In this document: piece by piece, positions 1 through 64,000 of the stretch
Layout of the letters: every line of letters begins with the position of its first letter
Numbering within the stretch: position 1 is the stretch's first letter
Origin: Patescibacteria group bacterium UBA924
GTDB lineage: Bacteria > Patescibacteriota > Microgenomatia > UBA1400 > PJMF01
NCBI GenBank assembly: GCA_002293725.1
Contig: DBDU01000023.1
Location: 2,700-66,699, forward strand
Length of the DNA: 64,000 bases
Direction: 5' to 3'
Notes under the pieces: model-generated
What the model saw: the letters and a program-made list of their open reading frames with translations, nothing else
Databases searched by the model: none
Told to the model about the DNA's origin: nothing
Position numbers and translations under genes: made by a program

Positions 1-201
1 TGTAGCGGTGGCCACTAAAGCTGCTTGCAAGAAAAGGGTGGGAAGATGTTTGAGGGCGGGGGTGTTCATATCGCCCATTATGCATCCGACTGCAAATGTA
101 AGCAAGTTTTTCGCTTTTGCTGTGCTCTTCTCACTTTTGGTCGAGAATGGTAAAATCACACCTCTGTACGCAAGTACACGAAAAAGATTTTCTTTTTCGC
201 T

Positions 202-275
202 GGGCCTGTAGCTCACTTGGCTAGAGCGCTTCTATGGCATAGAAGAGGTAAGGGGTTCGATTCCCCTCAGGTCCA
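202..275 (+). tRNA. tRNA-Ala, anticodon GGC
   Basis: Cloverleaf parsed by hand: acceptor GGGCCTG/CAGGTCC with a G3:U70 wobble (the Ala identity element), D-arm GCTC..GAGC, anticodon stem CTTCT/AGAAG with loop ATGGCAT (anticodon GGC), T-arm AGGGG-TTCGATT-CCCCT, discriminator A. CCA is not encoded. Confidence 0.85.
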
Positions 276-286
276 CTCTCCCCTGT

Positions 287-826
287 TTAGTTATACCAAT
301 CACTCGGATCAACTTCTCTGGTGGCTTGTCCTTCAACTACCACTACCTCAATTGGCTCGTGCGATGGGCAGCTCGCAAGCAGTCCACAAGTCACAAACTC
401 TGAGTAGTAGGCTCGGGTGTTGGGATTATCTAACGTCACTGCGTACACGTGGTACGTGCCGGCTGGCACTTCAATTTTGTAGCTACTTCCCTGCCGTTGT
501 TCGACACATGTCTCTAACTGAGTCGTCGTGTTCACCGCACAAATTTTTTGTGGTGGCAGCACTTCTGACGGAAAAGAGAGCGATCCTTGAATAAAGCCGA
601 CTTCGTTTGTTTCGGCTGGGGTCGGCGAAGCTGCAGTTTCTGCGAACGGTGTGGCTGGTACAAGTGTTTCTTCTACAGGAGTAATTACTATCTCAGGGAG
701 GCTGTTAGTTTGTAAACGTGTCCAGTACATGTATCCAAGACCACTTAGAGCGAGGAGGACAAAGAGAAGAATGACAATGAGTGGAGTGACACTACCCATC
801 CGCTGAGTTGATGACGGTTTTAGCAT
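287..826 (-). CDS. Hypothetical membrane-anchored or secreted protein (N-terminal TM segment, Pro/Thr-rich linker, Cys-containing C-terminal domain).
   Basis: 179-aa ORF with a hydrophobic N-terminus (LIVILLFVLLALSGLGYMYW). No recognisable family. Confidence 0.4.
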   Translation of the reverse strand: MLKPSSTQRMGSVTPLIVILLFVLLALSGLGYMYWTRLQTNSLPEIVITPVEETLVPATPFAETAASPTPAETNEVGFIQGSLSFPSEVLPPQKICAVNTTTQLETCVEQRQGSSYKIEVPAGTYHVYAVTLDNPNTRAYYSEFVTCGLLASCPSHEPIEVVVVEGQATREVDPSDWYN

Positions 827-1104
827 ACGGCTCTCCCCTTCTTTTAGCTGTGTACTGGTCTCGATGATAGCATGTTCTCAGAACGGCACATTGATTTACC
901 GCGATTTTTTGCGGCCTCTCTACAGACTTTTATAGGTCTAAATGGTACAATCTGGGTCTCCTTTTTGGTGACTCGAAGCCTGGTCGTCACGACCTCGCTG
1001 CTGAGCCGCAACTTAACATTGTGCATTTTAATTCGCATTCGCACACATCACATCTGCATATCTATCCGAAGTCCAACCGATTTTCTAAGAAAGAGGCAAG
1101 ATTC

Positions 1105-2640
1105 ATGAAGACGAACACTGGTGCCCTTCGGGCACAACAGGCTCTGTTACAGGAGCTTGTCAACTCGATGTCAGGCGAGACGACGCTGGAGCAAGCACTC
1201 GCTGACATCAACTCCCGCTTCCCTGCCAAGCTGTCCCTGATTTTGAAAGTTGAGGACGGCGTTGCCAAGCTGACGGTGACCAACACTGGCGGCAAGATGA
1301 AACGGACTGCCATTGTGCTGTTGCAAGACGCAGACAGTGAGCAGAAAATTGCCATCCCGGCATTGAACGCGGGCGAGTCCCGCGAGTATATCGCTGGCAC
1401 GCTGTTCGGCGAAGTCACGCTGCGGCGCAAGATTGGCGGTAAAGTTCAGGCAAAGGTCGTCTCCGATGACCGCTACAGCCTGACCGTTGTCCCCGTCTGG
1501 AGCGACGACGGCTCAGTTCTCCGACTCAACATGGTCAACGTCGGTGGCTCGATGCGCGAAGCAGGTATGGTCGTCGTGTTTAATGGCGAAACGTCCGTTC
1601 ACGACGGCACGCTCAAACTGGCGAAGGATGAAACCAGTAACATCTCGCTGGCCGCGGAGCTTTTCCCGGCTGGGGTGACGCAACTTCGGTTCGTCACCGC
1701 AAAGCAAGAAATGGTACTGGACATCCCCGCCCGTCCCATCTCACCGATACTGTGGGTGGTTTCCTCGCCGCGTTGGGTAGATGACCGCGTACAACTTGAC
1801 ATCACTAACAACGGCGACACGATGGTCAAAGCCGTTTCGTTGTATGTGGACACCACGCCCTACACCTCGGCGGCGGTGGCATTCGAGTCGGGTCAGACCT
1901 ATACACTGTCCCTCAACAACCCAGTGGTTGGCCAAACCAACCGCATTTGGATAGATGGACATCGGGTGCTGGACTTCGTTGTTCCCTCGCCCGAGCAAGC
2001 GCGGGAGACTGTCGAAACCACCGCGACCACCCTCGATGAGGCGCTCAAAGACCCCAACTTCCAGACGACGGCTCGCTGGGATGGGCGCGATAAGCTCGTC
2101 ATTACCCTGACCAATACCGGCGGGGCGATGGTTGCCCCGGAAGTCTGCCACATCTATCAAGGTGGCGCTACTACACTGGTCAATCAGACCGTCAACCTTG
2201 GTGCTGGCGAGTCAGTGGAGTTCGAAGTCGCTGGTGACTCCATTCAAGCAATGGTGACGGTGCTGAAGCTGTACGTGTCGCACCTCTACCCGGCGGATGA
2301 CATGACGATTCCGCTGCGCCCCGAACAAGTGTCGGCAGTCCCCGCCGCCGCGACCAAGCCGAAGTTCGAGTTCGGTGAACCGCAGTTGAACAACGGGGAA
2401 CTAACCATCGTCGTCACCAACGTCGGTGGCGCGATGACCAATCAAACCTACTTCATGGTGGAGGGACAGGTTACCAGAAATGAAGGTGACTACCTGACCC
2501 TCGGCGCTGGAGAGTCCGCCACGTTAAAGGGTGGGAAGCCTATCACTGAAGAAGCGATGAAAGTCTGGATTGGCGGCGAAGTTGCTCACGCTTTCCTCGT
2601 TCCCGAACCGGCAGGGGTGGTCGTCACTGAAGCCGAGTAA
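1105..2640 (+). CDS. Intracellular repeat protein with about five ~100-aa repeats, each carrying an L(T/V)(V/I)TN(T/V)GG-x-M motif (CARDB/DUF11-like beta-sandwich repeats?). Function unknown.
   Basis: ATG at 1105 with AAGAGG 8 nt upstream. Motifs TVTNTGGKM, NMVNVGGSM, ITNNGDTMV, ITLTNTGGAMV and IVVTNVGGAMT recur in the ORF. No signal peptide. About 55-58% GC and GC3-rich codons, against about 45% background. Confidence 0.6.
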   Translation: MKTNTGALRAQQALLQELVNSMSGETTLEQALADINSRFPAKLSLILKVEDGVAKLTVTNTGGKMKRTAIVLLQDADSEQKIAIPALNAGESREYIAGTLFGEVTLRRKIGGKVQAKVVSDDRYSLTVVPVWSDDGSVLRLNMVNVGGSMREAGMVVVFNGETSVHDGTLKLAKDETSNISLAAELFPAGVTQLRFVTAKQEMVLDIPARPISPILWVVSSPRWVDDRVQLDITNNGDTMVKAVSLYVDTTPYTSAAVAFESGQTYTLSLNNPVVGQTNRIWIDGHRVLDFVVPSPEQARETVETTATTLDEALKDPNFQTTARWDGRDKLVITLTNTGGAMVAPEVCHIYQGGATTLVNQTVNLGAGESVEFEVAGDSIQAMVTVLKLYVSHLYPADDMTIPLRPEQVSAVPAAATKPKFEFGEPQLNNGELTIVVTNVGGAMTNQTYFMVEGQVTRNEGDYLTLGAGESATLKGGKPITEEAMKVWIGGEVAHAFLVPEPAGVVVTEAE

Positions 2641-2730
2641 GTACGGATTTGCACAAGTTAAACACAAAAGGGAGAAAAGGCCCCGTTGAAGTATCAACGG
2701 GGTCATTTTCGTTTTAGGGGTAATTTCAGA

Positions 2731-2768
2731 TGAAACAGAAAACCCTCGACATCATCAGACGTCGAGGG
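2731..2768. terminator. Rho-independent terminator hairpin, bidirectional. The stronger U-run is on the minus strand.
   Basis: Perfect 8-bp stem CCCTCGAC/GTCGAGGG (2743-2750 / 2761-2768) with a 10-nt loop. The minus strand reads hairpin then TTTTCTGTTT. The plus strand reads hairpin then CCTTGTTTGG. Confidence 0.6.
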
Positions 2769-2789
2769 CCTTGTTTGGATGGGTGACGA

Positions 2790-3059
2790 CTAAGCGAGGA
2801 TGCGAGTGATGACACTCGCGACCACACCCGAGCCGCCAGCGATAAGCAATGACATACCATCTGGGCGAGGAACGGTCATGAAGATGCCGGCACCAACCAG
2901 CATCGTGACCAGAAATCCTGCCATAATGGCGATGTTGTTTCGACGCTGGGCGGGTCGTTCGCCCAAATACTGCTGTTGTCCACGTCCCACGCAACACACT
3001 CCTTTAACTAGGTCACCATAAAAGTAATTTTCTATGGCGCGTTTGGACTGGCAGTTCAA
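2790..3059 (-). CDS. Possible small hydrophobic protein (C-terminal 44 aa MAGFLVTMLVGAGIF...; internal start near 2924 possible).
   Basis: The ORF ends 22 nt upstream of the minus-strand terminator. Hydrophobic C-terminal half. No homolog recognised. Confidence 0.3.
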   Translation of the reverse strand: MNCQSKRAIENYFYGDLVKGVCCVGRGQQQYLGERPAQRRNNIAIMAGFLVTMLVGAGIFMTVPRPDGMSLLIAGGSGVVASVITRILA

Positions 3060-3102
3060 GATTATATCAAAAAAGAGGTTGAAAACAAATAGTTATAGGA
3101 CT

Positions 3103-3318
3103 TTACTTCAGTGAAGTCTTTTGCTGCTTGAGAAGATGCTTGGCTTCTTCGGTAGCATCCATACACAGCTGAAGGAGTTCAGATATCCGCGGGTCTGCCC
3201 TCCCCTGCACTTCTGGCTGACAATACTGCCACTCTTTTTTAAGTTCGGGAAGGCAGAGACTCAGTACGGCAAGTGGACCAGCAAGATCATGGAGAAACTG
3301 TGCATTAGCTTTTGGCAT
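3103..3318 (-). CDS. Histidine-kinase DHp (HisKA) domain stub: H-box FLHDLAGPL, no HATPase domain. A vestigial or standalone phosphotransfer partner of the upstream response regulator.
   Basis: 71-aa ORF overlapping the stop of the response-regulator gene by 14 nt. It has an H-box-like F-L-H-D-L-x-x-P-L followed by a helix-loop-helix. No N, G1 or G2 boxes appear downstream in any frame. Confidence 0.4.
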   Translation of the reverse strand: MPKANAQFLHDLAGPLAVLSLCLPELKKEWQYCQPEVQGRADPRISELLQLCMDATEEAKHLLKQQKTSLK

Positions 3319-3979
3319 ATCTAGAACTGAAGCGATATCCTACGCCATATACTGTTTCAACTACCTTGGTTTTGCTCAGACAGCGCAATTTTCTGCGGAG
3401 GTTTTTGATCAAAGCTTGTAACGAGTTTTCGGTGTTGTCTTCTTTTTTTAAAGCAAGTAGTAACTGATTCCGTGTTAATGTCCGATCGTGATGCTCCATT
3501 AACGTGGCCAATAGCCGTGTCTCTAAGCTGGTGAGACGAAGTGCTTTATCGCCTTTTTTCAGACGATGGTCTTCTACTTCTAAACACAGCTCACTGCAGC
3601 AGATTACTTGCCGATGAAGGAAGTTTCCTCTTCGTTGTAGGGCTTCTAATCTTGCTCTCAACTCTGCTGCGACAAAAGGTTTTGTCAGGTAGTCATCAGC
3701 GCCTGCGCGTAATGCAGTAACTTTAGAATGTGTATCGCACCTTCCCGACAGTACCAAAACTTTTGCGAGCTCAAGGTCGTCACCGGACTGTCGACAGAAC
3801 TCAAGTCCTGACCCATCGGGAAGATGAAGGTCAACAATGAAGATGTCGAAGGATCGCTGCGCTACTTGATCGAAGGCTTGTTGGCACGAGCACGCGTGCG
3901 TAACTTGGTGATACGGACGAAGGATGTCCTGTACACTGGTTGCCGTAGGCAGGTGATCTTCGACGAGTAAGATCTCCAT
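3305..3979 (-). CDS. OmpR/PhoB-family two-component response regulator (receiver plus winged-helix DNA-binding domain).
   Basis: Receiver motifs LLVEDH, IFIVDLHLPDGSG, VLVLSGR and YLTKPF. C-terminal winged helix (TRLLATLMEHHDRTLTRNQLL ... VYGVGYRF). Confidence 0.85.
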   Translation of the reverse strand: MEILLVEDHLPTATSVQDILRPYHQVTHACSCQQAFDQVAQRSFDIFIVDLHLPDGSGLEFCRQSGDDLELAKVLVLSGRCDTHSKVTALRAGADDYLTKPFVAAELRARLEALQRRGNFLHRQVICCSELCLEVEDHRLKKGDKALRLTSLETRLLATLMEHHDRTLTRNQLLLALKKEDNTENSLQALIKNLRRKLRCLSKTKVVETVYGVGYRFSSRYAKS

Positions 3980-4037
3980 GTCGGGATATTATAAAAACAG
4001 TCCTGTAGAAACAAAGGCGTAATTGATGTGTTTTGAT

Positions 4038-5717
4038 CTAATACATGAACTCGCCTTCTGAAGTTGGTCGAGTGATCCGATACACATTTACTCCCATCGG
4101 ATTGTCATTGCTGCCGATTAACAGTGAACGTTCCACCTTTTGGTAGTCGGCTTGTGTGTAGTTTAAAAGGTAAAAGAGAATGAATGGTTCAAGGCACTCT
4201 TGTTGAGCGATTTCTTCTGAGATGTCATACAGACCGTTTTGATTCTTCCACTGATGGCAGACGAGGTAGATCACATCAGCTGGCGTACTAAAGGTATATG
4301 CAAGGTTGTTGTGATCGCTCTTCAGCTTTGCATAGGATCTCCCTTCCTCTTCTTCTACAAAACTTAAGAAAGCAGGTGTGAACCAGCCTGGTGTTGCCCA
4401 GCTGGTATAGTCGGTCAACACGAAGTTTTGGTAGTGAGGTCTTTCGGTCCGAAGCTGAGCATAGTCCGCCATAATCTGTTCGGTAATTTTTTTGGCAGCA
4501 GTAACTTCATTCGAGTACTTCTCTGCAATTGGGAGTGCCTGTAAACTCCTCCACTCTAGAGCGAAGAATGTGATGGCGGTAACAGCTAAAACACTTAGTA
4601 TTTTTTTCCCACTGCACCCCGCGTGTTGCAGAAAAATAAAGACGACGATCGGAATGAGTAACAACGCCAACGCTTGATATTGCGTAGTGTATGCACTGCC
4701 AGTGAAGTGAATCTGACCAGCTTGGAGGAACACTAGATGATTTAAGAAATAGGTCGAAAGGTAGAAGAAGTAGATTCGAAACGCAGCAGATATCTTGGGT
4801 TGAAAGAACAACCAAAAACCCAGGAGCCAAAAGAGCATCCAAACAACTGGCAGCAGTTCAGAAAAACTGGTGAAGGAATATACTCGCTGGAGGAAGTCGT
4901 AGATGGCAGCAACGTGCAGCTCCCAAGTTGCCCAAGCACCCTGAGCGGGAACATTTTCTAAAGTTGTTTGTTGAGAGAACAGCAGAAAACGAAGCGGTGA
5001 GCTGAAAGTAGTAACCATCCAAAAAACTGAACATCCTAAGAAAGAAATAAGCAGAGCGGCTGCTTTCTCCAAAGGTGGGTGGATGTTTCGACGCCAGACC
5101 AAGAACGTCATCAACAGAACCCCCGGCGCCAAGGTCAGTAAACCATAATGCAGTAACACTCCAAACGTAAAGACGAAGTGTAAGAAGATGAGTCGTCGGA
5201 GTGATGGACATTTCCACACCCACAGCGAGACGGCGACGATGATCAGCGCAAACGAAGGTAAAAAGTTACGTTGGTAAACAGAGAGTTGGTATTGAGCCAG
5301 AGTAGTATTGATGGCTAACAGAGCCAAACACGCCAGACCTAACCACTTTCCGCCAACTTGCCTCCCAATCTCCCACCCCGCTAGGAGGGCCAGAACGCCA
5401 AAAAAAGTAAAGGAGTACATGACTGAAAGGCTACTTTTCCCCACCATCCAGAAGAGCGCCAAGATATTGTAGTAGATAATTGAGTTATTCAGGACGCCTT
5501 GCCCTGCTCCGGCAAAAGGACGAACTGTCCCTACTGTTCCCGACTCATAGATTTTCTTAGCGATCAGCATGTCTCGAGCTGAGTCATCAAACCACTGCGT
5601 CCGAGCATACAAGTTGCTAAAACGACTGTAGAACGCCAACCCCATCACTGCGCAAAAAAGGAGAACATACACCATGGAAGAAGGCTGTCGAAGCCAGGTA
5701 CGAAGGAAAGTGCGCAT
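4038..5717 (-). CDS. GT-C fold membrane glycosyltransferase (PMT/ArnT-like, GT39/GT83-type), about 13 TM helices.
   Basis: 559-aa polytopic membrane protein. The first extracytoplasmic loop carries WFDDSARDM (the DD/DE motif of PMT/ArnT-family GT-C enzymes), with a large C-terminal periplasmic-type domain. Confidence 0.55.
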   Translation of the reverse strand: MRTFLRTWLRQPSSMVYVLLFCAVMGLAFYSRFSNLYARTQWFDDSARDMLIAKKIYESGTVGTVRPFAGAGQGVLNNSIIYYNILALFWMVGKSSLSVMYSFTFFGVLALLAGWEIGRQVGGKWLGLACLALLAINTTLAQYQLSVYQRNFLPSFALIIVAVSLWVWKCPSLRRLIFLHFVFTFGVLLHYGLLTLAPGVLLMTFLVWRRNIHPPLEKAAALLISFLGCSVFWMVTTFSSPLRFLLFSQQTTLENVPAQGAWATWELHVAAIYDFLQRVYSFTSFSELLPVVWMLFWLLGFWLFFQPKISAAFRIYFFYLSTYFLNHLVFLQAGQIHFTGSAYTTQYQALALLLIPIVVFIFLQHAGCSGKKILSVLAVTAITFFALEWRSLQALPIAEKYSNEVTAAKKITEQIMADYAQLRTERPHYQNFVLTDYTSWATPGWFTPAFLSFVEEEEGRSYAKLKSDHNNLAYTFSTPADVIYLVCHQWKNQNGLYDISEEIAQQECLEPFILFYLLNYTQADYQKVERSLLIGSNDNPMGVNVYRITRPTSEGEFMY

Positions 5718-5806
5718 GGATCAAAGTTGTGTCTGTCTGTGTTGAAAAGTAGTCACCAGCAAGAATACCAACTTTTAACCCACTTTGCTTGAGTATCTGT
5801 AAAAAC

Positions 5807-8503
5807 TTACTCTGCTTTGGCTGGAGCTTCTGCTTCACCTTCAACGTCAGTGACTTCATTGGTGACGGCGACCGCAACGACTTTGTCGCCTGCCTTTGGC
5901 CGCATTAAGATCACGCCTTGAGTCGGACGAGTCAGAACTGGAATACACTCATCAGTTAATGGCATCTTGATCATCTGTCCCGATTCAGTCGTTAAGACAA
6001 TTTCTTTATTCAGCTCTGTCACCATCATGGCTGAGACGACGTTCCCGGTTTTCTTGGTGATTTCAGCCACTTTGACACCTTGGCCAGCACGTTTTTGAAC
6101 TGGGTATTGAGATAAGTCGGTTCGTTTTCCGAGACCATTCTCTGTGACAAGCAAGAGCTGTCTAGTTTCTGCATCCTGACTGAGTGCTTCTACGCCCACA
6201 ACGAAGTCATCTTTCTTCAGCTCAATGCCTTTAACGCCCTGGGTGTCCCGATTCGAGCTCTTAACTTCAGTCTCACTGAAGCGAATTGACTTTCCTTGAT
6301 GACTAATCAACATCAGCTCATCTTTGCCATTCGTCACCTTACCCCAAACTAACTCATCGTTATCTTTAAGTAAGATAGCAATGATGCCGTTTTGACGAAT
6401 GTTTTGGTACAGCTTGACGGCAGTTTTCTTGACTAATCCCTGGCGAGTGGCCAAGGTGATGTAACAGTCTTTGTCCCCTACTTCATCAAGGATTAAGATA
6501 CTGCGGACGGTCTCACCATTTCCACGGAGGTTGACCAGGTTAACCAAAGCAGTTCCCTTGGCTTGTCGACCGCTTTCAGGAATCTCAAAAGCTTTTAATC
6601 TGAAGACACGACCTTGATTGGTGAAAAGTAGCAAGCTGTCGTGGGTATTTGCAGTCAAGATACTATGAACGGCATCTTCGTCTTTCGTTTTAATACCGAT
6701 TGCCCCTTTGCCCCCACGATGTTGTGAGCGAAGTGCACTGGGACTATAACGTTTGATGTAACCCGTTTGTGTTAAGGTGATGACGGTTGCTTCATTAGCA
6801 ATTAAGTCTTGCTCGCTGAACTCGCCAATCTTGCCTTTAACTAACTTGGTGCGGCGTTTGTCTCCGTACTGCTCGATCATCTCTTTGGTCTCAGTAGCAA
6901 TGACATCTAAGATATTCTTTGGTGAGATCAACAGAGTGATCAGCTTATCCATGAGCTCTTTAAGCGCTTTGTACTCGTCTTCAATTTTTTGACGCTCCAG
7001 TGCAGCCAAGCGTTTCAGCTGCATCTCTAAGATGGCTGTGGCTTGAATTTCAGACAAGCCAAACTTCTTCATTAACGAGGCTCGAGCGGTGTCTGTGTCA
7101 GCAGACTTGCGAATAGTTGCGATAACGTCATCTAAGTGACCTAAGGCAATTAATAAACCCTCTAAGACATGAGCACGGGCGCGTGCTTCGGACAGCTCAA
7201 ACTGTGCGCGGCGGACAACCACTAGCTGCCGGTGGCTAATATACTCACCCAAGACGTGCTTGATGTTCATCAGCTGAGGAGTTCCCTCACTGTTGAGTGC
7301 CACGACGTTCATTGGGAAGCTACTTTGGAGCTCAGTGTACTTGAACAGTGAGTTAAGTACCACTTTTGGTCTGGCGTCACGCTTCAACTCAATAGTGATC
7401 TGCATACCGGTGCGGTCAGAGTCGTCATTGAGATCTTTAATGCCGTCAATCTTTTTGTTGCGGACGAGGTCCGCAATCTTCATGATTAAGCGGGCTTTAT
7501 TTACTTGATATGGAATCTCGGTTACCAGAATCTTAAAGTTGCCTTTTTTGTCTTCGACAATCTCCGTTTTGGCTCGCACAACGACCTTACCCTTACCAGT
7601 GTGATACGCCTCTTTGATTGCTTGGAAGTCGTACATGATTCCGCCGGTTGGGAAGTCAGGACCTTGGATGTACTCCATGATCTCGTCGATTGATATCTGA
7701 CTGCTAAACGCACCCGCTAAGCTGCGAGCATCCGAGGCTAAGAGCGCATCAATCTTGGCGTTGTGATCTTTAATTGATTGGGGATCAACTTTCTTAGTTT
7801 CTTTCTCGTCTAAGGAAACTGGGGCGGTGACAGCAACTGACTCACCCGTGGTAAGCATGGCTAAAATCGCCTCGGACACTTCAGTCAGGTTATGTGGTGG
7901 GATCTTGGTCGCCATACCGACGGCGATACCCTCTGAACCCATTAACAACAAGTTTGGCAAGCGGGTTGGTAAGACAGTTGGTTCTTGCAGTGAGCCATCA
8001 AAGTTGTTCTCAAACTGTACCGTTTTCTTGTCGATATCACCTAACAGCTCTTTAGAAATCTTTGCCAACCGTGCTTCGGTGTAACGCATGGCAGCAGGGC
8101 TGTCACCATCAACGGAACCAAAGTTACCTTGGCCGTCGACCAACGGATACCGCATGCTAAAGTCTTGGGCTAAACGAACCAAAGCTGAGTAGACAGAAGA
8201 GTCACCATGAGGGTGATACCGTCCCAGCACGTCTCCAACGATACGAGCACATTTCTTGTAGGCACTGGTGTGGTGAATACCACTCTTGTACATCGAGTAC
8301 AAGATGCGGCGGTGGACTGGCTTTAAGCCGTCACGGACGTCAGGCAAAGCCCGTGAGACGATCACACTCATCGCATAATCGAGGTATGACTTCTCCATCT
8401 CCGAGATAATGGAGATGTGCTTGATTTTGCCGAACTTATCTTCCGTAATCGAGTTAATACTCGGTCCTTCGTACTCAACAGCTACCTGTGTCTCACCCGA
8501 CAT
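5807..8503 (-). CDS. gyrA: DNA gyrase subunit A.
   Basis: [34 protein letters not shown], an active-site Tyr region, C-terminal beta-pinwheel repeats and an acidic tail. The ORF-track start at 8614 adds about 37 N-terminal residues. The start at MSGETQ (8503) is more likely. Confidence 0.95.
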
Positions 8504-8623
8504 TCTGGGCTCACCGACTTGTTCAGCTTGCTCAGTTTCAGCTAGCTCTACAGCATCATCAAGAATGTCTTTATCGATATCTTGATCGTGGGATGTGTCG
8601 TTCCCGTCCACCATACGTTTCCT

Positions 8624-9118
8624 TTAGGCTGCCTTACTCATGGCCTCTTGTAATTCTTTAAGTGCTTCTGCTTTACCAACAAACTTGTTGATCTTGACCC
8701 ACTTATCTTTTTCCAGATCTTTGTAGTGCTCGAAGAAGTGCTTAATGCGATCTAATCGATATTGAGGAACATCGCTCAGATCTTCCCAGCCACCACAAAC
8801 GTAGTCTTGTTTTGCTTTGGCTGGTACACAAATTAACTTGTGATCAATTCCTTCTTCGTCTTCCATTTCCAACATACCGATGACTCGAGCTTTCATCCAT
8901 GAGCCAGGCATGACTGGTTGTACAGTTAAAAGTAACGCATCGAGTAAGTCGCCATCTTTACCTTTGGCACCCTCAATTAAACCGTAGTTTTCTGGGTAAG
9001 CCATTGGCGTTGGCACGAAGCGGTCAACGTAAATACGACCGTTCTCTTCATCTTGTTCGTACTTGATGGAAGATCCAGCTGGGATCTCGATCATCACTTC
9101 AATGACAGTGTCAGACAT
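8624..9118 (-). CDS. ppa: Family I inorganic pyrophosphatase.
   Basis: 164 aa. DGDLLDALL matches the DGDPLDVLV motif, with YPENYG and KxxxxK motifs. It sits between gyrB and gyrA. Confidence 0.9.
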   Translation of the reverse strand: MSDTVIEVMIEIPAGSSIKYEQDEENGRIYVDRFVPTPMAYPENYGLIEGAKGKDGDLLDALLLTVQPVMPGSWMKARVIGMLEMEDEEGIDHKLICVPAKAKQDYVCGGWEDLSDVPQYRLDRIKHFFEHYKDLEKDKWVKINKFVGKAEALKELQEAMSKAA

Positions 9119-9129
9119 ACTTTCCCTTT

Positions 9130-11124
9130 CTATACGTCCAAGTTCGCTAACTTGGCGTGTGATTGGATAAACTTCTTGCGTGGTGGAACGTCGTCACCCA
9201 TTAGGGTTTCGAAAGTGCGATCGGCTTTAGAGGCGTCGTCGATTGTCACTTTTTTCAACATTCTTGACTCAGGATTCATGGTTGTATCCCAAAGCTGCTC
9301 TGGATTCATCTCACCAAGACCTTTAAAGCGCTGGATGACTGGCTGCGCGTTAGGGAACTTGACTTGGATCTCTTTGACGCGGTCGTCTCGCTCTTGGTCT
9401 GAGTAAACGTAATAGCTTTCTTTACCGTAGGCCACTTTGAACAGTGGTGGCATAGCAATGTACAAGTAACCTTGTTTAATTACCTCTGGTAGGTGGCGGT
9501 AAAAGAACGTTAAGCCTAACGTAGTAATATGTTCGCCGTCGACGTCAGCATCGTTCATTAAGATCACGCGGTGATAGCGAAGTTTTTCAGGCTTGAACGT
9601 CTCGCCAATACCAGCCCCTAAAGCAATGACTAAGTTTTTCAGCTCTTCAAATGCCACGATCTTGTCCAGACGGGCCCGCTCAGTGTTTAAAATCTTGCCA
9701 CGTAATGGATAAACTGCTTGGAAGCGACGATCTCTGCCTTGTTTGACAGTTCCACCTGCTGAGTCACCCTCAACAATGTAGATCTCTGACTCGGCGGCTT
9801 CTTTGCTCTGACAGTCAGCCAGTTTTCCTGGCAAAGTTGAACCTTCTAGAGCGCCTTTACGAATAACAGCATCTTTTGCGGCGCGGGCGGCCATCCGAGC
9901 TTTGGCAGCTAACATCACCTTCTCAATTAAGATCCGGCCAGCTTTAGGATTCTCTTCCAAGAACACTTCCAAGCTGTCTTTAAAGACTGAGTAAACGGCT
10001 GACTGGGCTTCGGAGTTGTTCAGTTTGCTCTTGGTCTGCGACTCAAACTGGATGTCGTTGGAAGGCATCTTGATGAAGACCACCGCAGTTAACCCTTCAC
10101 GCAAGTCTTCAGTGGTAAACAGCTCTTTTTCTTTAGCCAGATTGTTTTTCAACGCGTAATCTTTAAGGACTTTATTCAATGCCATGCGGAAACCGGTTAA
10201 ATGAGTTCCCCCATCCGGTGTCTTGATAACGTTGGCATAACTTTCTAATTTTTCTGAGTAGCTATCGTTGAACTGTAAAGCTACCTCTACACCAATCTTT
10301 TTCTTGGTGTTCTCGTCTTGCCAAGTACCATTACTATAAATAACTTCGTGCAGCGGTTTCTTGGTAATGTTGAGGTGCTCCACTAACGAACGGATACCAC
10401 CTTCAAAGTAGTAGTGTTGATCAACCTGAGCAATACTGTCGCTGAGTTGGAAGTACAAACCAGCCATTAAGTAGGCTCGGTCACGGATGATCTCAATCAG
10501 TGTGTTGTGATTAAAGGTACACGTAGAAAAGAGTGATTTATCTGGAATGAAGTGAACAAGTGTTCCAGTCTGATATTTTACGAAATCTTTTGACTGAGTA
10601 GGAAATAGTGATTTTACTTCTGATTCTTTAATTTCCTTTACAGCATACTTTGGCTTGCCGATGCTGTACTCTTGGATGTAGTACTTTTTTTCTCGTTTAA
10701 CAATCACAGTCATGGAGATCGAGAGTGCATTCACCGCCGCAGCGCCGACACCATGTAGTCCACCAGATGCTTGGTAGGCGGTTTCTTCAAACTTACCACC
10801 AGCATGAAGTTTGGTCATGACTACTTCCAGCGCAGAAACGCCAGCTGTTGGGTGCATATCCACAGGAATACCACGGCCATTATCAACCACGGTAATTGCT
10901 CCCACGCCTGGTTCTTCCCCTTCCACCTGAGTGTGATAGAGCTGAATAACTTTACCGTAGCCGGCCAGCGCTTCGTCTACAGCGTTGTCTAAGATTTCTT
11001 TGGCTAAGTGATGCAACCCACGTGCGTCGGTTGAGCCAATATACATACCAGGTCGCTTACGAACTGGCTCTAATCCCTCGAGTACTTTGATTTCGGATGC
11101 TTTGTATTGTGTGGTGACTACCAT
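9130..11124 (-). CDS. gyrB: DNA gyrase subunit B (short, Gram-positive-like form, 664 aa).
   Basis: GHKL ATPase motifs (EILDNAVDEA, GLHGVGAAAVNALS), a Toprim domain (EGDSAGG, PLRGKILN) and a C-terminal DDAD..DGEHI. Confidence 0.95.
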   Translation of the reverse strand: MVVTTQYKASEIKVLEGLEPVRKRPGMYIGSTDARGLHHLAKEILDNAVDEALAGYGKVIQLYHTQVEGEEPGVGAITVVDNGRGIPVDMHPTAGVSALEVVMTKLHAGGKFEETAYQASGGLHGVGAAAVNALSISMTVIVKREKKYYIQEYSIGKPKYAVKEIKESEVKSLFPTQSKDFVKYQTGTLVHFIPDKSLFSTCTFNHNTLIEIIRDRAYLMAGLYFQLSDSIAQVDQHYYFEGGIRSLVEHLNITKKPLHEVIYSNGTWQDENTKKKIGVEVALQFNDSYSEKLESYANVIKTPDGGTHLTGFRMALNKVLKDYALKNNLAKEKELFTTEDLREGLTAVVFIKMPSNDIQFESQTKSKLNNSEAQSAVYSVFKDSLEVFLEENPKAGRILIEKVMLAAKARMAARAAKDAVIRKGALEGSTLPGKLADCQSKEAAESEIYIVEGDSAGGTVKQGRDRRFQAVYPLRGKILNTERARLDKIVAFEELKNLVIALGAGIGETFKPEKLRYHRVILMNDADVDGEHITTLGLTFFYRHLPEVIKQGYLYIAMPPLFKVAYGKESYYVYSDQERDDRVKEIQVKFPNAQPVIQRFKGLGEMNPEQLWDTTMNPESRMLKKVTIDDASKADRTFETLMGDDVPPRKKFIQSHAKLANLDV

Positions 11125-11217
11125 AATCTTAGTGAGCCCCTATAAGGCGGTAAAATCGTCCTAAAAGTATATCAAATGACGATCAGTACCATTCAGAGCA
11201 CTCACTTATATCTCGTT

Positions 11218-11949
11218 TTAAGCATTTTGTCCAGAGAGTTCCCCATTACTAAATTGAAGCAAAAAGTCTTCAATGGCTAAGCGGGCATTGACGTTCTTTT
11301 CTAGCCGTTGAGTGGTAAGTAAGGCCTGTTTTAGCCAGGTAACCTGATGAGCTGTGGGTTGAGTTTGGAGAAGCTGGTGCAGCATAATTGTGATATCTCG
11401 CATTAACTTCAAGGCCTGGTCTCGTTCTTTATACTGTTCAGAAATCTTAAATATCTCGGTAAAAAGTAACTGTCTGGTTGGGTATTCTTTGATTACACTA
11501 GATATTTTTTGATCATGTTCTATTCCGTTCTGTTCAATCAAATTTTTATCAGCAAGTAAAGAAATAATCTGGCTACGTGACTGGACTGTCTCTAAAATTA
11601 ATGGCAATCGATGCGTAGTGAGAAGAATCTGAACATGTGCTGGGGGTTCTTCTAACAGTTTAAGAAGTGAGTTTTGAGCTGGAATAGATGCACTATCCAA
11701 GTTAAAAAGCACAATTAAGCGTCGGTCATGTTGTAGAGGTGCTTGGAGTACTTCTACCTGTAGCTGGCGAACGCGTTCTATAGGCAAGGGTGTAATCGTG
11801 TTCTCGCTGACGTCTCCGTTTACTAACGTTAGATCAGCTGAAGAAAAAAGCGGACGCAAGCGTAAGTCAACTTCATTCTGCAGCCACTCTAACTGCTGTT
11901 GCAGATCAAGTGCCGAGGGAAAAACGTAGAGTTGGGTAAACAGAGCCAT
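11218..11949 (-). CDS. holB: DNA polymerase III delta-prime subunit-like (HolB), a short form lacking an N-terminal P-loop.
   Basis: LLKLLEEPP and TVQSRSQ (SRC-motif region) with a C-terminal helical domain. Only 243 aa. No GxxGxGK. Confidence 0.65.
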   Translation of the reverse strand: MALFTQLYVFPSALDLQQQLEWLQNEVDLRLRPLFSSADLTLVNGDVSENTITPLPIERVRQLQVEVLQAPLQHDRRLIVLFNLDSASIPAQNSLLKLLEEPPAHVQILLTTHRLPLILETVQSRSQIISLLADKNLIEQNGIEHDQKISSVIKEYPTRQLLFTEIFKISEQYKERDQALKLMRDITIMLHQLLQTQPTAHQVTWLKQALLTTQRLEKNVNARLAIEDFLLQFSNGELSGQNA

Positions 11950-12031
11950 ATGTGACCATTATACGGCTGTAGAGCTGATCTGCAGGCTCGCAACTTCCCT
12001 TGCATCTCGACTGCCACTGTGTCACCATTAA

Positions 12032-14119
12032 GTGGCTTGCCCTATGTCTGATCAATCGACGTTGCCCACTAGTACTGATTCGGCAAAACCACTTGCCGTT
12101 CCTCAAGCAGCTCCTCCCAAAATTGAGCATGTTGGTGATGCTGAAGCGACCGAAGTAAGTGGTGACTCCGCTACTCCTTCTTCTTCTCCTCCAGTGATCA
12201 ACGTGGATACTTCAGCCGATTTACAAAGCGTGGCCGCTAACCTAGCCGAGAGTGCAACTGGCCAACCTGCTGCTCCGCTTCCGCCAACTGATTCTTCCGT
12301 ACCCACTCCTCCTTCTCCCTCTGTTCCTGAACCCACTTCTACGCCTCCTGGCATGGGAGCTGCTGCGTTGTCAGGAGTGCCAAGCTCTTCGGGCGCTACG
12401 TTGGTGGCGACACTGATTCAAAAGGGATACATCACAAACGAACAGTATCAAGATTTGCTCATTGAACAAGCAAGTTCAGGGAAAAGTATCGAAACATTAA
12501 TCGAAGAGAAGCAGTTGGTCAAAGAGTCAGACATGACGAAGGCCAAGGCGGCTTTCTACAACTTGCCATTTATTAACCTTGCTGAAACGGGCGCCTCACC
12601 TGAGGCCATTAGCCAAATACCTGAAAGCGTAGCGCGGCGTTACCAAATCTTGCCGTTCGCAATTGATAAAGAACATCAACAGCTGTCAGTGGTAATGAAG
12701 AACCCACTGGATCTTTCAGCTATTGATTTTGTGGAGAAGAAAACTGGGTACAAGCTCCTTCCCCACTTTGCTTCACCAAGTGAAATTGAGCGGATGATTG
12801 CGGAACGGTATGCCCAGAGCTTATCCAGTGAAGTGAATGCTGCCTTAAAAGAAACTAGCCAGTCTGCAGCCCCAGTCCGTGAGAGCGCTAACGCCGTCTT
12901 CTCTCGGGAAGTAGTCCGAGAAGCACCTATTACCAAAATTGTCGAAACAATCTTGGGTTTTGCGGTCAAGTCACGCGCCTCTGACGTCCATATTGAGCCT
13001 CAAGAAGACCGAACTCGGGTGCGTTATCGTATCGACGGTATTTTGACTGAGCGCTTGATTTTGCCTCGAACGGTACATGAAGCAGTCATCTCACGTATCA
13101 AGATTCTGTCTGACATGAAGATTGACGAGAAACGTGTTCCGCAAGATGGTCGTTTTACCTTTATGGCTGAAGGCCAAGAAGTCGACTTGCGTGTTTCGAG
13201 TTTGCCAACTGCCTTTGGTGAGAAGATCGTGATGCGTTTACTAAAGAAGAACGCGACGGTCCCTACGTTGGGTGAGTTAGGACTTTCCGATCGAGCGCTG
13301 AAAACAGTAGAGACAGCTATCAAGATTCCACACGGAATTGTGTTGGTTACTGGTCCGACGGGCTCTGGAAAAACCACTACGCTCTACTCGATCTTACACA
13401 AAGTTAACACGCCAAAAGTAAACATCGTTACTTTGGAAGATCCTATCGAGTATCAGATGCAGGGTGTTAACCAAGTACAGATCAACCCACAGGTAGGATT
13501 AACGTTTGCTTCTGGGTTGCGCTCCTTGCTGCGGCAAGACCCCAACATCATCATGGTCGGAGAAATTCGTGACACTGAGACAGCAGCATTGGCTGTGCAA
13601 GCATCACTGACAGGTCACTTAGTCTTCTCTACTTTACATACCAACTCGGCAGCCGGTGCTCTCCCTCGTTTGTTAGACATGGAAGTCGAGCCATTCCTGC
13701 TTGCTTCGAGTTTGACTTTAGTGATCGGTCAGCGTGTGTTGCGTAAGATCAACCAAGAGTATCGTGAGGAGTACACTCCGGAGCCCAGCGTTGCTGAAGA
13801 TATTAAGCAAGTACTGGGACCACTCTATAAACAGTGGTGTGTGCAGAACAACAAAGATCCCGACAAAATGGTGCTCTATCGAGCAACGCAAAATCGTCCA
13901 GAGAACCAACCAGAGTACTTAGGTCGTATCGCTATTTTTGAGGTGTTACCAGTTACCGAAGAAATCAGTAGAATGATTCTAGAGCGAAAGTCTGCGAAAG
14001 AGATTGAAGATATATCGATTCAAAAAAATGGCATGTTGTTAATGAAACAAGATGGATATATCAAGGTTTTAGAAGGTATTACCACAATCGAGGAAGTGCT
14101 CCGTGTGGCCGAGGTCTAA
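12032..14119 (+). CDS. pilB: Type IV pilus assembly ATPase PilB/GspE family, with an N-terminal Pro/Ser/Thr-rich disordered extension of about 110 aa.
   Basis: GSPII_E N-domain, Walker A LVTGPTGSGKTTTLYS, Asp box and Walker B of secretion ATPases. GTG at 12032. Alternative starts at ATG 12044 or Met108 (12353). Confidence 0.9.
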   Translation: MACPMSDQSTLPTSTDSAKPLAVPQAAPPKIEHVGDAEATEVSGDSATPSSSPPVINVDTSADLQSVAANLAESATGQPAAPLPPTDSSVPTPPSPSVPEPTSTPPGMGAAALSGVPSSSGATLVATLIQKGYITNEQYQDLLIEQASSGKSIETLIEEKQLVKESDMTKAKAAFYNLPFINLAETGASPEAISQIPESVARRYQILPFAIDKEHQQLSVVMKNPLDLSAIDFVEKKTGYKLLPHFASPSEIERMIAERYAQSLSSEVNAALKETSQSAAPVRESANAVFSREVVREAPITKIVETILGFAVKSRASDVHIEPQEDRTRVRYRIDGILTERLILPRTVHEAVISRIKILSDMKIDEKRVPQDGRFTFMAEGQEVDLRVSSLPTAFGEKIVMRLLKKNATVPTLGELGLSDRALKTVETAIKIPHGIVLVTGPTGSGKTTTLYSILHKVNTPKVNIVTLEDPIEYQMQGVNQVQINPQVGLTFASGLRSLLRQDPNIIMVGEIRDTETAALAVQASLTGHLVFSTLHTNSAAGALPRLLDMEVEPFLLASSLTLVIGQRVLRKINQEYREEYTPEPSVAEDIKQVLGPLYKQWCVQNNKDPDKMVLYRATQNRPENQPEYLGRIAIFEVLPVTEEISRMILERKSAKEIEDISIQKNGMLLMKQDGYIKVLEGITTIEEVLRVAEV

Positions 14120-14122
14120 GAT

Positions 14123-15199
14123 ATGAACATACATGACATGTTGCAGATGCTGATCGACCGCAATGGTTCAGACCTTCACATTGTGGTGGGCTCGCCACCA
14201 ATGCTGCGAGTAGATGGTGCCTTAATGCCAATTGATGGTGCGCCTATCTTAAAGCGTGAGCACGCTGAGCTGTTGGTCTTCCCCATCATGTCCCAGGAAC
14301 AGAAAGACTATGTCACCGTCAACAAAGAAGTTGACTTTGGCTATCAGTTTAAAGATTTGGGACGTTTCCGGGTCAACGTTTACTTCCAACAAAACTCAAT
14401 CTCCGCCGCTTTACGTTTGATTCCAACCAAAATTCGCACCCTCGACGAGCTGCAACTTCCTTCGATCTTGCATAACTTTACTCAGCTGCGTCAGGGCTTA
14501 GTCTTATTGACCGGGCCAACTGGTGAAGGAAAGTCCACTACTTTAGCTGCCATGATTGAAGAAATTAACTTGACTCGCTCAGATCATATTTTGACGATTG
14601 AAGATCCCATTGAGTTCGTGCACCAGCCTCAAAAGAGTGTCATTTCCCAGCGCGAGCTTCACCAAGATACCCATGGTTGGGAGATCGCTTTACGATCTGC
14701 TTTACGTGAAGATCCCGACGTGGTGTTGGTCGGTGAGATGCGTGACTACGAAACAATCGCGGCTGCCATTACCGTGGCTGAAACAGGTCACTTAGTTTTT
14801 GCCACCTTGCATACCAATAATGCAGCCCAAACAGTTGACCGTATCATTGACGTCTTCCCGGAGCATCAACAGGCCCAAGTCCGACAGCAAGTGGCTTCTT
14901 CTCTCCAGGCTGTTGTCTCTCAGCGCTTAGTGCCAATGAATGGTGGTGGCCGAGTGGCCGCAGTTGAAGTGATGGTGGCAACGGGTGCGATTCGCAACTT
15001 AATTCGTGAGGGAAAGACATTCCAAATTGATAACGTTATTCAAACTTCTTCTGAATCTGGGATGATGTTACTAGAGACGAGTTTGGCTGAGTGGGTTCAG
15101 CGTGGCGCACTCTCTTGGGAGCGGGCCCGTGAGTACGCACTTCGCCCTGAAGAGTTTGACCGCATTTCTGGCGGTAACAAAACTCAAGGAGCAGTGTAA
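14123..15199 (+). CDS. pilT: Type IV pilus retraction ATPase PilT.
   Basis: 358 aa. Walker A LLTGPTGEGKSTT, with PilT-type AIRNLIREGK and His-box motifs. Its stop overlaps the pilC start (TAATG). Confidence 0.9.
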   Translation: MNIHDMLQMLIDRNGSDLHIVVGSPPMLRVDGALMPIDGAPILKREHAELLVFPIMSQEQKDYVTVNKEVDFGYQFKDLGRFRVNVYFQQNSISAALRLIPTKIRTLDELQLPSILHNFTQLRQGLVLLTGPTGEGKSTTLAAMIEEINLTRSDHILTIEDPIEFVHQPQKSVISQRELHQDTHGWEIALRSALREDPDVVLVGEMRDYETIAAAITVAETGHLVFATLHTNNAAQTVDRIIDVFPEHQQAQVRQQVASSLQAVVSQRLVPMNGGGRVAAVEVMVATGAIRNLIREGKTFQIDNVIQTSSESGMMLLETSLAEWVQRGALSWERAREYALRPEEFDRISGGNKTQGAV

Positions 15200-16401
15200 T
15201 GGCAATCTTTCAGTACACAGTGAAGAACGAGCATGGCGAGACCATTCGTGGCCGTGTGGAAGCTCAGACCAAAGAGCAAGCGTCAGGCATTTTACGGAAT
15301 CGTTCTTTATTGGTCATTTCGTTAAAGCCCCAAAGCGAGACTCCTTTTAGCTCCATTAACTCGTTGTTATTTGGAATCAAAAATGACGAAGTGGTGGGTT
15401 TTACTCGTCAGCTTTCTACCATGGTTACTGCTGGACTGACGCTGTCCGAGTCGCTCCATATCTTGCAGCAACAGAGTAAGCCAGCGATGGAACGAATGAT
15501 TGGTTCACTGTTGCGAGAGATTGAAGGTGGATCTACCTTCGCTAAGGCGTTGCAAAGTCAAGGAAAAGTCTTCTCGCCTGTGTACATTCAGTTGGTTAGA
15601 GCGGGTGAGACAGCCGGTATGTTGGATACGGTCTTGCTGCGTTTAGCAGACACGATGGAGAAACAGCGCGAGTTTGCCGGAAAAGTACGTGGGGCATTGA
15701 TCTATCCCATCATCGTTATCATTGCCATGATTATCGTGGCATTTGTGATGATGGTGTTTGTGATTCCAAAGTTAACGCAAATGTACAAAGAGTTAGGGGC
15801 TCAGCTGCCGTTAATTACTCAACTACTGATCGATGTCTCAGACTTTATGGCGGCCTATTGGTGGCTAATTGTAATTATGGTCATTATTGGCGGCTTTGCC
15901 TTTCGTGCTTGGCATGCCACCGAAAAGGGTCGGCGGTCCTTCGATCGTTTCCTCTTGAAAGTGCCCGTTCTGGGTTTGCTACGTCAAAAAGTTATCCTAA
16001 CCGAGTTCTGTCGAACGATGAGCTTACTGCTCAGCGCTGGTATCTCTGTCTTACAAGCACTGGAAATTCTGACCGACGCTCAAGACAACATGCTCTATCA
16101 CGATGCTTTGGCTGTAGCCACTGACCAAGTAGAAAAAGGTGTGCCACTGTCGCAAACGATTAGTAAGTACGACTTCTTCCCACCAATTGTTTCACAAATG
16201 ATTGGTGTGGGTGAGGAAACGGGAAAAGTTGATGAAGTGCTCTTGAAGCTATCAGTCTACTTTGAGTCCGAGAGTGAGCAAGAAGTTCGCAACCTAACGT
16301 CAGCCTTCGAGCCAATGATTATGATCATTCTTGGTTTGGGTGTGGGTGTGTTGGTAATTGCGATCATCATGCCAATTTACAATATCACCAGTAACTTCTA
16401 A
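15199..16401 (+). CDS. pilC: Type IV pilus inner-membrane platform protein PilC/GspF.
   Basis: 400 aa. Two GspF repeats and three TM segments. Translationally coupled to pilT. Confidence 0.9.
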   Translation: MAIFQYTVKNEHGETIRGRVEAQTKEQASGILRNRSLLVISLKPQSETPFSSINSLLFGIKNDEVVGFTRQLSTMVTAGLTLSESLHILQQQSKPAMERMIGSLLREIEGGSTFAKALQSQGKVFSPVYIQLVRAGETAGMLDTVLLRLADTMEKQREFAGKVRGALIYPIIVIIAMIIVAFVMMVFVIPKLTQMYKELGAQLPLITQLLIDVSDFMAAYWWLIVIMVIIGGFAFRAWHATEKGRRSFDRFLLKVPVLGLLRQKVILTEFCRTMSLLLSAGISVLQALEILTDAQDNMLYHDALAVATDQVEKGVPLSQTISKYDFFPPIVSQMIGVGEETGKVDEVLLKLSVYFESESEQEVRNLTSAFEPMIMIILGLGVGVLVIAIIMPIYNITSNF

Positions 16402-16410
16402 GCTAAGCAG

Positions 16411-17229
16411 GTGATATCACCAGCATTTCTTTTGTTCAGCATAGCGCTGTTTTGGTTGGGTGCTGCCATTGGCAGTTTTTTAAACGTGGTGATTTATCGA
16501 ACTGTTCACGGCGAGTCTTGGGTCAAAGGACGCTCTAAGTGTGAGAGCTGCTTGAAACAGTTAAAGTGGTACGACAACATTCCTCTTCTTTCCTACTTCA
16601 TGATTCGCGGCAAGTGCCGGTACTGCAAAACACAGCTGTCACTCTCTCACCCAGTGATTGAGTTGATGACAGGGACTTTATTTGTCTGGTGGTTCTGGAT
16701 GGGCTCAATCTTCTTCCGTTTAACGTTGCATCCGTTCAGTGTGATTCAGCCAATGTTTTGGTTATTGGTAGGATTGTGCCTGTTGGTCGTCTTTTTTGCT
16801 GATTTGCGGTACATGATTATCCCTGATGAAGCAATTGTTACCTTAACCTTTATCACCCTCCTCTATCGGATTACCTTAACCTTGGCTGGAGTAATGCAGC
16901 CTATCGACTTCGTACGAACTATTTTAGGGACCTTAATCATAACCAGTTTCTTTTTCTTACTCTGGAAGCTCACGAATGGGAAAGGATTTGGATTCGGTGA
17001 TGTCAAGTTTGCTATACCGTTTGGACTGCTTCTCGGCTGGCCAAATGTCTTTATTGGAACTTTCTTAGCGTTTGTCTTCGGCGCTATTGTCGGAGTTGGT
17101 TTGTTACTGGGAAAGAAGAAGTCTTTTGGCCAGGCACTTCCGTTTGGACCTTTCCTGGTTATAAGCACAGTTGTTACACTAGTATGTGGAAACTATATTT
17201 GGCAGTGGTACGCTCAGTTTTTATACTAG
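16411..17229 (+). CDS. pilD: Prepilin peptidase (A24 family) with an N-terminal Zn-finger (CxxC...CxxC).
   Basis: CESC...CRYCK tetracysteine motif, multi-TM, conserved Asp residues (GFGDVK). GTG start. Confidence 0.9.
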   Translation: MISPAFLLFSIALFWLGAAIGSFLNVVIYRTVHGESWVKGRSKCESCLKQLKWYDNIPLLSYFMIRGKCRYCKTQLSLSHPVIELMTGTLFVWWFWMGSIFFRLTLHPFSVIQPMFWLLVGLCLLVVFFADLRYMIIPDEAIVTLTFITLLYRITLTLAGVMQPIDFVRTILGTLIITSFFFLLWKLTNGKGFGFGDVKFAIPFGLLLGWPNVFIGTFLAFVFGAIVGVGLLLGKKKSFGQALPFGPFLVISTVVTLVCGNYIWQWYAQFLY

Positions 17230-17265
17230 GGACAAACGTACTCGCTACCTCTATCGCTCTGCCCT

Positions 17266-18177
17266 ATGCGTGTTATTAGCTTTCTGTTCACTTCTATTTT
17301 AATTCTGGCCATAGTCGGCGGTGGCGCTGCTCTCTTGGCTCGAGAACTGCTACTCCTCGCTGGTGCGTCTTCAATTCGGAGTTCCCTCAGCGTGCTGCAT
17401 CGACTCTCTCGAGATAACTTGCAGTATGCCCGCCAATGTCGTGAGCGCGGCGGAATTACTACTGATGTAGCGACAATTGGTGCACTGCAACTTCGTTTCT
17501 TAAACAATCGTGAGTATGTGTTGGAAGTTGTCTGTAATCAATTTCAATCTGATCCAATCTTAATTGAGAAGTACTCTTTGCCTCTTCTTGTGATAAAAAA
17601 TGCTGGAAGCAGCGGCATTATTTGGGGAAACGATCGGAGTGCAGTTGAGATTGAGGTGTTTGGTCGTAAGCAAGTTGTGGGAGTTGAGAATGAAGAGATC
17701 GAAAACTTTGCAGCCGGAAGTGTAAACCTCGGCCTCACTCCCATTTCTACGTGTTCCGGGTATGGCTTCCAATGTTGTCAGCAAGAAACTGAAAGTGGTG
17801 TTGGGCAGCCTTTTTCAGGTGTAAACGACTGTCCAAAAACTTGTTTTAGTAGCTGTCAGCCGCGGCCCATCTTTTTATCGCTGAACACAGATCCTTTCTT
17901 TGACGAGATTACGCGTACTGTGACGGTCACTCCGGGAGAGCCGGTTACCTTTAGTTATGTGGCTTCTTATGAGCCGAAAGAACCAGTTACAGTCACAATG
18001 GACTTTGGCGATGGACAGACGGAAACTTTTGCCACGTTAACTGGAAAGGCATCTCATCAGTATGTTTGCCCCAATGGTGGCTGTAGCTATACGGTAAAAA
18101 TGACCGCACGCGCTGCCAGTGGGATTGAAGCAGCCCTGACACCAATTATGCAATTAAAGGTGGAAATTTCCCGATAA
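17266..18177 (+). CDS. Membrane-anchored Cys-rich protein of unknown function inside the pilus operon.
   Basis: 303 aa. N-terminal TM segment, a central Cys cluster (CSGYGFQCCQQ...CPKTCFSSC) and a C-terminal beta-rich domain. Located between pilD and the major pilin gene. Confidence 0.5.
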   Translation: MRVISFLFTSILILAIVGGGAALLARELLLLAGASSIRSSLSVLHRLSRDNLQYARQCRERGGITTDVATIGALQLRFLNNREYVLEVVCNQFQSDPILIEKYSLPLLVIKNAGSSGIIWGNDRSAVEIEVFGRKQVVGVENEEIENFAAGSVNLGLTPISTCSGYGFQCCQQETESGVGQPFSGVNDCPKTCFSSCQPRPIFLSLNTDPFFDEITRTVTVTPGEPVTFSYVASYEPKEPVTVTMDFGDGQTETFATLTGKASHQYVCPNGGCSYTVKMTARAASGIEAALTPIMQLKVEISR

Positions 18178-18279
18178 AAGCAAGCTGGCCTTTACAACAT
18201 TTTTTATTGTGTCTACTATAGAGAAGTACAGTCTTTGTACATACCAAAAGACACATCATAACAACTAGGAGGACATGGT

Positions 18280-18705
18280 ATGCCCATCTCGTTAAAAAAA
18301 GCAGGTTTTACTCTGATTGAGTTAATGGTCGTCGTTGCGATCATTGGTATCTTAATGGCCGCTGGTATCTTGGCATTTAGTAATGCACAGCAAAACGCTC
18401 GTGACTCTCGCCGCCGTGCAGATATTGATGCTATCTCTAAAGCACTTGAGCAGTACTATGCCAATAACTCAAGCAGCTATCCAGCTACCGCTGGCGCTAT
18501 TAACTCCTACTTCCCAGCAGGAGTCTCTCCATCAGATCCACAAGGCGGAGCGTATGACATGAGTCTTTCTACTTCAGCCTACTGTGTCTGTGCTGAGTTG
18601 GAAAAAGCTGACCGTGGAAACGCAACTGCTGTAGGAACAGCTGGTGTATGTACCTATGGTACCGGTAGTGGCGCAGACTACTTCTGTGCTTCACAGCGCC
18701 AATAA
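18280..18705 (+). CDS. Type IVa major pilin (copy 1).
   Basis: Class III leader MPISLKKAG|FTLIELMVVVAIIG with Glu at +5. C-terminal D-region with four Cys (YCVCAELEK...GVCTYGTGSGADYFC). Confidence 0.85.
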   Translation: MPISLKKAGFTLIELMVVVAIIGILMAAGILAFSNAQQNARDSRRRADIDAISKALEQYYANNSSSYPATAGAINSYFPAGVSPSDPQGGAYDMSLSTSAYCVCAELEKADRGNATAVGTAGVCTYGTGSGADYFCASQRQ

Positions 18706-18721
18706 ATACAAAACAACATTT

Positions 18722-18747
18722 CCTGGCCTGGTGTGAACCAGGCTGGG
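18722..18747 (+). terminator. Stem-loop immediately 3' of the major pilin gene: an attenuating terminator or mRNA stabiliser.
   Basis: 11-bp stem CCTGGCCTGGT/ACCAGGCTGGG with two G:U pairs and a GTGA loop. The plus-strand side has no clean U-run. The minus-strand side is U-rich. 17 nt after the pilin stop. Confidence 0.35.
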
Positions 18748-18763
18748 AAAAGAAAAGACACCA

Positions 18764-19201
18764 ATGTTTCACCCAGCCCATAAAAAATCCTTAGGTTTCA
18801 CTCTGATTGAGTTAATGGTTGTTGTGTCGATCATTGGTGTTTTAATGGCTGCTGGCATCTTGGCATTTAGTAATGCCCAGCAAAATGCTCGTGATGCAAA
18901 ACGTCGTGCTGACGTTGATGCAATTGGTAAAGCTCTGGAACAGTACTACTCCGATAGTTCTCAATACCCCACTACAGCGACTGATATTGACAGCTACTTC
19001 CCTGCGGGAGATACGCCTGTTGATCCACAAGGAGCTGCGTACGATATCAAACTCTCATCGGGTGGAGATGCGTACTGTGTCTGTGCTGAGTTAGAGAAAG
19101 TTGATCGTGGAAATGCTACCGCAGTCGGTAACGTTTCAGGTGTATGTTCTTACGGAACTGGGAGTGGTGCAGACTTCTTCTGTACCTCCCAAAGACAGTA
19201 G
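18764..19201 (+). CDS. Type IVa major pilin (copy 2, tandem paralog).
   Basis: Leader ...KKSLG|FTLIELMVVVSIIG. About 90% nucleotide identity to copy 1 over the N-terminal roughly 150 nt. Same C-terminal Cys pattern. Confidence 0.85.
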   Translation: MFHPAHKKSLGFTLIELMVVVSIIGVLMAAGILAFSNAQQNARDAKRRADVDAIGKALEQYYSDSSQYPTTATDIDSYFPAGDTPVDPQGAAYDIKLSSGGDAYCVCAELEKVDRGNATAVGNVSGVCSYGTGSGADFFCTSQRQ

Positions 19202-19204
19202 TCT

Positions 19205-19588
19205 ATGAGACAAGATACTCGATCGCGTTTCGGCTTCACAATGATTGAAATTTTGGTCGTGGTGGCGATTATCGCGTTGTTAACAACAATCGGAATCATC
19301 AGTTATACGGCTACTAATCGCCGAGCCCGGGACGGTAAGCGTCGTGCTGATTTAGAGCAGATTCGCTCTGCGTTAGTTCTCTATCGGACAGACAATGGTG
19401 AGTACCCAGAATCACTTGACTGGGACACGATGGCACCTATCTCAACCTACATTAGTGGAACAGCGATTCGTGATCCGCTTGATAGCCCTTATCCGCCATA
19501 CGACTACACCTCTGATAGCAGTACTTTCACCGTTTGTGCTACGCTAGAGTCAACAACACCGTCAGTGTATTGTCTGTCTAATCCATAG
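19205..19588 (+). CDS. Minor pilin (prepilin-type N-terminal cleavage/methylation domain).
   Basis: RFG|FTMIEILVVVAIIALL with Glu at +5. 127 aa. Confidence 0.8.
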   Translation: MRQDTRSRFGFTMIEILVVVAIIALLTTIGIISYTATNRRARDGKRRADLEQIRSALVLYRTDNGEYPESLDWDTMAPISTYISGTAIRDPLDSPYPPYDYTSDSSTFTVCATLESTTPSVYCLSNP

Positions 19589-19610
19589 CCAGAACGTTAA
19601 GAAACAGCTC

Positions 19611-20111
19611 ATGCCCTTTTCACCTCTCCATCCTACGAGCCGCTCTGGTTTCACAATGATCGAGTTACTGGTCACTATCGGGATTATGATCCTGATCTTT
19701 GGGGGTGGAATCTCTGCATACCTCCGTCTTGATCGTCGTCAATCTCTAGTTAACGTCTGTAAAGAACTTGAACAGATGGCTCGCAGCGCTCAAAAAAAAG
19801 CTCGCGTGGGTGATCGACCTGAAGGTTGTGATCGTCTCAATGCTTATCGGATATCTCGAACTGCTACCGGTCCAGATGTGATTAGTCTGCAAGCTGTCTG
19901 TGACTCTGGCACGTCGACCATTCAAACCTATGAAGTTCCGACTATTTTTACGGTTCAAACGATTACGACGATGAACTTCCGTGTGCTCCATGGTGGTTTA
20001 GAAGAAGAAGTTGGTGAGATCGAAGTTACCGCCTCAGCTCCTAACTATCGTTGTGACTTTACCGTAGACAATGGTGGCTCAATTAGTAGTACAACGATTT
20101 CCCAATACTAA
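19611..20111 (+). CDS. Minor pilin.
   Basis: RSG|FTMIELLVTIGIMIL prepilin signal. 166 aa. Confidence 0.75.
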   Translation: MPFSPLHPTSRSGFTMIELLVTIGIMILIFGGGISAYLRLDRRQSLVNVCKELEQMARSAQKKARVGDRPEGCDRLNAYRISRTATGPDVISLQAVCDSGTSTIQTYEVPTIFTVQTITTMNFRVLHGGLEEEVGEIEVTASAPNYRCDFTVDNGGSISSTTISQY

Positions 20112-20114
20112 GCT

Positions 20115-20633
20115 ATGCCCTCTTCTCTTCTCCGCACTGCTCAATATAAAAAACGCAAGCGCCTGGGGCAGACGATTGTGGAAGTCATTATTGCTACCGG
20201 CGTCGTTGGGCTGGTGATGACCGCGGTCGTAGCTGTAGTCACTGTCTCAGTTCGGAATGCTTCCAGAGCGAAGGCAAAAGCCTTAGGGACAAAGTACACT
20301 CAAGAAGGAATCGAGTACTTTCGTGCTCAGAAAAACTTAATGGGTTGGGAGTCTTTTGTAGGCGCAATTCAGGAAGGTGGCTCAACTCCTACCTACTGTT
20401 TAGCTACTCTCCCCTACACCCAAAATGGTGGCTTGGAAAACCTTCCTAATCGGCCGTGTCAGGCCAGTGAGTTTGTTGATAGTAATGATCTTTATCAACG
20501 GTCTGCCAACGTTACGTTAGGCGTTTTAGGTGGCCAAGATGCGGTGACGGTAACGGTGACAACTACTTGGGAAGACGGTGATCGGATGACAGAGTCTACC
20601 GCAACAGTCGAGTTTCAACAGTCTCAACCTTAG
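20115..20633 (+). CDS. Minor pilin or pseudopilin-like protein.
   Basis: KRLG|QTIVEVIIATGVVGLV prepilin-like N-terminus with Glu at +5. 172 aa. Confidence 0.6.
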   Translation: MPSSLLRTAQYKKRKRLGQTIVEVIIATGVVGLVMTAVVAVVTVSVRNASRAKAKALGTKYTQEGIEYFRAQKNLMGWESFVGAIQEGGSTPTYCLATLPYTQNGGLENLPNRPCQASEFVDSNDLYQRSANVTLGVLGGQDAVTVTVTTTWEDGDRMTESTATVEFQQSQP

Positions 20634-20647
20634 TTTCTCTGTAAATC

Positions 20648-21196
20648 TTAGTAACTTCTGACATTCACCGTGGTGGTGAAGTTTTCTGAGCCTTGGTCTT
20701 GGAAGAACTGACCACTGCTGGTGGCATAGCTGAGCGTAAACCCAATTTGAATATAGGTTCCGGTATTCACTGCAGCTTGTTGGCAGTTAAAGCTGAGGTT
20801 TGTGGCTATTGTCGGTCCACCAGTTAAGTAGCGGGTAATGCCGGTTTGGACCGATTCTGAGGCAATCTGGCCATTGGAAAGGTACAGACGAGTCACATTA
20901 TTATCAACTGACCGGAAAACAATTTGGTTCATCCCTGGAGTGCAGGTTGACTCGCCAGGGTTGAGGGGCTCCAACTGAACGGCATTTCGCAACAGAAACT
21001 CAATCTGACTTAAAGCATAGTCGCCATTATCTTTTAACTCTGAGACGAAGTTCTTTTTGCTATCACTGCGTAAAGTAGTAAAGAATAAGCCTGAAGCAGC
21101 TGCCACGAGCATCACGCTTAATCCGATAGCCACCAAAAGCTCAATCAGTGTGAAGCCACGTCTTCCAACAGGAGTCTTTAATTGGTTTCTTGCCAT
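20648..21196 (-). CDS. PilW/GspJ-like minor pilin.
   Basis: GRRG|FTLIELLVAIGLSVML prepilin signal. PulJ/PilW-like body. Its start overlaps the stop of the upstream adhesin gene by 19 nt. Confidence 0.75.
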   Translation of the reverse strand: MARNQLKTPVGRRGFTLIELLVAIGLSVMLVAAASGLFFTTLRSDSKKNFVSELKDNGDYALSQIEFLLRNAVQLEPLNPGESTCTPGMNQIVFRSVDNNVTRLYLSNGQIASESVQTGITRYLTGGPTIATNLSFNCQQAAVNTGTYIQIGFTLSYATSSGQFFQDQGSENFTTTVNVRSY

Positions 21197-23904
21197 GAGT
21201 AGATTGGCCGAGTCATCCGCTCTGGAACATTCTTGACGAAGTCTGGTCTGAAGATGAACAGCTCGGTCGGATAGTTATCATTGGTGAATGGATCGTCATA
21301 CTCTCTACCCAGGGTCACACTGGTCCAGCCGACGAAGGTACCTGAACCGACGAACTTCAGATCTCCACCACCTAGGCCTCCTTCGATGATAATGCGATCG
21401 GCAATATAGACACCGGAGACATTTGGAGTCATATCGGTAGCAATAGAGTTTCCAACTGTGTTCTCTACCGTCACGTTTCCGCTGACGATGAAGGCGAGGA
21501 AGCCACCTTCATCAACAGTGATGGTGTTCTCGATATTCAAGTTACCATTCACAAAGATGACTAAGCTCTCACCGCTGGCGACGGTCCACGGAGTATTGAT
21601 CGTGATGTTCCCAGCACCGTAGTAGGAACGACCGTTGGTTGGAGCCGTGGTTGGTTTAATGCCATTGAAGTCTGAAGCCGGTGAAGAACCCATACTGTAC
21701 AAGTTGTAGAAGTATTGGTAGTTCTCACGAGGACCGTTGTAGACAGAGCCAATCACGTGTCCCTGATTCACTTCTTCACGAAGTCGACTGTAACGTGCGA
21801 CTGGATCTGGGTCAGTATCAATGTCACCACCACCAGTAATGGCGATACCACTACTCTCACTCGCATCTAGAGAGTTGCGGTAAGAGAAGTTTGGCAGACA
21901 GCTTGGTCCCACACAGGTGTCAGGAATTAAGGAGACTAGTGCATTTCCAGTGGTGGTACCGGCGTAGACGAGACCATTCTGGGTCTGCCACCATGGTTGA
22001 GCCACGTTAGCGATGAAGAAGTTAATTCCTGATTCTGGGATGTTCTGACCTGAGTAGGTACAGCCAAATGGACAGGTACATCTCCAAGTTGAAGCATCTG
22101 GGTTAAGCTGGACGCCAATGTTGTTGTAGTTCAAGACGTTATTAATGACGTAACTGTCACCGGTAATATTCCCGCCTGCTGAACCACCACTCTGCCAAGT
22201 AGCGCCTACCGTTGAACCTACACCTGGATTTTGACCAGTTGGACTACCACTTATCTCACAGAGGCCAGTAGCCAGGTTGAGTGCAGCATTGAAGTCTTGA
22301 TCAAGGTAGATATTGCCGCTGATAGGACCAACTAAGGTAAACGTACCGTTTGTCCAGGCCGCAACACCATCACTGTAGTATGGAGTGAGCTCATTCCAGC
22401 CTACCCAACTGGTACTACTCGTCGTCACAATACGGATGTAACGGACGTTCGCTACTGGAGATGAGAAGGTCACATTCAGGACATCACCAGTCGTAATAAA
22501 TTGGGTGATCGAGTCAACTAATGTCGTTGGATTAGGTGAGCTGCCAGCGTAAATTTGATAGGTGGCATTCCCATTCGGAGAGTGGTTAGTTGCCATCCGA
22601 ATGCCAGAAATGGTACGTGTTCCTTTTAGGTCCAACTCAATCCAGTGTGTGGGGAAGCCGCCGGCGTTCCAGGCCGTTGCATCGCTGCCGTTAACAGCAT
22701 TGGCTGCGACCATGTTGTAAGGAGCGCCCTCTGAGGTGAGCCACTCATCACTGGCTGTTGCCGTTAAGTACGTTACAGCATTACAGGTAGTGTTGTTAGG
22801 GCGAACTCTCCAACTGTAGTTTGGAACACCTTGAGGAGCGGTGAAGGTATACGAAGTCGTAGTTAAACCCGTAGCACAGAACGTGTTTGCCGCCGTACAT
22901 TCCTGACCTGGGGTTGTTCCAGTTGGATACACTTGAATGTCATACTCATCAGCTCTGGCAGAAGAGCTCCAGTTCAAAGTGATAGAACGATTCGAAGGAA
23001 GTTGCAGGTTGCCACTTTGAGGATTTAAGGTAATCACACCTGGAGTTCCTAGTTCAGTATTCGAGCAAGTACCACAGGCAGTGGCTTGACCACAAGCGAC
23101 TCCACAAGCACAACCTAAAGTACAGGTGTCACAGGCTTCGTACTCTACTCCGCCAGATACACAACTATTGGTACGACTTCGGGAACCAGCTCCACATGAG
23201 GCGGAACAGGCGCTCCATGCACCGACGCTACAAGGACACTCTTGAGTATTACAGCTTTCGGTTTGAGTGTTGCCACAGTTGTCAGTACGGCTGCGGGTAC
23301 CACCACCACAAGCTGCAGAACAATTGCTCCAACCGCCCCAGTTACACACAACAGGTGATGGAGGAGGTTGGCCAGGGCTTGGTGTAGGAACTGGACAGGC
23401 CTGGGTATTACAGGTTTCGGTCTGAACATTGCCGTTACAGCTGTTTACGCGACTACGGGTACCACCACCACAAGCGACCGAACAAGCTCCCCAGTTACCC
23501 CAACCACAAGTGCCGCCACCCCCACAAGTTGGCCAGTAGGTATCAGTACAGGTGGTTGTACAACCCTGGTTTTGGATATTACATTGGCAGACACCTCCAC
23601 CACAAGAAGCACCAATGTTACCCCCATTTGAACCCCACGTTCCGCTGGAGTTTCCAGTACAGAGGCGATTGTAGTCTCCGTCACTGCAACCACAATTTCT
23701 ATATTGGGTATTATTCCCCTCACAAATAGTATTACCGATATAACAAGGTATTCCACCATTGCAGGTTGTCCCACCTGGATCACAGTATGCAGGGTAGTTA
23801 CAGGCAGCTTGAGCACTTTCAAAACGAGCTACAGTAAGAAAGCTTAAGACGGTGAGAATGGCACACAGAATAAGCGTTCGTCTGTTCATGTTATTGACAT
23901 CCAA
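21178..23904 (-). CDS. Large secreted Cys-rich adhesin-like protein: signal peptide, three thrombospondin type-1 (TSP1)-like repeats, an FN3-like segment, an F5/8-type-C (discoidin)-like domain and a C-terminal parallel beta-helix-like region. Putative pilus-associated tip adhesin.
   Basis: Signal peptide MNRRTLILCAILTVLSFLTVARFESAQA. Three repeats: WGNWGACSVACGGGTRSRVNSC, CNWGGWSNCSAACGGGTRSRTDNC and VGAWSACSASCGAGSRSRTNSC (aa about 133-256). WNAGGFPTHWIELDLKG...IRM is discoidin-like. The C-terminus has a repetitive (I/V)xVxN pattern. Translationally coupled to the PilW-like gene. Confidence 0.8.
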   Translation of the reverse strand: MDVNNMNRRTLILCAILTVLSFLTVARFESAQAACNYPAYCDPGGTTCNGGIPCYIGNTICEGNNTQYRNCGCSDGDYNRLCTGNSSGTWGSNGGNIGASCGGGVCQCNIQNQGCTTTCTDTYWPTCGGGGTCGWGNWGACSVACGGGTRSRVNSCNGNVQTETCNTQACPVPTPSPGQPPPSPVVCNWGGWSNCSAACGGGTRSRTDNCGNTQTESCNTQECPCSVGAWSACSASCGAGSRSRTNSCVSGGVEYEACDTCTLGCACGVACGQATACGTCSNTELGTPGVITLNPQSGNLQLPSNRSITLNWSSSARADEYDIQVYPTGTTPGQECTAANTFCATGLTTTSYTFTAPQGVPNYSWRVRPNNTTCNAVTYLTATASDEWLTSEGAPYNMVAANAVNGSDATAWNAGGFPTHWIELDLKGTRTISGIRMATNHSPNGNATYQIYAGSSPNPTTLVDSITQFITTGDVLNVTFSSPVANVRYIRIVTTSSTSWVGWNELTPYYSDGVAAWTNGTFTLVGPISGNIYLDQDFNAALNLATGLCEISGSPTGQNPGVGSTVGATWQSGGSAGGNITGDSYVINNVLNYNNIGVQLNPDASTWRCTCPFGCTYSGQNIPESGINFFIANVAQPWWQTQNGLVYAGTTTGNALVSLIPDTCVGPSCLPNFSYRNSLDASESSGIAITGGGDIDTDPDPVARYSRLREEVNQGHVIGSVYNGPRENYQYFYNLYSMGSSPASDFNGIKPTTAPTNGRSYYGAGNITINTPWTVASGESLVIFVNGNLNIENTITVDEGGFLAFIVSGNVTVENTVGNSIATDMTPNVSGVYIADRIIIEGGLGGGDLKFVGSGTFVGWTSVTLGREYDDPFTNDNYPTELFIFRPDFVKNVPERMTRPIYSWQETN

Positions 23905-24460
23905 TAATAGCTATTTGAAACACCGTGTTAGTTTCAGAACTATCATAATTCTTATTTAACGCCAATATAACGGGAGTTCCACTTTGAAGAGCGACCTCGG
24001 CCTCATCTTTAGTGAGTATTTGCTGGCCCTCTGCAAATAATTTATTGTTATCTGTAAGTAAAAAAAGAGTTTGTTCATAAGGGGTTGTTGTTCCATCCGC
24101 TGCAACAAAATCTTGCCCCCAACATAAATACTCTGTCGTAGGTGTTACTTTAAAAGAAAGAGTTAATTGAGGATAATTTTCAGGCCAATTAACTAGAGTA
24201 GTTAAAGAGAAAACATCAGTTTCAAATTGGAGATTGTTTATATACCCTCTGACTAACCTATTTAACGCTGCTGAGTCTGGATATTGAGTATCCAGCCCAT
24301 TTCCTGCAAATTGAGCCAACATAGGACCTGTATCATTTTCGGTGCTTCTCAATTCTTGTTTCTGAACATTGAGTCTAAAAAGAAAATATACAGTAATCAC
24401 AACAACAAGCAAAATCAAGCCAATAACAAGTGCAACTGAAGATCGTCGTTTCATTTCCAT
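23891..24460 (-). CDS. Small membrane-anchored protein, first gene of the adhesin operon.
   Basis: 189 aa. N-terminal TM segment (VALVIGLILLVVVITVYFLF). Its stop overlaps the adhesin start by 14 nt. Confidence 0.5.
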   Translation of the reverse strand: MEMKRRSSVALVIGLILLVVVITVYFLFRLNVQKQELRSTENDTGPMLAQFAGNGLDTQYPDSAALNRLVRGYINNLQFETDVFSLTTLVNWPENYPQLTLSFKVTPTTEYLCWGQDFVAADGTTTPYEQTLFLLTDNNKLFAEGQQILTKDEAEVALQSGTPVILALNKNYDSSETNTVFQIAIIGCQ

Positions 24461-24569
24461 GTAAGAATAGCAAACTTTTTAGCCTAACTACAAGTAGGCA
24501 AAAGATGAGGATGAACAAACAAAAACGCTTCTTATTAGAAGCGTTTTTGTTTATAAGTAAATTTAATGA

Positions 24570-25766
24570 TTACCTTGGAACAACTACTTCGATGTCATAA
24601 AGATAAGAACGTTGACCAGCCACACCATTTTTGGCATCCTCAAGGATCTCATTCACTGTTCTTACTTGTCCATCAAGACTTGCATTTTGTGTCATAAACT
24701 CAGGCCAAAAGTCTTCCACATTGTTGGCAAATGAAAAAGCGATCATTGTTCCTTGGCGAATTTCAACTGTTCCACCGTCAGCAGTTGCAAAAGATACCGT
24801 TCGATTTGCTCGATCAAAAACAAAGGAATTGTTCGGATTTGACCCTAGTGCAAACCCGTTATTTTCTATTGCAGGGGCTACTGGGACTACAGAGCCGTTT
24901 TCAGCAATTGTTGCCATTTCATTTCCATCATTAGTCATTGAAGTTTGGAAAGTGAAATATCGGGGTGGGTTAGAACTGGTACCTGGGATAACTACCCCAT
25001 TTTCATCTAGTTCTTGCATAGGTACTGTGATACTAAATATAGGATTACCTTCAGTTGATGTCACAGATTCTATGATAGTAACTACGCCTACCATAAAGTC
25101 TTGATCAATAGGAGCTCCATTAATTGTAAGTTCAGGATTATTCCAAACATCGAAATCCATACCACGAGGGCGATCTCTATAAATGCCTGGTGTAAGTGGA
25201 ACATTATTCACAGTCATTAAAGGTTCAATCCTGGTCCAATCAAATTCAAAATTAACTTGATTCCCAAAGCGGGTAGTAAACTCTACCCTTCGAGGAAATG
25301 CAGCTAAGTTATTGGATAAGTACATTGCTTCAGCAGGGATATTAGCTGCCGCAATCAACGTCTCTCCAGGGGTAGGTGTTTCTCCAGGTTGAAGTGTTGG
25401 AGTAGCGGTAGGCTCTGATGTCGGTGTAGCCGGTGGAGCTTCAGTCTCAGTTGGAACTTGGGCGATTAACGTTCTGCCAGGCTCTGGGTTATTTGCCTGC
25501 GCAGTCGCGGTAGCATCAGCGTCTGCTTGAGCTTGCATCTGACGAATCCAATTATCTACATTAGGATTAGGAGTAGGTGTTGGCTCACTATCTTGAGCGG
25601 CAACTTCGCTAGTTAAAACTCCCATCAGTAATAAGCTCGTTGGGAGCATGAGTTTTGTCGCTACCTTGGTAGCTCGCTCTTTGTCAAAACCAGCACCAGT
25701 AACTGTACTTTCTTCAGGTTTTTTTAACTGGGCGCCATATTGTTGATTTTTCTCGTACTCGTGCAT
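24570..25766 (-). CDS. Secreted or membrane-anchored protein with a Pro/Thr-rich linker and a beta-rich C-terminal domain.
   Basis: 398 aa. Hydrophobic segment LMLPTSLLLMGVLTSEVAAQ and a TPTP/PTATP linker. No family recognised. Confidence 0.5.
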   Translation of the reverse strand: MHEYEKNQQYGAQLKKPEESTVTGAGFDKERATKVATKLMLPTSLLLMGVLTSEVAAQDSEPTPTPNPNVDNWIRQMQAQADADATATAQANNPEPGRTLIAQVPTETEAPPATPTSEPTATPTLQPGETPTPGETLIAAANIPAEAMYLSNNLAAFPRRVEFTTRFGNQVNFEFDWTRIEPLMTVNNVPLTPGIYRDRPRGMDFDVWNNPELTINGAPIDQDFMVGVVTIIESVTSTEGNPIFSITVPMQELDENGVVIPGTSSNPPRYFTFQTSMTNDGNEMATIAENGSVVPVAPAIENNGFALGSNPNNSFVFDRANRTVSFATADGGTVEIRQGTMIAFSFANNVEDFWPEFMTQNASLDGQVRTVNEILEDAKNGVAGQRSYLYDIEVVVPR

Positions 25767-25913
25767 ATACTCCTACTTTCCTGTTAGAGTTGTAGTTGTA
25801 CCAATCACTTTAAATCCTATTATAGGATAATATTATACCTCCTCCGACGCCTTGATCAATATATAATGGGTGTGTATCTTTGTACTCTCTTGTTATAGGG
25901 TATAGTTATAGAC

Positions 25914-28900
25914 ATGGTGCAACAGCTTGAATCCTCGCCAGTCCGCCCCTTGGAACGGGTTGTCCCCTCTTCTCAAGAAAAAGAGTCGTCGCAGCTAGAT
26001 ATCGAGATTGAACAGTGCCAAGAACAGTTTGTGCAAAGTGTGGAGTGGTACCAGCAGGTTCTGGCCGGAAAAAAGCTCCAAGAGACGGTCCCGCAGTTGA
26101 CCAGTGATTTACTCAAGAATGAAGCTGGAAATCCTCCCTTAGAAGTAGCTACAGAGTTTTTTGCTTTAGTCAGCACTGTCGAAAGTATTTACACCGGACG
26201 CCACCGACCCAACTGGGAACAAGCTGAAGCGGCGCTGCACATTATCTTTCCCTACTCTCCAACCGAAGTTCAACGCATCTTAATGGCTCCTGGTGAAGGG
26301 AAAACTTTTACCATTGCCTTAGCGGCACTCTGGAAAGCTCGTCATGGAGAGATGGTGACGATCCATACCGATAAAAAAGCAAATGTGGAACAGAGCTATC
26401 AGACCACACGTCATTTATACGACCTCTTTGAAGTCACCAGCGATACGGTTCGTACCACGGAAGACTTGGGCCCTGAGTACGTTGCTTACCTCAACTCTGA
26501 GCTCACCCAAGTACGTTACGGCGTTTGGAGTCAGTTTATTCATGAGTACTTGTTGCGGCAAGAAACGATCTTCCAAGGTGAAGCCGCGTTGCGAGGAGAT
26601 TTACGAGCACAGCGTGAAGGAAAAGTTCGAGTTGGCAATCGTCAGTTGCTAGATCAACAGCTCGCCCACCAAAGAAAGTACCTCAAACCAGATGCCGTGA
26701 TTAGTGATGAAGGAGATGTCTCTGTTGATCTGGAAACAAGTCCGGTGATTTTATCGGAACCAAATGGCGAGGGCTTTACTCCAGTTGAGCAAGCTGAGCT
26801 CGAGTTGGCTTGGCAGATGTTTGAGCACCAAGATCCTGCTGCTCTGCAGCGAATGGCTGAAGCCACTGGTTTTGATCTAGCAGATGTACGAGCAGGATAT
26901 GAAGTTACTCTTGAAGTCACGGTTGAAGGTATGGAAGCCGATCAAGTAACGTATGCGGTGAACAAAAATAGAGTTATCTTTGCTCCCGAAAAGATCTTTT
27001 TCGCCTCTGTCTTCGAGATGAGTGCGACGCCTAAAGACGTGGCGACCCTGTTTAGATTAGTACAGCTTCAATATCAGGAAGGCAGTCGTTCGGCTTTACC
27101 ATTTCCGGCCGAATCAATGCAAAAAATCGTAGAGCTTGCTTTAGCTGCGGGAGAAGGGTTGGATGCACGTTTCGATTGGCAAGAAGTAGCTGAAGTGCTT
27201 CCCCCACTCCAGCGGCAGGACCTTCGTCACTTTTTCCGTCTTTCTCACCCTCTTTTTGACTACCGCCGAACGTTAATGGAACACCCGCGTATTCAAGCTT
27301 TGATTAGCACTGATGGTGAGCTATCTCCAGCCAATTGGCAGATGTTAGAGGCTGAGTTGGGTGACTCATTTGAAATGTTAAAACAACGCGTTACTTTCTC
27401 GCGGCTGATGGATGTAGTTCAAGAAGTGTGTGATCCCATTTTTACTCGCCATAACCACGATGTGATGGAAGTGCGCGATATGTTGAAAGAAGGGAATGAC
27501 TATAAACTGACCGAGCAAGATGGTGAGTCAACAGTTGTGGTTTTGGGACAAGACCGACAGCCCCAAGTCGGGAGACAGTTTCAGGGAAATACCCAAGCGT
27601 TCATTCACTTGAAACACGGCTTATCTCTGCCGGCAACGGAAAAAACAGTTGGGCAGATCATGCCAATTACTTGGTACCACCAGCGAGTGCGAAACGGAAC
27701 CGAGGTAACATCAATTAGCGGAACACAAGAAGATCCAGACTTTGTCGTAGAAACTACCGGCACATCCAAAGTACGAGAGCTGCAAACGCGAGTGTTGGAA
27801 AATCAGGCCCAAAAGCTCCGTGCGATTATGGAGTATGTCAAAGGGCGGGCTGACGTTCCTATTTTATTGTGTGCGCAGGATCGAACAGAGTGGGAAGAAC
27901 TTAAGAATGGGCTAGCAGAGCTCTCAAACCGCGAGTTGATCTTACTTGATGCTGATCATGCTGAAGACTCATATACCTTAGTTCCCCAACTAGCTCGCGG
28001 CAAGATCCTGCTTTTACAGATGACTTCTCGGGGCTTGGACTTTGGCCACATGATCGGTGAGGGTGAGCACTCTTTCCAAGATGGAGTGATTGTAGGAGCT
28101 GCTCCCCTTTTGGATGTCCACCAGTCCGCTCAGATGAAAGGCCGCCTGGGAAATAAACGTCCCAGCGGTGAGGTGGTGATCTTCACTTCACTTGATGACG
28201 AAGTGGCACAGCAGTACTACAACATTGCCAGTGGTTTGAGTGAGAAGCGTCATAAACAGATGGAAAATCTGGAACTGGACTATGACGAAGTGCTTTCGCT
28301 GGATCGTTACAAATTGATGGGTTTGGGTTGGCCAGAAACATTTGCTGAGGCTATGACTCAGTTAGATAGCTGGCAGGAAGCTGCAGCTCGGGCAGCTGAG
28401 GATGGTGAACAGCTGTCAATGCCAACGTGGATGCAGGTTCTAGTCAACGATCCCGGCATCTCTGCTGAGATGAGGCCGACGGCTAACGCCTTACGTTTTC
28501 GCTTTCGCAGCTTATTGAAAAAGTATCAGGCTCTCCGAGAGGGACACGCCTATGTGATTGAGCGCCAACAACACAATAACTTGGTCCAAACTTACCTCGA
28601 TCGACGTGAACAAATGAGTACGGATGTGGTAGTGCAAGCGCTGTGGAAGGCGATCATGACTCCTACCACCGAGACAAAGTTAGGAAAAGCGGTTCTTCCC
28701 CTGACGTACGAAGAACGCAAGGGAATTGTGGAAGCCATTTTTGAAGATGCCAATATCCTCTACTCGCTGTCTGTAACTAAAGTCAAAGCAGATCAACAGG
28801 AATCACCTCAACATCGGGAGATGAGAAGGATGGCCCAGTTCATGCAAGACATGGAAGAGCGAATCTTGGACTGGATTGAGATGGCAGACTTAGAACGACA

Positions 28901-29195
28901 GTATGCCGAACTTTCTGCTCAGCCGAAGTATGAGATTCCGGAAAATCTTGACCAACTACCAGCATGGATGGATGAACACTTCCCGGTTGAAAGGAAAAAA
29001 CCTCTCCAACGATTGATGAGTTCTCTGGCTCAGTTTGCCTTTTTGGGACTTCAAATGGAAGCACAAAGTCGTGGTCTCCCCTTACCGCCGATTGAAGAAA
29101 CGAACACACACGCTGAAGATCTTGTACTCACCCAACTACGTTCACTGGCCGAGAAGGTCCGTCGAGTTCAGGTTAAATACGAAGGAAAGCTATAA
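25914..29195 (+). CDS. Highly divergent SecA-like DEAD-motor ATPase (SecA/SecA2-like architecture: NBD1, insert, NBD2, helical C-terminal region).
   Basis: PTEVQRILMAPGEGKTFTIALAALWKARHGEMVTIHTD matches [50 protein letters not shown] of E. coli SecA. Walker B DAVISDEGD matches ALVDEVDS. NBD2 has QMTSRGLDFG (TNMAGRGTDI) and QMKGRLGNKRPSGEVVIFTSLDD ([23 protein letters not shown]). 1093 aa. Confidence 0.75.
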   Translation: MVQQLESSPVRPLERVVPSSQEKESSQLDIEIEQCQEQFVQSVEWYQQVLAGKKLQETVPQLTSDLLKNEAGNPPLEVATEFFALVSTVESIYTGRHRPNWEQAEAALHIIFPYSPTEVQRILMAPGEGKTFTIALAALWKARHGEMVTIHTDKKANVEQSYQTTRHLYDLFEVTSDTVRTTEDLGPEYVAYLNSELTQVRYGVWSQFIHEYLLRQETIFQGEAALRGDLRAQREGKVRVGNRQLLDQQLAHQRKYLKPDAVISDEGDVSVDLETSPVILSEPNGEGFTPVEQAELELAWQMFEHQDPAALQRMAEATGFDLADVRAGYEVTLEVTVEGMEADQVTYAVNKNRVIFAPEKIFFASVFEMSATPKDVATLFRLVQLQYQEGSRSALPFPAESMQKIVELALAAGEGLDARFDWQEVAEVLPPLQRQDLRHFFRLSHPLFDYRRTLMEHPRIQALISTDGELSPANWQMLEAELGDSFEMLKQRVTFSRLMDVVQEVCDPIFTRHNHDVMEVRDMLKEGNDYKLTEQDGESTVVVLGQDRQPQVGRQFQGNTQAFIHLKHGLSLPATEKTVGQIMPITWYHQRVRNGTEVTSISGTQEDPDFVVETTGTSKVRELQTRVLENQAQKLRAIMEYVKGRADVPILLCAQDRTEWEELKNGLAELSNRELILLDADHAEDSYTLVPQLARGKILLLQMTSRGLDFGHMIGEGEHSFQDGVIVGAAPLLDVHQSAQMKGRLGNKRPSGEVVIFTSLDDEVAQQYYNIASGLSEKRHKQMENLELDYDEVLSLDRYKLMGLGWPETFAEAMTQLDSWQEAAARAAEDGEQLSMPTWMQVLVNDPGISAEMRPTANALRFRFRSLLKKYQALREGHAYVIERQQHNNLVQTYLDRREQMSTDVVVQALWKAIMTPTTETKLGKAVLPLTYEERKGIVEAIFEDANILYSLSVTKVKADQQESPQHREMRRMAQFMQDMEERILDWIEMADLERQYAELSAQPKYEIPENLDQLPAWMDEHFPVERKKPLQRLMSSLAQFAFLGLQMEAQSRGLPLPPIEETNTHAEDLVLTQLRSLAEKVRRVQVKYEGKL

Positions 29196-29263
29196 CTTTG
29201 CTGAGACTATTCTGAGATGTACTGTTCAGGATTGATCTTGCAAGATATAATCCCCTTTTTAAG

Positions 29264-29857
29264 ATGAGATTCTTCTTTAGTGCGTCGGTCCACGGCAAAC
29301 GTCTTTTTGAGCCTAACTACAAGTTAATTGCTCAAGAAGTCAAGCGGCTGGGACACGAAATTGACGCTACTACCGTGCTCAATCAGGATCCAAAAGAAAT
29401 GGATACTTGGAACGAGCAGACTTCCTTAGATTTTCATAAAAAAGTGATGAACGGCATGAAGAAAGCCGACGGTTTGTTAATTGAAGCATCACACGCGAGC
29501 ATTGGTGTGGGCTTCAACTTGGCGTCTGCTGTCCAGCTAGGTAAGCCCGTGATCATTTTTTTTTCCGGCAAAGAAGAGCCACACTTGTTTCGCACTTTAG
29601 AGAAAATTAATGACAAGTTTCAAGTTGTACGTTACACCACCATCGAACAGCTCCGCAAAGAAATTCCGCCGGCCTTGGCATTTGCAACTGAAAACCAAGA
29701 TACTCGTTTCAACTTTTTTATCTCCCCCGAACACGCCAAGTACCTGGACTGGATTGCCCAGACCTACAAGATGTCCCGGTCAGTCTATTTGCGTCGTTTG
29801 ATTAATAAAGAAATGGACAAAATGGCTGAAGAGTTCAGCATGAGTGACTTAATTTAA
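29264..29857 (+). CDS. Nucleoside 2-deoxyribosyltransferase-like (NDT/TIR-like Rossmann) domain fused to a C-terminal ribbon-helix-helix DNA-binding module (paralog 1).
   Basis: The N-terminal about 140 aa resemble the NDT-fold (short N-terminal strand, hydrophobic core, GKPVIIFF). C-terminal TRFNFFISPEHAKYLDWIAQTYKMSRSVYLRRLINKEM matches a CopG/Arc-type RHH (beta-strand then two helices, RSxxIRxLI). Confidence 0.55.
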   Translation: MRFFFSASVHGKRLFEPNYKLIAQEVKRLGHEIDATTVLNQDPKEMDTWNEQTSLDFHKKVMNGMKKADGLLIEASHASIGVGFNLASAVQLGKPVIIFFSGKEEPHLFRTLEKINDKFQVVRYTTIEQLRKEIPPALAFATENQDTRFNFFISPEHAKYLDWIAQTYKMSRSVYLRRLINKEMDKMAEEFSMSDLI

Positions 29858-29863
29858 GGTTCT

Positions 29864-30436
29864 ATGCTTATCTATTTTTGCGCTACCACTTCCCAATCTC
29901 AGACTTACCAACAGAGTTATCTAGAAATTATTCAAACGATTGAAAAGCTTGGTCATAAAGTTGTCTACGAACCAACCGAAGAAAATACGCGTCAGCAACA
30001 ACAGACGATGAGTCCTACAGAGCGGCAAGCGTACTATCGCAAGTTTCTCCAACATATCAATAAATGTGACATGGTTATTGCGGAAGTTTCTTATCCGTCT
30101 TCGATTAACATTGGCTATCGCATCTCAATTGCTTTAGAGAAAAACAAACCGGTCTTGGCTCTGCATGCTAAAGACAAAGCCTCTCCCTTTTTAGATGGAA
30201 ATATCTCTGATCGTTTTCTGTACGAAGAGTACTCTCCTTCTACTTTGAAAAAGACGATTGAGCGAGCGCTGAACTTTGCCGAACAACACACCGATGCGCG
30301 TTTTAACTTTTTTATCTCACCTCGTCACATCAACTTCCTGGACTTTATCTCGCGTAAACGGAAGATTCCAAAGTCCGTTTACCTACGAGAACTGATTGAG
30401 CGCGATAAGTTGGCAAATCACGATTACAACGAGTAA
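29864..30436 (+). CDS. NDT-like domain plus C-terminal RHH module (paralog 2).
   Basis: Starts 7 nt after paralog 1. Conserved C-terminal ARFNFFISPRHINFLDFI...KSVYLRELIERD. Same domain order. Confidence 0.55.
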   Translation: MLIYFCATTSQSQTYQQSYLEIIQTIEKLGHKVVYEPTEENTRQQQQTMSPTERQAYYRKFLQHINKCDMVIAEVSYPSSINIGYRISIALEKNKPVLALHAKDKASPFLDGNISDRFLYEEYSPSTLKKTIERALNFAEQHTDARFNFFISPRHINFLDFISRKRKIPKSVYLRELIERDKLANHDYNE

Positions 30437-30490
30437 TTGCATTTCCTCACAACTTTCTTCTATACTGTGTGCATCTACCTCTGAGTACTT

Positions 30491-31303
30491 GTGTCTTCGG
30501 AGGACACAGCAATGCAACTCATGCAACATACTCGTTCACAGTCTGGTCAAGTCGGCATCATTATTATCTTGATTATGGTGGTGTTGCTGACCTTCGGTCT
30601 CTCAATTGCGTCACGCTCTACTCGGGAAGTTGCGCTGTCTCAACAAGAAGAAGAGTCCAACCGTGTCTTTAACGCCGCTGAAGCCGGTGTTGAGCGTGCT
30701 TTAGCAACTGACCTGGACTTTGAAGGTGAGGAGTTTGATTCAGAAGGGACGATTATTCCTGGAACGGACTCCAGTTTAGACTACAACATCCGTAAAAATC
30801 GTATTCTTGAAACGCGCTTAATTGAAGGTACGACTGCCATGGTGCAGATGCAAGATATTGATAACGCGCTACCGACAAATGTCTACATCGATTGGTCTCG
30901 AGAAACAGACTGTGGGACAGGTAAAGGACCAGCCAGCTTGATCGTCTCAATTTACAACACCGCAGTGAGTACTGGCTCAGCCGTTCGTCACTATGCCTAT
31001 GCAGCCTGTGATCGCAATGATGATATTGCTGTGGGCGGAAATGGGTCTAATGGTTACTTTAAAAGAGCAACTATCGCCACTACGCCAGGTGATGAGTTTA
31101 TGCGAGTCAAGACGGTCTACAATGACACCTTCTTGCGGGTAAGTGCATCAAGTACTTTACCCACGCAAGCGTATGATATTCGCTCCGAAGCAACCAGTAA
31201 CTTGGGAAATGAGGCCCGTACCGTTGAAGTGAAACGCACACTCTCTGTCGCTCCATCAGTGATGGACTTTGCACTCTTCAGTGGTACCTCATTAACGAAG
31301 TAA
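30491..31303 (+). CDS. PilX-like type IV pilus assembly protein (PilX_N domain).
   Basis: N-terminal TM segment (VGIIIILIMVVLLTFGLSIA) followed by REVALSQQEEESNRVFNAAEAGVERAL (the PilX_N AFyaAEAG motif). Likely start at Met8 (30512). Confidence 0.6.
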   Translation: MSSEDTAMQLMQHTRSQSGQVGIIIILIMVVLLTFGLSIASRSTREVALSQQEEESNRVFNAAEAGVERALATDLDFEGEEFDSEGTIIPGTDSSLDYNIRKNRILETRLIEGTTAMVQMQDIDNALPTNVYIDWSRETDCGTGKGPASLIVSIYNTAVSTGSAVRHYAYAACDRNDDIAVGGNGSNGYFKRATIATTPGDEFMRVKTVYNDTFLRVSASSTLPTQAYDIRSEATSNLGNEARTVEVKRTLSVAPSVMDFALFSGTSLTK

Positions 31304-31327
31304 TCGGCACACGTAACAGAAAAGGAC

Positions 31328-32347
31328 TTGCCCATGCCAACATCTGTCAGTATCGACGTCGGCTCATACACAATTAAAGCCATTCAAGCTAAAAAGCTCA
31401 AACCGTTAACAATCGATCGGACTGTTGAGGTCTTTAATCCGGTGGGAACCGCTATGCCAACGGATGACGTGGCAGTAGAAAAGCTCTCCAAAGTCATCGA
31501 CACCATGTTTACCGACCACAGCTTGGGTCGTACTGATGTCCGTCTCTCTCTTCCAGAGCACGTTGTCTCTACCAAAATCATCTCGATTCCGGTCTTGAAC
31601 GACGCCGAGTTGGCTTCGGCCATTAACTGGCAAGCTGAACAGCACATTCCTATCCCATTGGATGAGCTATCGTTGGAATACCAAGTTTTGAATCGGCCCC
31701 AAAATCGTAATGATAAAAATGCTCAAATGCGGGTGCTGTTAGTAGGCGTGCGCAAGCAAGTTATTGATAAGTACTTAGATGTGTTTTTGCGCATTGGTAT
31801 CGAGCCTTCTCTCTTAGAGACGAACGTCTTATCAGTCTTTAGGGCTATGCAGCCCAAACAAGATGATCCTACTACCTTAGTGGTTCATATGGGTGCGGCC
31901 ACCACGGACATGTTTGTCGTTCACGAAGGTGAGCTTCGCTTTGTCTATACGTATGGCAGTGGTGGACAAGTTTTAAGTCGAACAATTGAGCAAGCCATTC
32001 AACTCGACTCAAAGCAAGCCGAACAGTACAAACGGACCTACGGTATTGATCCTAATCAATTGGGCGGCAAGATTCGCGAAGTACTGCTGCCGATCCTGCG
32101 TTTAACTACTCTGGAAATGCAGAAAACCATGCAGTTCTTTGTCACTTTAGCTCCTGGTGAGACAGTTAAACGGGTACTTCTCTCTGGTGGTGCTTCTCAA
32201 CTTCCTGGCTACGTACAGTACGTGACTGAGCAGCTTGGCGTCGAAGTGCTGATGTCCTCTCCATTCAATGCAGTCAGTGGCGAGATTCCTGCGAATAACC
32301 AAGCTGCCTTCTCTGTCTGTACTGGACTGTTGATGAGAGAGTTATGA
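31328..32347 (+). CDS. pilM: Type IV pilus assembly protein PilM (actin-like ATPase fold).
   Basis: SIDVGSYTIKAI N-terminus and actin/FtsA-like fold. 339 aa. Its stop overlaps the pilN start. Confidence 0.85.
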   Translation: MPMPTSVSIDVGSYTIKAIQAKKLKPLTIDRTVEVFNPVGTAMPTDDVAVEKLSKVIDTMFTDHSLGRTDVRLSLPEHVVSTKIISIPVLNDAELASAINWQAEQHIPIPLDELSLEYQVLNRPQNRNDKNAQMRVLLVGVRKQVIDKYLDVFLRIGIEPSLLETNVLSVFRAMQPKQDDPTTLVVHMGAATTDMFVVHEGELRFVYTYGSGGQVLSRTIEQAIQLDSKQAEQYKRTYGIDPNQLGGKIREVLLPILRLTTLEMQKTMQFFVTLAPGETVKRVLLSGGASQLPGYVQYVTEQLGVEVLMSSPFNAVSGEIPANNQAAFSVCTGLLMREL

Positions 32348-33108
32348 GCCGACAAATTAACTTTCTAGCTGAACGGCGCAAAAGCCTGACTAAGGTTGAG
32401 GTTCAAGATCGAAAAATAATTCGAATCGCCTCGATCATTTTTGGTTCAGTTTTTGCGGTCTTTCTGATTGTCTTTGGTATTCGTTTTTACTTTGACCGTC
32501 AGCTGTTCCAGGTGCGTGAAGCACAACGAGTTGCTCGTGCTCAAATTTTGAATGATCAGTCCATTGAGCGTTCCTTTGTCATTTTTGTCTACAAGTTAAC
32601 CGCCTTGGCAAACTTGACTCAAGATAAGCAAGAAAAAAACGAAGCTTTGAACTTCTTTAGCAATCTGTTTGGACCCGACGTGTTTGTCACCCAAATGACT
32701 TTCTTAGAGAAAGAAAAAATCCTCTCGCTGAAGATTCAGTCAGATAGCGTCTTTAGCTTGCGGGAGATCTTTTCGCTGATGAATACCGAGCCGGTCCGGG
32801 AGCAGTTTGTCTCTGTGAATCCGAGTGACTTAACTCGTACTCCCCAAGGTAACTACGAGATGGTGATTACGGCGGTCGTAAAAGCCAAGCCAATTGGCGA
32901 GTCTGGTATGCCAGCGGCGCCAGCTGTTCCAAACCTCGATACATCAGATACTTTTGAGGAAAACACGCAAACCTTTGAAGAAACACCCGTAGAGAGCGAG
33001 GCACCGGTAACAGAGACATCTCAAGGTGGTCAAGTCCAGACAACAAACTCTCAGGAGGGAGCGACGCCAGCGCAGCTCGCTTCACCAGTACCACCGCCAC
33101 AACCATAA
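32344..33108 (+). CDS. pilN: PilN-like bitopic pilus assembly protein.
   Basis: QINFLAER (the PilN INLLP motif), one TM segment and a periplasmic-type domain. Unusual acidic/Pro-rich C-terminal tail. Confidence 0.7.
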   Translation: MSRQINFLAERRKSLTKVEVQDRKIIRIASIIFGSVFAVFLIVFGIRFYFDRQLFQVREAQRVARAQILNDQSIERSFVIFVYKLTALANLTQDKQEKNEALNFFSNLFGPDVFVTQMTFLEKEKILSLKIQSDSVFSLREIFSLMNTEPVREQFVSVNPSDLTRTPQGNYEMVITAVVKAKPIGESGMPAAPAVPNLDTSDTFEENTQTFEETPVESEAPVTETSQGGQVQTTNSQEGATPAQLASPVPPPQP

Positions 33109-33112
33109 AACT

Positions 33113-33970
33113 ATGAACTTAAATACCGATATCATTGCCCAGCTCAAACAACTCAACTACCGACGGTTGATCTACGTTCGACGGTACTTGATCATCTCCG
33201 TGGTCATGATCATTGTCGCCGTCTGTATTGCCTTATTTGCCATCCTACCCCAGGTAGAACAGATACTATCTACCCGCGGCATGATTAACACGGAAAACAC
33301 GACTTTACAGAACTTGCGTCGGAAGATTCAAGGTTTAGCTCAAGTAAATGACTTAGAAGAGTACGCCAATCGTGACAAAGTTGACCAGGCGCTACCCTTT
33401 CAGAAACCTTTATTACCAGTTTTGGAAACAGCTCGCCGAGTCTCACTCCAGACAAACGCCCGGATTATCAATATTGAGACTACACCCGGACGTTTGGCGA
33501 GTATTAGCGCTCAGCAAGCGGCTACCGCACAGGGTGTCAATGCCTCTGGTGCCGCCCAAGCAGTTTCCACTCAAGTAACAGCCCAGCGCTATGACCTTCC
33601 GGTCGATACCGTTCACGGCGTGGATAAGATGGACATTGAAGTCACCATTCAAGGTACACTCCAGCAGATCAGTAACTACATCAGCGGAATTGAGTCTTCT
33701 ACCCCAATTACCAGCGTGACAGAGATTCGACTCAGTGATTTAGCTCGACCAGTGAATGCTCCCCCAGAGTTTACCGCCAACCTCCGTCTGTCTTCGTACT
33801 ACTTTACGCGGGCTATTGAAGTTGCCATTGATGCACCTCTTCCTGAGACTGGAGCTCGAGAACGCGCTTTCCTGCAACAACTTGAAAACTACACTATCGG
33901 TGCAACCAATGCACAGAGCGCGACCGTTGAAGGTGGTGGCCAGGTGGATCTATTTGGGATTCCGAGGTAG
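33113..33970 (+). CDS. PilO-like pilus assembly protein.
   Basis: Start at MNLNTD (33113) directly after pilN. One TM segment, a coiled-coil and a C-terminal domain. The ORF-track N-terminal extension from 33026 overlaps pilN and is unlikely. Confidence 0.55.
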   Translation: MNLNTDIIAQLKQLNYRRLIYVRRYLIISVVMIIVAVCIALFAILPQVEQILSTRGMINTENTTLQNLRRKIQGLAQVNDLEEYANRDKVDQALPFQKPLLPVLETARRVSLQTNARIINIETTPGRLASISAQQAATAQGVNASGAAQAVSTQVTAQRYDLPVDTVHGVDKMDIEVTIQGTLQQISNYISGIESSTPITSVTEIRLSDLARPVNAPPEFTANLRLSSYYFTRAIEVAIDAPLPETGARERAFLQQLENYTIGATNAQSATVEGGGQVDLFGIPR

Positions 33971-33971
33971 G

Positions 33972-33999
33972 TCACCAAAAACCCCGCCTTGCGGCGGGG
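33972..33999 (-). terminator. Intrinsic terminator for the KH-protein gene on the minus strand. It also ends the plus-strand pilMNO operon.
   Basis: Stem CCCCGCC/GGCGGGG with a TTGC loop. The minus strand reads hairpin then TTTTTGGTG. Confidence 0.7.
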
Positions 34000-34040
34000 T
34001 CTCACTTCGTTTTAAGTCATGCGCTCTTCGCGCTTCCCTC

Positions 34041-34280
34041 TTACTCTCCATCCTCAGCTAACGTCACATGAGCGCGGATCTGTTCTTTGACAGCGCGGAC
34101 TTTCGCTAAGTTGCGGATGGACTGGATAACGCGACCGTTTTTGCCGATCACGCGACCCATATCTTCAGGATGCACGTGCAAGACGTAGGTCATGCCTTCG
34201 GCATCTTCCACTTCTTCGACGCGAACGTCTTCTGGATGGTCAACTAAGTGATTGAGGATGAACTCAAGCAGATTTTTCAT
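34041..34280 (-). CDS. khpA: KH-domain RNA-binding protein (KhpA/YlqC-like).
   Basis: GRVIGKNGRVIQSIRNL GxxG KH motif. Conserved position downstream of rpsP. Confidence 0.75.
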   Translation of the reverse strand: MKNLLEFILNHLVDHPEDVRVEEVEDAEGMTYVLHVHPEDMGRVIGKNGRVIQSIRNLAKVRAVKEQIRAHVTLAEDGE

Positions 34281-34300
34281 CGAGAACCTCGTCAATAAAT

Positions 34301-34729
34301 TTAGGCAGTTTGGGTGGTTTCAGTTTCGGCAGCAGCATCAGCAGCTGGGGTTTCGGCCACAGGAGCTTCTTCGGCTGGCTTCTCAGCTGCGGCTTTGGCG
34401 GCCTCAGCTTCTTGAGCTTTTGCTTCTGCCTCGGCAGCTGCCTTGGCTTTAGCTTTCTTGGATGGTTTGGCTTTTTTCTCTGGGAATGGATTACCGGACT
34501 CAAGGCGAGCAATTAAAGCAGCGACGGTCTCTGTTGGCTGAGCACCTTTGCGTTTCCAGTCTGCTAACTTAATCATGTCAATCTCGAGAACTTTTGGAGT
34601 CATTGTGGGAGCGTAGTGACCGATTGCGTCGACGTAGGCGCCATCGCGTTTGTCTCTAGCTTCATTAATCACAATACGATAATGGGGTTGTTTCTTTTTA
34701 CCGAATCGAGCGAGTTTGATTTTTAGCAT
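34301..34729 (-). CDS. rpsP: 30S ribosomal protein S16 with an Ala/Lys/Glu-rich C-terminal extension.
   Basis: MLKIKLARFGKKKQPHYRIVINEARDKRDG...WKRKGAQPT. The ORF-track start at 34846 would run into the methyltransferase gene. The start at 34729 is preferred. Confidence 0.9.
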   Translation of the reverse strand: MLKIKLARFGKKKQPHYRIVINEARDKRDGAYVDAIGHYAPTMTPKVLEIDMIKLADWKRKGAQPTETVAALIARLESGNPFPEKKAKPSKKAKAKAAAEAEAKAQEAEAAKAAAEKPAEEAPVAETPAADAAAETETTQTA

Positions 34730-34760
34730 GGGCGGATTATACCGCTGAATCTCAACTTTC

Positions 34761-35528
34761 TCAAGTGTTACTCGAGTGTTTGGCTGGTTTTTGGGCAACG
34801 ACCTGGAGATCACTAAACCCAAATAGCCTTCCGGACAGTTGATCAAGCCAGTGAAAGGCTGGAATCAAGGGGCCGCGGATAAAACGAATCAGCACACCAA
34901 GCTTAGTGGTGAACAACAAATTGCGCAGCGGTCCTTCAACTTGATGGATACTGATAACTTGGAATCCGGCAGAGGTCAACATATGGCGAATCGTATCCGG
35001 TGTGTAACGACGAAGATGACCCACTTCTTGATCAAAACGCGTATAAAAACCAACTTTATACAACACATTATTCAAGGAAGGTGTTGTTAAGAGTAGGGTT
35101 CCACCCGGCTGGAGGTGACTATAAAGCTGCCGGGCAAATGTCTGCTCATCTGGAATATGCTCGATCACCTCACAGCAGGTAATCAAGTTGTACTGTCCTT
35201 TTCCTTTTTGTAACTCGCCTAACTCAAAACGAAGTTGCGGGAAGCGTAATGCTTTTTGTGCTTCCTGAGCAATCTCAACTGCTCGAGAAGAGATATCAAT
35301 TCCTTTTACCGTTGCTCCTTTACTCGCCAAGAACAAACTGATCGTTCCCACTCCGCAACCAACATCAAGGATTTTGAGAGTTGAGAAACCTTGTGGGAAA
35401 GCGCTGTGCAGTCGTTTGAGGATGTACCAGTAGGTAAAGTTCGGTTCTTTGATAACACTAAAAAAGCGTTGGTTCTTCTGGTGATATCGATTATAGAAAG
35501 TGGTTACCGTGGCGCGGGACTTAGCCAT
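34761..35528 (-). CDS. Class I SAM-dependent methyltransferase.
   Basis: Motif I ILDVGCGVGTISLF and motif II/post-I acidic residue. 255 aa. Confidence 0.8.
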   Translation of the reverse strand: MAKSRATVTTFYNRYHQKNQRFFSVIKEPNFTYWYILKRLHSAFPQGFSTLKILDVGCGVGTISLFLASKGATVKGIDISSRAVEIAQEAQKALRFPQLRFELGELQKGKGQYNLITCCEVIEHIPDEQTFARQLYSHLQPGGTLLLTTPSLNNVLYKVGFYTRFDQEVGHLRRYTPDTIRHMLTSAGFQVISIHQVEGPLRNLLFTTKLGVLIRFIRGPLIPAFHWLDQLSGRLFGFSDLQVVAQKPAKHSSNT

Positions 35529-35531
35529 GGT

Positions 35532-36218
35532 TTATTTTTTTCTGAGTAAGCTCTCGAGCAGTGCTTCATCTTCCAGTACGGCTTGTGCAGCGGCTTCTTG
35601 AGCTAACTGCTTACTCTTGCCGATTCCGGTAGCAGCATCTTGGCCGTTAATTACTGCTTTGACTGTGAACTGACGATCGTGGTCAGGTCCACTCTCCCCA
35701 ACGACCACGTAGTCGGGAGCGGTAATACCTTTGGCTTGCAGAACTTCTTGGAGTTGGCTCTTTGAGTGCTTGTAGAGTCGTTTTTTAAGGATGTTGTCCA
35801 TCATTGGGAACAGTAGCTCATTGAGTAACTCGCGAACGGCTTCAATGCCTTGGTCGAGGTACAACGCACCGAGCAAGGCTTCAAAAGCATTGGCCAGCAG
35901 GCCAGTATTTTGACGACCTTTGGAGCTCTCTTCCCCTTTACTCATGTACAGCTTCTCACCGAGTTGTAGTTTCTGGGCCACTTCGGCTAAAGTAGTTGTC
36001 TTGACTAGGGCACTTCGGTAGACCGTTAACATTCCTTCTTGCTCAGTCGGAAAACGCTCGTACAAAAAGTCGGTAGCAACGAGCTCTAAGACGGCATCGC
36101 CCAAAAACTCTAACCGTTCGTTTGACTCGGTAGAAGTAGAGATATGCTCATTCAGCGCACTGCGGTGTGTGAGGGCGGTAGTTAATAAATCTGGATTCTT
36201 AAAGGTTGGAAAAGTCAT
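35532..36218 (-). CDS. rnc: Ribonuclease III.
   Basis: Signature ERLEFLGDAVL and a C-terminal dsRBD. 228 aa. Confidence 0.9.
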   Translation of the reverse strand: MTFPTFKNPDLLTTALTHRSALNEHISTSTESNERLEFLGDAVLELVATDFLYERFPTEQEGMLTVYRSALVKTTTLAEVAQKLQLGEKLYMSKGEESSKGRQNTGLLANAFEALLGALYLDQGIEAVRELLNELLFPMMDNILKKRLYKHSKSQLQEVLQAKGITAPDYVVVGESGPDHDRQFTVKAVINGQDAATGIGKSKQLAQEAAAQAVLEDEALLESLLRKK

Positions 36219-36224
36219 ACGACT

Positions 36225-36515
36225 TTACATATCAGAGAACTCTTTTTCCTCTTCAATCAAGCTGACCAGCTCAGCTACGGTGACACAGTCACGTAGCGTG
36301 TGCATATCAAGTTGAACATCAGCAAAACGCTTTTGTAACATCATCAGGATCTTCTCATGATGAGGAGTGCCCATAATGTCCAAGTCGTCTTCATCAAAAC
36401 TCGTATCTTGGGTAATTTCTTCAGGTTCGTACGTTAACACTTCCGCTACTACGTCACGTACCACTGGAAAGATAAGGCCCTTTTCTTCTGGAACCTGGCC
36501 GTTAAGGTTCTTCAT
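36225..36515 (-). CDS. Small acidic acyl-carrier-protein-like protein lacking the phosphopantetheine Ser (DDLD in place of DSLD).
   Basis: 96 aa, acidic, four-helix pattern. FDEDDLDIMG aligns to the ACP LGADSLDTVE motif with Ser replaced by Asp. It sits immediately upstream of rnc, as acpP/acpA does in many bacteria. Weak identification. Confidence 0.35.
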   Translation of the reverse strand: MKNLNGQVPEEKGLIFPVVRDVVAEVLTYEPEEITQDTSFDEDDLDIMGTPHHEKILMMLQKRFADVQLDMHTLRDCVTVAELVSLIEEEKEFSDM

Positions 36516-36542
36516 AACGTTCCTCCACTCAATGTACTGCTC

Positions 36543-36962
36543 TTACTTGAAAAGATGAGCTAAGACACCGTTTACAAATTTTGGCGAACTCTCGGTGCCA
36601 AACTCTTTGGCTAACTCTACCGCTTCGTCGATTAAAACTTTCTTCGGGGTTCGCTTTGTTTTCCATTCAAACACAATGCTGCGAAGAATCGCAAGATCCA
36701 CTTTGTTAATGTCTGATAATGGTCGTTCGTTGGCGAGTCCCTGAATTTCCTGATCTATCGTCGGAAGTTCAGTGATGAGGTCTTTAAGATCCGAGTATGC
36801 TTGGAGAAATGCGTCTTTCTGGGCGTCCGTATCGTAGAACGAAAACGCAAAAACCGCCTGCATCACTTGTATTCGGCGAAGGTGGCGGGGGTCTACAGAT
36901 TGGTCGATTTCTTCAAACTCTGTATCTTCGGTGGTCTGATTTAACTCATCAGTGTCAGTCAC
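36543..36962 (-). CDS. nusB: Transcription antitermination factor NusB.
   Basis: C-terminal EAVELAKEFGTESSPKFVNGVL matches the NusB signature. N-terminal acidic extension. Confidence 0.8.
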   Translation of the reverse strand: MTDTDELNQTTEDTEFEEIDQSVDPRHLRRIQVMQAVFAFSFYDTDAQKDAFLQAYSDLKDLITELPTIDQEIQGLANERPLSDINKVDLAILRSIVFEWKTKRTPKKVLIDEAVELAKEFGTESSPKFVNGVLAHLFK

Positions 36963-37013
36963 ACCCGTATCCTAACCGCTTTTACAAGTGATGCAAGGGG
37001 GAAGGAAATCTAA

Positions 37014-37370
37014 TTACTTAGATTTCTTTTTAGCTACTTTTTTAACTGTCTTCTTGACTGCTTTTTTAGCAGCAGTGGCTTTCTTCACCACTTTCTTGAC
37101 AGCCTTCTTCACAGCCTTTTTGGCCGTTTTCTTGGCAGGCATTGTTTCTCCTTCTGCTGACTTAGCAGCAACTTTTACTGTTTTCTGGACGGCTTTTTTG
37201 GCAGGTTTGGTGACCGCTCCGGCTACAGCTTTGGTGAAACGCTCAAACAGACCTTTTTTGTGAGAAGGAACGCTTGAGTGGGCTTTGTTCTTGGCTAATT
37301 TTGGGGTGTTACCAGCGCGACGCTTACCTTGTTCAACGCGGGTAATTTTATTTTTTGGATGTGCTCCCAT
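37014..37370 (-). CDS. Basic Lys/Ala-rich histone-H1-like protein. The N-terminal 20 aa resemble ribosomal protein bL32.
   Basis: AHPKNKITRVEQGKRRAG resembles the L32 consensus AVPxRxTSKxxxxxRRxH. It is followed by (A/V)KKxV KK repeats over about 70 aa. Confidence 0.45.
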   Translation of the reverse strand: MGAHPKNKITRVEQGKRRAGNTPKLAKNKAHSSVPSHKKGLFERFTKAVAGAVTKPAKKAVQKTVKVAAKSAEGETMPAKKTAKKAVKKAVKKVVKKATAAKKAVKKTVKKVAKKKSK

Positions 37371-37533
37371 ACTTTTCCTTTATGTGTATGTTGAAGTTGA
37401 TTGTAATTTTTTACAAGTCCCTATTCGATTTTTCTCAAGTAAAAACTACCGTCAGACCACAATATTTGTACACTCTTTATTGTAGACATTGTACACAAAA
37501 AAAACAATTCACTTTTTCGAGGTGTAAGAAGAC

Positions 37534-39564
37534 TTAGTTTGCTAGTGGAATCTGCTCATCATTTCGATGTGCACTGAATAGTTCTGCAAGGGGTGATTGC
37601 CAGGATGGTTTAGTCTGAATAAGATGATCTGCCAATCTTTTTGCTTGTGTGACAAGTTCAAGGTTGGTCCAGTTAGCAAACACGAGTTGGTCTAGACCAT
37701 GTTGTTGGGTTCCAAAAATATCACCAGCGCCACGACGCTGTAGATCTTGTTCAGCTAACTCTAGTCCATTGGTGGTTTCGCAAAACTTAGTTAACCGCTC
37801 GGTAACGTTTTCCGCAGTGCTAGGAGTAAAAAGCAAACAGTAGGCTTGTTGTCCGGCTCGGCCTACTCTGCCCCGCAACTGATGTAAACTGGCCAAACCA
37901 AAGCGTTCGGCGGTCTCAATCACGATAATATCAGCAGCCGGCAAGTCCAGTCCCACCTCCACAATTGGGGTGGTCACTAAGATATCTATCTGCTGGGCAA
38001 ACAGCTCGGTAGTGACTGCTTGTTGCTCTTTCTTGCTCATTCGCCCGTGCAAGAGGGCTAATGTCACCTTCTGGTCTTTTTGTTTAGGTTTGGCGTACAG
38101 CTTACGGAGCTCGTCGTAAAGCGTCTTGGCGGCGGCTACGTTTTCAAAAGCGGCTGCTTTTGAAGTATCGATAAACGGACAGATGACTAATGCTTGAGCA
38201 GGCTTGTGTTGGTGTAACTCTTTGGCAATCCAGTGATATGCCTCGACTCTTTTTTTATTTGGCACTAACCAAGACTTAACCGGCTTGCGACCAGGTGGTA
38301 ACTCATCGATAACACTCAACGAAAGGTGAGAAAAGATCGTTAACAACAGAGTTCTTGGAATGGGTGTGGCAGTTAGTGTTAACAGGTGTGGTTGACGTTT
38401 GAGCGGAAAAGTAGCCGAACGTTGTTGAACGCCAAAGCGATGCTGTTCGTCATAGATTAAGAGGCCTGGCTCAATATCTGAAAGTCTAGACAAGATGGCA
38501 TGGGTGCCGATAAACAGTGTTGGTGTGTTGCTGATTACAACTTTCTTGGCAGTTTGAGCGGTCATCAACTCAATCTTCAGTTCAGGAAAAAGCAGTTGCA
38601 AAGATTTAGCATGTTGCTCAGCTAAGATCTGGGTAGGCGTAACTAGACATGCATGAAGGTTTTGTTTGAGTACTTCTCTACTCGCCAAACCCGCCACCGC
38701 GGTTTTTCCTGAGCCTACATCTCCCAACAGTAAGCGGTTCATCGGGACTGTCTTGTTCATATCAGCCAAGATTTCACCGAGGCTACGTTGTTGAGCTCCC
38801 GTCAGCTCAAAGGGTAAGCCAGTGGTCAGGTTTTTTGGCGGTAAAGGAACTGCCACTGCCTTGTTCAAGCTGCGCCACTGCTCTTTGAGTGCTAAAGAGT
38901 GCAAGATCAGTTGAACCAACTCTTCGAGTGCTAGCCTCTCACGCGAGGTAGTAATCTTGGTTTCACTTTCTGGAAAGTGAAGCTGACGAAGGCTTTCTTC
39001 TAACGATGAAAAATGAGACAAGTCAACGCCGCTGTTGGCCAGACTGTCTTCATCAATCGTCACGTGATCAGCTACTTCTTTGAGAATCTTACGCAAGGTT
39101 CCGGCTGGAATATCCGGGATGGCTGAGTAGACGGGTACTAAACGACCGGTGTGAATGGTATTGCCATCTTGTTTAAAGCTTTCTACAGTGGGTTGAACGA
39201 TCGTGCCGCGGTCACCGAGTTTACCACTGACCAAAAAGTCGGCTGCTACTGTAAAACGATCGATCACATGTGGGTTGTTAAACCACATCAACTTCACCTT
39301 ACCGCTCTCGTCCACCAGCGTAGCTGATTGAATTGAACGACGTCCTCGATAGAAGTTGTGGGGCTTAATAATTTTGCCTGTTAAAGTGACTAGCTCACCT
39401 GGCTTGAGATCGGCGATCTGAGTTCGGGCCGACCGATCTTCGTAACGGAGCGGAGTGTGCAGCAACAGATCTTTAACATTCTTGATGCCGTACTCTGTAA
39501 ACTTGGCGTTGAGAGCTTCGCCGATGCCTTTGACGCGTTCCAATGGAGTGCTCAACCTATACAT
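37534..39564 (-). CDS. recG: ATP-dependent DNA helicase RecG.
   Basis: Wedge domain, Walker A GDVGSGKTAVA, DEQHRFG, motif VI QLRGRVGR. Likely start at MYRLST (39564). Confidence 0.9.
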   Translation of the reverse strand: MYRLSTPLERVKGIGEALNAKFTEYGIKNVKDLLLHTPLRYEDRSARTQIADLKPGELVTLTGKIIKPHNFYRGRRSIQSATLVDESGKVKLMWFNNPHVIDRFTVAADFLVSGKLGDRGTIVQPTVESFKQDGNTIHTGRLVPVYSAIPDIPAGTLRKILKEVADHVTIDEDSLANSGVDLSHFSSLEESLRQLHFPESETKITTSRERLALEELVQLILHSLALKEQWRSLNKAVAVPLPPKNLTTGLPFELTGAQQRSLGEILADMNKTVPMNRLLLGDVGSGKTAVAGLASREVLKQNLHACLVTPTQILAEQHAKSLQLLFPELKIELMTAQTAKKVVISNTPTLFIGTHAILSRLSDIEPGLLIYDEQHRFGVQQRSATFPLKRQPHLLTLTATPIPRTLLLTIFSHLSLSVIDELPPGRKPVKSWLVPNKKRVEAYHWIAKELHQHKPAQALVICPFIDTSKAAAFENVAAAKTLYDELRKLYAKPKQKDQKVTLALLHGRMSKKEQQAVTTELFAQQIDILVTTPIVEVGLDLPAADIIVIETAERFGLASLHQLRGRVGRAGQQAYCLLFTPSTAENVTERLTKFCETTNGLELAEQDLQRRGAGDIFGTQQHGLDQLVFANWTNLELVTQAKRLADHLIQTKPSWQSPLAELFSAHRNDEQIPLAN

Positions 39565-39721
39565 TGGCCACAGCCTAGTCGTTTCCACTGATGCGGTCAA
39601 GTGACTAGAATAAAAGTAAGAAGCTTGAGAGGCTACTCAAAATCAAACTCACGATCGCAATGATGGCGAAGATCATCAGAAACTGTTGGCGACGTTTAGA
39701 AGTCATGGCTATGTTTCCCTT

Positions 39722-40918
39722 TTACTTACTAATGCGGAAGTATCGACGCTTCCCTACTCGAATTACTTCAACTTGACTGAGTGTAACTTCTTGTTCTGGA
39801 CTTGTTGGTTTCTCACCCTGAGGAAGCAGCTCAACTCCTCCCTGTTCAATCAGGCGTTTCAACTCACTGGTACTCATCTCAGTTGGACAGCTTTTCAGAA
39901 CATCAAGAATAGTCTTTTCATTACCTGACAGCTTGATCTCTGGAATGTCACTGGGAATCTGTCGCTCTTGAACTGTCTGGCGGAACTGCTCTTCAGCTTG
40001 GTCTGCGAGCTCAGGAGTATGGTACATGGTGGTAATGACGTGAGCCAATTTTTTCTTGAATGGCATTGGGTTCTGACCCTTTTCTAAAGCAGCTCGCATC
40101 TCTTCAATTTCTGTTAGCGGCACGTCAGTTAAAAGGGTGAAGTAATCCAAGATCATCTCGTCAGCCAATGACATGACTTTACCGTACATGTCATTAGGGG
40201 CTTCGGTTAACGCAATAAAGTTACCGTAGCTCTTACTCATCTTGCGGCCATCGGTGCCATTAATAATTGGTGTAGTTAGAACCCATTTTTCATGATTGTT
40301 GTAGGTGCGTTGCAGGTGGCGCCCCATCATCATGTTGAACGTTTGGTCAGTTCCACCAAGCTCGAGGTCTACATTCATCGCTACTGAGTCATAACCTTGG
40401 AGTAAGGGGTAGATAATCTCGTGGCCATGAATTGGCAAGTTGTTCTTCAAACGATCCTGAAACATGTCCCGTTCAGTCAACTGTTGAACGGTAGTTTGGG
40501 CGAGCAGCTTGACGATGTCAGCGTAAGTAAGCTTATCGAGCCAGTCGCCGTTGTACTTAATCGTAATCTTGTCGAAGTCCAAAACCTTACTGGCTTGGGC
40601 TTTCCAGTGTTTGAAGTTTTCTTGAATGACTTCATCCGTTAAAACAGGACGGGTTGAGTCGCGACCCGTGGGGTCCCCAATCCGAACGGTACCGTTGCCA
40701 ATTAACAGGATTACATCGTGGCCAAGATCGGCAAACTGCTGGAGTTTACGCAAAACTACCGCGTGTCCTAAAGTGAGTAAGGCACCTGTGGGGTCAATTC
40801 CGAGGTAGACACGGATTTTGCGTTCGGACATTATTTTAGCTAGTCCTTCTGGAGAAGGTAAAACTTCGGCAACGCCTCGTGTCAGCAACGTATGGAGTTT
40901 GGGATCGGTGTTATTCAT
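39722..40918 (-). CDS. tyrS: Tyrosyl-tRNA synthetase with a C-terminal S4-like domain.
   Basis: Class I motifs GIDPTGALLTLGH (HIGH-like) and KMSKS (KMSKSYGNFI). 398 aa. Confidence 0.9.
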   Translation of the reverse strand: MNNTDPKLHTLLTRGVAEVLPSPEGLAKIMSERKIRVYLGIDPTGALLTLGHAVVLRKLQQFADLGHDVILLIGNGTVRIGDPTGRDSTRPVLTDEVIQENFKHWKAQASKVLDFDKITIKYNGDWLDKLTYADIVKLLAQTTVQQLTERDMFQDRLKNNLPIHGHEIIYPLLQGYDSVAMNVDLELGGTDQTFNMMMGRHLQRTYNNHEKWVLTTPIINGTDGRKMSKSYGNFIALTEAPNDMYGKVMSLADEMILDYFTLLTDVPLTEIEEMRAALEKGQNPMPFKKKLAHVITTMYHTPELADQAEEQFRQTVQERQIPSDIPEIKLSGNEKTILDVLKSCPTEMSTSELKRLIEQGGVELLPQGEKPTSPEQEVTLSQVEVIRVGKRRYFRISK

Positions 40919-41115
40919 AGATATTCCTAATTGTTTTCTTATTTTACTTTATAAATACAAAAAACCTCGCACTTGGCGAGGGTTGAATCTTTTCTGTTTT
41001 ACAGCACAACTCACTCACCAAGCATATTGGGAGCGATAATAATAGCTAGCGCTAAAACAGTGATGTTTCATCTTTAAAGAGATTGTAGCCAAGATCTAAC
41101 GAAAAACAACCTGGA

Positions 41116-41640
41116 TTATCGTTCGGTCACTCTCATTTTGTGAACTTCGTAGAGTACAGATCTACTCAAAGGAGCTCGTGGAGAAAGAGCTAGCTCTACT
41201 AATCCCAGACGCAGGCGGGAGTGTGCATACAAACGATGGTGGCCGTCTTTAACTAAATACAGTCCCGTTTGAGGATCAAGATACGCCAGGATAGGTTTTA
41301 CTTTGGCACCTTGACGGTAAGCCTCGCGGTAGTACTCCATGGCGTCCCGATAGACGGTCCACTGAGTAGCTCGAATTTTACTGACAGGAACGTATTTTTT
41401 TTCAAGTTGATCAATGTCCTCGTCTTCTTCAGTACTTCTGGGAGACTCAATAAATCTGCCAGCTTGATATGAAGGAAAAAAAGCGACTGCTGCGACAGCA
41501 CTAACCGGACAGAATCGTAATAACTCCTTTACGTACTCGTCATCAAACTGGACGTCATGATGAAGTGTGTCTTCGTTTCCCTGGTAATGGTTTTGAAGTA
41601 ACCACTCCCATTGTTTGGTAGAAAGCTCTTGGCGATTCAT
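41116..41640 (-). CDS. Hypothetical protein with a ParB/Srx-like DGHHR motif.
   Basis: LYLVKDGHHRLYAH resembles the ParB/sulfiredoxin-fold catalytic motif. Otherwise unassigned. Confidence 0.35.
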   Translation of the reverse strand: MNRQELSTKQWEWLLQNHYQGNEDTLHHDVQFDDEYVKELLRFCPVSAVAAVAFFPSYQAGRFIESPRSTEEDEDIDQLEKKYVPVSKIRATQWTVYRDAMEYYREAYRQGAKVKPILAYLDPQTGLYLVKDGHHRLYAHSRLRLGLVELALSPRAPLSRSVLYEVHKMRVTER

Positions 41641-41698
41641 TGCGGTGTGGTGAGAACGTTGGCCGGGGGGTACCCGACCAACGTCTCGGTGGGTGGAG

Positions 41699-41953
41699 TC
41701 AGGCGGTGGGCATCGTAAATGTCACTTCATGCATGAAGCTGAATGACCGACCTTCTGTTAACTCCGGTTGTTGTGCGGCGATTACAGGTGCTGTCTTCTG
41801 AAGGAGTTCATCCTTCATCTCGTCGGAGAGGTCTTCCCAGCGACGATCCAGAATAATCACCAATACATTCTCGCCTTCACTGACTGCACAGGCAACGATT
41901 CGCACCGTCTCCTCATGCGTCACCGTCACAGTTTTTGTCGACGTATCGACCAT
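41699..41953 (-). CDS. Small hypothetical protein (84 aa).
   Basis: ORF only. No similarity recognised. Confidence 0.3.
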   Translation of the reverse strand: MVDTSTKTVTVTHEETVRIVACAVSEGENVLVIILDRRWEDLSDEMKDELLQKTAPVIAAQQPELTEGRSFSFMHEVTFTMPTA

Positions 41954-42057
41954 GGTGTTTTACTCCCCATGATAAAAGGACGAACGCATTATTATATCAA
42001 AAAGCATCAATATAATCAAAGCTATAGGACGTGAATAGGTACAGGTGACTTTCCCAC

Positions 42058-42822
42058 TTGAGACAGACTCGGAAGAAGGCTAAGATATTTTTTCTGCAAC
42101 GGATCGCTTCTTTTCTTCAACACCATCAGGTTTTGATCTTGATCTGCTCGATTACCGCGATACTTTCTGGACTCGGATTTTTTCTGCTGACTTTTTTGGT
42201 CCGGGCTGATCTTCTCCGTAGCATTGATTTTGACCTCACTGTTCGTATTCAAGAAAACGTGCCAGTTCGCTTGGATGAGTACTTTATTATGTTTGGGACT
42301 TTGGCGAAGTTTCAGGTTATTGTTCCCACTTTAGTAGTGCTTTTACTCCTCCTACGACGTTGGGTGCTGGTGGTGAGCTCACTGTTTTTGTTGTTTGTCG
42401 CTCACCTTCTCGAAATTGTTGGGAAGGAAATTCTTTTTCAGCCCCCGCCACCTTTCATGTTTTATCGTCATCCGACTGACTTTATCTTCCCCGACCTTCA
42501 CACTTTTGACGTTTCCTCTTATCCCTCTGGACATAGTATGAGGGTGGTTTTTGTGGTGATCACTCTTTTTGCTGTGCTGTGGAGCTCGCCAAAGATTTCT
42601 TTTCCTATCAGATTGGGCTTGGGAGCTGGTTTAGCTGGCTTCTCCTTTATTATCGTGTTTAGCCGGGTCAGTTTGGGCGAACACTGGACAAGTGACGTTC
42701 TGGGAGGAGCATTCTTGGGCTTGATGATTGCGGCGATAAATGTCATCTTTGTACAGGTAAGTTGGCCTGGAAAGTCCTCGAGTGATATTCCTCATACTCG
42801 AGGAAAAAAAGTGGCCGAATAG
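42058..42822 (+). CDS. PAP2-family membrane phosphatase.
   Basis: PAP2 motifs: PSGHSMR (motif 2) and SRVSLGEHWTSDV (motif 3). Six TM segments. Confidence 0.75.
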   Translation: MRQTRKKAKIFFLQRIASFLQHHQVLILICSITAILSGLGFFLLTFLVRADLLRSIDFDLTVRIQENVPVRLDEYFIMFGTLAKFQVIVPTLVVLLLLLRRWVLVVSSLFLLFVAHLLEIVGKEILFQPPPPFMFYRHPTDFIFPDLHTFDVSSYPSGHSMRVVFVVITLFAVLWSSPKISFPIRLGLGAGLAGFSFIIVFSRVSLGEHWTSDVLGGAFLGLMIAAINVIFVQVSWPGKSSSDIPHTRGKKVAE

Positions 42823-42839
42823 GCTGGTAGAATAGAGCG

Positions 42840-45698
42840 ATGCGTATGAAACAGGACGGCATAAAGATTAACCTAACTGCCATCTGGGAGAGGGCAACCG
42901 ATCCTTTCGTGGCGTTATGGTCAAAAGTGACCAGTAAAACGCGTTCTCGGCGCCGATTACACTACACGACTTCGTCAGTAGAAAGCTCTTTTATGGGGCG
43001 TGGTGTTCAATCTGGGGCTGGTGTTGGTGCTCCTGGTCGTAAACGCTTAACTGAAGCTGAAAAACGCTTGCGGATGCTGAAGATCGTTCGTCTTTTAACG
43101 ATTCTGTTCTTTGTCAGCGTCATCGCCGGTTTTGTCGCTTTTTTTGCCCTCTATGCCTGGGTAGCTCGTGACTTGCCTAAACCAGGGCAGGTAATCAAGC
43201 GAGAGGGCTTTACCAGTAAGATCTTAGATCGTAACGGCAAGCTACTCTATGACCTTTACGCCGAAGAACGTAACGATCCAATTCAGATCACTAAGGTTCC
43301 CGCGACGTTGAAAGAAGCTACGGTAGCCGTGGAAGACAAAGACTTCTATCGTCACGGTGGAATCGACATGTTGACGCCATTCCGGATTGTCTATAATTAC
43401 ATTTTCCGTGGTGGTCGTGTGGTGGGTGGTTCAACATTAACTCAGCAGTTAGTCAAAAATGCCCTGCTGAAAACGAACGAACGAACAGCCATTCGTAAGT
43501 TCCGTGAGTATATCTTGGCTCTGCAGATTGAACGCAACTTTACCAAAGACCAGATCTTAGAGTTTTACTTAAATGAAACTCCGTATGGTGGTAACTCTGT
43601 AGGTGTCGGTGCCGCTGCGCAAATTTACTTCGGCAAGACTGTAGATCAACTGAACTTAGTAGAGTCGGTGATTTTAGCTGGTCTACCTCAGCGTCCCTCC
43701 GCTTACTCGCCATATAGTGGCAAGACGACCGAAGACGGTGTTCCCTTATGGAAGTGGCGTGCGCTGGGCGTACTGCGGCGGATGCAAGAAGACAACTATA
43801 TTTCCCAAGAACAGTATGACCAAACGGTTGCCGACCTAGACAATGTCATCTTTGCGACTCCCAAAACCACCATCGTTGCTCCCCACTTTGTCTTTTACGT
43901 GCGTGACTTATTGGAAGAAGAGTTTGGTGAAGGTGTCGTTGCCAAAGGTGGGTTGGAAGTGACGACGACGCTTGATCTTGATATGCAGACGAAAGCCCAG
44001 GAAACGGTGAAGCAAGAAATTGATAAGTTACAGAGTTTAAACATTACCAATGGTGCCGCTATTGTGATGAAGCCTGAAGATGGTGAGATCTTAGCGATGA
44101 TTGGAAGCGTCGACTATAACAGTGACTTGATTGACGGGAAGTTTAACGTAGCTGTTGATGGCTTACGACAACCGGGTTCATCCATCAAACCGCTGACCTA
44201 TCTCGGAATGTTTAGAAAAGGCTTTACGCCAGCTACGATGCTGACCGACGTGCCGACTGTTTTCCAGCGCAATGCTCAAGAGAAACCATACGAACCCAAA
44301 AACTATGACGGTAAGTTCCGTGGACCGGTTAACCTACGTAACAGTCTAGGTAGCTCTTTAAATATTCCGGCGGTGAAGTCTTTGGCGATTGTGGGAATTG
44401 AAGACTTCCTTACTATGGCTTATGACATGGGCTTCCCAACGCTGGAGCCTACTCAAGCAAACATGAGCCGCTTTGGTCTCTCTGCCACCCTAGGTGGTGC
44501 CGAAGTCCATTTGATTGACACGGTGACTGCCTACTCTTCGTTTGCCAATGGCGGTACTAAAGTTGAGCCCACTGCTATTTTGAAAGTCACAGACAACACT
44601 GGCCGAGTATTACGAGAGTTCAAACCGACTCAAGGTCGACGCGTCATGACTGAAGAAGAAGCGTTCTTAATTAATGACATCTTGTCTGATAATAATGCCC
44701 GTTTGATGGCTTTCGGAGCCAACTCGCTCCTCAATGCAGGGAAAGGTGTAGCAGTCAAAACTGGAACGACCAACGACCAGAAAGACAACTGGACGATTGG
44801 CTGGACACAAGACTTAATTATCGGTACTTGGGTGGGTAATAACGACGCGACTTCAATGAAGCAAGTGGCATCAGGTATTACCGGTGCATCCCCAATTTGG
44901 CGCACAATTCTCAACTATGGACTGGAGAATGGATACAAGCCAGCCGAGTGGAAAGTACCTTCTGGGATTGAGCAGTTAGACCTTGATCTTATTTCCGGTT
45001 ATCGGGGTCACGATGGATATCCCAGTCGCCAAGAGTACGTGATCAAAGGAACTGTCCCAAATATCCCTGATCCTGTGCATACCAAGCTTAAGGTTTGCCG
45101 TGGTGAGAACAAGCTGGCAACAGATGCCAAAATTGTAGCTGGTGATTATGACGAAAAAGAGTTTATTGTCTTGCGGGAAGATGATCCATTCAGTGAAGAT
45201 GGCAAAAATCGATGGCAAGAAGCAATTGACGCTTGGATTAGTAGCCAGCCTGATGAGAAGTACAAGGCGCCCAAAGAGTACTGTGGAGACGTTAGCGATA
45301 CTTCTATCAAGATTGACCAACCTGGTAACGAGACCACGCACAGTTCCGAAGACATTCAGTTCAAGATTTTTGCCGACTCCGGTGATGGAATTGAGAAGAT
45401 TGAGCTGTGGGTCAATGACAGCTTACGTGAGACGATCAATAACAAAAGCTTTGAGAGTACGATTAAGCTCCCAGCGGGTCGTTACAAAATCTATGCCAAG
45501 GCCAAGTCTCGCGGTGGCAAAGAAGTAACTAGTAACACTATTCGCATTGGTACTGGTGGTCAGGACTGGAAGGAGCCGCAACAGCCATCTCCTCAACCTT
45601 CACCACAGCAACCGAGTCCACAGCCAAGTCCAGTGTTACCTTCTCTCTTGCCTTCACCACAACCGTCAGTTGAGCCTAGTCCTTCTCCAGGTCCATAA
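42840..45698 (+). CDS. Class A penicillin-binding protein (transglycosylase plus transpeptidase) with a C-terminal beta-rich domain and a Pro-rich tail.
   Basis: GT51 motifs (EDKDFYRHGGID, GGSTLTQQLVKN). Transpeptidase motifs SSIKP, SLN and KTGTT. C-terminal SPQPSPQQPSPQPSP. Confidence 0.9.
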   Translation: MRMKQDGIKINLTAIWERATDPFVALWSKVTSKTRSRRRLHYTTSSVESSFMGRGVQSGAGVGAPGRKRLTEAEKRLRMLKIVRLLTILFFVSVIAGFVAFFALYAWVARDLPKPGQVIKREGFTSKILDRNGKLLYDLYAEERNDPIQITKVPATLKEATVAVEDKDFYRHGGIDMLTPFRIVYNYIFRGGRVVGGSTLTQQLVKNALLKTNERTAIRKFREYILALQIERNFTKDQILEFYLNETPYGGNSVGVGAAAQIYFGKTVDQLNLVESVILAGLPQRPSAYSPYSGKTTEDGVPLWKWRALGVLRRMQEDNYISQEQYDQTVADLDNVIFATPKTTIVAPHFVFYVRDLLEEEFGEGVVAKGGLEVTTTLDLDMQTKAQETVKQEIDKLQSLNITNGAAIVMKPEDGEILAMIGSVDYNSDLIDGKFNVAVDGLRQPGSSIKPLTYLGMFRKGFTPATMLTDVPTVFQRNAQEKPYEPKNYDGKFRGPVNLRNSLGSSLNIPAVKSLAIVGIEDFLTMAYDMGFPTLEPTQANMSRFGLSATLGGAEVHLIDTVTAYSSFANGGTKVEPTAILKVTDNTGRVLREFKPTQGRRVMTEEEAFLINDILSDNNARLMAFGANSLLNAGKGVAVKTGTTNDQKDNWTIGWTQDLIIGTWVGNNDATSMKQVASGITGASPIWRTILNYGLENGYKPAEWKVPSGIEQLDLDLISGYRGHDGYPSRQEYVIKGTVPNIPDPVHTKLKVCRGENKLATDAKIVAGDYDEKEFIVLREDDPFSEDGKNRWQEAIDAWISSQPDEKYKAPKEYCGDVSDTSIKIDQPGNETTHSSEDIQFKIFADSGDGIEKIELWVNDSLRETINNKSFESTIKLPAGRYKIYAKAKSRGGKEVTSNTIRIGTGGQDWKEPQQPSPQPSPQQPSPQPSPVLPSLLPSPQPSVEPSPSPGP

Positions 45699-46953
45699 AG
45701 TTACCCAGTAACCAACTCCCACCAATAACACTTATCAGCTGACCAATTTGCTGCGTAAAGAGATAGTGATCCAAGCTAAGTAGAGGCACAAAGATAATTA
45801 AGATATATGGGAAGACTGACTTAAGCTGTTGTTTTTGGGTTGCTGTCAGTTGCCAAATCAGTGTAGCAGTTACCAGCGTTAGTCCCAGTACGCCAACCAG
45901 CCCGACTTCAGCCAAAAGGAGTAAGCCGACATGATGAGCAGGTTGAACGAAACGAACGGCTTCGCGGTCTCTAGAGACGTCTTCTAAGTAAACAGTAAAG
46001 GTATTTAATCCTTTACCTACTACGGGTGAGTCTATAAACATTTGAGTGGCTGCGGTGTTTAGAAATGCACGCCGGGTGAAAGATGGGTCCAGGCTATTTT
46101 TAGCCAAGGCAAAAGTAAAGAGTGGAGCAAGCAGAAAGAACAGTGCTGCGCCGCTCCACAAACCGGTTCGGAGTGACAGAATGCACGCACACTTTTTGAG
46201 TTTTTTGAGACAGTAGATTGCAGTACACCCTCCGCCCAGTGCCAGCATAGCTGACCAAGATTGAGTTAAGAGTAGAGTCAATAACGCACCCGCTGAAACT
46301 ATCACCACACCCCATCGCAACTTCTTCTCTTTCATCGAGCTTGACCAGACAATCAGCAGACCTACTGCCAACACTCCAGCGAGGATGTTTGGATGGCTAG
46401 TCGTGCCATATGGCAAGAGATAGGTAACTCCGTTCCACGTTCCGCGAGCCAAGCCCGCTCGCTTATCCAGCCGTGTTTCCCCTAGCCACTCATACGAAGG
46501 AAAAGCTGAGCTTTGACGAACGTACTGCGTTAGGCCTACCACAGACTGAAACGCTAGCATGCACAGTAAGCTCATCCAGATGATGCGAGACCTGAAGAGT
46601 CGCCAGTGTGTTCCGATCCACCCAGCCAACAGAGACAGCTCTACCAGTTTGAGTAAAAACCACCAAGTGGTCAGCCGTGGTGCAGTGAAAAGTTGGGCTA
46701 CCCCAAGGAGAAGAAAGAGTGCAACGCCCACGTAAAAAGGAGCCTTTAGCTTTACTTTTCTTTTGGATAAGCACTCTACTCCCCAGCTAACTAAGAGCGC
46801 AAAAATAACCAAGTCGCTCAAATACAACTTAGGTAGCAAGTAATCGACTAACAGGCCGTGTACATAGCCGGTAGGTTCAGCAAACTTTAAAAATAAGTTG
46901 CTGGGCCATACAAAAATGAGGATAGCAAGTAACCAACTCTGCAGACGCTGCAT
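45676..46953 (-). CDS. O-antigen ligase/Wzy-like polytopic membrane protein.
   Basis: 425 aa. About 10-12 TM helices with a large loop, typical of O-antigen ligase/polymerase-family proteins. Low-specificity call. Confidence 0.45.
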   Translation of the reverse strand: MQRLQSWLLAILIFVWPSNLFLKFAEPTGYVHGLLVDYLLPKLYLSDLVIFALLVSWGVECLSKRKVKLKAPFYVGVALFLLLGVAQLFTAPRLTTWWFLLKLVELSLLAGWIGTHWRLFRSRIIWMSLLCMLAFQSVVGLTQYVRQSSAFPSYEWLGETRLDKRAGLARGTWNGVTYLLPYGTTSHPNILAGVLAVGLLIVWSSSMKEKKLRWGVVIVSAGALLTLLLTQSWSAMLALGGGCTAIYCLKKLKKCACILSLRTGLWSGAALFFLLAPLFTFALAKNSLDPSFTRRAFLNTAATQMFIDSPVVGKGLNTFTVYLEDVSRDREAVRFVQPAHHVGLLLLAEVGLVGVLGLTLVTATLIWQLTATQKQQLKSVFPYILIIFVPLLSLDHYLFTQQIGQLISVIGGSWLLGNFMDLEKD

Positions 46954-46977
46954 GCTGTCATTGTAGAACAGTCAGAC

Positions 46978-48963
46978 TTAACCGCCTACTAACTTTGCAT
47001 CGAACTTGATTCCCAGCAGCTTAACGATCTGTTTCCTAATCAAACTTACTTGTTTGTCATCAATCTGAACTTCTGGTTCTAGATATGAAATGCGGAAGCT
47101 ATAGTTCTGCTGATACTGACCTAAGAACTCCAGGTGATAGACGTTGATAAATTTATCCGAGATCGTGTTCATAACGTCACCAACTTTTGTTTGGACTGGC
47201 AAAGTAAGTGTCATGTCCTCAATCACGGGGCTAGTTTTTGGCAGTGGACGGTAGTGTGGATAGACTTGGCTCACTTCCATCAGTTTGGAAACTGTGAAGT
47301 CGATCGCGGTAACCTCACCAGGTAAAGCCACAATCTCACCAGTAGTAATCTCGCCGTGGTCTGGAGAGTTAGCCATGATCTGTGCCCGAGCATCTTCGTC
47401 TTGTTTGTACCGAACGTTCGTCACAAATAAGCTCCGTAAAAGAACTTCCAAATCTCCTTTAACCTGCTGAACACTCCGACGAGAAACCAAGCTAAGATGC
47501 AGAACTTCTAAGGGCAAACTTTTCTCTACCGGAGTGTAAGTATTTGCCAGTTCAAAAACGCTCAACTGTGAGTACTGGGGATTTTGGTCCAGTACTTCTT
47601 TCAAAGATGGAATCAGTGAGCGGCGTAAGTAGACGCGGTCGTCAGTCAGCGGATTTTGCAGTGTGAGGTGCTGCGCTAAAGTGTGGCCAGATTGTTTGGC
47701 AATCTCGGCACTAACCATAGAGTAGGTGTAAAGTTCTTGCCAACCAATAGCAGCCAAGAAGCGTTTGATGCGATCTTCCAGACGGAAGTTGATGTGCTTG
47801 GGTCGATCTAGAGGAATAGGTGTGGCCATCAACACACTGGGTAAGTTGTGGTAGCCATAAATTCTGGCAATCTCTTCGATCACATCAGCGGGAATAGTGA
47901 TGTCAGGGCGAAACGTTGGCGGCTGAATAGTGAACGTTCCTTTCTGCAAACTGACGCCACAGCCTAACTCTTCCAAGATTTGGGCGATTCGGTTAACGGG
48001 TAGCTCGATGCCTAGATAGTCCGTAATACGGTGTAAGCTAACTTGGACAGTGGGTTGAGCGCGTTTTCCTGGGAACTGATCAAATACTGGGCTAGCAACT
48101 GTAGCTCCACACAGCACGCGGAACAGCTTGGTTCCCTCTTCCAAGACAGGCAGCGAAAGATATGGGTCGACGTGTTTTTCGTTGAGTTGGGCTGCGACTG
48201 TCCGAATCGCATGACTCATTGAGCCAAAGCGAATCTTCTCAGCCACGACGTCTTCAATCCAGAACAACACATTCTTCGTACTTTCTTGAATAGCAGTGTT
48301 GGCCGTGCCTTTAATTCCAGGTAAGTCGATGATCTCACCTTGATCATTCTCAAAGACAAGCTCACCGCCTAAAGTAGTGTACTCGTTTCCATCTAAGGTA
48401 GTGAATGACTTCCCTGCTGTAGCTTCTTTGACAATAATACTGCCACCCAGTTCCATAATCTTGTCGTAGTCAAAGGCATGGCATGGATGTCCTAAATCGT
48501 GAGTAATATAGTTCGTAATATCAATTACAGCGTCGTGGACATTGATCTCCACTTGTCGTAAACGCTCAGCCATCCACTTGGGTGTGTCAGCCCGTTTGAC
48601 ATCGGCCAGGGCGACGCAGACGATTCTTTTACATAACTGAGGATTGTTGACGATCTGGGGCAGCGGTAACTTTTTGGCTGCTTTTTTAGCAGTGAAAGTA
48701 ATAGGTTCTGGTTTAAATGGTTTTAGCTTAGCGGTAATACCAAACTGGTTGAGAATGACAGCGGCTTCTCTGGCAATGCCACGCACTGACATCGAGTCTA
48801 CGCGATTGGTAGTAACTTCCATGTCATACACCGCGTCACCTTCTCGCTCATAGATGCGTTCTACAGAGGGGCCACAGAGTGAAAGATACTTTTGAATTTC
48901 AGTGGGTGTCGCTTTGGTTTCCAAGTGCTCTAGCAGCCACTTGTGGGGAATTAAGATATTCAT
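46978..48963 (-). CDS. pheT: Phenylalanyl-tRNA synthetase beta subunit (short form without the N-terminal OB-fold tRNA-binding domain).
   Basis: N-terminal MNILIPHKWLLEHL (a PheT-type start), B3/B4 editing domain, B5 domain and C-terminal anticodon-binding-like domain. 661 aa. Confidence 0.9.
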   Translation of the reverse strand: MNILIPHKWLLEHLETKATPTEIQKYLSLCGPSVERIYEREGDAVYDMEVTTNRVDSMSVRGIAREAAVILNQFGITAKLKPFKPEPITFTAKKAAKKLPLPQIVNNPQLCKRIVCVALADVKRADTPKWMAERLRQVEINVHDAVIDITNYITHDLGHPCHAFDYDKIMELGGSIIVKEATAGKSFTTLDGNEYTTLGGELVFENDQGEIIDLPGIKGTANTAIQESTKNVLFWIEDVVAEKIRFGSMSHAIRTVAAQLNEKHVDPYLSLPVLEEGTKLFRVLCGATVASPVFDQFPGKRAQPTVQVSLHRITDYLGIELPVNRIAQILEELGCGVSLQKGTFTIQPPTFRPDITIPADVIEEIARIYGYHNLPSVLMATPIPLDRPKHINFRLEDRIKRFLAAIGWQELYTYSMVSAEIAKQSGHTLAQHLTLQNPLTDDRVYLRRSLIPSLKEVLDQNPQYSQLSVFELANTYTPVEKSLPLEVLHLSLVSRRSVQQVKGDLEVLLRSLFVTNVRYKQDEDARAQIMANSPDHGEITTGEIVALPGEVTAIDFTVSKLMEVSQVYPHYRPLPKTSPVIEDMTLTLPVQTKVGDVMNTISDKFINVYHLEFLGQYQQNYSFRISYLEPEVQIDDKQVSLIRKQIVKLLGIKFDAKLVGG

Positions 48964-49484
48964 GACTCTCCTTGTTCGTCTTCGAATTGATCAAGATAAG
49001 TAGTTACTTCATAAAACTGGGCTTGGTCTTTAGCGGGGGCGTGTTCAGTGTGGTACTGTCGACCAGTCAGCAGCTCTCGCACGTGCTGGCGAGAAACGAG
49101 GGCCGAAGCATTTTCTTTACGAATCTTGCCTTTTACAAGCAAGATTCCCTGGTCTTCTAAGTCCTTCGCCATTAGTGCAAACATTTTCTTAGCCAAGTCT
49201 TTCCCTCGATAGGCTGGCTCAACCGTTTTATTTTCAACCGTTGCTACAGGTGGGTTCTGCGAGCGGTCAACTGAGTAATCTAGCGTAGCAACTTCTTTTC
49301 CTTTGTGGTCTTTGAGGAAGAGAAAGTACTTGGCAATTCCTGCCACCTCAGTTATTTTTTCGAGGCCAACTAATAGCTCTTCTGGCCCTGCTAGTGTCTC
49401 GATCGTCACAGTATGCTGATTGTCTCGCAGCTGTTCGACTATCTGCCGAGAGTGTTGAGCATACTCAGTGCTTTGTTCTGGCAT
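48960..49484 (-). CDS. GNAT-family N-acetyltransferase.
   Basis: Motif A VEPAYRGKDLAKKMF. Start probably at MPEQST (49484), so it abuts pheS without overlap. Confidence 0.6.
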   Translation of the reverse strand: MPEQSTEYAQHSRQIVEQLRDNQHTVTIETLAGPEELLVGLEKITEVAGIAKYFLFLKDHKGKEVATLDYSVDRSQNPPVATVENKTVEPAYRGKDLAKKMFALMAKDLEDQGILLVKGKIRKENASALVSRQHVRELLTGRQYHTEHAPAKDQAQFYEVTTYLDQFEDEQGES

Positions 49485-49485
49485 A

Positions 49486-51375
49486 TTAGAACTGCTCCAA
49501 GAATCGCATCTCACCGCTGTAGAACAAACGGATGTCGTCAATATTTAAGCCAGGTTTCAAGGTATAGGTTCGTTCTACTCCCCAGCCAAAGGCAAAGCCG
49601 GTGTACTCTTCCGGATCGATCCCGCCTGCCTTCAACACATTTGGATGAACCATCCCTGCGCCGCCGACCTCATGCCAGCCGGACTTACAGAACTTACACT
49701 TGGTTTTTTGAACCTCGCCTTTACCATCTTTCTGCTCTACTTCTCCGGTGCCGTGACAAATGTGGCAGCTGAAGTCCACTTCAAAAGACGGCTCGGTAAA
49801 CTGAAAGTGAAATGGCCGAATACGACTCTTGGTGCCTGGTCCATAGAACTCTTGCGCGAAGTAGTCCAAGGTACCTTTCAAGTGTTGAATGGTAATACCT
49901 TTATCTACCACCAAGCCTTCGAACTGATGGAACATTTGGGTATGTGTGGCATCTTGCTGACGACGATAACATCGGGCAATGTTGATCATTCGAATTGGTG
50001 GAGTTGAGTTTAGTCGCTCCATCTCACGGACCTGACCATTCGAGGTATGGGTTGTTAACACTACTTTGCCAAACTTTTGATCAATGGGTGCTTCAATGAA
50101 GAAAGTCTCCCACTCGTCACGAGCTGGATGATCAGGGGGCATGTTTAAGGCTTCGAAAACATAGTGGTCCCAGTCCACTTCTGGATAACGAACGCGGGTA
50201 AAACCAATTCGTTCAAAAATTCGGGTCACTTCTTCCATCGCTTGAGAAACTGGGTGCATGTGCCCCAACTTGGGTGGCTGACCAGGAGCGGTTAAGTCTG
50301 TCCAAGGAACAGTGGTATTTTGGCTGTCTTTCAACTTTTGAATGTGCTGTTCGAGGGCAGTTTTTAGCTCATTCAAAATTTGACCAGCCTCTTTGCGGTC
50401 TTCTGGTGACACGTTGCGAATCTCTTTGGCAAGTTCGTTAAACTTTCCTTTTTTGCCTAAGTACTTTGTGGTTAACTCTTCAACTGGTGATTGATCAAGC
50501 GACAGCTCCGCACGGATGTCGGTGGACTGACGACGCAAGGCTGTTAGTGAGATAAACAGTGGTGCTTTCTGACCGTCAGCCACACTCACTTTATTTCCTT
50601 TTGATTTCTTAGTACTCTCGGGGTTTTCGACGGTGTAGTACACCAGTGAGTTTTCCCCATCTTGTTGAATGTCAGACACTTGCACAGGCCAAGCTTCGTT
50701 GGTTTGGCGCAAGTGGGTGCCACCATCTGGCATGGGCGGAAATTTGCCAATCTGCAGTAAGCGAAGTGGTTTATTTGATGGAAGGTCAAACGGGAGCTTA
50801 ACTCCTCGTTTAATCATTTCATCTTTGGTAACCATCTCCGTAGTGGTTGAGACATTCTGAGCAATGATCTTCTCCACCTCTTGCTGAATCTGTTGTTTTT
50901 GATCGGCTGAAATCTTTGTTGTGAAGGTGATACTGAGTTTTTTGCCAATGCCGTGATTGCCGTCGATGCTGGTAGCATCCTTAACAGTGTTCTTGACTGC
51001 TTGATCAACAATGTGACCCAGAGTATGCCACTGCATGTGTTGATAGCGTCTATTCCAGTCGAGATTTAAGGTAACAGTATCTCCAGCTTTTAAGTTACCT
51101 CGAAGCGTACCCTTGTGCAGGACTGACCCACCGTTGTAAGAAACATGTGTAACCTCGAACGTCCCGTTGGGACCTTCGACTGTTCCTTGATCAGCTGGTT
51201 GACCTCCACCTTGAGGATAAAAAAGAGTTTGATCAAGAATTAGACTAGCCGAGTGAGAGCCATCTGGTCTAACTTTGTTGTCTAGAATAACTTCCACGAT
51301 ATTGGCAGTGGTTTGCTGAAGATACGCGTCTTCTAAATAAAGGAGATTAGTCTGGGTAGTGTGCTTTTCTGTCAT
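49486..51375 (-). CDS. pheS: Phenylalanyl-tRNA synthetase alpha subunit fused to an N-terminal AlaX-M-like trans-editing domain.
   Basis: The C-terminal roughly 340 aa carry PheS class II motifs (FHQFEGLVVD, RPFHFQFTEPSFEVD, GWGVERT). The N-terminal roughly 260 aa read LLYLEDAYLQQ...VILDQTLFYPQGGGQPADQGT...WHTLGHIVDQA...MPDGGTHL. This is the AlaX-M/tRNA_SAD pattern (HxxxH and a CxxxH-like motif with Asp in place of Cys). Confidence 0.85.
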   Translation of the reverse strand: MTEKHTTQTNLLYLEDAYLQQTTANIVEVILDNKVRPDGSHSASLILDQTLFYPQGGGQPADQGTVEGPNGTFEVTHVSYNGGSVLHKGTLRGNLKAGDTVTLNLDWNRRYQHMQWHTLGHIVDQAVKNTVKDATSIDGNHGIGKKLSITFTTKISADQKQQIQQEVEKIIAQNVSTTTEMVTKDEMIKRGVKLPFDLPSNKPLRLLQIGKFPPMPDGGTHLRQTNEAWPVQVSDIQQDGENSLVYYTVENPESTKKSKGNKVSVADGQKAPLFISLTALRRQSTDIRAELSLDQSPVEELTTKYLGKKGKFNELAKEIRNVSPEDRKEAGQILNELKTALEQHIQKLKDSQNTTVPWTDLTAPGQPPKLGHMHPVSQAMEEVTRIFERIGFTRVRYPEVDWDHYVFEALNMPPDHPARDEWETFFIEAPIDQKFGKVVLTTHTSNGQVREMERLNSTPPIRMINIARCYRRQQDATHTQMFHQFEGLVVDKGITIQHLKGTLDYFAQEFYGPGTKSRIRPFHFQFTEPSFEVDFSCHICHGTGEVEQKDGKGEVQKTKCKFCKSGWHEVGGAGMVHPNVLKAGGIDPEEYTGFAFGWGVERTYTLKPGLNIDDIRLFYSGEMRFLEQF

Positions 51376-51423
51376 ACGATTCCTTGATTATAGTGTCTTC
51401 TCTTGTTTTCCGCTCTTGTTTTC

Positions 51424-51449
51424 AATAAAAAACCCCGCTGGTGGCGGGG
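51424..51449 (-). terminator. Intrinsic terminator in the rplT-pheS intergenic leader.
   Basis: Stem CCCCGC/GCGGGG with a 5-nt loop. The minus strand reads hairpin then TTTTTTATT. It lies 37 nt after the rplT stop and about 50 nt before the pheS ATG. Confidence 0.7.
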
Positions 51450-51485
51450 TTTCTGATTTCTGTTTGAGTGTTGACGTGCCTCGAA

Positions 51486-51836
51486 TTAACCCCGCACTTT
51501 TTCGACGATGGTTTTAAACGAAGCAAAGTCAGTGGCAGCAATATCAGCCAAGATCTTGCGATCTAAGGAAATGTTGGCTTTCTTCATCATGTTGATGAAG
51601 CGTGAGTAGTTGATGTCACCAATAGTTTTTAAAGCAGCTGAGATACGTAAGATCCATAGTGAGCGCATATCGCGTTTACGGAGCTTACGACCAACGTAGG
51701 CGTATTGACCTGCGTGCAGATCGGCTTCTTTAGCACGTTTGTAGAGACGGGTGTTTGCACCACGGAAGCTCTTGGTACGAGCGAGAAGTTTTTTGTGACG
51801 GCGATGTCGAATGACACCAGTTTTTGCTCTTGGCAT
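51486..51836 (-). CDS. rplT: 50S ribosomal protein L20.
   Basis: MPRAKTGVIRHRRHKKLLARTKSFRGA... Confidence 0.95.
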   Translation of the reverse strand: MPRAKTGVIRHRRHKKLLARTKSFRGANTRLYKRAKEADLHAGQYAYVGRKLRKRDMRSLWILRISAALKTIGDINYSRFINMMKKANISLDRKILADIAATDFASFKTIVEKVRG

Positions 51837-51846
51837 GTGATCCTTC

Positions 51847-52050
51847 TTATCTCAAACCAAGCATGTGCTTGATTCGGCGTGCCCACTTCCCGGTCACCTC
51901 GATAGGTTTACGGCTGTGGCGGATGGCTTTTTTACTTTTCTTGCGACGTAAGTGACGCATGTTCTGGGCTCGACGCAGGACTTTGCCTGTGGCGGTGACT
52001 TTAAAGCGCTTAACAGCACCTTTGCGTGTTTTTTGTTTGTACTTCTGCAT
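51847..52050 (-). CDS. rpmI: 50S ribosomal protein L35.
   Basis: MQKYKQKTRKGAVKRFKVTATGKVLRR... Confidence 0.95.
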   Translation of the reverse strand: MQKYKQKTRKGAVKRFKVTATGKVLRRAQNMRHLRRKKSKKAIRHSRKPIEVTGKWARRIKHMLGLR

Positions 52051-52060
52051 ACTGCCTCAC

Positions 52061-52639
52061 TTATTTTTTCTTGATTGGCATCAGCTGAGCCATCATTTTC
52101 TTGCCCAGCATTTTTGGTTGAATCTCAACGGTGGCAATCTCAGCAGTCTCGGCGAAAACACGATCAAAGTGCTCTCGGCCAAACTCCTGCTTGGTAATCG
52201 CCCGACCTTTGAACTCAAGGGTTAAGCGAACTTTGTCACCTTTTTTTAAGAACTCAACAATTCTTTTTAATCGAGTTTGGAAGTCTCCTTCACCAATAAA
52301 TGGCGTGAAACGGATTTCCTTGATATCTTGCTGCTTTGATTTCTTGCGGCCTTCAGCTATTTTCTGCTGAAGTTGATATCGGTACTTGGCTAAATCAATA
52401 ATCTTAGCGATCGGTGGCTTTGCCCCTTCGGTCACTAAAACTAAGTCCTTGCCTTCGTTACGTGCACGTTCCATGGCTTCTTGAGTGGACATGACTCCAA
52501 TCATCTCGCCGATATCGGTGAGGACTCGCAACTCGGGGACGCGAATGTTGAAGTTCGCTGTGACTCTAAATTGCTGTTGAGGCCGTTGAAACGGTTTTTT
52601 TCTGATCATGAGATCGGTCTGTTCTCTTCTCCCTGTCAA
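52061..52639 (-). CDS. infC: Translation initiation factor IF-3.
   Basis: N- and C-terminal IF-3 domains (INEEIRVPELRVL-like, KGDKVRLTLEFKGRAI). The true start codon is uncertain; IF-3 genes often use atypical starts. Confidence 0.9.
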   Translation of the reverse strand: MTGRREQTDLMIRKKPFQRPQQQFRVTANFNIRVPELRVLTDIGEMIGVMSTQEAMERARNEGKDLVLVTEGAKPPIAKIIDLAKYRYQLQQKIAEGRKKSKQQDIKEIRFTPFIGEGDFQTRLKRIVEFLKKGDKVRLTLEFKGRAITKQEFGREHFDRVFAETAEIATVEIQPKMLGKKMMAQLMPIKKK

Positions 52640-52762
52640 TTACAAACGTAACGACCTTGTATTATGCCATAAGATTCTCGAGGATGCTAGAGGAGGATAG
52701 GAAAGTGTGGAGAGGGGTAATAGTGAGTTGAAGGGAGAAGAAACTTGCTATACCATTTTGAG

Positions 52763-53173
52763 ATGGCAAGATTTCTCAGATCTGGTTTTACCCTGATTGA
52801 GCTAATGGTGGTGGTGGCGATAATTGGAGTTTTAATGGCTGCTGGCATTATTGCATTCTCTAATGCTCAAGTTACCGCTCGAGACGCCAAACGTAAAGCT
52901 GATATTGATGCTATTTCCAAAGCTTTTGAACAGTACTATGCCGATCACAATGGACTTTATCCCCCAACAACGGGATCGTTTGTGAGTTACTTTCCCACAA
53001 ATACTCGCCCAAGAGACCCCAGATTTGGGATCGAGTACTCATACGTGATTGTAAGTCCAACCGATTACTGTATCTGTGCAACTCTTGAGAGAGTTACGGC
53101 CGGTAACTACACTACGAATGCGTGTACATCTCCTGGGTCTGGGAGATTTTTTTGTGCCTCAAAAAGACAGTAA
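52763..53173 (+). CDS. Type IVa pilin paralog (third major-pilin-like copy, remote from the main locus).
   Basis: RSG|FTLIELMVVVAIIGVLMAAGIIAFSNAQ. C-terminal YCICATLERV...CTSPGSGRFFCASKRQ has the same four-Cys pattern as the pilins at 18.3-19.2 kb. Alternative upstream start at 52745. Confidence 0.8.
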   Translation: MARFLRSGFTLIELMVVVAIIGVLMAAGIIAFSNAQVTARDAKRKADIDAISKAFEQYYADHNGLYPPTTGSFVSYFPTNTRPRDPRFGIEYSYVIVSPTDYCICATLERVTAGNYTTNACTSPGSGRFFCASKRQ

Positions 53174-53262
53174 ATCTTTCAGCTTCGCTTGCTCTGCGCT
53201 CTCTCTTTTTGCTACACTGTTTCCAGACGGCGATCAAAGCCTCATCTACGAAGGAAAAGTAT

Positions 53263-53535
53263 ATGCCTGCCAAAGCCAAAAGACCCGTTAAAAAACCTGC
53301 GGTCAAAGCTAGTTCTCGCCGAGTTCCGGCTCGTCCAGCAGTGATTGCTCGTCGACCTGTCGCTAAGGAAGGCTTCTGGACTAAACAGCACTTCATGCGA
53401 GAACAGAATGAGTTCTTTTCTGCTCACCCCAACTCAAAGATTCTACTAGCACTCTTTACTGGTGTGCTGGCTTTCTATCTCTTCATTGTCTGGTCCAATC
53501 GCATGGAGCTCTTCCCTCAGATTTATAAGTGGTAA
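53263..53535 (+). CDS. Small protein with a basic N-terminus and a single C-terminal TM helix.
   Basis: ATG with GAAGGAAAAG RBS. MPAKAKRPVKKPAVKASSRR... then LLALFTGVLAFYLFIVW. Confidence 0.45.
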   Translation: MPAKAKRPVKKPAVKASSRRVPARPAVIARRPVAKEGFWTKQHFMREQNEFFSAHPNSKILLALFTGVLAFYLFIVWSNRMELFPQIYKW

Positions 53536-53547
53536 GCACTAGTCTTG

Positions 53548-54411
53548 CTAGAGAATAATGCTATCTTCTTCGGGAGTGTTGTCGTAATTAATGACAAAGA
53601 CGTCAGTGTTGTAGCTGTTCACTCCGACGAACTCAGCTTCACCACGTTGGACTTTTAAGAAAGGCTCACAGGCTCTGCAGCTCTCTCCACCTGGACACTT
53701 GTAGCGGTTAAGTTTACGAGCCAGCTTCACTTGTTTGGCTAGTTCTAACACCCGTTGGTGAGACGTTGCTAAATCTGGCAGCTCCTTCTCAGTTAAGTTA
53801 TCATCGTACTGTAAGTACCAGTAACAGGCATGCGCGACTTTGCGTTTTTGACAGTTGGCCACTAGTAAGCAGTAGATTGGCAGCTGCAACGAGTCCTCTT
53901 TCTCTTCGTTTTTCCCCGTTTTAAAGTCAATAATGTTGACCATGTTGGTGTCTGGGAGGTACTCTAGCCAGTCAACCTTGCCGCACAGAATAATCTGATC
54001 CTCGGGACTTAGCCAATAATGAGGTAAGTCCATGTTGATTTTGACGGCTAAGTTCCTTAACGGGCCAGGGTGTTGCTCAACTCGGCGGATCATCTCCTCA
54101 GCGCGTTGGCGATATCGCAGCTCTTGTTCAGGACTGGAAAAGCCACCTTTTTTACCACTGACTTTTTCCCATGCCGTAGAGAGTTTCATTAAGAGGGGCT
54201 CGCGAAAACGCTGCTCGGTTTGGAGCGTCGAAAGTGACTCCACCACATCGTGAACCGCTTGGCCCAAGGCCAAGGCAGGGCTCATGACCGTCATCTTATG
54301 ACCTGTTTCTGGTCTTTTATAGACATTTTTCAAGTAGTAGAGCTGTGGACAAGTAACAAAGTCTGAAAGTGACGAGTGGGAAACCCAAACAGCCGAGTAT
54401 TTATCGCTCAT
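53548..54411 (-). CDS. Cas4/RecB-like PD-(D/E)xK nuclease with a 4Fe-4S Cys cluster.
   Basis: VNIIDFKTGK (the hhhDYKTG motif of the RecB nuclease fold). One N-terminal Cys (VTCPQ) and a C-terminal CPGGESCRAC: the Cas4/AddB-type Fe-S arrangement. Start likely at MSDKY (54411). Confidence 0.6.
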   Translation of the reverse strand: MSDKYSAVWVSHSSLSDFVTCPQLYYLKNVYKRPETGHKMTVMSPALALGQAVHDVVESLSTLQTEQRFREPLLMKLSTAWEKVSGKKGGFSSPEQELRYRQRAEEMIRRVEQHPGPLRNLAVKINMDLPHYWLSPEDQIILCGKVDWLEYLPDTNMVNIIDFKTGKNEEKEDSLQLPIYCLLVANCQKRKVAHACYWYLQYDDNLTEKELPDLATSHQRVLELAKQVKLARKLNRYKCPGGESCRACEPFLKVQRGEAEFVGVNSYNTDVFVINYDNTPEEDSIIL

Positions 54412-54418
54412 AGTTCCT

Positions 54419-55471
54419 TTATCTAGTACTACCGCCGCGTTGTCGAATATAAAGTGGATCAAAAATGATGGCTTGTTCTTGAATCGTTCTCATGAGTAGC
54501 TCGAGCTTACTTTGATCATCCCCACTGGCAGTTATGATCTGTCGACAACGCAGACATGCTTCGGTCGGCATCATCCAGTTACAGTATCGGTCTAGCGGAT
54601 TTTCGTCAAGTGGATGGACGTCAATAAACACATCTAACAAGGTCAGGCCTCGTTCTTCATAGCGCTCATAATGGGTATAGCCACTTCTGAACTTCCAACG
54701 ATAGCTAGGGTCAAGGAATGAGCGGAAACCATACTGATCTAGGATTCCCGACATCACTTTTGAAAGTGCGGCACGAACCTTATAGCTGTACTCATTCATT
54801 AGCGGAATTAATGCTTCGGCAAGTTGCCTATCTTTAGCTAGCATCTCAAACCAAAAACGATCAAGCTCGATTCCTTCTAAATAAGGTAAGAAAACGGCTT
54901 GTTCTGTTCCCCCCAAGGGTTCGAGGGTATTAACACACGCCAACCCGGTAGTGGCTGCGACTTCAGGACTAAGGTGCTCGGTGGCGATGTGCAGTTGATC
55001 AAGAAGGGCGGCCATTTCCCAGCCGCGTAGTGCGCCCTTTTTCAGAAATAATTTTTCGACCGCTTGGATGTTTGCTTGGGTAGATGTTGAACTTTCTCCC
55101 CTTTTTCTTTCCCTTAAGATTTCCCACCAGCTTTTTTTTTGAAAGGGAGCGTCATCAACAATTGAGACTCTTCCGTCCTCATTTTGCACAGCCGAGAGTC
55201 GTTGCCCGTTCAGCTGTCGCTCAACTGCGCCTTGCAGTACCCGTCGTTTTGTCTCTCGGTCGACTGCACGCAAGAACTCTTGGCCAGCAGTGGTGAGCAC
55301 TGCCATCTTCGGGGCTTTGTGAAAGAGAGCTGAGTGAGTTTCAGGTTCGGTAGCCTGTGAGGCCCAAATGCGGCCAGCTTGATCTCGATCAATAGCCCAA
55401 GGCCTGGGGGCATGTTCAGTATGCCTCCCAGGCTTCTTGGACGACTCATGTTCAACTGTAACCATAGGCAA
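54419..55471 (-). CDS. Hypothetical protein (350 aa) in an operon with the Cas4-like nuclease.
   Basis: Ends 7 nt before the nuclease start. No recognisable domain. Contains an A9 coding homopolymer (55132-55140 on the + strand). Confidence 0.45.
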   Translation of the reverse strand: MPMVTVEHESSKKPGRHTEHAPRPWAIDRDQAGRIWASQATEPETHSALFHKAPKMAVLTTAGQEFLRAVDRETKRRVLQGAVERQLNGQRLSAVQNEDGRVSIVDDAPFQKKSWWEILRERKRGESSTSTQANIQAVEKLFLKKGALRGWEMAALLDQLHIATEHLSPEVAATTGLACVNTLEPLGGTEQAVFLPYLEGIELDRFWFEMLAKDRQLAEALIPLMNEYSYKVRAALSKVMSGILDQYGFRSFLDPSYRWKFRSGYTHYERYEERGLTLLDVFIDVHPLDENPLDRYCNWMMPTEACLRCRQIITASGDDQSKLELLMRTIQEQAIIFDPLYIRQRGGSTR

Positions 55472-55472
55472 G

Positions 55473-57296
55473 CTAGCGTGCTTTTGTCTCGATTTCTTTC
55501 TTCATCTGCTCGATGAGCTTGGAGAGACGGAGCAAGCCAAGGTCTTTATTTCCGCGTTGGCGAACACTAATGGTTTGATCTTCCACTTCTTGTTTGCCAA
55601 TAATAATCATATACGGTACTTTTTCTTTCTCAGCACGACGAATACGCTTCTGCATGCTCTCGGCTTCATTCCAGTTCTCCACTCTGATGTTAGCTGCTTT
55701 GAGCTCTGCTACCAGCGACTCAGCATACTCATGCTGATCTTGAGAGATAGGAATGACAACGGCTTGCACAGGTGCTAGCCAAAGTGGGAACGCCCCACCA
55801 AACTTCTCAATCAAGAAAGCCATGATGCGCTCAATTGCACCGATTGACGAACGATGAATCACAATTGGCTCTTCTTCCTTGCCTTCCTCGTTGATGTACT
55901 TCAACTCAAAACGTTTAGGCATGACAAAGTCATACTGGACGGTAAATGCTGTCTCTTCTTTGCCATGAACGTTCTTCATCTGGACATCGATCTTTGGTCC
56001 GTAGAAAGCGGCTTCTTGCTCGGCTTCTACATAGATAGATTGACGCTCTTTGAGTACTTTACGTAGGACTTCTTCGGCAAAGTCCCAAGAGGCATCATCT
56101 TTGTAGTACTTCTTGTCATCGGCACGATCTCCCAAAGAGAGGCGGAAGTGATAGTCGTCACCCGCTTTGAGCCCCCATAGCCCTGCAACGTACTCAATGA
56201 GATCCAAGACAGCATTAATTTCTTGGTTAGCTTGGCTCTTGCGGGCAATGATGTGGGCATCTGCCAAACAGAACGTTCGTACGCGCATTAAGCCAGTTAA
56301 CTCGCCTGATTTTTCGTAGCGATACAACTGAGCTAGCTCGGCCAACCGCATTGGCAGCTCTTTGTAGCTATGTGGCTGTGACTTATAGATCTCAAAATGA
56401 TGCGGACACGTCATTGGCCGCAACATGAACTCTTCGTCATCGATCTTGATTGGGGCGTACATTGTTTCTTTGTAGTACGGATAGTGACCCGATGTTTTGT
56501 ACAGGTCCAGTAACGCCAAGTCTGGGGTATTAACGTGTAAGTATCCTCGTTTAATCTCCTCATCAACAACAAATCTCTCTAACTCACGACGAACGGTGGC
56601 GCCTTTTGGAGTCCAGAGTGGCAACCCTTTGCCGATCAGGTCGGAAAACGTAAAGAGGCCAAGTTCTGCACCCAGTTTGCGATGATCGTTTTGTTTGGCT
56701 CGCTCCAGCTGTTCAAGATACGCATCAAGCTCTTCTTGAGAGTTAAACGCCGTTCCATAGATACGCGTTAACATCTTGTTTTTCTCATCGCCATGCCAGT
56801 AGGCTCCTGCCACTGAAAGTAGCTTGAAAGCTTTAATTGCGCCCGTCGACTCTGCGTGTGGTCCACTGCACAGATCCACCATCGAACCTTTTTCGCCAGG
56901 TTTGCCTGTCCAGTAAATCGTCACTTTTTCACCGCGTTTTTCGATCTCATCCACCCACTCCATCTTGTAAGGGTTGTCGCCAAACAGTTTGCGAGCTTCT
57001 GCTGGAGAGACCTCTTGGCAGATCATGGGTAAGTTACGCTTAATAATCTCCCGCATCCGTTTTTCAATCTTCGGGAAGTTGGCTTCGGAGATAACTACTT
57101 TCACGCCTTCTTTGGGACTGCCATCAAAGTCAAAGTAAAAACCGTCTTCGGTAGCTGGTCCCATCGCTAAGAGAATCTCTGGATAGAGCTCCTTAACGGC
57201 TTGATGCAAAACGTGCTCTGCAGTATGACGAACTGCCCAGAGTTGTTGCTCTTTTGCTGACTTCTGGCTCAGTGCTTCGTCCAGTTTTTGTGACAT
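55473..57296 (-). CDS. thrS: Threonyl-tRNA synthetase lacking the N-terminal TGS (N1) domain but retaining the N2 editing domain.
   Basis: HTAEHVLHQA (HxxxH) and DLCSGPHAEST (CxxxH) editing motifs. Class II core (motif 2 FRLSLGDR-region, motif 3 HRSSIGAIERIMAFLIE). C-terminal anticodon-binding domain. 607 aa. Confidence 0.9.
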   Translation of the reverse strand: MSQKLDEALSQKSAKEQQLWAVRHTAEHVLHQAVKELYPEILLAMGPATEDGFYFDFDGSPKEGVKVVISEANFPKIEKRMREIIKRNLPMICQEVSPAEARKLFGDNPYKMEWVDEIEKRGEKVTIYWTGKPGEKGSMVDLCSGPHAESTGAIKAFKLLSVAGAYWHGDEKNKMLTRIYGTAFNSQEELDAYLEQLERAKQNDHRKLGAELGLFTFSDLIGKGLPLWTPKGATVRRELERFVVDEEIKRGYLHVNTPDLALLDLYKTSGHYPYYKETMYAPIKIDDEEFMLRPMTCPHHFEIYKSQPHSYKELPMRLAELAQLYRYEKSGELTGLMRVRTFCLADAHIIARKSQANQEINAVLDLIEYVAGLWGLKAGDDYHFRLSLGDRADDKKYYKDDASWDFAEEVLRKVLKERQSIYVEAEQEAAFYGPKIDVQMKNVHGKEETAFTVQYDFVMPKRFELKYINEEGKEEEPIVIHRSSIGAIERIMAFLIEKFGGAFPLWLAPVQAVVIPISQDQHEYAESLVAELKAANIRVENWNEAESMQKRIRRAEKEKVPYMIIIGKQEVEDQTISVRQRGNKDLGLLRLSKLIEQMKKEIETKAR

Positions 57297-57344
57297 ACGT
57301 TCCTCTCTGCCTATGGCAGCTATTGTACTTGATCTCTAAACCTG

Positions 57345-57376
57345 TAGACAAACAAAAACCCCTCCGTGAGGAGGGG
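57345..57376 (-). terminator. Intrinsic-terminator-type hairpin in the thrS 5' leader region (minus strand).
   Basis: Stem CCCCTCC/GGAGGGG with a GTGA loop. The minus strand reads hairpin then TTTTTGTTTGT. It lies about 60 nt upstream of the thrS ATG. No minus-strand CDS upstream. Confidence 0.55.
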
Positions 57377-57500
57377 CTTGGATGCTACGTTTTAGATTCC
57401 GCTTACATCAAAACCCCACCTCAGTTGTGGTGGTTGTAGTTTGAGTGGTAGCGGTGTGTGAATTTCTTAACACGAGAAGAGATTATACAATATCGCGGAT

Positions 57501-58976
57501 ATGAAGTGGACATTGCCTGGATTATGGTTGGGATACTTGCTGCTGATGGCTTTTTTGCTGTGGTTAGGCACAGGGATTTTTTTTACTGATCCTTACTTCC
57601 AGTGGACTCGAGTTACCAGTCCATATAAGACAGTGATTGATGAACACGGAGTGATTAAGTTGGAAGAAGTACACACTCCTACTTTTAGAACTGACTGGTT
57701 TTCAAGGATGACTGCACTCACTCGTACGGGTTTGCGAATTGTGATGTACCGATGGTTGCCGGAGCCTAGTTTGGGAAGGACTGAAACAGAAGTAGTCCAG
57801 CAGCTTCATCAACTTCGATTTAATCCTGAGAAACCGTATGTCATTACTGGGGCTCATTACTCCGACCTCTATGTGCGCAACCTAGGCATTTTTTTTAATG
57901 AGCTGCTTAATCCAGCCATCGGGACCGAAGAAGATCTCCTACTCAGGCGCCGGATTGCTTTACAAACAGTGGCTCTGGATGTGGCTTACTTACGTGCTAA
58001 CGGTAAGTTGGTAACGACGATTGTGCCACTAGGTGGAAGTCAGTTTACGGGACTGAACATTTATGCTGAGCCGTCAGACTCTCTACATGGGGTTCTGTAT
58101 ACGCTCCAAACGTTGCGCCAGTCGGCTCCCAGCAGACCCACTGCTTTAAAACTTGTTCATGATAATAAAGTTGCGTTGCAGCAAGAACTGCACCGTTATC
58201 TGCTGACAGTGATTGACCCAGAAACACTTGTAGTACGTAGAGACGTGGTGTTGTCAGGTGCTAGAGATGGAGTAAAACGCCAGGCTGCTTTCTTTGACAG
58301 CGTTATTGCCTGGAAGACGGTGAGCTTGGCGCGTCAACTTGACCTGGTTGACGAAGCGACGTGGCCAGTAGAGTTACGACCCTTGTTAGATGAGGATAGC
58401 TGGAAAGAGAAGATCATTGCGCAGTACTGGCAGGAAGACAAAGGTTACTTTGCTAATGACCTTAGTGATACGACTGATCGTCCTTTTGGTGGAGATAGTT
58501 TAGTAGCATTCTCTACTGGCTTTTTAAATCCTAAAAAACCCCAGGACTTGGCAAAGCTGCAACGCATGGTTGCCCATATTCAACAAGAAAAGTTAGATCA
58601 ACCATTTCCCCTGGGTTACTCTCGTTCTAATACCCAAAATGAGATGCACTTAACGGTTAAGGTATTTGCACCTGGCTATATGGGCGAGGGCATTTGGAGT
58701 CATTGGGGAATTGAGTACATTAAGGTCTTATTGGCATTGAGCCAAACTCGGACTGAACACGCGTGTCGGTACTTGGGTCAGGCAAGGGACTTCCTGGCTA
58801 AGTATGAACAGAACATTATCCAGTCAGGTGGATATCCAGAGTTGTACCAGAAAAATGGTCAACTTTTTCAGACGCTAGCGCTTCGTTCCGTTCTCCACTC
58901 TGGTTGGGTAGTCAACTACGAAGCGGCGCAAGTAGTAGCAAAACGATACTTGAGTACGACTAGCTGCCAATTTTGA
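57501..58976 (+). CDS. Hypothetical exported or membrane-anchored protein (491 aa).
   Basis: N-terminal hydrophobic segment WLGYLLLMAFLLWLGTGIFF. Large, mostly helical C-terminal domain. Family not recognised. Confidence 0.5.
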   Translation: MKWTLPGLWLGYLLLMAFLLWLGTGIFFTDPYFQWTRVTSPYKTVIDEHGVIKLEEVHTPTFRTDWFSRMTALTRTGLRIVMYRWLPEPSLGRTETEVVQQLHQLRFNPEKPYVITGAHYSDLYVRNLGIFFNELLNPAIGTEEDLLLRRRIALQTVALDVAYLRANGKLVTTIVPLGGSQFTGLNIYAEPSDSLHGVLYTLQTLRQSAPSRPTALKLVHDNKVALQQELHRYLLTVIDPETLVVRRDVVLSGARDGVKRQAAFFDSVIAWKTVSLARQLDLVDEATWPVELRPLLDEDSWKEKIIAQYWQEDKGYFANDLSDTTDRPFGGDSLVAFSTGFLNPKKPQDLAKLQRMVAHIQQEKLDQPFPLGYSRSNTQNEMHLTVKVFAPGYMGEGIWSHWGIEYIKVLLALSQTRTEHACRYLGQARDFLAKYEQNIIQSGGYPELYQKNGQLFQTLALRSVLHSGWVVNYEAAQVVAKRYLSTTSCQF

Positions 58977-59003
58977 CGAACTTTGTTACAATACGTACTC
59001 TGA

Positions 59004-59080
59004 GACCGCGTAGCTCAGTTGGTTAGAGCGCCACATTGACATTGTGGAGGCCAGGGGTTCGAGTCCCTTCGCGGTCACCA
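59004..59080 (+). tRNA. tRNA-Val, anticodon GAC, with CCA encoded.
   Basis: Acceptor GACCGCG/CGCGGTC, D-arm GCTC..GAGC, anticodon stem CCACA/TGTGG with loop TTGACAT (GAC), T-arm AGGGG-TTCGAGT-CCCTT, discriminator A, CCA. Confidence 0.9.
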
Positions 59081-59100
59081 GTTCTGTATACTGACTGCAG

Positions 59101-60501
59101 ATGCAGTTTCCCATCTCAAACCAAAAACGTAATCTTGCTTGGCATAACTTTGCTGTTGTACTGTGCGGTCTTTTTACGTTGGCAGCGATCTTGGTCTCTT
59201 TACATCGATTCTGGCAGTACGAGACGCAGTACTACGACTTCGGTATCTTTGATACGGCAATTCGAAAGGTAGCAAAGTTTCAGCCACCAACCATTGACCA
59301 CTTCATTGTTGAAGATAAGTTGATTTGGGCGGATCACTTTCACCCAGCTATCTTTTTATTAAGCCCTCTGTACTGGTTTACTTCTCGGAGTGAAGTTCTT
59401 CTGATCGTTCAAGCTGTGGCTGTAGGAATGAGTGGATATGTGCTTTATCGGACTGCTCAGTTCGTGCTCAAAGATAACCTCCTTAGTTTAGCTGTTTTGG
59501 TCTCTTACTTGCTCTTCGTCGGTTTACAAAACGCACTGATTACCGACTTTCATGAGATTACGGTGGCGACTTTGCCCTTAATGTTGACGTACTGGGCAGT
59601 ACTTACCGAACGGAAACGATGGTTCGTCTTCTTTTTTGTCTTGACGTTGGCCTTTAAAGAGCTGCTCTTTCCGCTTGGCTTGGGTTTGTCGTTGTTTGTT
59701 TATCTTTATCGACCCAGCTGGAAAAAATTAGCCGCTTTGGCAGCGGGTTACTCTGTGTTGTGGGGGGTGGTGACGATGAAAGTAATCATTCCTTACTTCT
59801 CGGGTGGACTTTATCAGTATGCACCAAAGGCAACTTCACTTGGTGAGTTAGTCGGGCAGCTATTCTCACCCATGATCAAGCTTAAAACGACTTTTCAAAT
59901 CTTTTGGAGCTTCTTGTTTTTACCGCTCCTCTATTTGCCTACCCTGCCGATTATTTTCTTGAATTTAGGAATGCGTTTTATCTCAGGGAGCAACAATCAT
60001 TGGGATCTGGGTTTTCATTACAATGCGGAGTTGGCACCAACCCTTGCAATCAGTACCGTACTTGCACTAAGTCTGCTGCAAAAGAAACTACCCAAGCCTG
60101 TGGTGGTTGGTGTGGCAGGATTGCTGATTCTGAATAGTTTAGTGCTTTATCGTTTTGTGTTGCGAGGTCCGTTAGCCCTCGCCTATAACCCCGCTTTTTA
60201 TGCTCACACTCAAAACTTTAGGTACTTGGATGAGTTAGTGGCTCGTGTTCCAGCTGGCAAAAGTGTAATGACTCAAAATAACTTAGCGCCTCGATTTACT
60301 GATCGGCACGTCAAGCTTTTACGAGCAAACTATCAGGACTATCAACCCGAAATCATTGTGCTTGATCTTCGGGATGGCCAGAATCCCAACAACTTTATGG
60401 GGGTGCCAGACATTCAAGAAGTGCTGCAACGTATTCAGGTTGACCCAGCCTATACTGTTCTCTATCAAGAAGGTCAGCGCTACATCTTTGCGCGAAAGTA
60501 A
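59101..60501 (+). CDS. DUF2079-like polytopic membrane protein.
   Basis: 466 aa. About 11 TM helices. N-terminal YYDFGIFDTAI motif characteristic of the DUF2079 family, as I recall it. Confidence 0.5.
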   Translation: MQFPISNQKRNLAWHNFAVVLCGLFTLAAILVSLHRFWQYETQYYDFGIFDTAIRKVAKFQPPTIDHFIVEDKLIWADHFHPAIFLLSPLYWFTSRSEVLLIVQAVAVGMSGYVLYRTAQFVLKDNLLSLAVLVSYLLFVGLQNALITDFHEITVATLPLMLTYWAVLTERKRWFVFFFVLTLAFKELLFPLGLGLSLFVYLYRPSWKKLAALAAGYSVLWGVVTMKVIIPYFSGGLYQYAPKATSLGELVGQLFSPMIKLKTTFQIFWSFLFLPLLYLPTLPIIFLNLGMRFISGSNNHWDLGFHYNAELAPTLAISTVLALSLLQKKLPKPVVVGVAGLLILNSLVLYRFVLRGPLALAYNPAFYAHTQNFRYLDELVARVPAGKSVMTQNNLAPRFTDRHVKLLRANYQDYQPEIIVLDLRDGQNPNNFMGVPDIQEVLQRIQVDPAYTVLYQEGQRYIFARK

Positions 60502-60742
60502 TTTTTTTCCCGAGTTGAAAACCAAAATCCGCAGCCTATAATTCGAGGTCTGTCCGAGATATCTCCGCTCTGCACAAATAGAGCATATGCACTTTATTCT
60601 GTAAGAGCGAAGAATCGCCCTTTCACATCAAGACACAATAGCCGAAAGGCTATCCACTGTGGGTAGTGAAGAAGACCTCACTGCGTCGCCGCGACATCTC
60701 ACTTTGTATCTCGAGTTGCATCACACTTAAAGGAGTGGAGAT

Positions 60743-61636
60743 ATGCAATCAGGATTACCCCAAAACCATGTCATCGCCCGACGCGAAGCTGCACAGCAAG
60801 AACAGCAGCAACGCCAAATCAAAGTTCGTCTTTATGCAGAGGCGAATACCGTCTATGTGGAACTCGCGTACCAAGAATGGCTGCGCCAATTTGGACGTGA
60901 GGACACTCCAGAAAGCTTTGCGCTGTTCGCCGACGCTGTATCTGGAAACCCCCAGAACTGGCAGCACGTCCAGCACATTTACACACTCTCATACGCTGAG
61001 GCGCTCCAGCGCTTGGGTGTGACAGAGTGGCCCCAACTTGGACGGCAGCTACGGCCTACGACGCTGCCCTCTTCGCCCCAAACCACAAGTGAAGCAACAG
61101 GGGCATCTCCGCCGAAACGTCGAGTTAAAGAAATACGAAGCGAAGCCGTCAAGTTTCAGATGGTCGAGTTCTTTGAGACCGAGCCGGGACAGTGGGCGTT
61201 CCTGTTCTTCTTTATTATCCTGACGTTGATTGATTTAATCACCAACGTTTGGATGTTGACCGGTCGCCTAGAGCTGGACGACGCTATCGCCAGTGCGAGT
61301 ATTTGGCACTGGCTACTGGGCTTCGTGCTGGTTTTCACGGAGATGTACTTTGCCATGGCGCGGGCGCTCATCAAACGCGCTGGCAAAGTGGAGGCTTCTC
61401 AGCGGCTAATTTTGTACGGCATGTTGGTAGCCACCATCATCGCGGTCCTGTATGACTTGGCGGCGACTTTCCTGCCCCCTTACAACCTGCTGGCGGCAAA
61501 TGGCGATCCGGCATCCATTATCGGTGGCATCGTGCTGGGCACGTTGCTGGCAGTGGTCACGACAGTCGGCTCCAGCAAGCTGTTCGAGCAGATCTTCATC
61601 TGCATTGAGCTGCGTCGTCAGGCTCGTCGTGGGTAA
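60743..61636 (+). CDS. Hypothetical protein: a Gln-rich soluble N-terminal half and a C-terminal four-TM domain. GC-rich.
   Basis: 297-aa ORF with a GGAG RBS. About 54% GC with GC3-biased codons, unlike its neighbours. Confidence 0.45.
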   Translation: MQSGLPQNHVIARREAAQQEQQQRQIKVRLYAEANTVYVELAYQEWLRQFGREDTPESFALFADAVSGNPQNWQHVQHIYTLSYAEALQRLGVTEWPQLGRQLRPTTLPSSPQTTSEATGASPPKRRVKEIRSEAVKFQMVEFFETEPGQWAFLFFFIILTLIDLITNVWMLTGRLELDDAIASASIWHWLLGFVLVFTEMYFAMARALIKRAGKVEASQRLILYGMLVATIIAVLYDLAATFLPPYNLLAANGDPASIIGGIVLGTLLAVVTTVGSSKLFEQIFICIELRRQARRG

Positions 61637-61649
61637 GTTGTGTTTTGAA

Positions 61650-61682
61650 GTAAAGAAAAAGACCCTACCGTTGTGTAGGGTC
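61650..61682. terminator. Bidirectional terminator hairpin between convergent genes.
   Basis: Perfect 9-bp stem AGACCCTAC/GTAGGGTCT with a CGTTGT loop. The minus strand reads hairpin then TTTTTCTTTACTT. The plus strand reads hairpin then TTGAGT. Confidence 0.65.
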
Positions 61683-61696
61683 TTTGAGTATAGAGA

Positions 61697-62125
61697 TTAT
61701 TTGCTCACAATTTTGTACTTGTATAGATGGCGGTGTTCTTCGTCTTCAATATGAACAGTGTCAGATCCATACTCTTTAATTGTGAATCGGTAGCCGGAGC
61801 CCACACCAGTGACATAGGAACTATCAAGCGCATGAATATCTACTTTTTCAGCTGGACGCTCTTCAGTCATCATGACGGTTCCGTGTTTAATAATGGGAGC
61901 TGAGTTTTTGACGTTGTATCGGTTACCTTCGTCTAGATAAATGTCTAACCGTTCCGTTGAGATCTCCCGAACGGCAAAGTAACGCTTTTTACGCAGTTGA
62001 TTATCTTCGTCGTATGTTTCGACGACGAAAGTTTTATTCGTGATCGGTTTTTGGGAAGAGTGAACTTTCCACGAGTAGTAGATGTTATAAATCAAAGCAA
62101 GGCTAGCGCGTTCAAATCCAGTCAT
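61697..62125 (-). CDS. Hypothetical protein (142 aa).
   Basis: ORF followed by a strong terminator. No family recognised. Confidence 0.4.
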   Translation of the reverse strand: MTGFERASLALIYNIYYSWKVHSSQKPITNKTFVVETYDEDNQLRKKRYFAVREISTERLDIYLDEGNRYNVKNSAPIIKHGTVMMTEERPAEKVDIHALDSSYVTGVGSGYRFTIKEYGSDTVHIEDEEHRHLYKYKIVSK

Positions 62126-62170
62126 ATACGTATTTTACCTTATGAAAGGAAGCTGTGTCCGAAAGAAAGG

Positions 62171-62791
62171 TTAACCACCTGCACGAGCAAGTTGTCGTTC
62201 GTGGTGCATGGTATCCCAAACATTTTTAGTCTGAGAGTGACCTTTAGCCTTAAAGTTAAGGCCCGCTTGTTTAGACTTTTTGCCACTCAACGTAGTAGCC
62301 CAAGTGCGTGCACTGTGAACTTTTTGTCGAATTAAAATGATGAACTCTTTAAGCTTGGCAAAGTACCCTTTGGCTCCTTTTCCAGACTCACCTACTTCAA
62401 CGATGTTACTCATCACTGCGACTTCAATATCTTTAGCGAAGCCATCGAGCTCTTTGGTCAGCAACTCTAACTCATGACGAATAGCTTCAAGCTCTTGTTT
62501 AACTTGTTGTTTTCGAGAGTCAAAAATGTCTTTTTGGTCAACGGGATTTACTCTGCGATGGAGTTCTTGGCGCATTCTTTCACGGCGCTGTTGCTCCAAA
62601 ACTTGACGTTGCTGTTCGGCGGGATTGAAGATTTCTTGAGAGGATTTTTTTTCTGTCGAAGGAGTATTTTCTTGTGTCGGCATGCCATCATCTTGACCCA
62701 TAGCACCTCTAGCCTCAGCGAGCGCTCTCGCGAAAGGGTTGACGCCACTTGGTTGTGGTCGATGTGCTGATGGGTGACCGTGCGTTTGCAT
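62171..62791 (-). CDS. Hypothetical coiled-coil protein (206 aa).
   Basis: ORF with a Gln/Arg/Glu-rich predicted coiled coil. No family recognised. Confidence 0.4.
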   Translation of the reverse strand: MQTHGHPSAHRPQPSGVNPFARALAEARGAMGQDDGMPTQENTPSTEKKSSQEIFNPAEQQRQVLEQQRRERMRQELHRRVNPVDQKDIFDSRKQQVKQELEAIRHELELLTKELDGFAKDIEVAVMSNIVEVGESGKGAKGYFAKLKEFIILIRQKVHSARTWATTLSGKKSKQAGLNFKAKGHSQTKNVWDTMHHERQLARAGG

Positions 62792-62889
62792 CTATTTTCC
62801 TACACAAACAACACCTTCAAGGAAGGCTGCTGATATTATAGGCCTAAATACTCGAGGTGTCAACTATATTGAAGTATAGCGCACTTTCT

Positions 62890-63924
62890 TTAAAGTGAAA
62901 GCAGATGCTTGACGATTTTTTGTTTGGCAATCGTATTAAAAATGTAGCTACGGTAGTCGTTATTTGCTTCTTGTTCTTTGGTTAACTTATCGCCAAAGAC
63001 TTGTTTCATCATCTCGTCAATTTCTTTATCTTCAACCGTAATTTTTTCCATCTTCCCAATCTCTGCCAAAATGAACTCTAGTTGCAAGGAAGTAGCAGCT
63101 GCGCTTAAGTACTCCAGGCGAAGCTGCTCGGCGGTCATACTGCGGGATTTTAGGTAGTTTTCTACCGACAGCTTGAGCTGCTCGAGCTGATCCAACAGAC
63201 GGCGAATCTCGCGATCTGCCTCACGGCGAACCAGTAGTTCAGGGATCTGAGGTTTGATCTCCTCCACTAGATGTCTGAAAATTTGGCGAGTGCGTAAGTC
63301 ATCTTTCTGATTGTCTGTTAGTGTTGTTGGCGTCGATGTCTCTTTTGCATCGGCGGTTTCTTTGGAATCAGCCGTATCTTTATCTTTTTTGGTAGCTTTC
63401 TTTTCGGCGGCTTTTTTTGCTAACTCGGCTTCTTGGTCAGCGATGTCTTTTTCGCTAGCTTTTTTAGCCTTTTTAACAACCTCTTGGTACTTCCCGAGCT
63501 TAATTTCGGGAGTCTCGGCAAAGTGTGCTGTCAGCAGCCAGTCCTTGCCTTTCTCTACTTCATTGGGCTCAACTTCTGGTTGGGAGATAGGATGCTTATC
63601 AGCAGCTTTGACCGCGTCGGCATATGCTGAAGGGAGAATGCTCTGCAGTACGTACTCAACTAAAGCGCTTTGGTCAACCATGCCTTCGACCAGAGAGAGC
63701 GGAACTTTGCCTTTGCGAAAACCATCTGTTTTAGCATTTTGGGCATAACGACGCAGTGCTTTTTGATACGCTGGCTCGACAGTGGTCCAAGGAAGCTTAA
63801 CCGTAACGCTAGAGTTAGGGGCGATTGGCAGCGAATGATGTTGGTGATCATGCCCATCGGCGTGATCGTGAGTATGGGTATGGTCTGAGTGAGGGGTAGT
63901 TTTAGCTTTAGTCATGGGGGGCAT
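62890..63924 (-). CDS. tig: Trigger factor lacking the PPIase domain, with a His-rich N-terminal extension.
   Basis: Ribosome-binding signature DGFRKGKVP in the N-domain. Lys/Ala/Asp-rich linker where the FKBP domain normally sits. Helical C-terminal TF domain. N-terminal HSDHTHTHDHADGHDHQHH. Confidence 0.7.
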   Translation of the reverse strand: MPPMTKAKTTPHSDHTHTHDHADGHDHQHHSLPIAPNSSVTVKLPWTTVEPAYQKALRRYAQNAKTDGFRKGKVPLSLVEGMVDQSALVEYVLQSILPSAYADAVKAADKHPISQPEVEPNEVEKGKDWLLTAHFAETPEIKLGKYQEVVKKAKKASEKDIADQEAELAKKAAEKKATKKDKDTADSKETADAKETSTPTTLTDNQKDDLRTRQIFRHLVEEIKPQIPELLVRREADREIRRLLDQLEQLKLSVENYLKSRSMTAEQLRLEYLSAAATSLQLEFILAEIGKMEKITVEDKEIDEMMKQVFGDKLTKEQEANNDYRSYIFNTIAKQKIVKHLLSL

Positions 63925-64000
63925 TATACCTTATCTGGAGAGCAGGACGTCACCCTCGCATCGTTAGGGCGTTTCTACTATTATAAGAGCAGGCATGAAA

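Follow-up and report, generated by a model that had tools for sequence, protein, structure and literature searches.

A tandem pair of DNPH1-fold proteins with a predicted C-terminal ribbon-helix-helix as candidate nucleotide-responsive regulators in Patescibacteria

The window, by which we mean the whole 64,000-nucleotide stretch analysed here (Patescibacteria group bacterium UBA924, contig DBDU01000023.1), contains two adjacent genes, winA and winB, each encoding a DNPH1/NDT-like domain followed by a ribbon-helix-helix (RHH) module. The features of the locus, numbered from the first letter of the window, are as follows.

29246..29251, + strand: putative -10 box (TATAAT) of the winA promoter, 12 nt before the ATG, implying a very short leader
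29264..29857, + strand: winA, the first gene, a 197-aa ORF with an ATG start, encoding a Glu-less protein of predicted DNPH1/NDT fold with an RHH
29264..29692, + strand: winA N-terminal DNPH1/Rcl-like domain, aa 1-143, from HMMER alignment to rat Rcl and column mapping
29699..29815, + strand: winA C-terminal ribbon-helix-helix, aa 146-184, with a DTRFNFFIS strand, a helix at 155-168 and a helix from 172, from profile matches and model secondary structure
29864..30436, + strand: winB, the second gene, a 190-aa ORF with an ATG start, paralog of winA with a predicted DNPH1/NDT fold and RHH
29864..30289, + strand: winB N-terminal DNPH1/NDT-like domain, aa 1-142, from alignment to Rcl and column mapping
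30293..30409, + strand: winB C-terminal ribbon-helix-helix, aa 144-182, sharing the profile evidence of winA, with modelled helices at 153-166 and 170-184 after an extended segment
30437..30466, + strand: promoter-like element (TTGCAT-N18-TATACT) of the downstream pilus operon, starting directly after the winB stop

The sequence-only reading of this DNA had the sizes and coordinates of both genes right, but the spacing of 7 nt that it gave is the coordinate difference; the true gap between the winA stop and the winB ATG is 6 nt (29858-29863, GGTTCT), and the two genes lie in the same reading frame. Judged by their sequences, winA and winB are true paralogs, with 33% identity over 196 columns (BLASTP, E 2e-31). 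Both are under strong purifying selection (dN 0.08-0.2 with saturated dS; dN/dS at most ~0.07 for both). Conservation in close relatives, on which the earlier proposal had been made to depend, was found, with both genes intact and the gene order unchanged down to 70% identity. Upstream of winA we find a gene for a 1093-aa protein with a SecA_DEAD match, and downstream of winB a pilX-like gene and then PilM_2, in agreement with the described location between a SecA-like ATPase and pilXMNO. Only in the closest clade does the SecA-like gene adjoin the pair, and we do not count it as a partner of the family.

Upon examining the N-terminal domains, we observe that the PF05014 score, for which the gathering threshold is 28.8 bits, is just below this cutoff for the winA protein (25.3 bits) and just above it for the winB protein (29.2 bits). 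Sequence matches in the PDB point to Rcl/DNPH1 (E 1e-7 for winA, 1.6e-5 for winB). AF2 models were obtained with a pLDDT of 88.4 and 86.3 for the winA and winB proteins, respectively, and in the Foldseek search of the winA model against the PDB the top 50 matches were all DNPH1/Rcl (E 5e-8, target-normalised TM 0.75-0.86). In the models the N-domain of both proteins is predicted to be a flavodoxin-like Rossmannoid fold superposable on DNPH1/NDT, and the NDT-like Rossmann domain proposed earlier is supported. The best structural and sequence match is to DNPH1/Rcl (2'-deoxynucleoside 5'-phosphate N-hydrolase), MilB and the nucleoside 2-deoxyribosyltransferases (PF05014), which share the N-domain fold; none of the top-ranked solved chains (120-165 residues) has the C-terminal RHH that is added in the window family.

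We next compared the catalytic triad of DNPH1, Tyr-Asp-Glu, which becomes F-V-N in the winA protein (F5, V60, N85) and Y-F-R in the winB protein. The Glu nucleophile (human E104, rat E93), the residue that the sequence-only reading had singled out for checking, is absent from both, being Asn in winA (GFN) and Arg in winB (GYR). The Asp general acid/base (human D80, rat D69) is also missing, with Val in winA and Phe in winB, and the Tyr that is hydrogen-bonded to the nucleophile (human Y24, rat Y13) is Phe in winA and is kept in winB. N85 of winA is invariant among the 22 closest homologs, and the Arg of winB is common to loci L001, L081 and L083, with HE or QE at this position in more distant pilX-adjacent paralogs. 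In an alignment of 122 family members, nearly all, also those that bear the Glu, have a hydrophobic residue or Thr at the Asp position. From these residues, neither the winA nor the winB protein can be a normal hydrolase.

The human DNPH1 mutant E104Q is inactive and still binds substrate (PMC12751057). In DNPH1 the phosphate is contacted by main-chain NH groups of the beta1-alpha1 loop and by Ser98 in human numbering, and the active sites receive residues from both subunits (PMC10483697). Both window proteins have the equivalents of these 5'-phosphate-site elements, namely S79 for Ser98 (88% conserved in the family) and G11 for the loop Gly (at least 90%), and the alignment suggests that the N-domain keeps its nucleoside 5'-phosphate-binding elements. 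Since the catalytic Glu and Asp are lost and the phosphate-site elements are kept, the N-domain of the two proteins is probably a ligand-binding pseudoenzyme, which favours a sensor over an enzyme for this pair.

The C-terminal motif that had been quoted for the pair is found in both proteins (TRFNFFISPEH...RSVYLRRLI in winA, ARFNFFISPRH...KSVYLRELI in winB), and its assignment to a CopG/Arc-type RHH is corroborated by several profile searches. As in CopG/Arc/MetJ-type repressors, the last 45 aa of the window family match CopG-family profiles. The C-terminal profile of the family (A2), searched against the PDB, matched the CopG-family structure 7by2 (E 2e-4), VapB 3h87 (E 6.5e-3) and CopG 1b01 (E 0.17), the last with the strand in register and R148/N150/F152 placed over CopG R4/T6/T8 (R-x-N-x-F vs R-x-T-x-T). 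Pfam RHH models matched among 32 family members (RHH_3 in 12, RHH_1 in 9), with a best RHH_1 E value of 3.2e-7 in divergent members. The winA protein matched PHROG transcriptional repressor/regulator families (E 3e-4 and 5.5e-4) and the NCBIfam VapB antitoxin model (E 0.002). In the monomer AF2 models an extended lower-confidence segment is followed by two helices and the beta-strand is not formed; the RHH strand forms only in the dimer. To our knowledge, all characterised relatives of the CopG-type RHH are dimers whose two-stranded sheet enters the major groove of DNA. Conservation is much stronger in the RHH (57% identity) than in the sensor domain (31%), and R148, N150 and F152, the presumed DNA-reading residues, are nearly invariant across all paralogs. 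This near-invariance counts against a regulator, as paralogs with separate target operons would not usually share these residues.

Searching more widely, we found 372 homologs of winA, and the family counts at least 290 cluster representatives at 50% identity (E<=1e-30), nearly all of ~190 aa. The family is large, unnamed, uncharacterised and specific to Patescibacteria of Microgenomates-group lineages, so the NDT-RHH architecture, earlier thought unusual, is not rare in its lineage and defines a large family there. Its members currently carry the label 'hypothetical protein' or, mistakenly, 'nucleoside 2-deoxyribosyltransferase', and literature searches for an NDT/DNPH1-RHH fusion returned nothing relevant. 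We counted 131 family copies across 81 loci, 35 of which have 2-6 copies, and forms with and without the Glu are mixed in 22 of these 35 multi-copy loci. The Glu is kept in 78 of the 131 members, most of which have Tyr or His where DNPH1 has the Tyr, and Phe is over-represented there among the Glu-less forms (p 2e-5); some members may therefore be enzymes and not sensors alone. The 64-kb window has no third family copy besides winA and winB. Separately, a sister group (P0125, P0269-P0273) combines the same N-domain with an XRE-HTH-looking segment, which is a weak lead; Pfam HTH_31 matches it weakly (E 0.003-0.08), hhalign against four XRE HTH sequences gave E 0.13 in the canonical register, and a profile search of this group against the PDB gave no match.

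Upon examining the genomic contexts, a family member lies directly upstream of pilX-pilM-N-O in 16 loci spanning 35-100% identity. In other loci the family gene follows, on the same strand, thymidine-kinase-like, PfkB nucleoside-kinase-like or P-loop kinase genes, or genes for a CDA-family deaminase, a methyltransferase or a radical-SAM protein, and the family subtype tracks the type of neighbouring enzyme. Three recurrent contexts are tied to DNA uptake or recombination, namely the type IV pilus operon, recR and an AddA-like helicase-nuclease; in the recR context, the family gene occupies a variable slot after dnaX-ybaB-recR, a generic housekeeping cluster. Narrower labels for some neighbours were rejected. 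The best NCBIfam matches of the radical-SAM neighbour are AhbC/NirJ/MoaA-type SPASM enzymes, with viperin far weaker. The deaminase neighbour, considered as a dCMP deaminase, matches TadA best (E 3e-27) and ComEB only at 5e-5, and we thus name it only a CDA-family deaminase. A phosphoribosyltransferase-like reading of a ~300-aa neighbour (cluster c58) is unproven, with UPRT and HPRT reached only at E ~1.3.

Regarding promoters, the putative -10 box of winA is supported by the block GATATAATCCCCTTTTTAAGATG, which the window shares with L081, L083 and L001, whereas the sequence upstream of the block diverges. In many pilus-context loci, pilX-like genes are preceded by a conserved TTGCAT ... TAT(A/G)AT arrangement, and we infer that the pilus-operon promoter-like element at 30437..30466 is a candidate target of the winA/winB pair. 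Among 51 regions upstream of family genes compared with 690 controls, k-mer enrichment recovered only the coding start (ATGAAAAT) and promoter boxes; likewise, neither inverted or direct dyads near family genes (78-81 loci) nor recurrent dyads in the 31 intergenic regions of the window gave a signal beyond start codons and promoter boxes, and these searches therefore yielded no operator candidate. An 11-nt tandem repeat upstream of winA (CTGAGA-N5-CTGAGA, 29201-29217) was considered as an operator and rejected, being conserved in a single close relative, L081; the window contains no second exact copy, and shuffles give near-matches at least as often.

Several known systems resemble this architecture in part. 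In NikR and PutA an RHH is joined to a ligand-binding or enzyme domain, but it is N-terminal, whereas that of the window family is C-terminal and predicted, with an NDT/DNPH1 fold as its partner. NrtR (Nudix-fold ADP-ribose sensor with a winged HTH) and NrdR (ATP-cone with a zinc ribbon) illustrate the concept of a nucleotide-binding or nucleotide-enzyme-derived domain, often catalytically dead, that is fused to a DNA-binding domain and adjoins nucleotide-metabolism genes; the likeness is an analogy only, as both domain folds differ and there is no sequence relationship to the window family. HicB-type antitoxins (degenerate RNase-H-like fold with a C-terminal RHH or HTH) similarly place an inactivated enzyme-like N-domain before a C-terminal RHH, and weak HicB_lk_antitox matches occur in 3 of 32 family members; however, the window family has a different N-domain fold and neither a HicA-like nor another toxin neighbour.

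Taken together, the best-supported reading, to which we give a probability of about one half, is that the winA/winB family are dimeric, nucleotide-responsive RHH regulators. As a one-component regulator, the protein would dimerise as A2, B2 or A/B (A being the winA and B the winB protein), a (deoxy)nucleoside-monophosphate-like ligand, whose identity is purely extrapolated from DNPH1, would fill a pocket at the N-domain dimer interface, and the filled pocket would alter the seating of the RHH pair on an operator. The output would be tuned transcription of the pair's own bicistron and/or of the adjacent pilX-pilM-N-O type IV pilus operon; for other paralogs, the target may be the adjacent kinase, methyltransferase or radical-SAM genes.

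A rather unlikely alternative is that these are enzymes with an attached DNA-binding module, nucleotide N-glycosidases or deoxyribosyl-transferases for salvage or sanitation of imported nucleotides, with an autoregulating RHH; winA and winB would then encode degenerate subunits without catalytic activity, which join Glu-bearing paralogs from other loci. Bifunctional precedents exist in PutA, BirA and NadR. The retention of the Glu in 78 of 131 members, mostly with Tyr or His, the significant co-loss of Tyr and Glu, the mixture of Glu-bearing and Glu-less copies in multi-copy loci, and the thymidine-kinase-like, PfkB-like, P-loop kinase and CDA deaminase neighbours all fit such a family, as do the shared active sites of DNPH1 (PMC10483697) and the dependence of Patescibacteria on imported nucleotides (PMC11665869). 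It is weakened by the loss of the general-acid Asp from nearly all aligned members, by the two window copies that lack the nucleophile with no third copy in 64 kb, and by the RHH being the most conserved part, which no catalytic role explains. We consider it improbable that the proteins are DNA-processing or DNA-handling factors, in which the invariant RHH would bind any DNA, such as incoming or damaged molecules, and the N-domain would hold a nucleotide that is terminal or flipped out, with a DprA-like logic in pilus-mediated uptake and recombination. The near-invariant contact residues, the three uptake/recombination contexts and the lack of a detected operator motif near family genes are what such factors would be expected to display, but the characterised RHH domains that we know of are sequence-specific operator binders, the recR context is a housekeeping cluster with the family gene in a variable slot, and we know of no precedent for an NDT-fold domain that binds polymer ends.

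Least probable, and disfavoured, is the toxin-antitoxin-like or anti-phage conflict module that the sequence-only reading had offered as an alternative, in which an RHH antitoxin-type protein is fused to an NDT/TIR/SLOG-like effector or sensor. The VapB-type similarity of the RHH (E 0.002; 3h87 E 6.5e-3), the HicB-like Pfam matches (3/32) and the paralog expansion lean towards it. Against this, the genes adjoining winA/winB are the paralog, the SecA_DEAD-like protein and pilus genes, with no toxin gene among them, and no conserved context of the family includes a toxin-type neighbour. The RHH is on both tandem genes, effector residues are missing, GC content and composition are like those of the surrounding genome, and the synteny with housekeeping and pilus genes is stable and vertical under strongly purifying selection. 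In PADLOC, the winA protein, the SecA-like protein and two upstream ORFs had no match, and the winB protein reached only Cas13-ApeA at E 0.003, which is not significant; as defence or toxin evidence PHROGs gave only the repressor families, on the RHH.

Returning to the nucleotide-responsive regulators, a bolder extension, which we hold tentatively and with low confidence, is that Microgenomates-group bacteria possess up to six paralogous nucleotide sensors of the DNPH1 fold, a bank with one near-invariant RHH head in common, which would partly act as mixed Glu-bearing/Glu-less dimers and through which the state of the (deoxy)nucleotide pool would set the expression of the pilus for DNA uptake/attachment and of enzymes that convert nucleotides. 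Patescibacteria of the Microgenomates group have no de novo nucleotide synthesis, and, if this extension is true, the bank would constitute a lineage-specific master regulon for nucleotide economy. Enzyme folds are known as transcription-factor sensors, with NrtR using a Nudix and PurR a PRT fold, and the winA/winB family would add the DNPH1/NDT fold to those recruited in this way. It would also give a name to hundreds of proteins that are now 'hypothetical protein' or mis-annotated. Regulation of gene expression in Patescibacteria has been described as virtually unknown (PMC11665869). The lineage-restricted distribution, the fusion of a pseudoenzyme fold to a DNA-binding module, and the repeated pilus, kinase, deaminase and methyltransferase contexts make this family a testable regulatory candidate, and it offers a concrete candidate link from nucleotide status to the expression of pilus and salvage genes.

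We found that the two adjacent genes picked out by the sequence-only reading are open reading frames of the sizes that it had given:

29264..29857, + strand, winA, ORF of 197 aa
29864..30436, + strand, winB, ORF of 190 aa

They share one reading frame and are paralogs, as had been claimed (33% identity over the whole length, E 2e-31), with a gap from the winA TAA to the winB ATG of 6 nt (GGTTCT) rather than the 7 nt stated. The first 140 residues are 21% identical and the last 40 are 55% identical, and the quoted C-terminal motifs are present in both proteins. The window looks like Patescibacteria DNA, and exact database copies of both proteins are named 'hypothetical protein [Patescibacteria group bacterium]'. 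The genes are under strong purifying selection, with dN 0.08-0.20, saturated dS and dN/dS of at most ~0.07.

The NDT-like fold proposed for the N-terminal domain held up. With PF05014 (nucleoside 2-deoxyribosyltransferase; Pfam cutoff 28.8 bits), winA reaches 25.3 bits and winB 29.2 bits, Rcl/DNPH1 proteins were the only significant phmmer matches among PDB sequences (1.2e-7 and 1.6e-5), and AlphaFold2 run on family alignments reached pLDDT 88.4 (winA) and 86.3 (winB) at pTM ~0.7. The top 50 Foldseek matches in the PDB were all DNPH1/Rcl (E from 5e-8, target-normalised TM 0.70-0.86). These results therefore confirm the NDT/DNPH1 fold, the nearest clade being DNPH1/MilB/NDT.

The proposed CopG/Arc-type ribbon-helix-helix (RHH) at the C-terminus likewise has good support from sequence. 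A profile built from the last 50 residues of family members matched 7by2 (CopG-family regulator, E 2e-4), 3h87 (VapB antitoxin, E 6.5e-3) and, at E 0.17, CopG itself. When members were scanned singly, RHH_3 matched 12/32 and RHH_1 9/32 (best E 3.2e-7), and winA matches the PHROG 'transcriptional repressor' and 'transcriptional regulator' families as well as a VapB model. In this region both structural models show two helices, preceded by an extended segment of lower confidence. The strand aligns in register with CopG (R-F-N-F-F-I-S in the family, R-L-T-I-T-L-S in CopG), which would place R148, N150 and F152 at DNA-facing positions.

Triad positions of the catalytic site were mapped via HMMER and MAFFT alignments. 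The DNPH1 triad is Tyr24-Asp80-Glu104 in human numbering, with Glu104 as nucleophile, and the 5'-phosphate is contacted by main-chain NH of the beta1-alpha1 loop, Ser98 and Ser128 of the partner subunit (PMC10483697); E104Q still binds substrate and loses activity (PMC12751057). The corresponding residues are F/V/N in winA and Y/F/R in winB, so the conserved catalytic Glu of NDT enzymes is replaced by Asn and Arg, respectively. The putative phosphate-site Ser (S79) and loop Gly (G11) are retained in both and ~90% conserved across the family. All 22 of the closest winA homologs carry this Asn. The two genes, both under purifying selection, are maintained pseudoenzymes rather than genes in decay. 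The Glu-less clade of winA is old and usually supplies the first gene of a pair. The winB Arg is limited to close relatives of the window (loci L001, L081 and L083), and more distant pilX-adjacent paralogs carry HE or QE there.

A word-indexed search returned 372 homologs, nearly all of 185-200 aa, and 1.84 billion representatives of 50%-identity clusters, searched exhaustively with an HMM, yielded 290 matches at E<=1e-30 and 1396 at E<=1e-10. In databases, members are called 'hypothetical protein' or carry the over-transferred names 'nucleoside 2-deoxyribosyltransferase' or 'DNPH1'. All 80 loci from a one-genome-per-species scan have Patescibacteria-type gene content, finer labels being Woese-, Shapiro-, Beckwith-, Collier-, Chisholm- and Pace-bacteria; a few MAGs among them are clearly mislabelled. 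Loci L004, L017 and L069 show Patescibacteria-typical gene order under the titles Vitreimonas sp. (a contig of 1.41 Mb), Bathyarchaeia and Methanoperedens, and many others are deposited as 'uncultured Pseudomonadales'; these labels are likely mis-bins or placeholders. Including the window, 81 loci hold 131 family genes, and 35/81 carry 2-6 copies, often in tandem. The Glu is kept in 78/131 copies (as HE, QE or YE) and absent in 53, both kinds occurring together in 22 of the 35 multi-copy loci. Phe takes the Tyr position in 22/53 Glu-less versus 7/78 Glu-bearing copies (p 2e-5), and the triad Asp is absent from nearly all aligned members. Mean pairwise identity is 57% in the RHH versus 31% in the sensor domain, with R148, F149, N150 and R177 essentially invariant.

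We also observed a metagenomic sister group (P0125, P0269-P0273) in which the same Glu-bearing domain is joined to a ~100-aa segment resembling an XRE-type HTH (FGxxLKxxRLxxGxFTLxxL...DPSLLSHWQRGARxPK), located N-terminally, C-terminally or between two NDT domains. HMM matches to the HTH are weak (HTH_31 E 0.003; hhalign E 0.13 against XRE HTH sequences), and P0125 and P0273 lie on the same 8.4-kb contig.

Family genes (F) occur in four recurrent contexts among the compared loci.

Recurrent contexts of family genes
Context 1: F-(x)-F directly 5' of pilX-like, pilM, pilN-like and pilO-like genes; 16 loci including the window, kept from 100% to ~35% identity
Context 2: ybeY-dnaX-ybaB-recR, variable enzyme gene, F, further genes, cysS
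Context 3: AddA-like helicase-nuclease, (radical-SAM gene), F, rmlC
Context 4: hydrolase, radical-SAM gene, F, then mur/ddl genes

The gene immediately 5' of F or between two F genes encodes a SPASM-type radical-SAM enzyme, a SAM-methyltransferase (three families), a PfkB nucleoside/ribokinase-like kinase, a thymidine-kinase-like protein, a P-loop small-molecule kinase (two kinds) or a CDA-family deaminase (best match TadA), and its type correlates with family subtype, e.g. QE-type copies with thymidine kinase and deaminase. Directly 5' of Glu-less members in the recR context lies a ~300-aa uncharacterised protein (L003:9079-9987, L010:8880-10004, L013:9050-9976, L016:2245-3180), whose motifs VPLRGG and ILEvaxxSGxT are reminiscent of phosphoribosyltransferases; Pfam gave no match and a PDB profile search reached UPRT/HPRT at E ~1.3 only.

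The placement of the pair between a SecA-like gene and pilus genes was borne out, the order SecA_DEAD-like (~1100 aa), A, B, pilX, pilM being kept in the window's clade; the SecA-like gene is absent from the other family contexts compared. In the window, its product (25914-29195, 1093 aa) shows a weak SecA_DEAD-like match at its N-terminus (E 6e-7) and lacks the other SecA domains, and the gene stands before the pair in the closest clade alone (L001, L081, L083 and the P0015 locus). On the - strand, 20648-23904 covers a pilin-like gene (N_methyl motif) and, after it, a gene whose 908-aa product matches F5/8 type C (discoidin) and thrombospondin type-1 repeats and may be a pilus-associated adhesin; the pairing recurs in L083.

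A conserved, putative -10 box serving winA alone lies 12 nt 5' of its ATG, and the pilus operon has a conserved promoter-like element of its own, TTGCAT-N18-TATACT, beginning right after the winB stop codon. Just 5' of the winA -35 region, a tandem CTGAGA-N5-CTGAGA (29201-29217, 11-nt period), the sole exact copy in the window, is kept in L081 and not in L083 or L001. In the pilX-like 5' leader (30478-30503), a conserved hairpin, CCUCUGAG...CUUCGGAGG, is predicted to sequester the GGAGG ribosome-binding site, and suggests ATG 30512 as the true start, not the ORF caller's GTG 30491; its stem is identical in four relatives, with a variable loop and no covariation. Two close relatives have a 0.3-1 kb insert instead of the short spacer between the winB counterpart and pilX (L081:7181-7483, L001:4069-5045), in which CCACC...GGTGGTTTTTTGT would form a strong terminator-like hairpin and the stretch GGGTTCGACTCCCGTCACCTCCA resembles a tRNA 3' end, with no ARAGORN or Rfam match.

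The function that we infer for the family, and the simplest model consistent with these data, is that of a one-component regulator, in which the RHH would act as a dimer, the pseudoenzyme domain fused to it would bind a nucleotide monophosphate, and a ligand occupying the interface of the N-domain dimer would modulate operator binding. Heterodimers are conceivable, given the tandem Glu-bearing/Glu-less pairs and the invariance of the RHH core. Such an arrangement resembles NrtR (Nudix fold and wHTH), NikR and PutA (RHH with a sensor or enzyme domain) and HicB (dead enzyme fold with C-terminal RHH). The toxin-antitoxin-like or conflict module that had also been proposed is disfavoured, because the pair has no toxin partner, no significant PADLOC match, native composition and vertical synteny.

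The regulator model has weak points: a search for an operator motif of the pair or family found none, invariant DNA-reading residues across paralogs are odd for regulators of different operons, and part of the family may be enzymatic, as both Tyr and Glu persist in many paralogs. Two serious rivals are therefore retained: bifunctional enzyme-regulators with degenerate subunits, and generic DNA-handling factors tied to uptake and recombination.

Both domains and the general logic are already known, and what is new is that they are combined, that the enzyme fold is a pseudoenzyme, that paralogs form a bank and that the family is restricted to one lineage; full-text literature searches, those on Candidate Phyla Radiation/Patescibacteria included, gave nothing relevant on deoxyribosyltransferase with RHH (or RHH/SLOG). 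Patescibacteria depend on imported nucleotides, and next to nothing is known of how they regulate their genes (PMC11665869). Under the function proposed here, the family would offer concrete candidate regulators for organisms whose regulation is scarcely understood and whose nucleotides come from outside.

Follow-up and report, generated by a model that had tools for sequence, protein, structure and literature searches.

Aminoacyl-tRNA synthetases offer a textbook example of modular evolution in their editing domains, which act in cis or exist as free trans-acting factors. The editing domain of AlaRS and of ThrRS clears the errors of its own host enzyme, namely Ser on tRNA-Ala or tRNA-Thr, and the known substrates of the free AlaX-M family are Ser- and Gly-tRNA(Ala). 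To our knowledge, the substrates of all characterised members of this editing fold carry small side chains (Ser, Gly), and we know of no synthetases other than AlaRS and ThrRS into which the AlaX fold is built. The 'small-AlaRS' forms of CPR bacteria have the editing domain and lack the barrel (bioRxiv 10.1101/2023.05.29.542759). In PheRS, the editing residues of PheT are R244, N254, H265, G318, E334, T354 and A356 (E. coli numbering), with Glu334 as the sensor of the Tyr hydroxyl and Arg244 contacting C75 (roles: PMC8599791).

A PheS gene fused to an AlaX-M-like module

We analysed a 64,000-nt stretch of a Patescibacteria contig (hereafter the window), in which a 629-aa ORF forms a single frame without interruption. 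The encoded protein consists of a complete AlaX-M-like module (residues ~9-250), a linker of ~45 residues and a full bacterial PheS (residues ~295-629). The ORF, the profile matches and a fold superposition confirm what a preliminary description of the window had proposed, a 629-aa PheS with an AlaX-M-like N-terminus. The features of the locus are as follows.

49486..51375 (-): AlaX-M-like::PheS fusion gene, 629 codons plus stop (single ORF; domain matches; exact protein in independent assemblies)
51061..51351 (-): N-terminal beta-barrel of the AlaX-M module, residues ~9-105, with the glycine-rich loop FYPQGGGQP (Pfam tRNA-synt_2c profile positions 458-552; model all-beta)
50626..51060 (-): editing core of the AlaX-M module, residues ~106-250 (NCBIfam AlaXM match to residue 243; Foldseek 2e1b, 9iuw, 3kew, 2zze)
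51013..51027 (-): HTLGH, H117...H121, first zinc/catalytic motif HxxxH (both His invariant in the 120 closest homologues)
50713..50727 (-): DGGTH, D217...H221, second motif, Asp at the canonical AlaX Cys (D217 in at least 90% of the 120 closest homologues)
50554..51363 (-): ~810-nt segment (270 codons) missing in frame from the closest relatives, L096-L099 (DNA alignment of window and L096; locus contexts)
50494..50625 (-): variable low-complexity linker, residues ~251-294 (hypervariable length and sequence among fused homologues)
50581..50602 (-): in-frame SD-like AAAAGGAA, then GTG (V263) and GTG (V265), a possible internal PheS start (sequence read)
50326..50484 (-): PheS N-terminal coiled-coil domain, residues 298-350 (Pfam PF02912, Phe_tRNA-synt_N, E=2.3e-16)
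49489..50298 (-): PheS class II catalytic core, residues 360-629, with a Cys-rich insert, CHICHG...CKFCK (Pfam PF01409, tRNA-synt_2d, E=4.6e-80)
51380..51452 (-): upstream signals, namely a terminator-like hairpin after rplT (51430..51452), TATAAT (51387..51392) and SD AAGGAA (51380..51385) (sequence read; hairpin by scan)
51486..57296 (-): upstream neighbours thrS (55473..57296), ORFs 54419..55471 and 53548..54462, infC (52061..52639) and rplT (51486..51836) (ORF list, Pfam, synteny with L001, L002 and L096)
48960..49484 (-): 174-aa ORF of GNAT fold, located between the fusion gene and pheT, translationally coupled (weak Pfam GNAT matches; AlphaFold2 model a GNAT fold)
46978..48963 (-): pheT, 661 aa, with no B2; its B3/B4 editing pocket is remodelled (N141, W235 and E237 stand where E. 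coli has R244, E334 and A336)

It is extremely improbable that the long ORF is an artefact (a frameshift, an assembly error or a mis-called gene) uniting two separate genes. Two relatives could be cited in favour: the genes in locus L002 overlap by only 4 nt, so that a single-base error could fuse them, and the two parts in locus L001 sit in different frames. However, the exact 629-aa protein was found on five contigs from four sources (NCBI, JGI, ENA and Logan), the longest contig being 1.2 Mb, and the six further members of its cluster are each also 629 aa long. The same one-ORF layout was shared by 17 species-representative genomes and recurred in at least 10 additional, divergent 50%-identity clusters with linkers unlike in sequence. 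The preliminary description had named a frameshift or assembly error as a threat to its claim and had called for a search for the fusion in related genomes; the former is not borne out and the latter succeeded. The AlaX-PheS fusion is confirmed as a real and recurrent architecture. One homologue search, made with the N-terminal fragment, listed no full-length fusion, but it also missed the window's own protein, and absence from its list is therefore no evidence of absence.

The C-terminal part has the attributes of a complete PheS. Residues ~290-629 can be aligned with E. coli PheS from one end to the other, the class II core and coiled coil are both present, TIGR00468 (pheS) scores 241.6 bits, over its cutoff of 237.45, and pheT lies in the same operon. 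The operon order in the clade is thrS-infC-rpmI-rplT-pheS-pheT, with an alaX-like gene between rplT and pheS; rpmI, which lies between infC and rplT in relatives, was not located in the window. L096 and L098 conserve the hairpin, TATAAT and SD upstream of their pheS. ThrRS has no TGS domain, as already proposed from the sequence: this is borne out by Pfam and by a start just before HxxxH, with CxxxH kept. The GNAT ORF has seven homologue clusters, and each of the four loci examined (L096-L099) carries it between pheS and pheT. A PADLOC scan of this ORF gave no defence match, and an Rfam scan of the operon gave no regulatory RNA. The window encodes a tRNA-Ala with G3:U70 and A73; there is no alaS within the window and no Patescibacteria alaS in any fetched locus.

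The module and its altered metal site

The N-terminal region was matched over residues 9-243 by NCBIfam AlaXM (NF040865; profile positions 1-226 of 234, E=1.4e-41), with a score of 142.7 bits that is well under the equivalog cutoff of 300, though nearly the whole profile is covered. The C-terminal barrel part of Pfam tRNA-synt_2c matched residues 15-109 (E=6.8e-17). PF07973 gave no match to the fusion protein at E<=0.01 in the Pfam search, and some relatives do match it. Profile searches, a kind of check that the preliminary description had asked for, placed the region with AlaXM and tRNA-synt_2c. An AlphaFold2 model of residues 1-254 (pLDDT 94.3) superposed on the AlaX-M structures 2e1b and 9iuw with a target-normalised TM of 0.84-0.86 and on the barrel-plus-editing region of AlaRS (2zze) with a TMq of 0.80 (Foldseek), AlaX-M being the best full-length fold match. 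The model and the fold match agree on an AlaX-M barrel, whose GGGQ loop is conserved in FYPQGGGQP (in the alignments, G56-G58 and Q59 show little or no variation). The Foldseek matches also identify a tRNA_SAD-type editing core, common to AlaRS and ThrRS. AlaX-M proteins are free-standing, as the homologue in L002 is, but here the module shares its ORF with PheS.

All motifs listed in the preliminary description were found: NLLYLEDAYL (residues 10-19), FYPQGGGQPADQG (52-64), HTLGH (117-121) and DGGTH (217-221). HTLGH is the HxxxH of AlaX-M, H117-T-L-G-H121. Its CxxxH is replaced by D217-G-G-T-H221, in agreement with the claim that Asp takes the place of the zinc-ligand Cys, a residue conserved at 100% in the 54 sequences with a canonical Cys...His motif. 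Compared with canonical AlaX, only 217 (C to D) and 221 (H to Q) are switched among the conserved positions; the window keeps H221, and most relatives have Gln there. One canonical zinc ligand is therefore altered in the window and two of four are altered in most of the Asp-type family. No solved structure has the His/His/Asp ligand variant, and catalysis could be altered or lost. None of the fused representatives varies at H121; H117 is replaced in two of them, by Gln in P0124 and by Arg in the truncated P0127. GGGQP, D62, H87, R110, H121, R205 and G218-T220 are retained in fused members down to ~32% identity.

We considered whether the change to Asp adapts the module to PheRS. This was rejected because the Asp occurs in at least 90% of the 120 closest homologues, most of them free-standing and in neighbourhoods unrelated to pheS; both C217D and H221Q are common to free-standing homologues outside any pheS neighbourhood. 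As judged from these alignments, Asp, usually together with a His-to-Gln change four residues later, is the mark of a large and mostly free-standing family of AlaX-like proteins in Patescibacteria.

Gene states and PheT among relatives

The relatives show every state of the two genes: separate, fused, re-split and cleanly deleted. L002 has a separate alaX-like gene in the same operon, and in L024 and L041 alaX adjoins pheS unfused, with a canonical-type alaX at the same spot in L041. In L001, the AlaX and PheS parts are separate, overlapping frames. The ~810-nt deletion in L096-L099 spares the promoter, the SD, the ATG and the first four codons, and it is these module-less relatives whose PheS and PheT come closest to those of the window (84-87% and 72-76% identity). 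Close relatives can split off or delete the module and leave the synthetase untouched. The pheS-alaX linkage is recurrent, as several PheS lineages carry fusions, including a distant one (L093, L094) that has the canonical CGGTH motif and a fully canonical PheT. Both of our trees were built by quick neighbour joining, carry no support values and serve coarse statements only. The fusion originated from an alaX-like gene between rplT and pheS, which merged with pheS into one reading frame.

The linker of the window contains the SD-like element noted above, followed by GTG codons at 50587..50589 and 50581..50583. At the equivalent place, PheS of L001 has its own SD and ATG, L010 has neither an SD nor a start, and the PheS of L096 starts 4-6 codons downstream of the window's internal GTG site. 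Since the signals differ in this way (SD and GTG, SD and ATG, or neither), a conserved internal start that gives a separate PheS was rejected. The possibility is confined to the window, where a stand-alone PheS could possibly be made from the SD-like element and GTG.

Pfam recognised B3_4, B5, the core domain and a weak FDX-ACB match in the window's PheT. The N-terminal tRNA-binding domain is missing, as the preliminary description had stated: tRNA_bind (B2) gave no Pfam match, and none of the 111 residues of E. coli B2 was aligned. B2 is absent from main-clade PheT throughout. The editing residues N254, H265, G318, T354 and A356 are conserved in the window, with R244 replaced by Asn, E334 by Trp, and Glu at 336. 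Across the main clade, Glu334 is replaced by Trp, Phe or Leu and position 336 is Glu, Gln or Asp; Arg244 is lost in the window's own sub-clade.

Glu334 is absent from all 22 alaX-linked PheRS and kept in three controls, which made us suspect co-evolution. Obligate co-evolution of the PheT pocket with the module was nevertheless rejected, because the L093 and L094 fusions keep Glu334, Arg244 and B2, and the module-less L096-L098 keep Trp334 and Asn244. A tie between the loss of B2 and the gain of the module was rejected as well: L092 has neither B2 nor alaX, L094 has both B2 and the fusion, and L096 has neither B2 nor the module. On the sequence evidence, the pocket change is a clade trait that does not track the module. 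Of the 'unusual remodelling' of synthetase accessory domains in the preliminary description, the B2 and TGS losses stand, but a single coordinated remodelling does not, given that L092 is without B2 and without alaX and that L093 and L094 are fused with B2 kept.

Possible roles of the module

We suggest, with a probability of roughly 0.6, that the module is a tethered but autonomous deacylase of the AlaX type rather than an integral PheRS proofreading site. It would have stayed an autonomous hydrolase of mis-acylated tRNA, and tethering would place two module copies on each (alpha-beta)2 enzyme and couple their expression to the synthetase, without turning the module into an integral proofreading site of PheRS. 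The predicted metal/catalytic site would be a variant of His, His, Asp, and His or Gln. Autonomy is suggested by the hypervariable linker, by the C217D and H221Q changes shared with free-standing homologues, by the clean ~810-nt deletion, by the split in L001 and by the fully canonical PheT of the distant fusion lineage with CGGTH, while the window's tRNA-Ala with G3:U70 and A73 could be an available substrate. The low NF040865 score (142.7 versus 300 bits), the changed zinc ligands and the recurrent linkage to pheS count against this reading. The last of these, seen in several fused lineages and in the alaX of L041, hints at a selective advantage from PheRS coupling beyond plain tethering.

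The preliminary description had instead proposed a second PheRS proofreading site. Such a site would act in cis on mis-acylated tRNA(Phe), compensating or complementing the re-specified B3/B4 pocket of PheT, and we consider it unlikely. It would accord with the loss of Glu334 and the gain of Glu, Gln or Asp at 336 in main-clade PheT, with the loss of Arg244 in the window's sub-clade, and with the recurrent linkage or fusion of alaX and pheS in several lineages. Moreover, the N-terminus of PheS is near the catalytic core in PheRS structures, which could bring the acceptor end within reach of a module tethered there. The evidence leans against it, however, as the module is cleanly deleted where PheS and PheT are nearly the same, is a separate gene elsewhere, and shares its residue changes as well as its conserved pocket residues with free-standing homologues. 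L096-L098 have exactly the same PheT pocket (N244, W334, E336) without the module, L093 and L094, which are independent fusions, have B2 and a fully canonical pocket, and the preference of the characterised members of the fold, as far as known, for small side chains also speaks against it. We regard as distinctly improbable that a hydrolase with a new ligand set (His, His, Asp, His/Gln) was recruited onto PheRS for a new proofreading of tRNA(Phe) or of another non-canonical substrate, beside the re-specified PheT pocket (Glu334 to an aromatic residue, Ala336 to Glu, Gln or Asp). If true, this would be the first case of the editing fold serving a synthetase besides AlaRS or ThrRS.

The replacement of the Cys ligand by Asp and, in most relatives, of the His ligand by Gln could also mean that the module is catalytically dead. 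It would then be an added domain for tRNA binding or scaffolding, replacing, for instance, the B2 that PheT lacks throughout the main clade. This is highly unlikely, since H121, D217, GGGQP and R205 are invariant or nearly so both in the fused members, at 32-65% identity and with H117 varying in two of them, and in the 120 mostly free-standing homologues; such conservation is hard to explain without a selected active site. Nor does B2 behave as a replaced domain: it is absent without alaX in L092, present in the independent fusion L094, and missing together with the module in the close relatives.

An AlaX-PheS fusion was not described in the literature that we searched, and the architecture is apparently undescribed so far. 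The fold is joined to PheRS in dozens of species, and the clade offers a ready-made comparative system for asking what a minimal-genome cell gains when a trans-editing factor is tethered to an unrelated synthetase, and how the Asp (and Gln) zinc-site variant affects catalysis. The public annotation reads only 'phenylalanine--tRNA ligase subunit alpha', so that surveys of editing capacity in Patescibacteria would overlook the module.

Among known systems, E. coli PheS (327 aa) resembles the C-terminal part in its end-to-end alignment, its TIGR00468 assignment and the pheT downstream in the operon. Unlike E. coli PheRS, the enzyme described here has ~290 extra N-terminal residues, a GNAT gene between pheS and pheT, and a PheT with no B2 and a changed editing pocket. 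The module itself is most like AlaX-M (Pyrococcus horikoshii PH0108, 2e1b; P. furiosus, 9iuw; Clostridium perfringens, 3kew), with which it shares the GGGQ-loop barrel, the editing core, HxxxH and the lack of a C-terminal oligomerisation domain (target-normalised TM 0.83-0.86; PDB sequence E ~1e-12 to 1e-18). It differs from AlaX-M in its fusion to PheS, in DGGTH for CxxxH and in falling below the NF040865 cutoff, and from the archaeal AlaX-M in being bacterial. The free-standing Asp-type AlaX-like proteins of Patescibacteria (for example P0016 and P0028; 'alanyl-tRNA editing protein' at NCBI) share the His/His/Asp set and the conserved core at 32-40% identity, but are encoded by genes of their own (228-245 aa) whose neighbourhoods are unrelated, and mostly have Gln at the window's His221. 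The AlaRS editing region (2zze and 3wqy; TMq 0.77-0.80) and the ThrRS N2 editing domain (TMq ~0.49) are homologous folds in cis on class II synthetases, which indicates that the fold can serve as a built-in editing site. Unlike in AlaRS and ThrRS, the host of the module is PheRS, whose known error, Tyr, falls to a different fold in PheT.

Identity and spread of the fusion

The gene at window 49486..51375 (-) is a single ORF of 629 codons without interruption. It carries all four motifs quoted in the preliminary description (NLLYLEDAYL, FYPQGGGQPADQG, HTLGH and DGGTH), which had claimed a PheS fused to an AlaX-M-like editing domain. The NCBIfam AlaXM model matched residues 9-243 (226/234 model positions, E=1.4e-41), and a PDB sequence search returned the barrel-plus-editing region of P. 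horikoshii AlaRS (2zze) and the AlaX-M entries 2e1b and 9iuw. An AlphaFold2 model of residues 1-254, with 120 homologues as input, reached a mean pLDDT of 94.3 and a pTM of 0.90, and its best full-length fold matches were AlaX-M proteins (TM 0.84-0.86, target-normalised). Together with the Pfam profile, these matches bear out the AlaX type of the N-terminal region. The fusion protein is also a bona fide PheS; it scores above the cutoff of TIGR00468 (pheS equivalog), and E. coli PheS aligns end to end with residues ~290-629.

Pfam domains of the fusion protein
Residues 15-109: tRNA-synt_2c (AlaRS model), C-terminal barrel part, E=6.8e-17
Residues 298-350: PheS N-terminal coiled coil
Residues 360-629: PheS class II core, E=4.6e-80

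The 629-aa ORF is very unlikely to be an artefact, as NCBI, JGI, ENA and Logan together contribute five contigs with the identical sequence (up to 1,202,931 bp long), and divergent relatives share the architecture. Six other members of the same 90% cluster are likewise 629 aa; one of them, NCBI MBW7955942.1, is named merely 'phenylalanine--tRNA ligase subunit alpha [Patescibacteria group bacterium]'. When 1.84 billion cluster representatives were searched exhaustively with HMMER, at least 10 further full-length fusions emerged (566-627 aa, 32-54% identity); with one exception, each gave one continuous match to the query, spanning residues ~9-629. With one genome scanned per species and a script checking for an AlaX-like match and PheS in the same ORF and frame, 17 genomes proved to have the fusion (L008-L021, L023, L042); Gottesmanbacteria, Amesbacteria, Paceibacterota and Patescibacteria figure among their record titles. 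The fusion is thus present in related genomes, and we found no description of it in the literature searched. Some loci (L008, L010, L012, L013, L016, L018, L024, L041) include records titled 'uncultured Pseudomonadales' or 'Gammaproteobacteria bacterium'; on MAGs with a Patescibacteria-type operon, these titles look wrong.

Active site and operon history of the module

The second motif is CGGTH in canonical AlaX, DGGTH in the window, where Asp indeed takes the place of the Cys ligand, and DGGTQ in most relatives. The 120 closest homologues are for the most part free-standing and 228-245 aa long; neither H117 nor H121 varies among them, and D217 shows at least 90% conservation. We compared alignment columns of 26 Asp-type proteins linked to pheS (fused or adjacent), six free Asp-type proteins, whose gene neighbourhoods are unrelated to pheS, and 54 canonical Cys-type proteins. 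The only conserved positions that switch are 217 (Cys to Asp) and 221 (His to Gln), and all remaining conserved core residues are common to the Asp-type and Cys-type sets. No solved structure has Asp at this ligand position. From these alignments, we infer that selection continues to act on an active site with an altered ligand set.

The module originated within the operon, which in relatives reads thrS-infC-rpmI-rplT-[alaX-like]-pheS-pheT; this matches the gene order of E. coli apart from the insertion of an alaX-like gene behind rplT. Separate genes are found in L002, where an alaX-like gene overlaps pheS by 4 nt, and in L024 and L041, where unfused alaX lies immediately upstream of pheS, while the fused state is the majority among relatives. 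L001 is split into two overlapping frames, its PheS having its own SD and ATG, and falls within the fused forms in a rapid neighbour-joining tree without support values.

The module is dispensable in close relatives. This deleted state is the most revealing one: loci L096-L099 show full synteny to the window, but their PheS is just 361 aa (84-87% identity to window residues 275-629; PheT, 72-76%), and no AlaX remnant was found within 10 kb. DNA homology between the window and L096 spans the terminator hairpin, TATAAT, SD, ATG and first four codons and restarts in the linker at window 50553, an in-frame indel of ~810 nt. Since L096 keeps the start context of the AlaX gene and its surrounding clade widely carries the module, the indel is more likely a deletion in the L096 lineage than an insertion.

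A second neighbour-joining tree, also without support values, places fusions in other PheS lineages (L093/L094/P0131; P0137/P0129/L012; P0130). In L093 and L094, the motif is the canonical CGGTH and the neighbouring genes differ (hrcA-grpE-dnaK); therefore, the architecture has emerged or been transferred on more than one occasion. In L041 (6001..7785), a canonical Cys-type alaX lies directly upstream of an Asp-type main-clade pheS/pheT pair. Here alaX may have been replaced in place, which would argue for selection on the alaX-pheS linkage.

Neighbouring genes and start signals

Features around the fusion gene in the window
46978..48963 (-): pheT with remodelled B3/B4 pocket; also L001, L002, L008-L024, L041, L042, L096-L098
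48960..49484 (-): GNAT-fold ORF, 174 aa, between pheS and pheT; also L096-L099
50581..50602 (-): in-frame SD-like AAAAGGAA, then two GTG codons (V263, V265)
51380..51452 (-): GC-rich hairpin and T-run after rplT, then TATAAT and AAGGAA ahead of the start codon
55473..57296 (-): thrS, ThrRS of 607 aa without N-terminal TGS domain

As described previously, ThrRS lacks TGS; it retains the HxxxH and CxxxH editing motifs, and ThrRS of relatives (584-607 aa) have the same Pfam content. The GNAT ORF starts 1 nt past the pheS stop and is translationally coupled to pheT by an ATGA overlap. Its family is small (seven clusters) and sits between pheS and pheT in 4/4 other loci examined. The modelled fold is generic, nearest to RimI, NatA and a lysine acetyltransferase, and the protein may be linked to PheRS or Phe-tRNA. 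Relatives have unrelated small ORFs or spacers at this junction (L091 2399..2839; ~450-nt gaps in L008 and L016), where insertions seem to have recurred.

The hairpin, TATAAT and AAGGAA elements are conserved in relatives (L096 3850..3916; L098), suggesting that pheS is transcribed from a promoter of its own and that rplT is followed by a terminator or attenuator; the region has no match in Rfam. The GTG codons lie 4-6 codons upstream of the PheS start in AlaX-less relatives, and internal initiation there could yield a stand-alone PheS. This signal is absent in L010.

PheT and the function of the module

The link between module and PheRS was probed via the PheT editing residues (E. coli numbering), among which Glu334 senses the Tyr hydroxyl and Arg244 contacts C75 (PMC8599791). 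In the 22 alaX-linked PheRS, Asn254, His265 and Gly318 are conserved throughout, and Thr354 and Ala356 in all except the divergent L012. In place of Glu334 they have Trp, Phe or Leu, or Asp in the case of L012; position 336 becomes Glu, Gln or Asp, and Gly in L012. The window's sub-clade has, in addition, exchanged Arg244 for Asn or Gly. Tyr-tRNA(Phe) editing may, judging from these residues, be altered or lost in such bacteria. The few alaX-less controls, L091 and L092, keep Glu334 and Ala336. However, the link between pocket and module breaks twice: in the independent fusions L093 and L094, PheT is canonical throughout and includes the tRNA-binding B2 domain, and AlaX-less L096-L098 retain the remodelled pocket. 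L092 lacks B2 though it has no alaX, so that B2 loss, too, is not tied to the module. Therefore, the PheT changes are clade traits, interesting in themselves and independent of module presence.

The same loci speak against the module being a second proofreading site directed at PheRS, as first proposed, which we consider unlikely: PheT is canonical beside the L093/L094 fusions, and the remodelled pocket is unchanged where AlaX is missing. A non-catalytic appendage is less probable still. The domain identities, fold and conserved core of the module are established, and with a probability of about 0.6, it would be a deacylase of AlaX type that acts autonomously while a flexible linker holds it to PheRS; its most likely substrates would still be Ser- or Gly-tRNA(Ala). 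The window's tRNA-Ala(GGC), 202..276 (+), has the canonical G3:U70 pair and A73 discriminator. Compared with AlaX-M, the module lacks the CxxxH motif, a score at the NCBIfam cutoff and the free-standing state, but it is homologous and would be expected to work alike.
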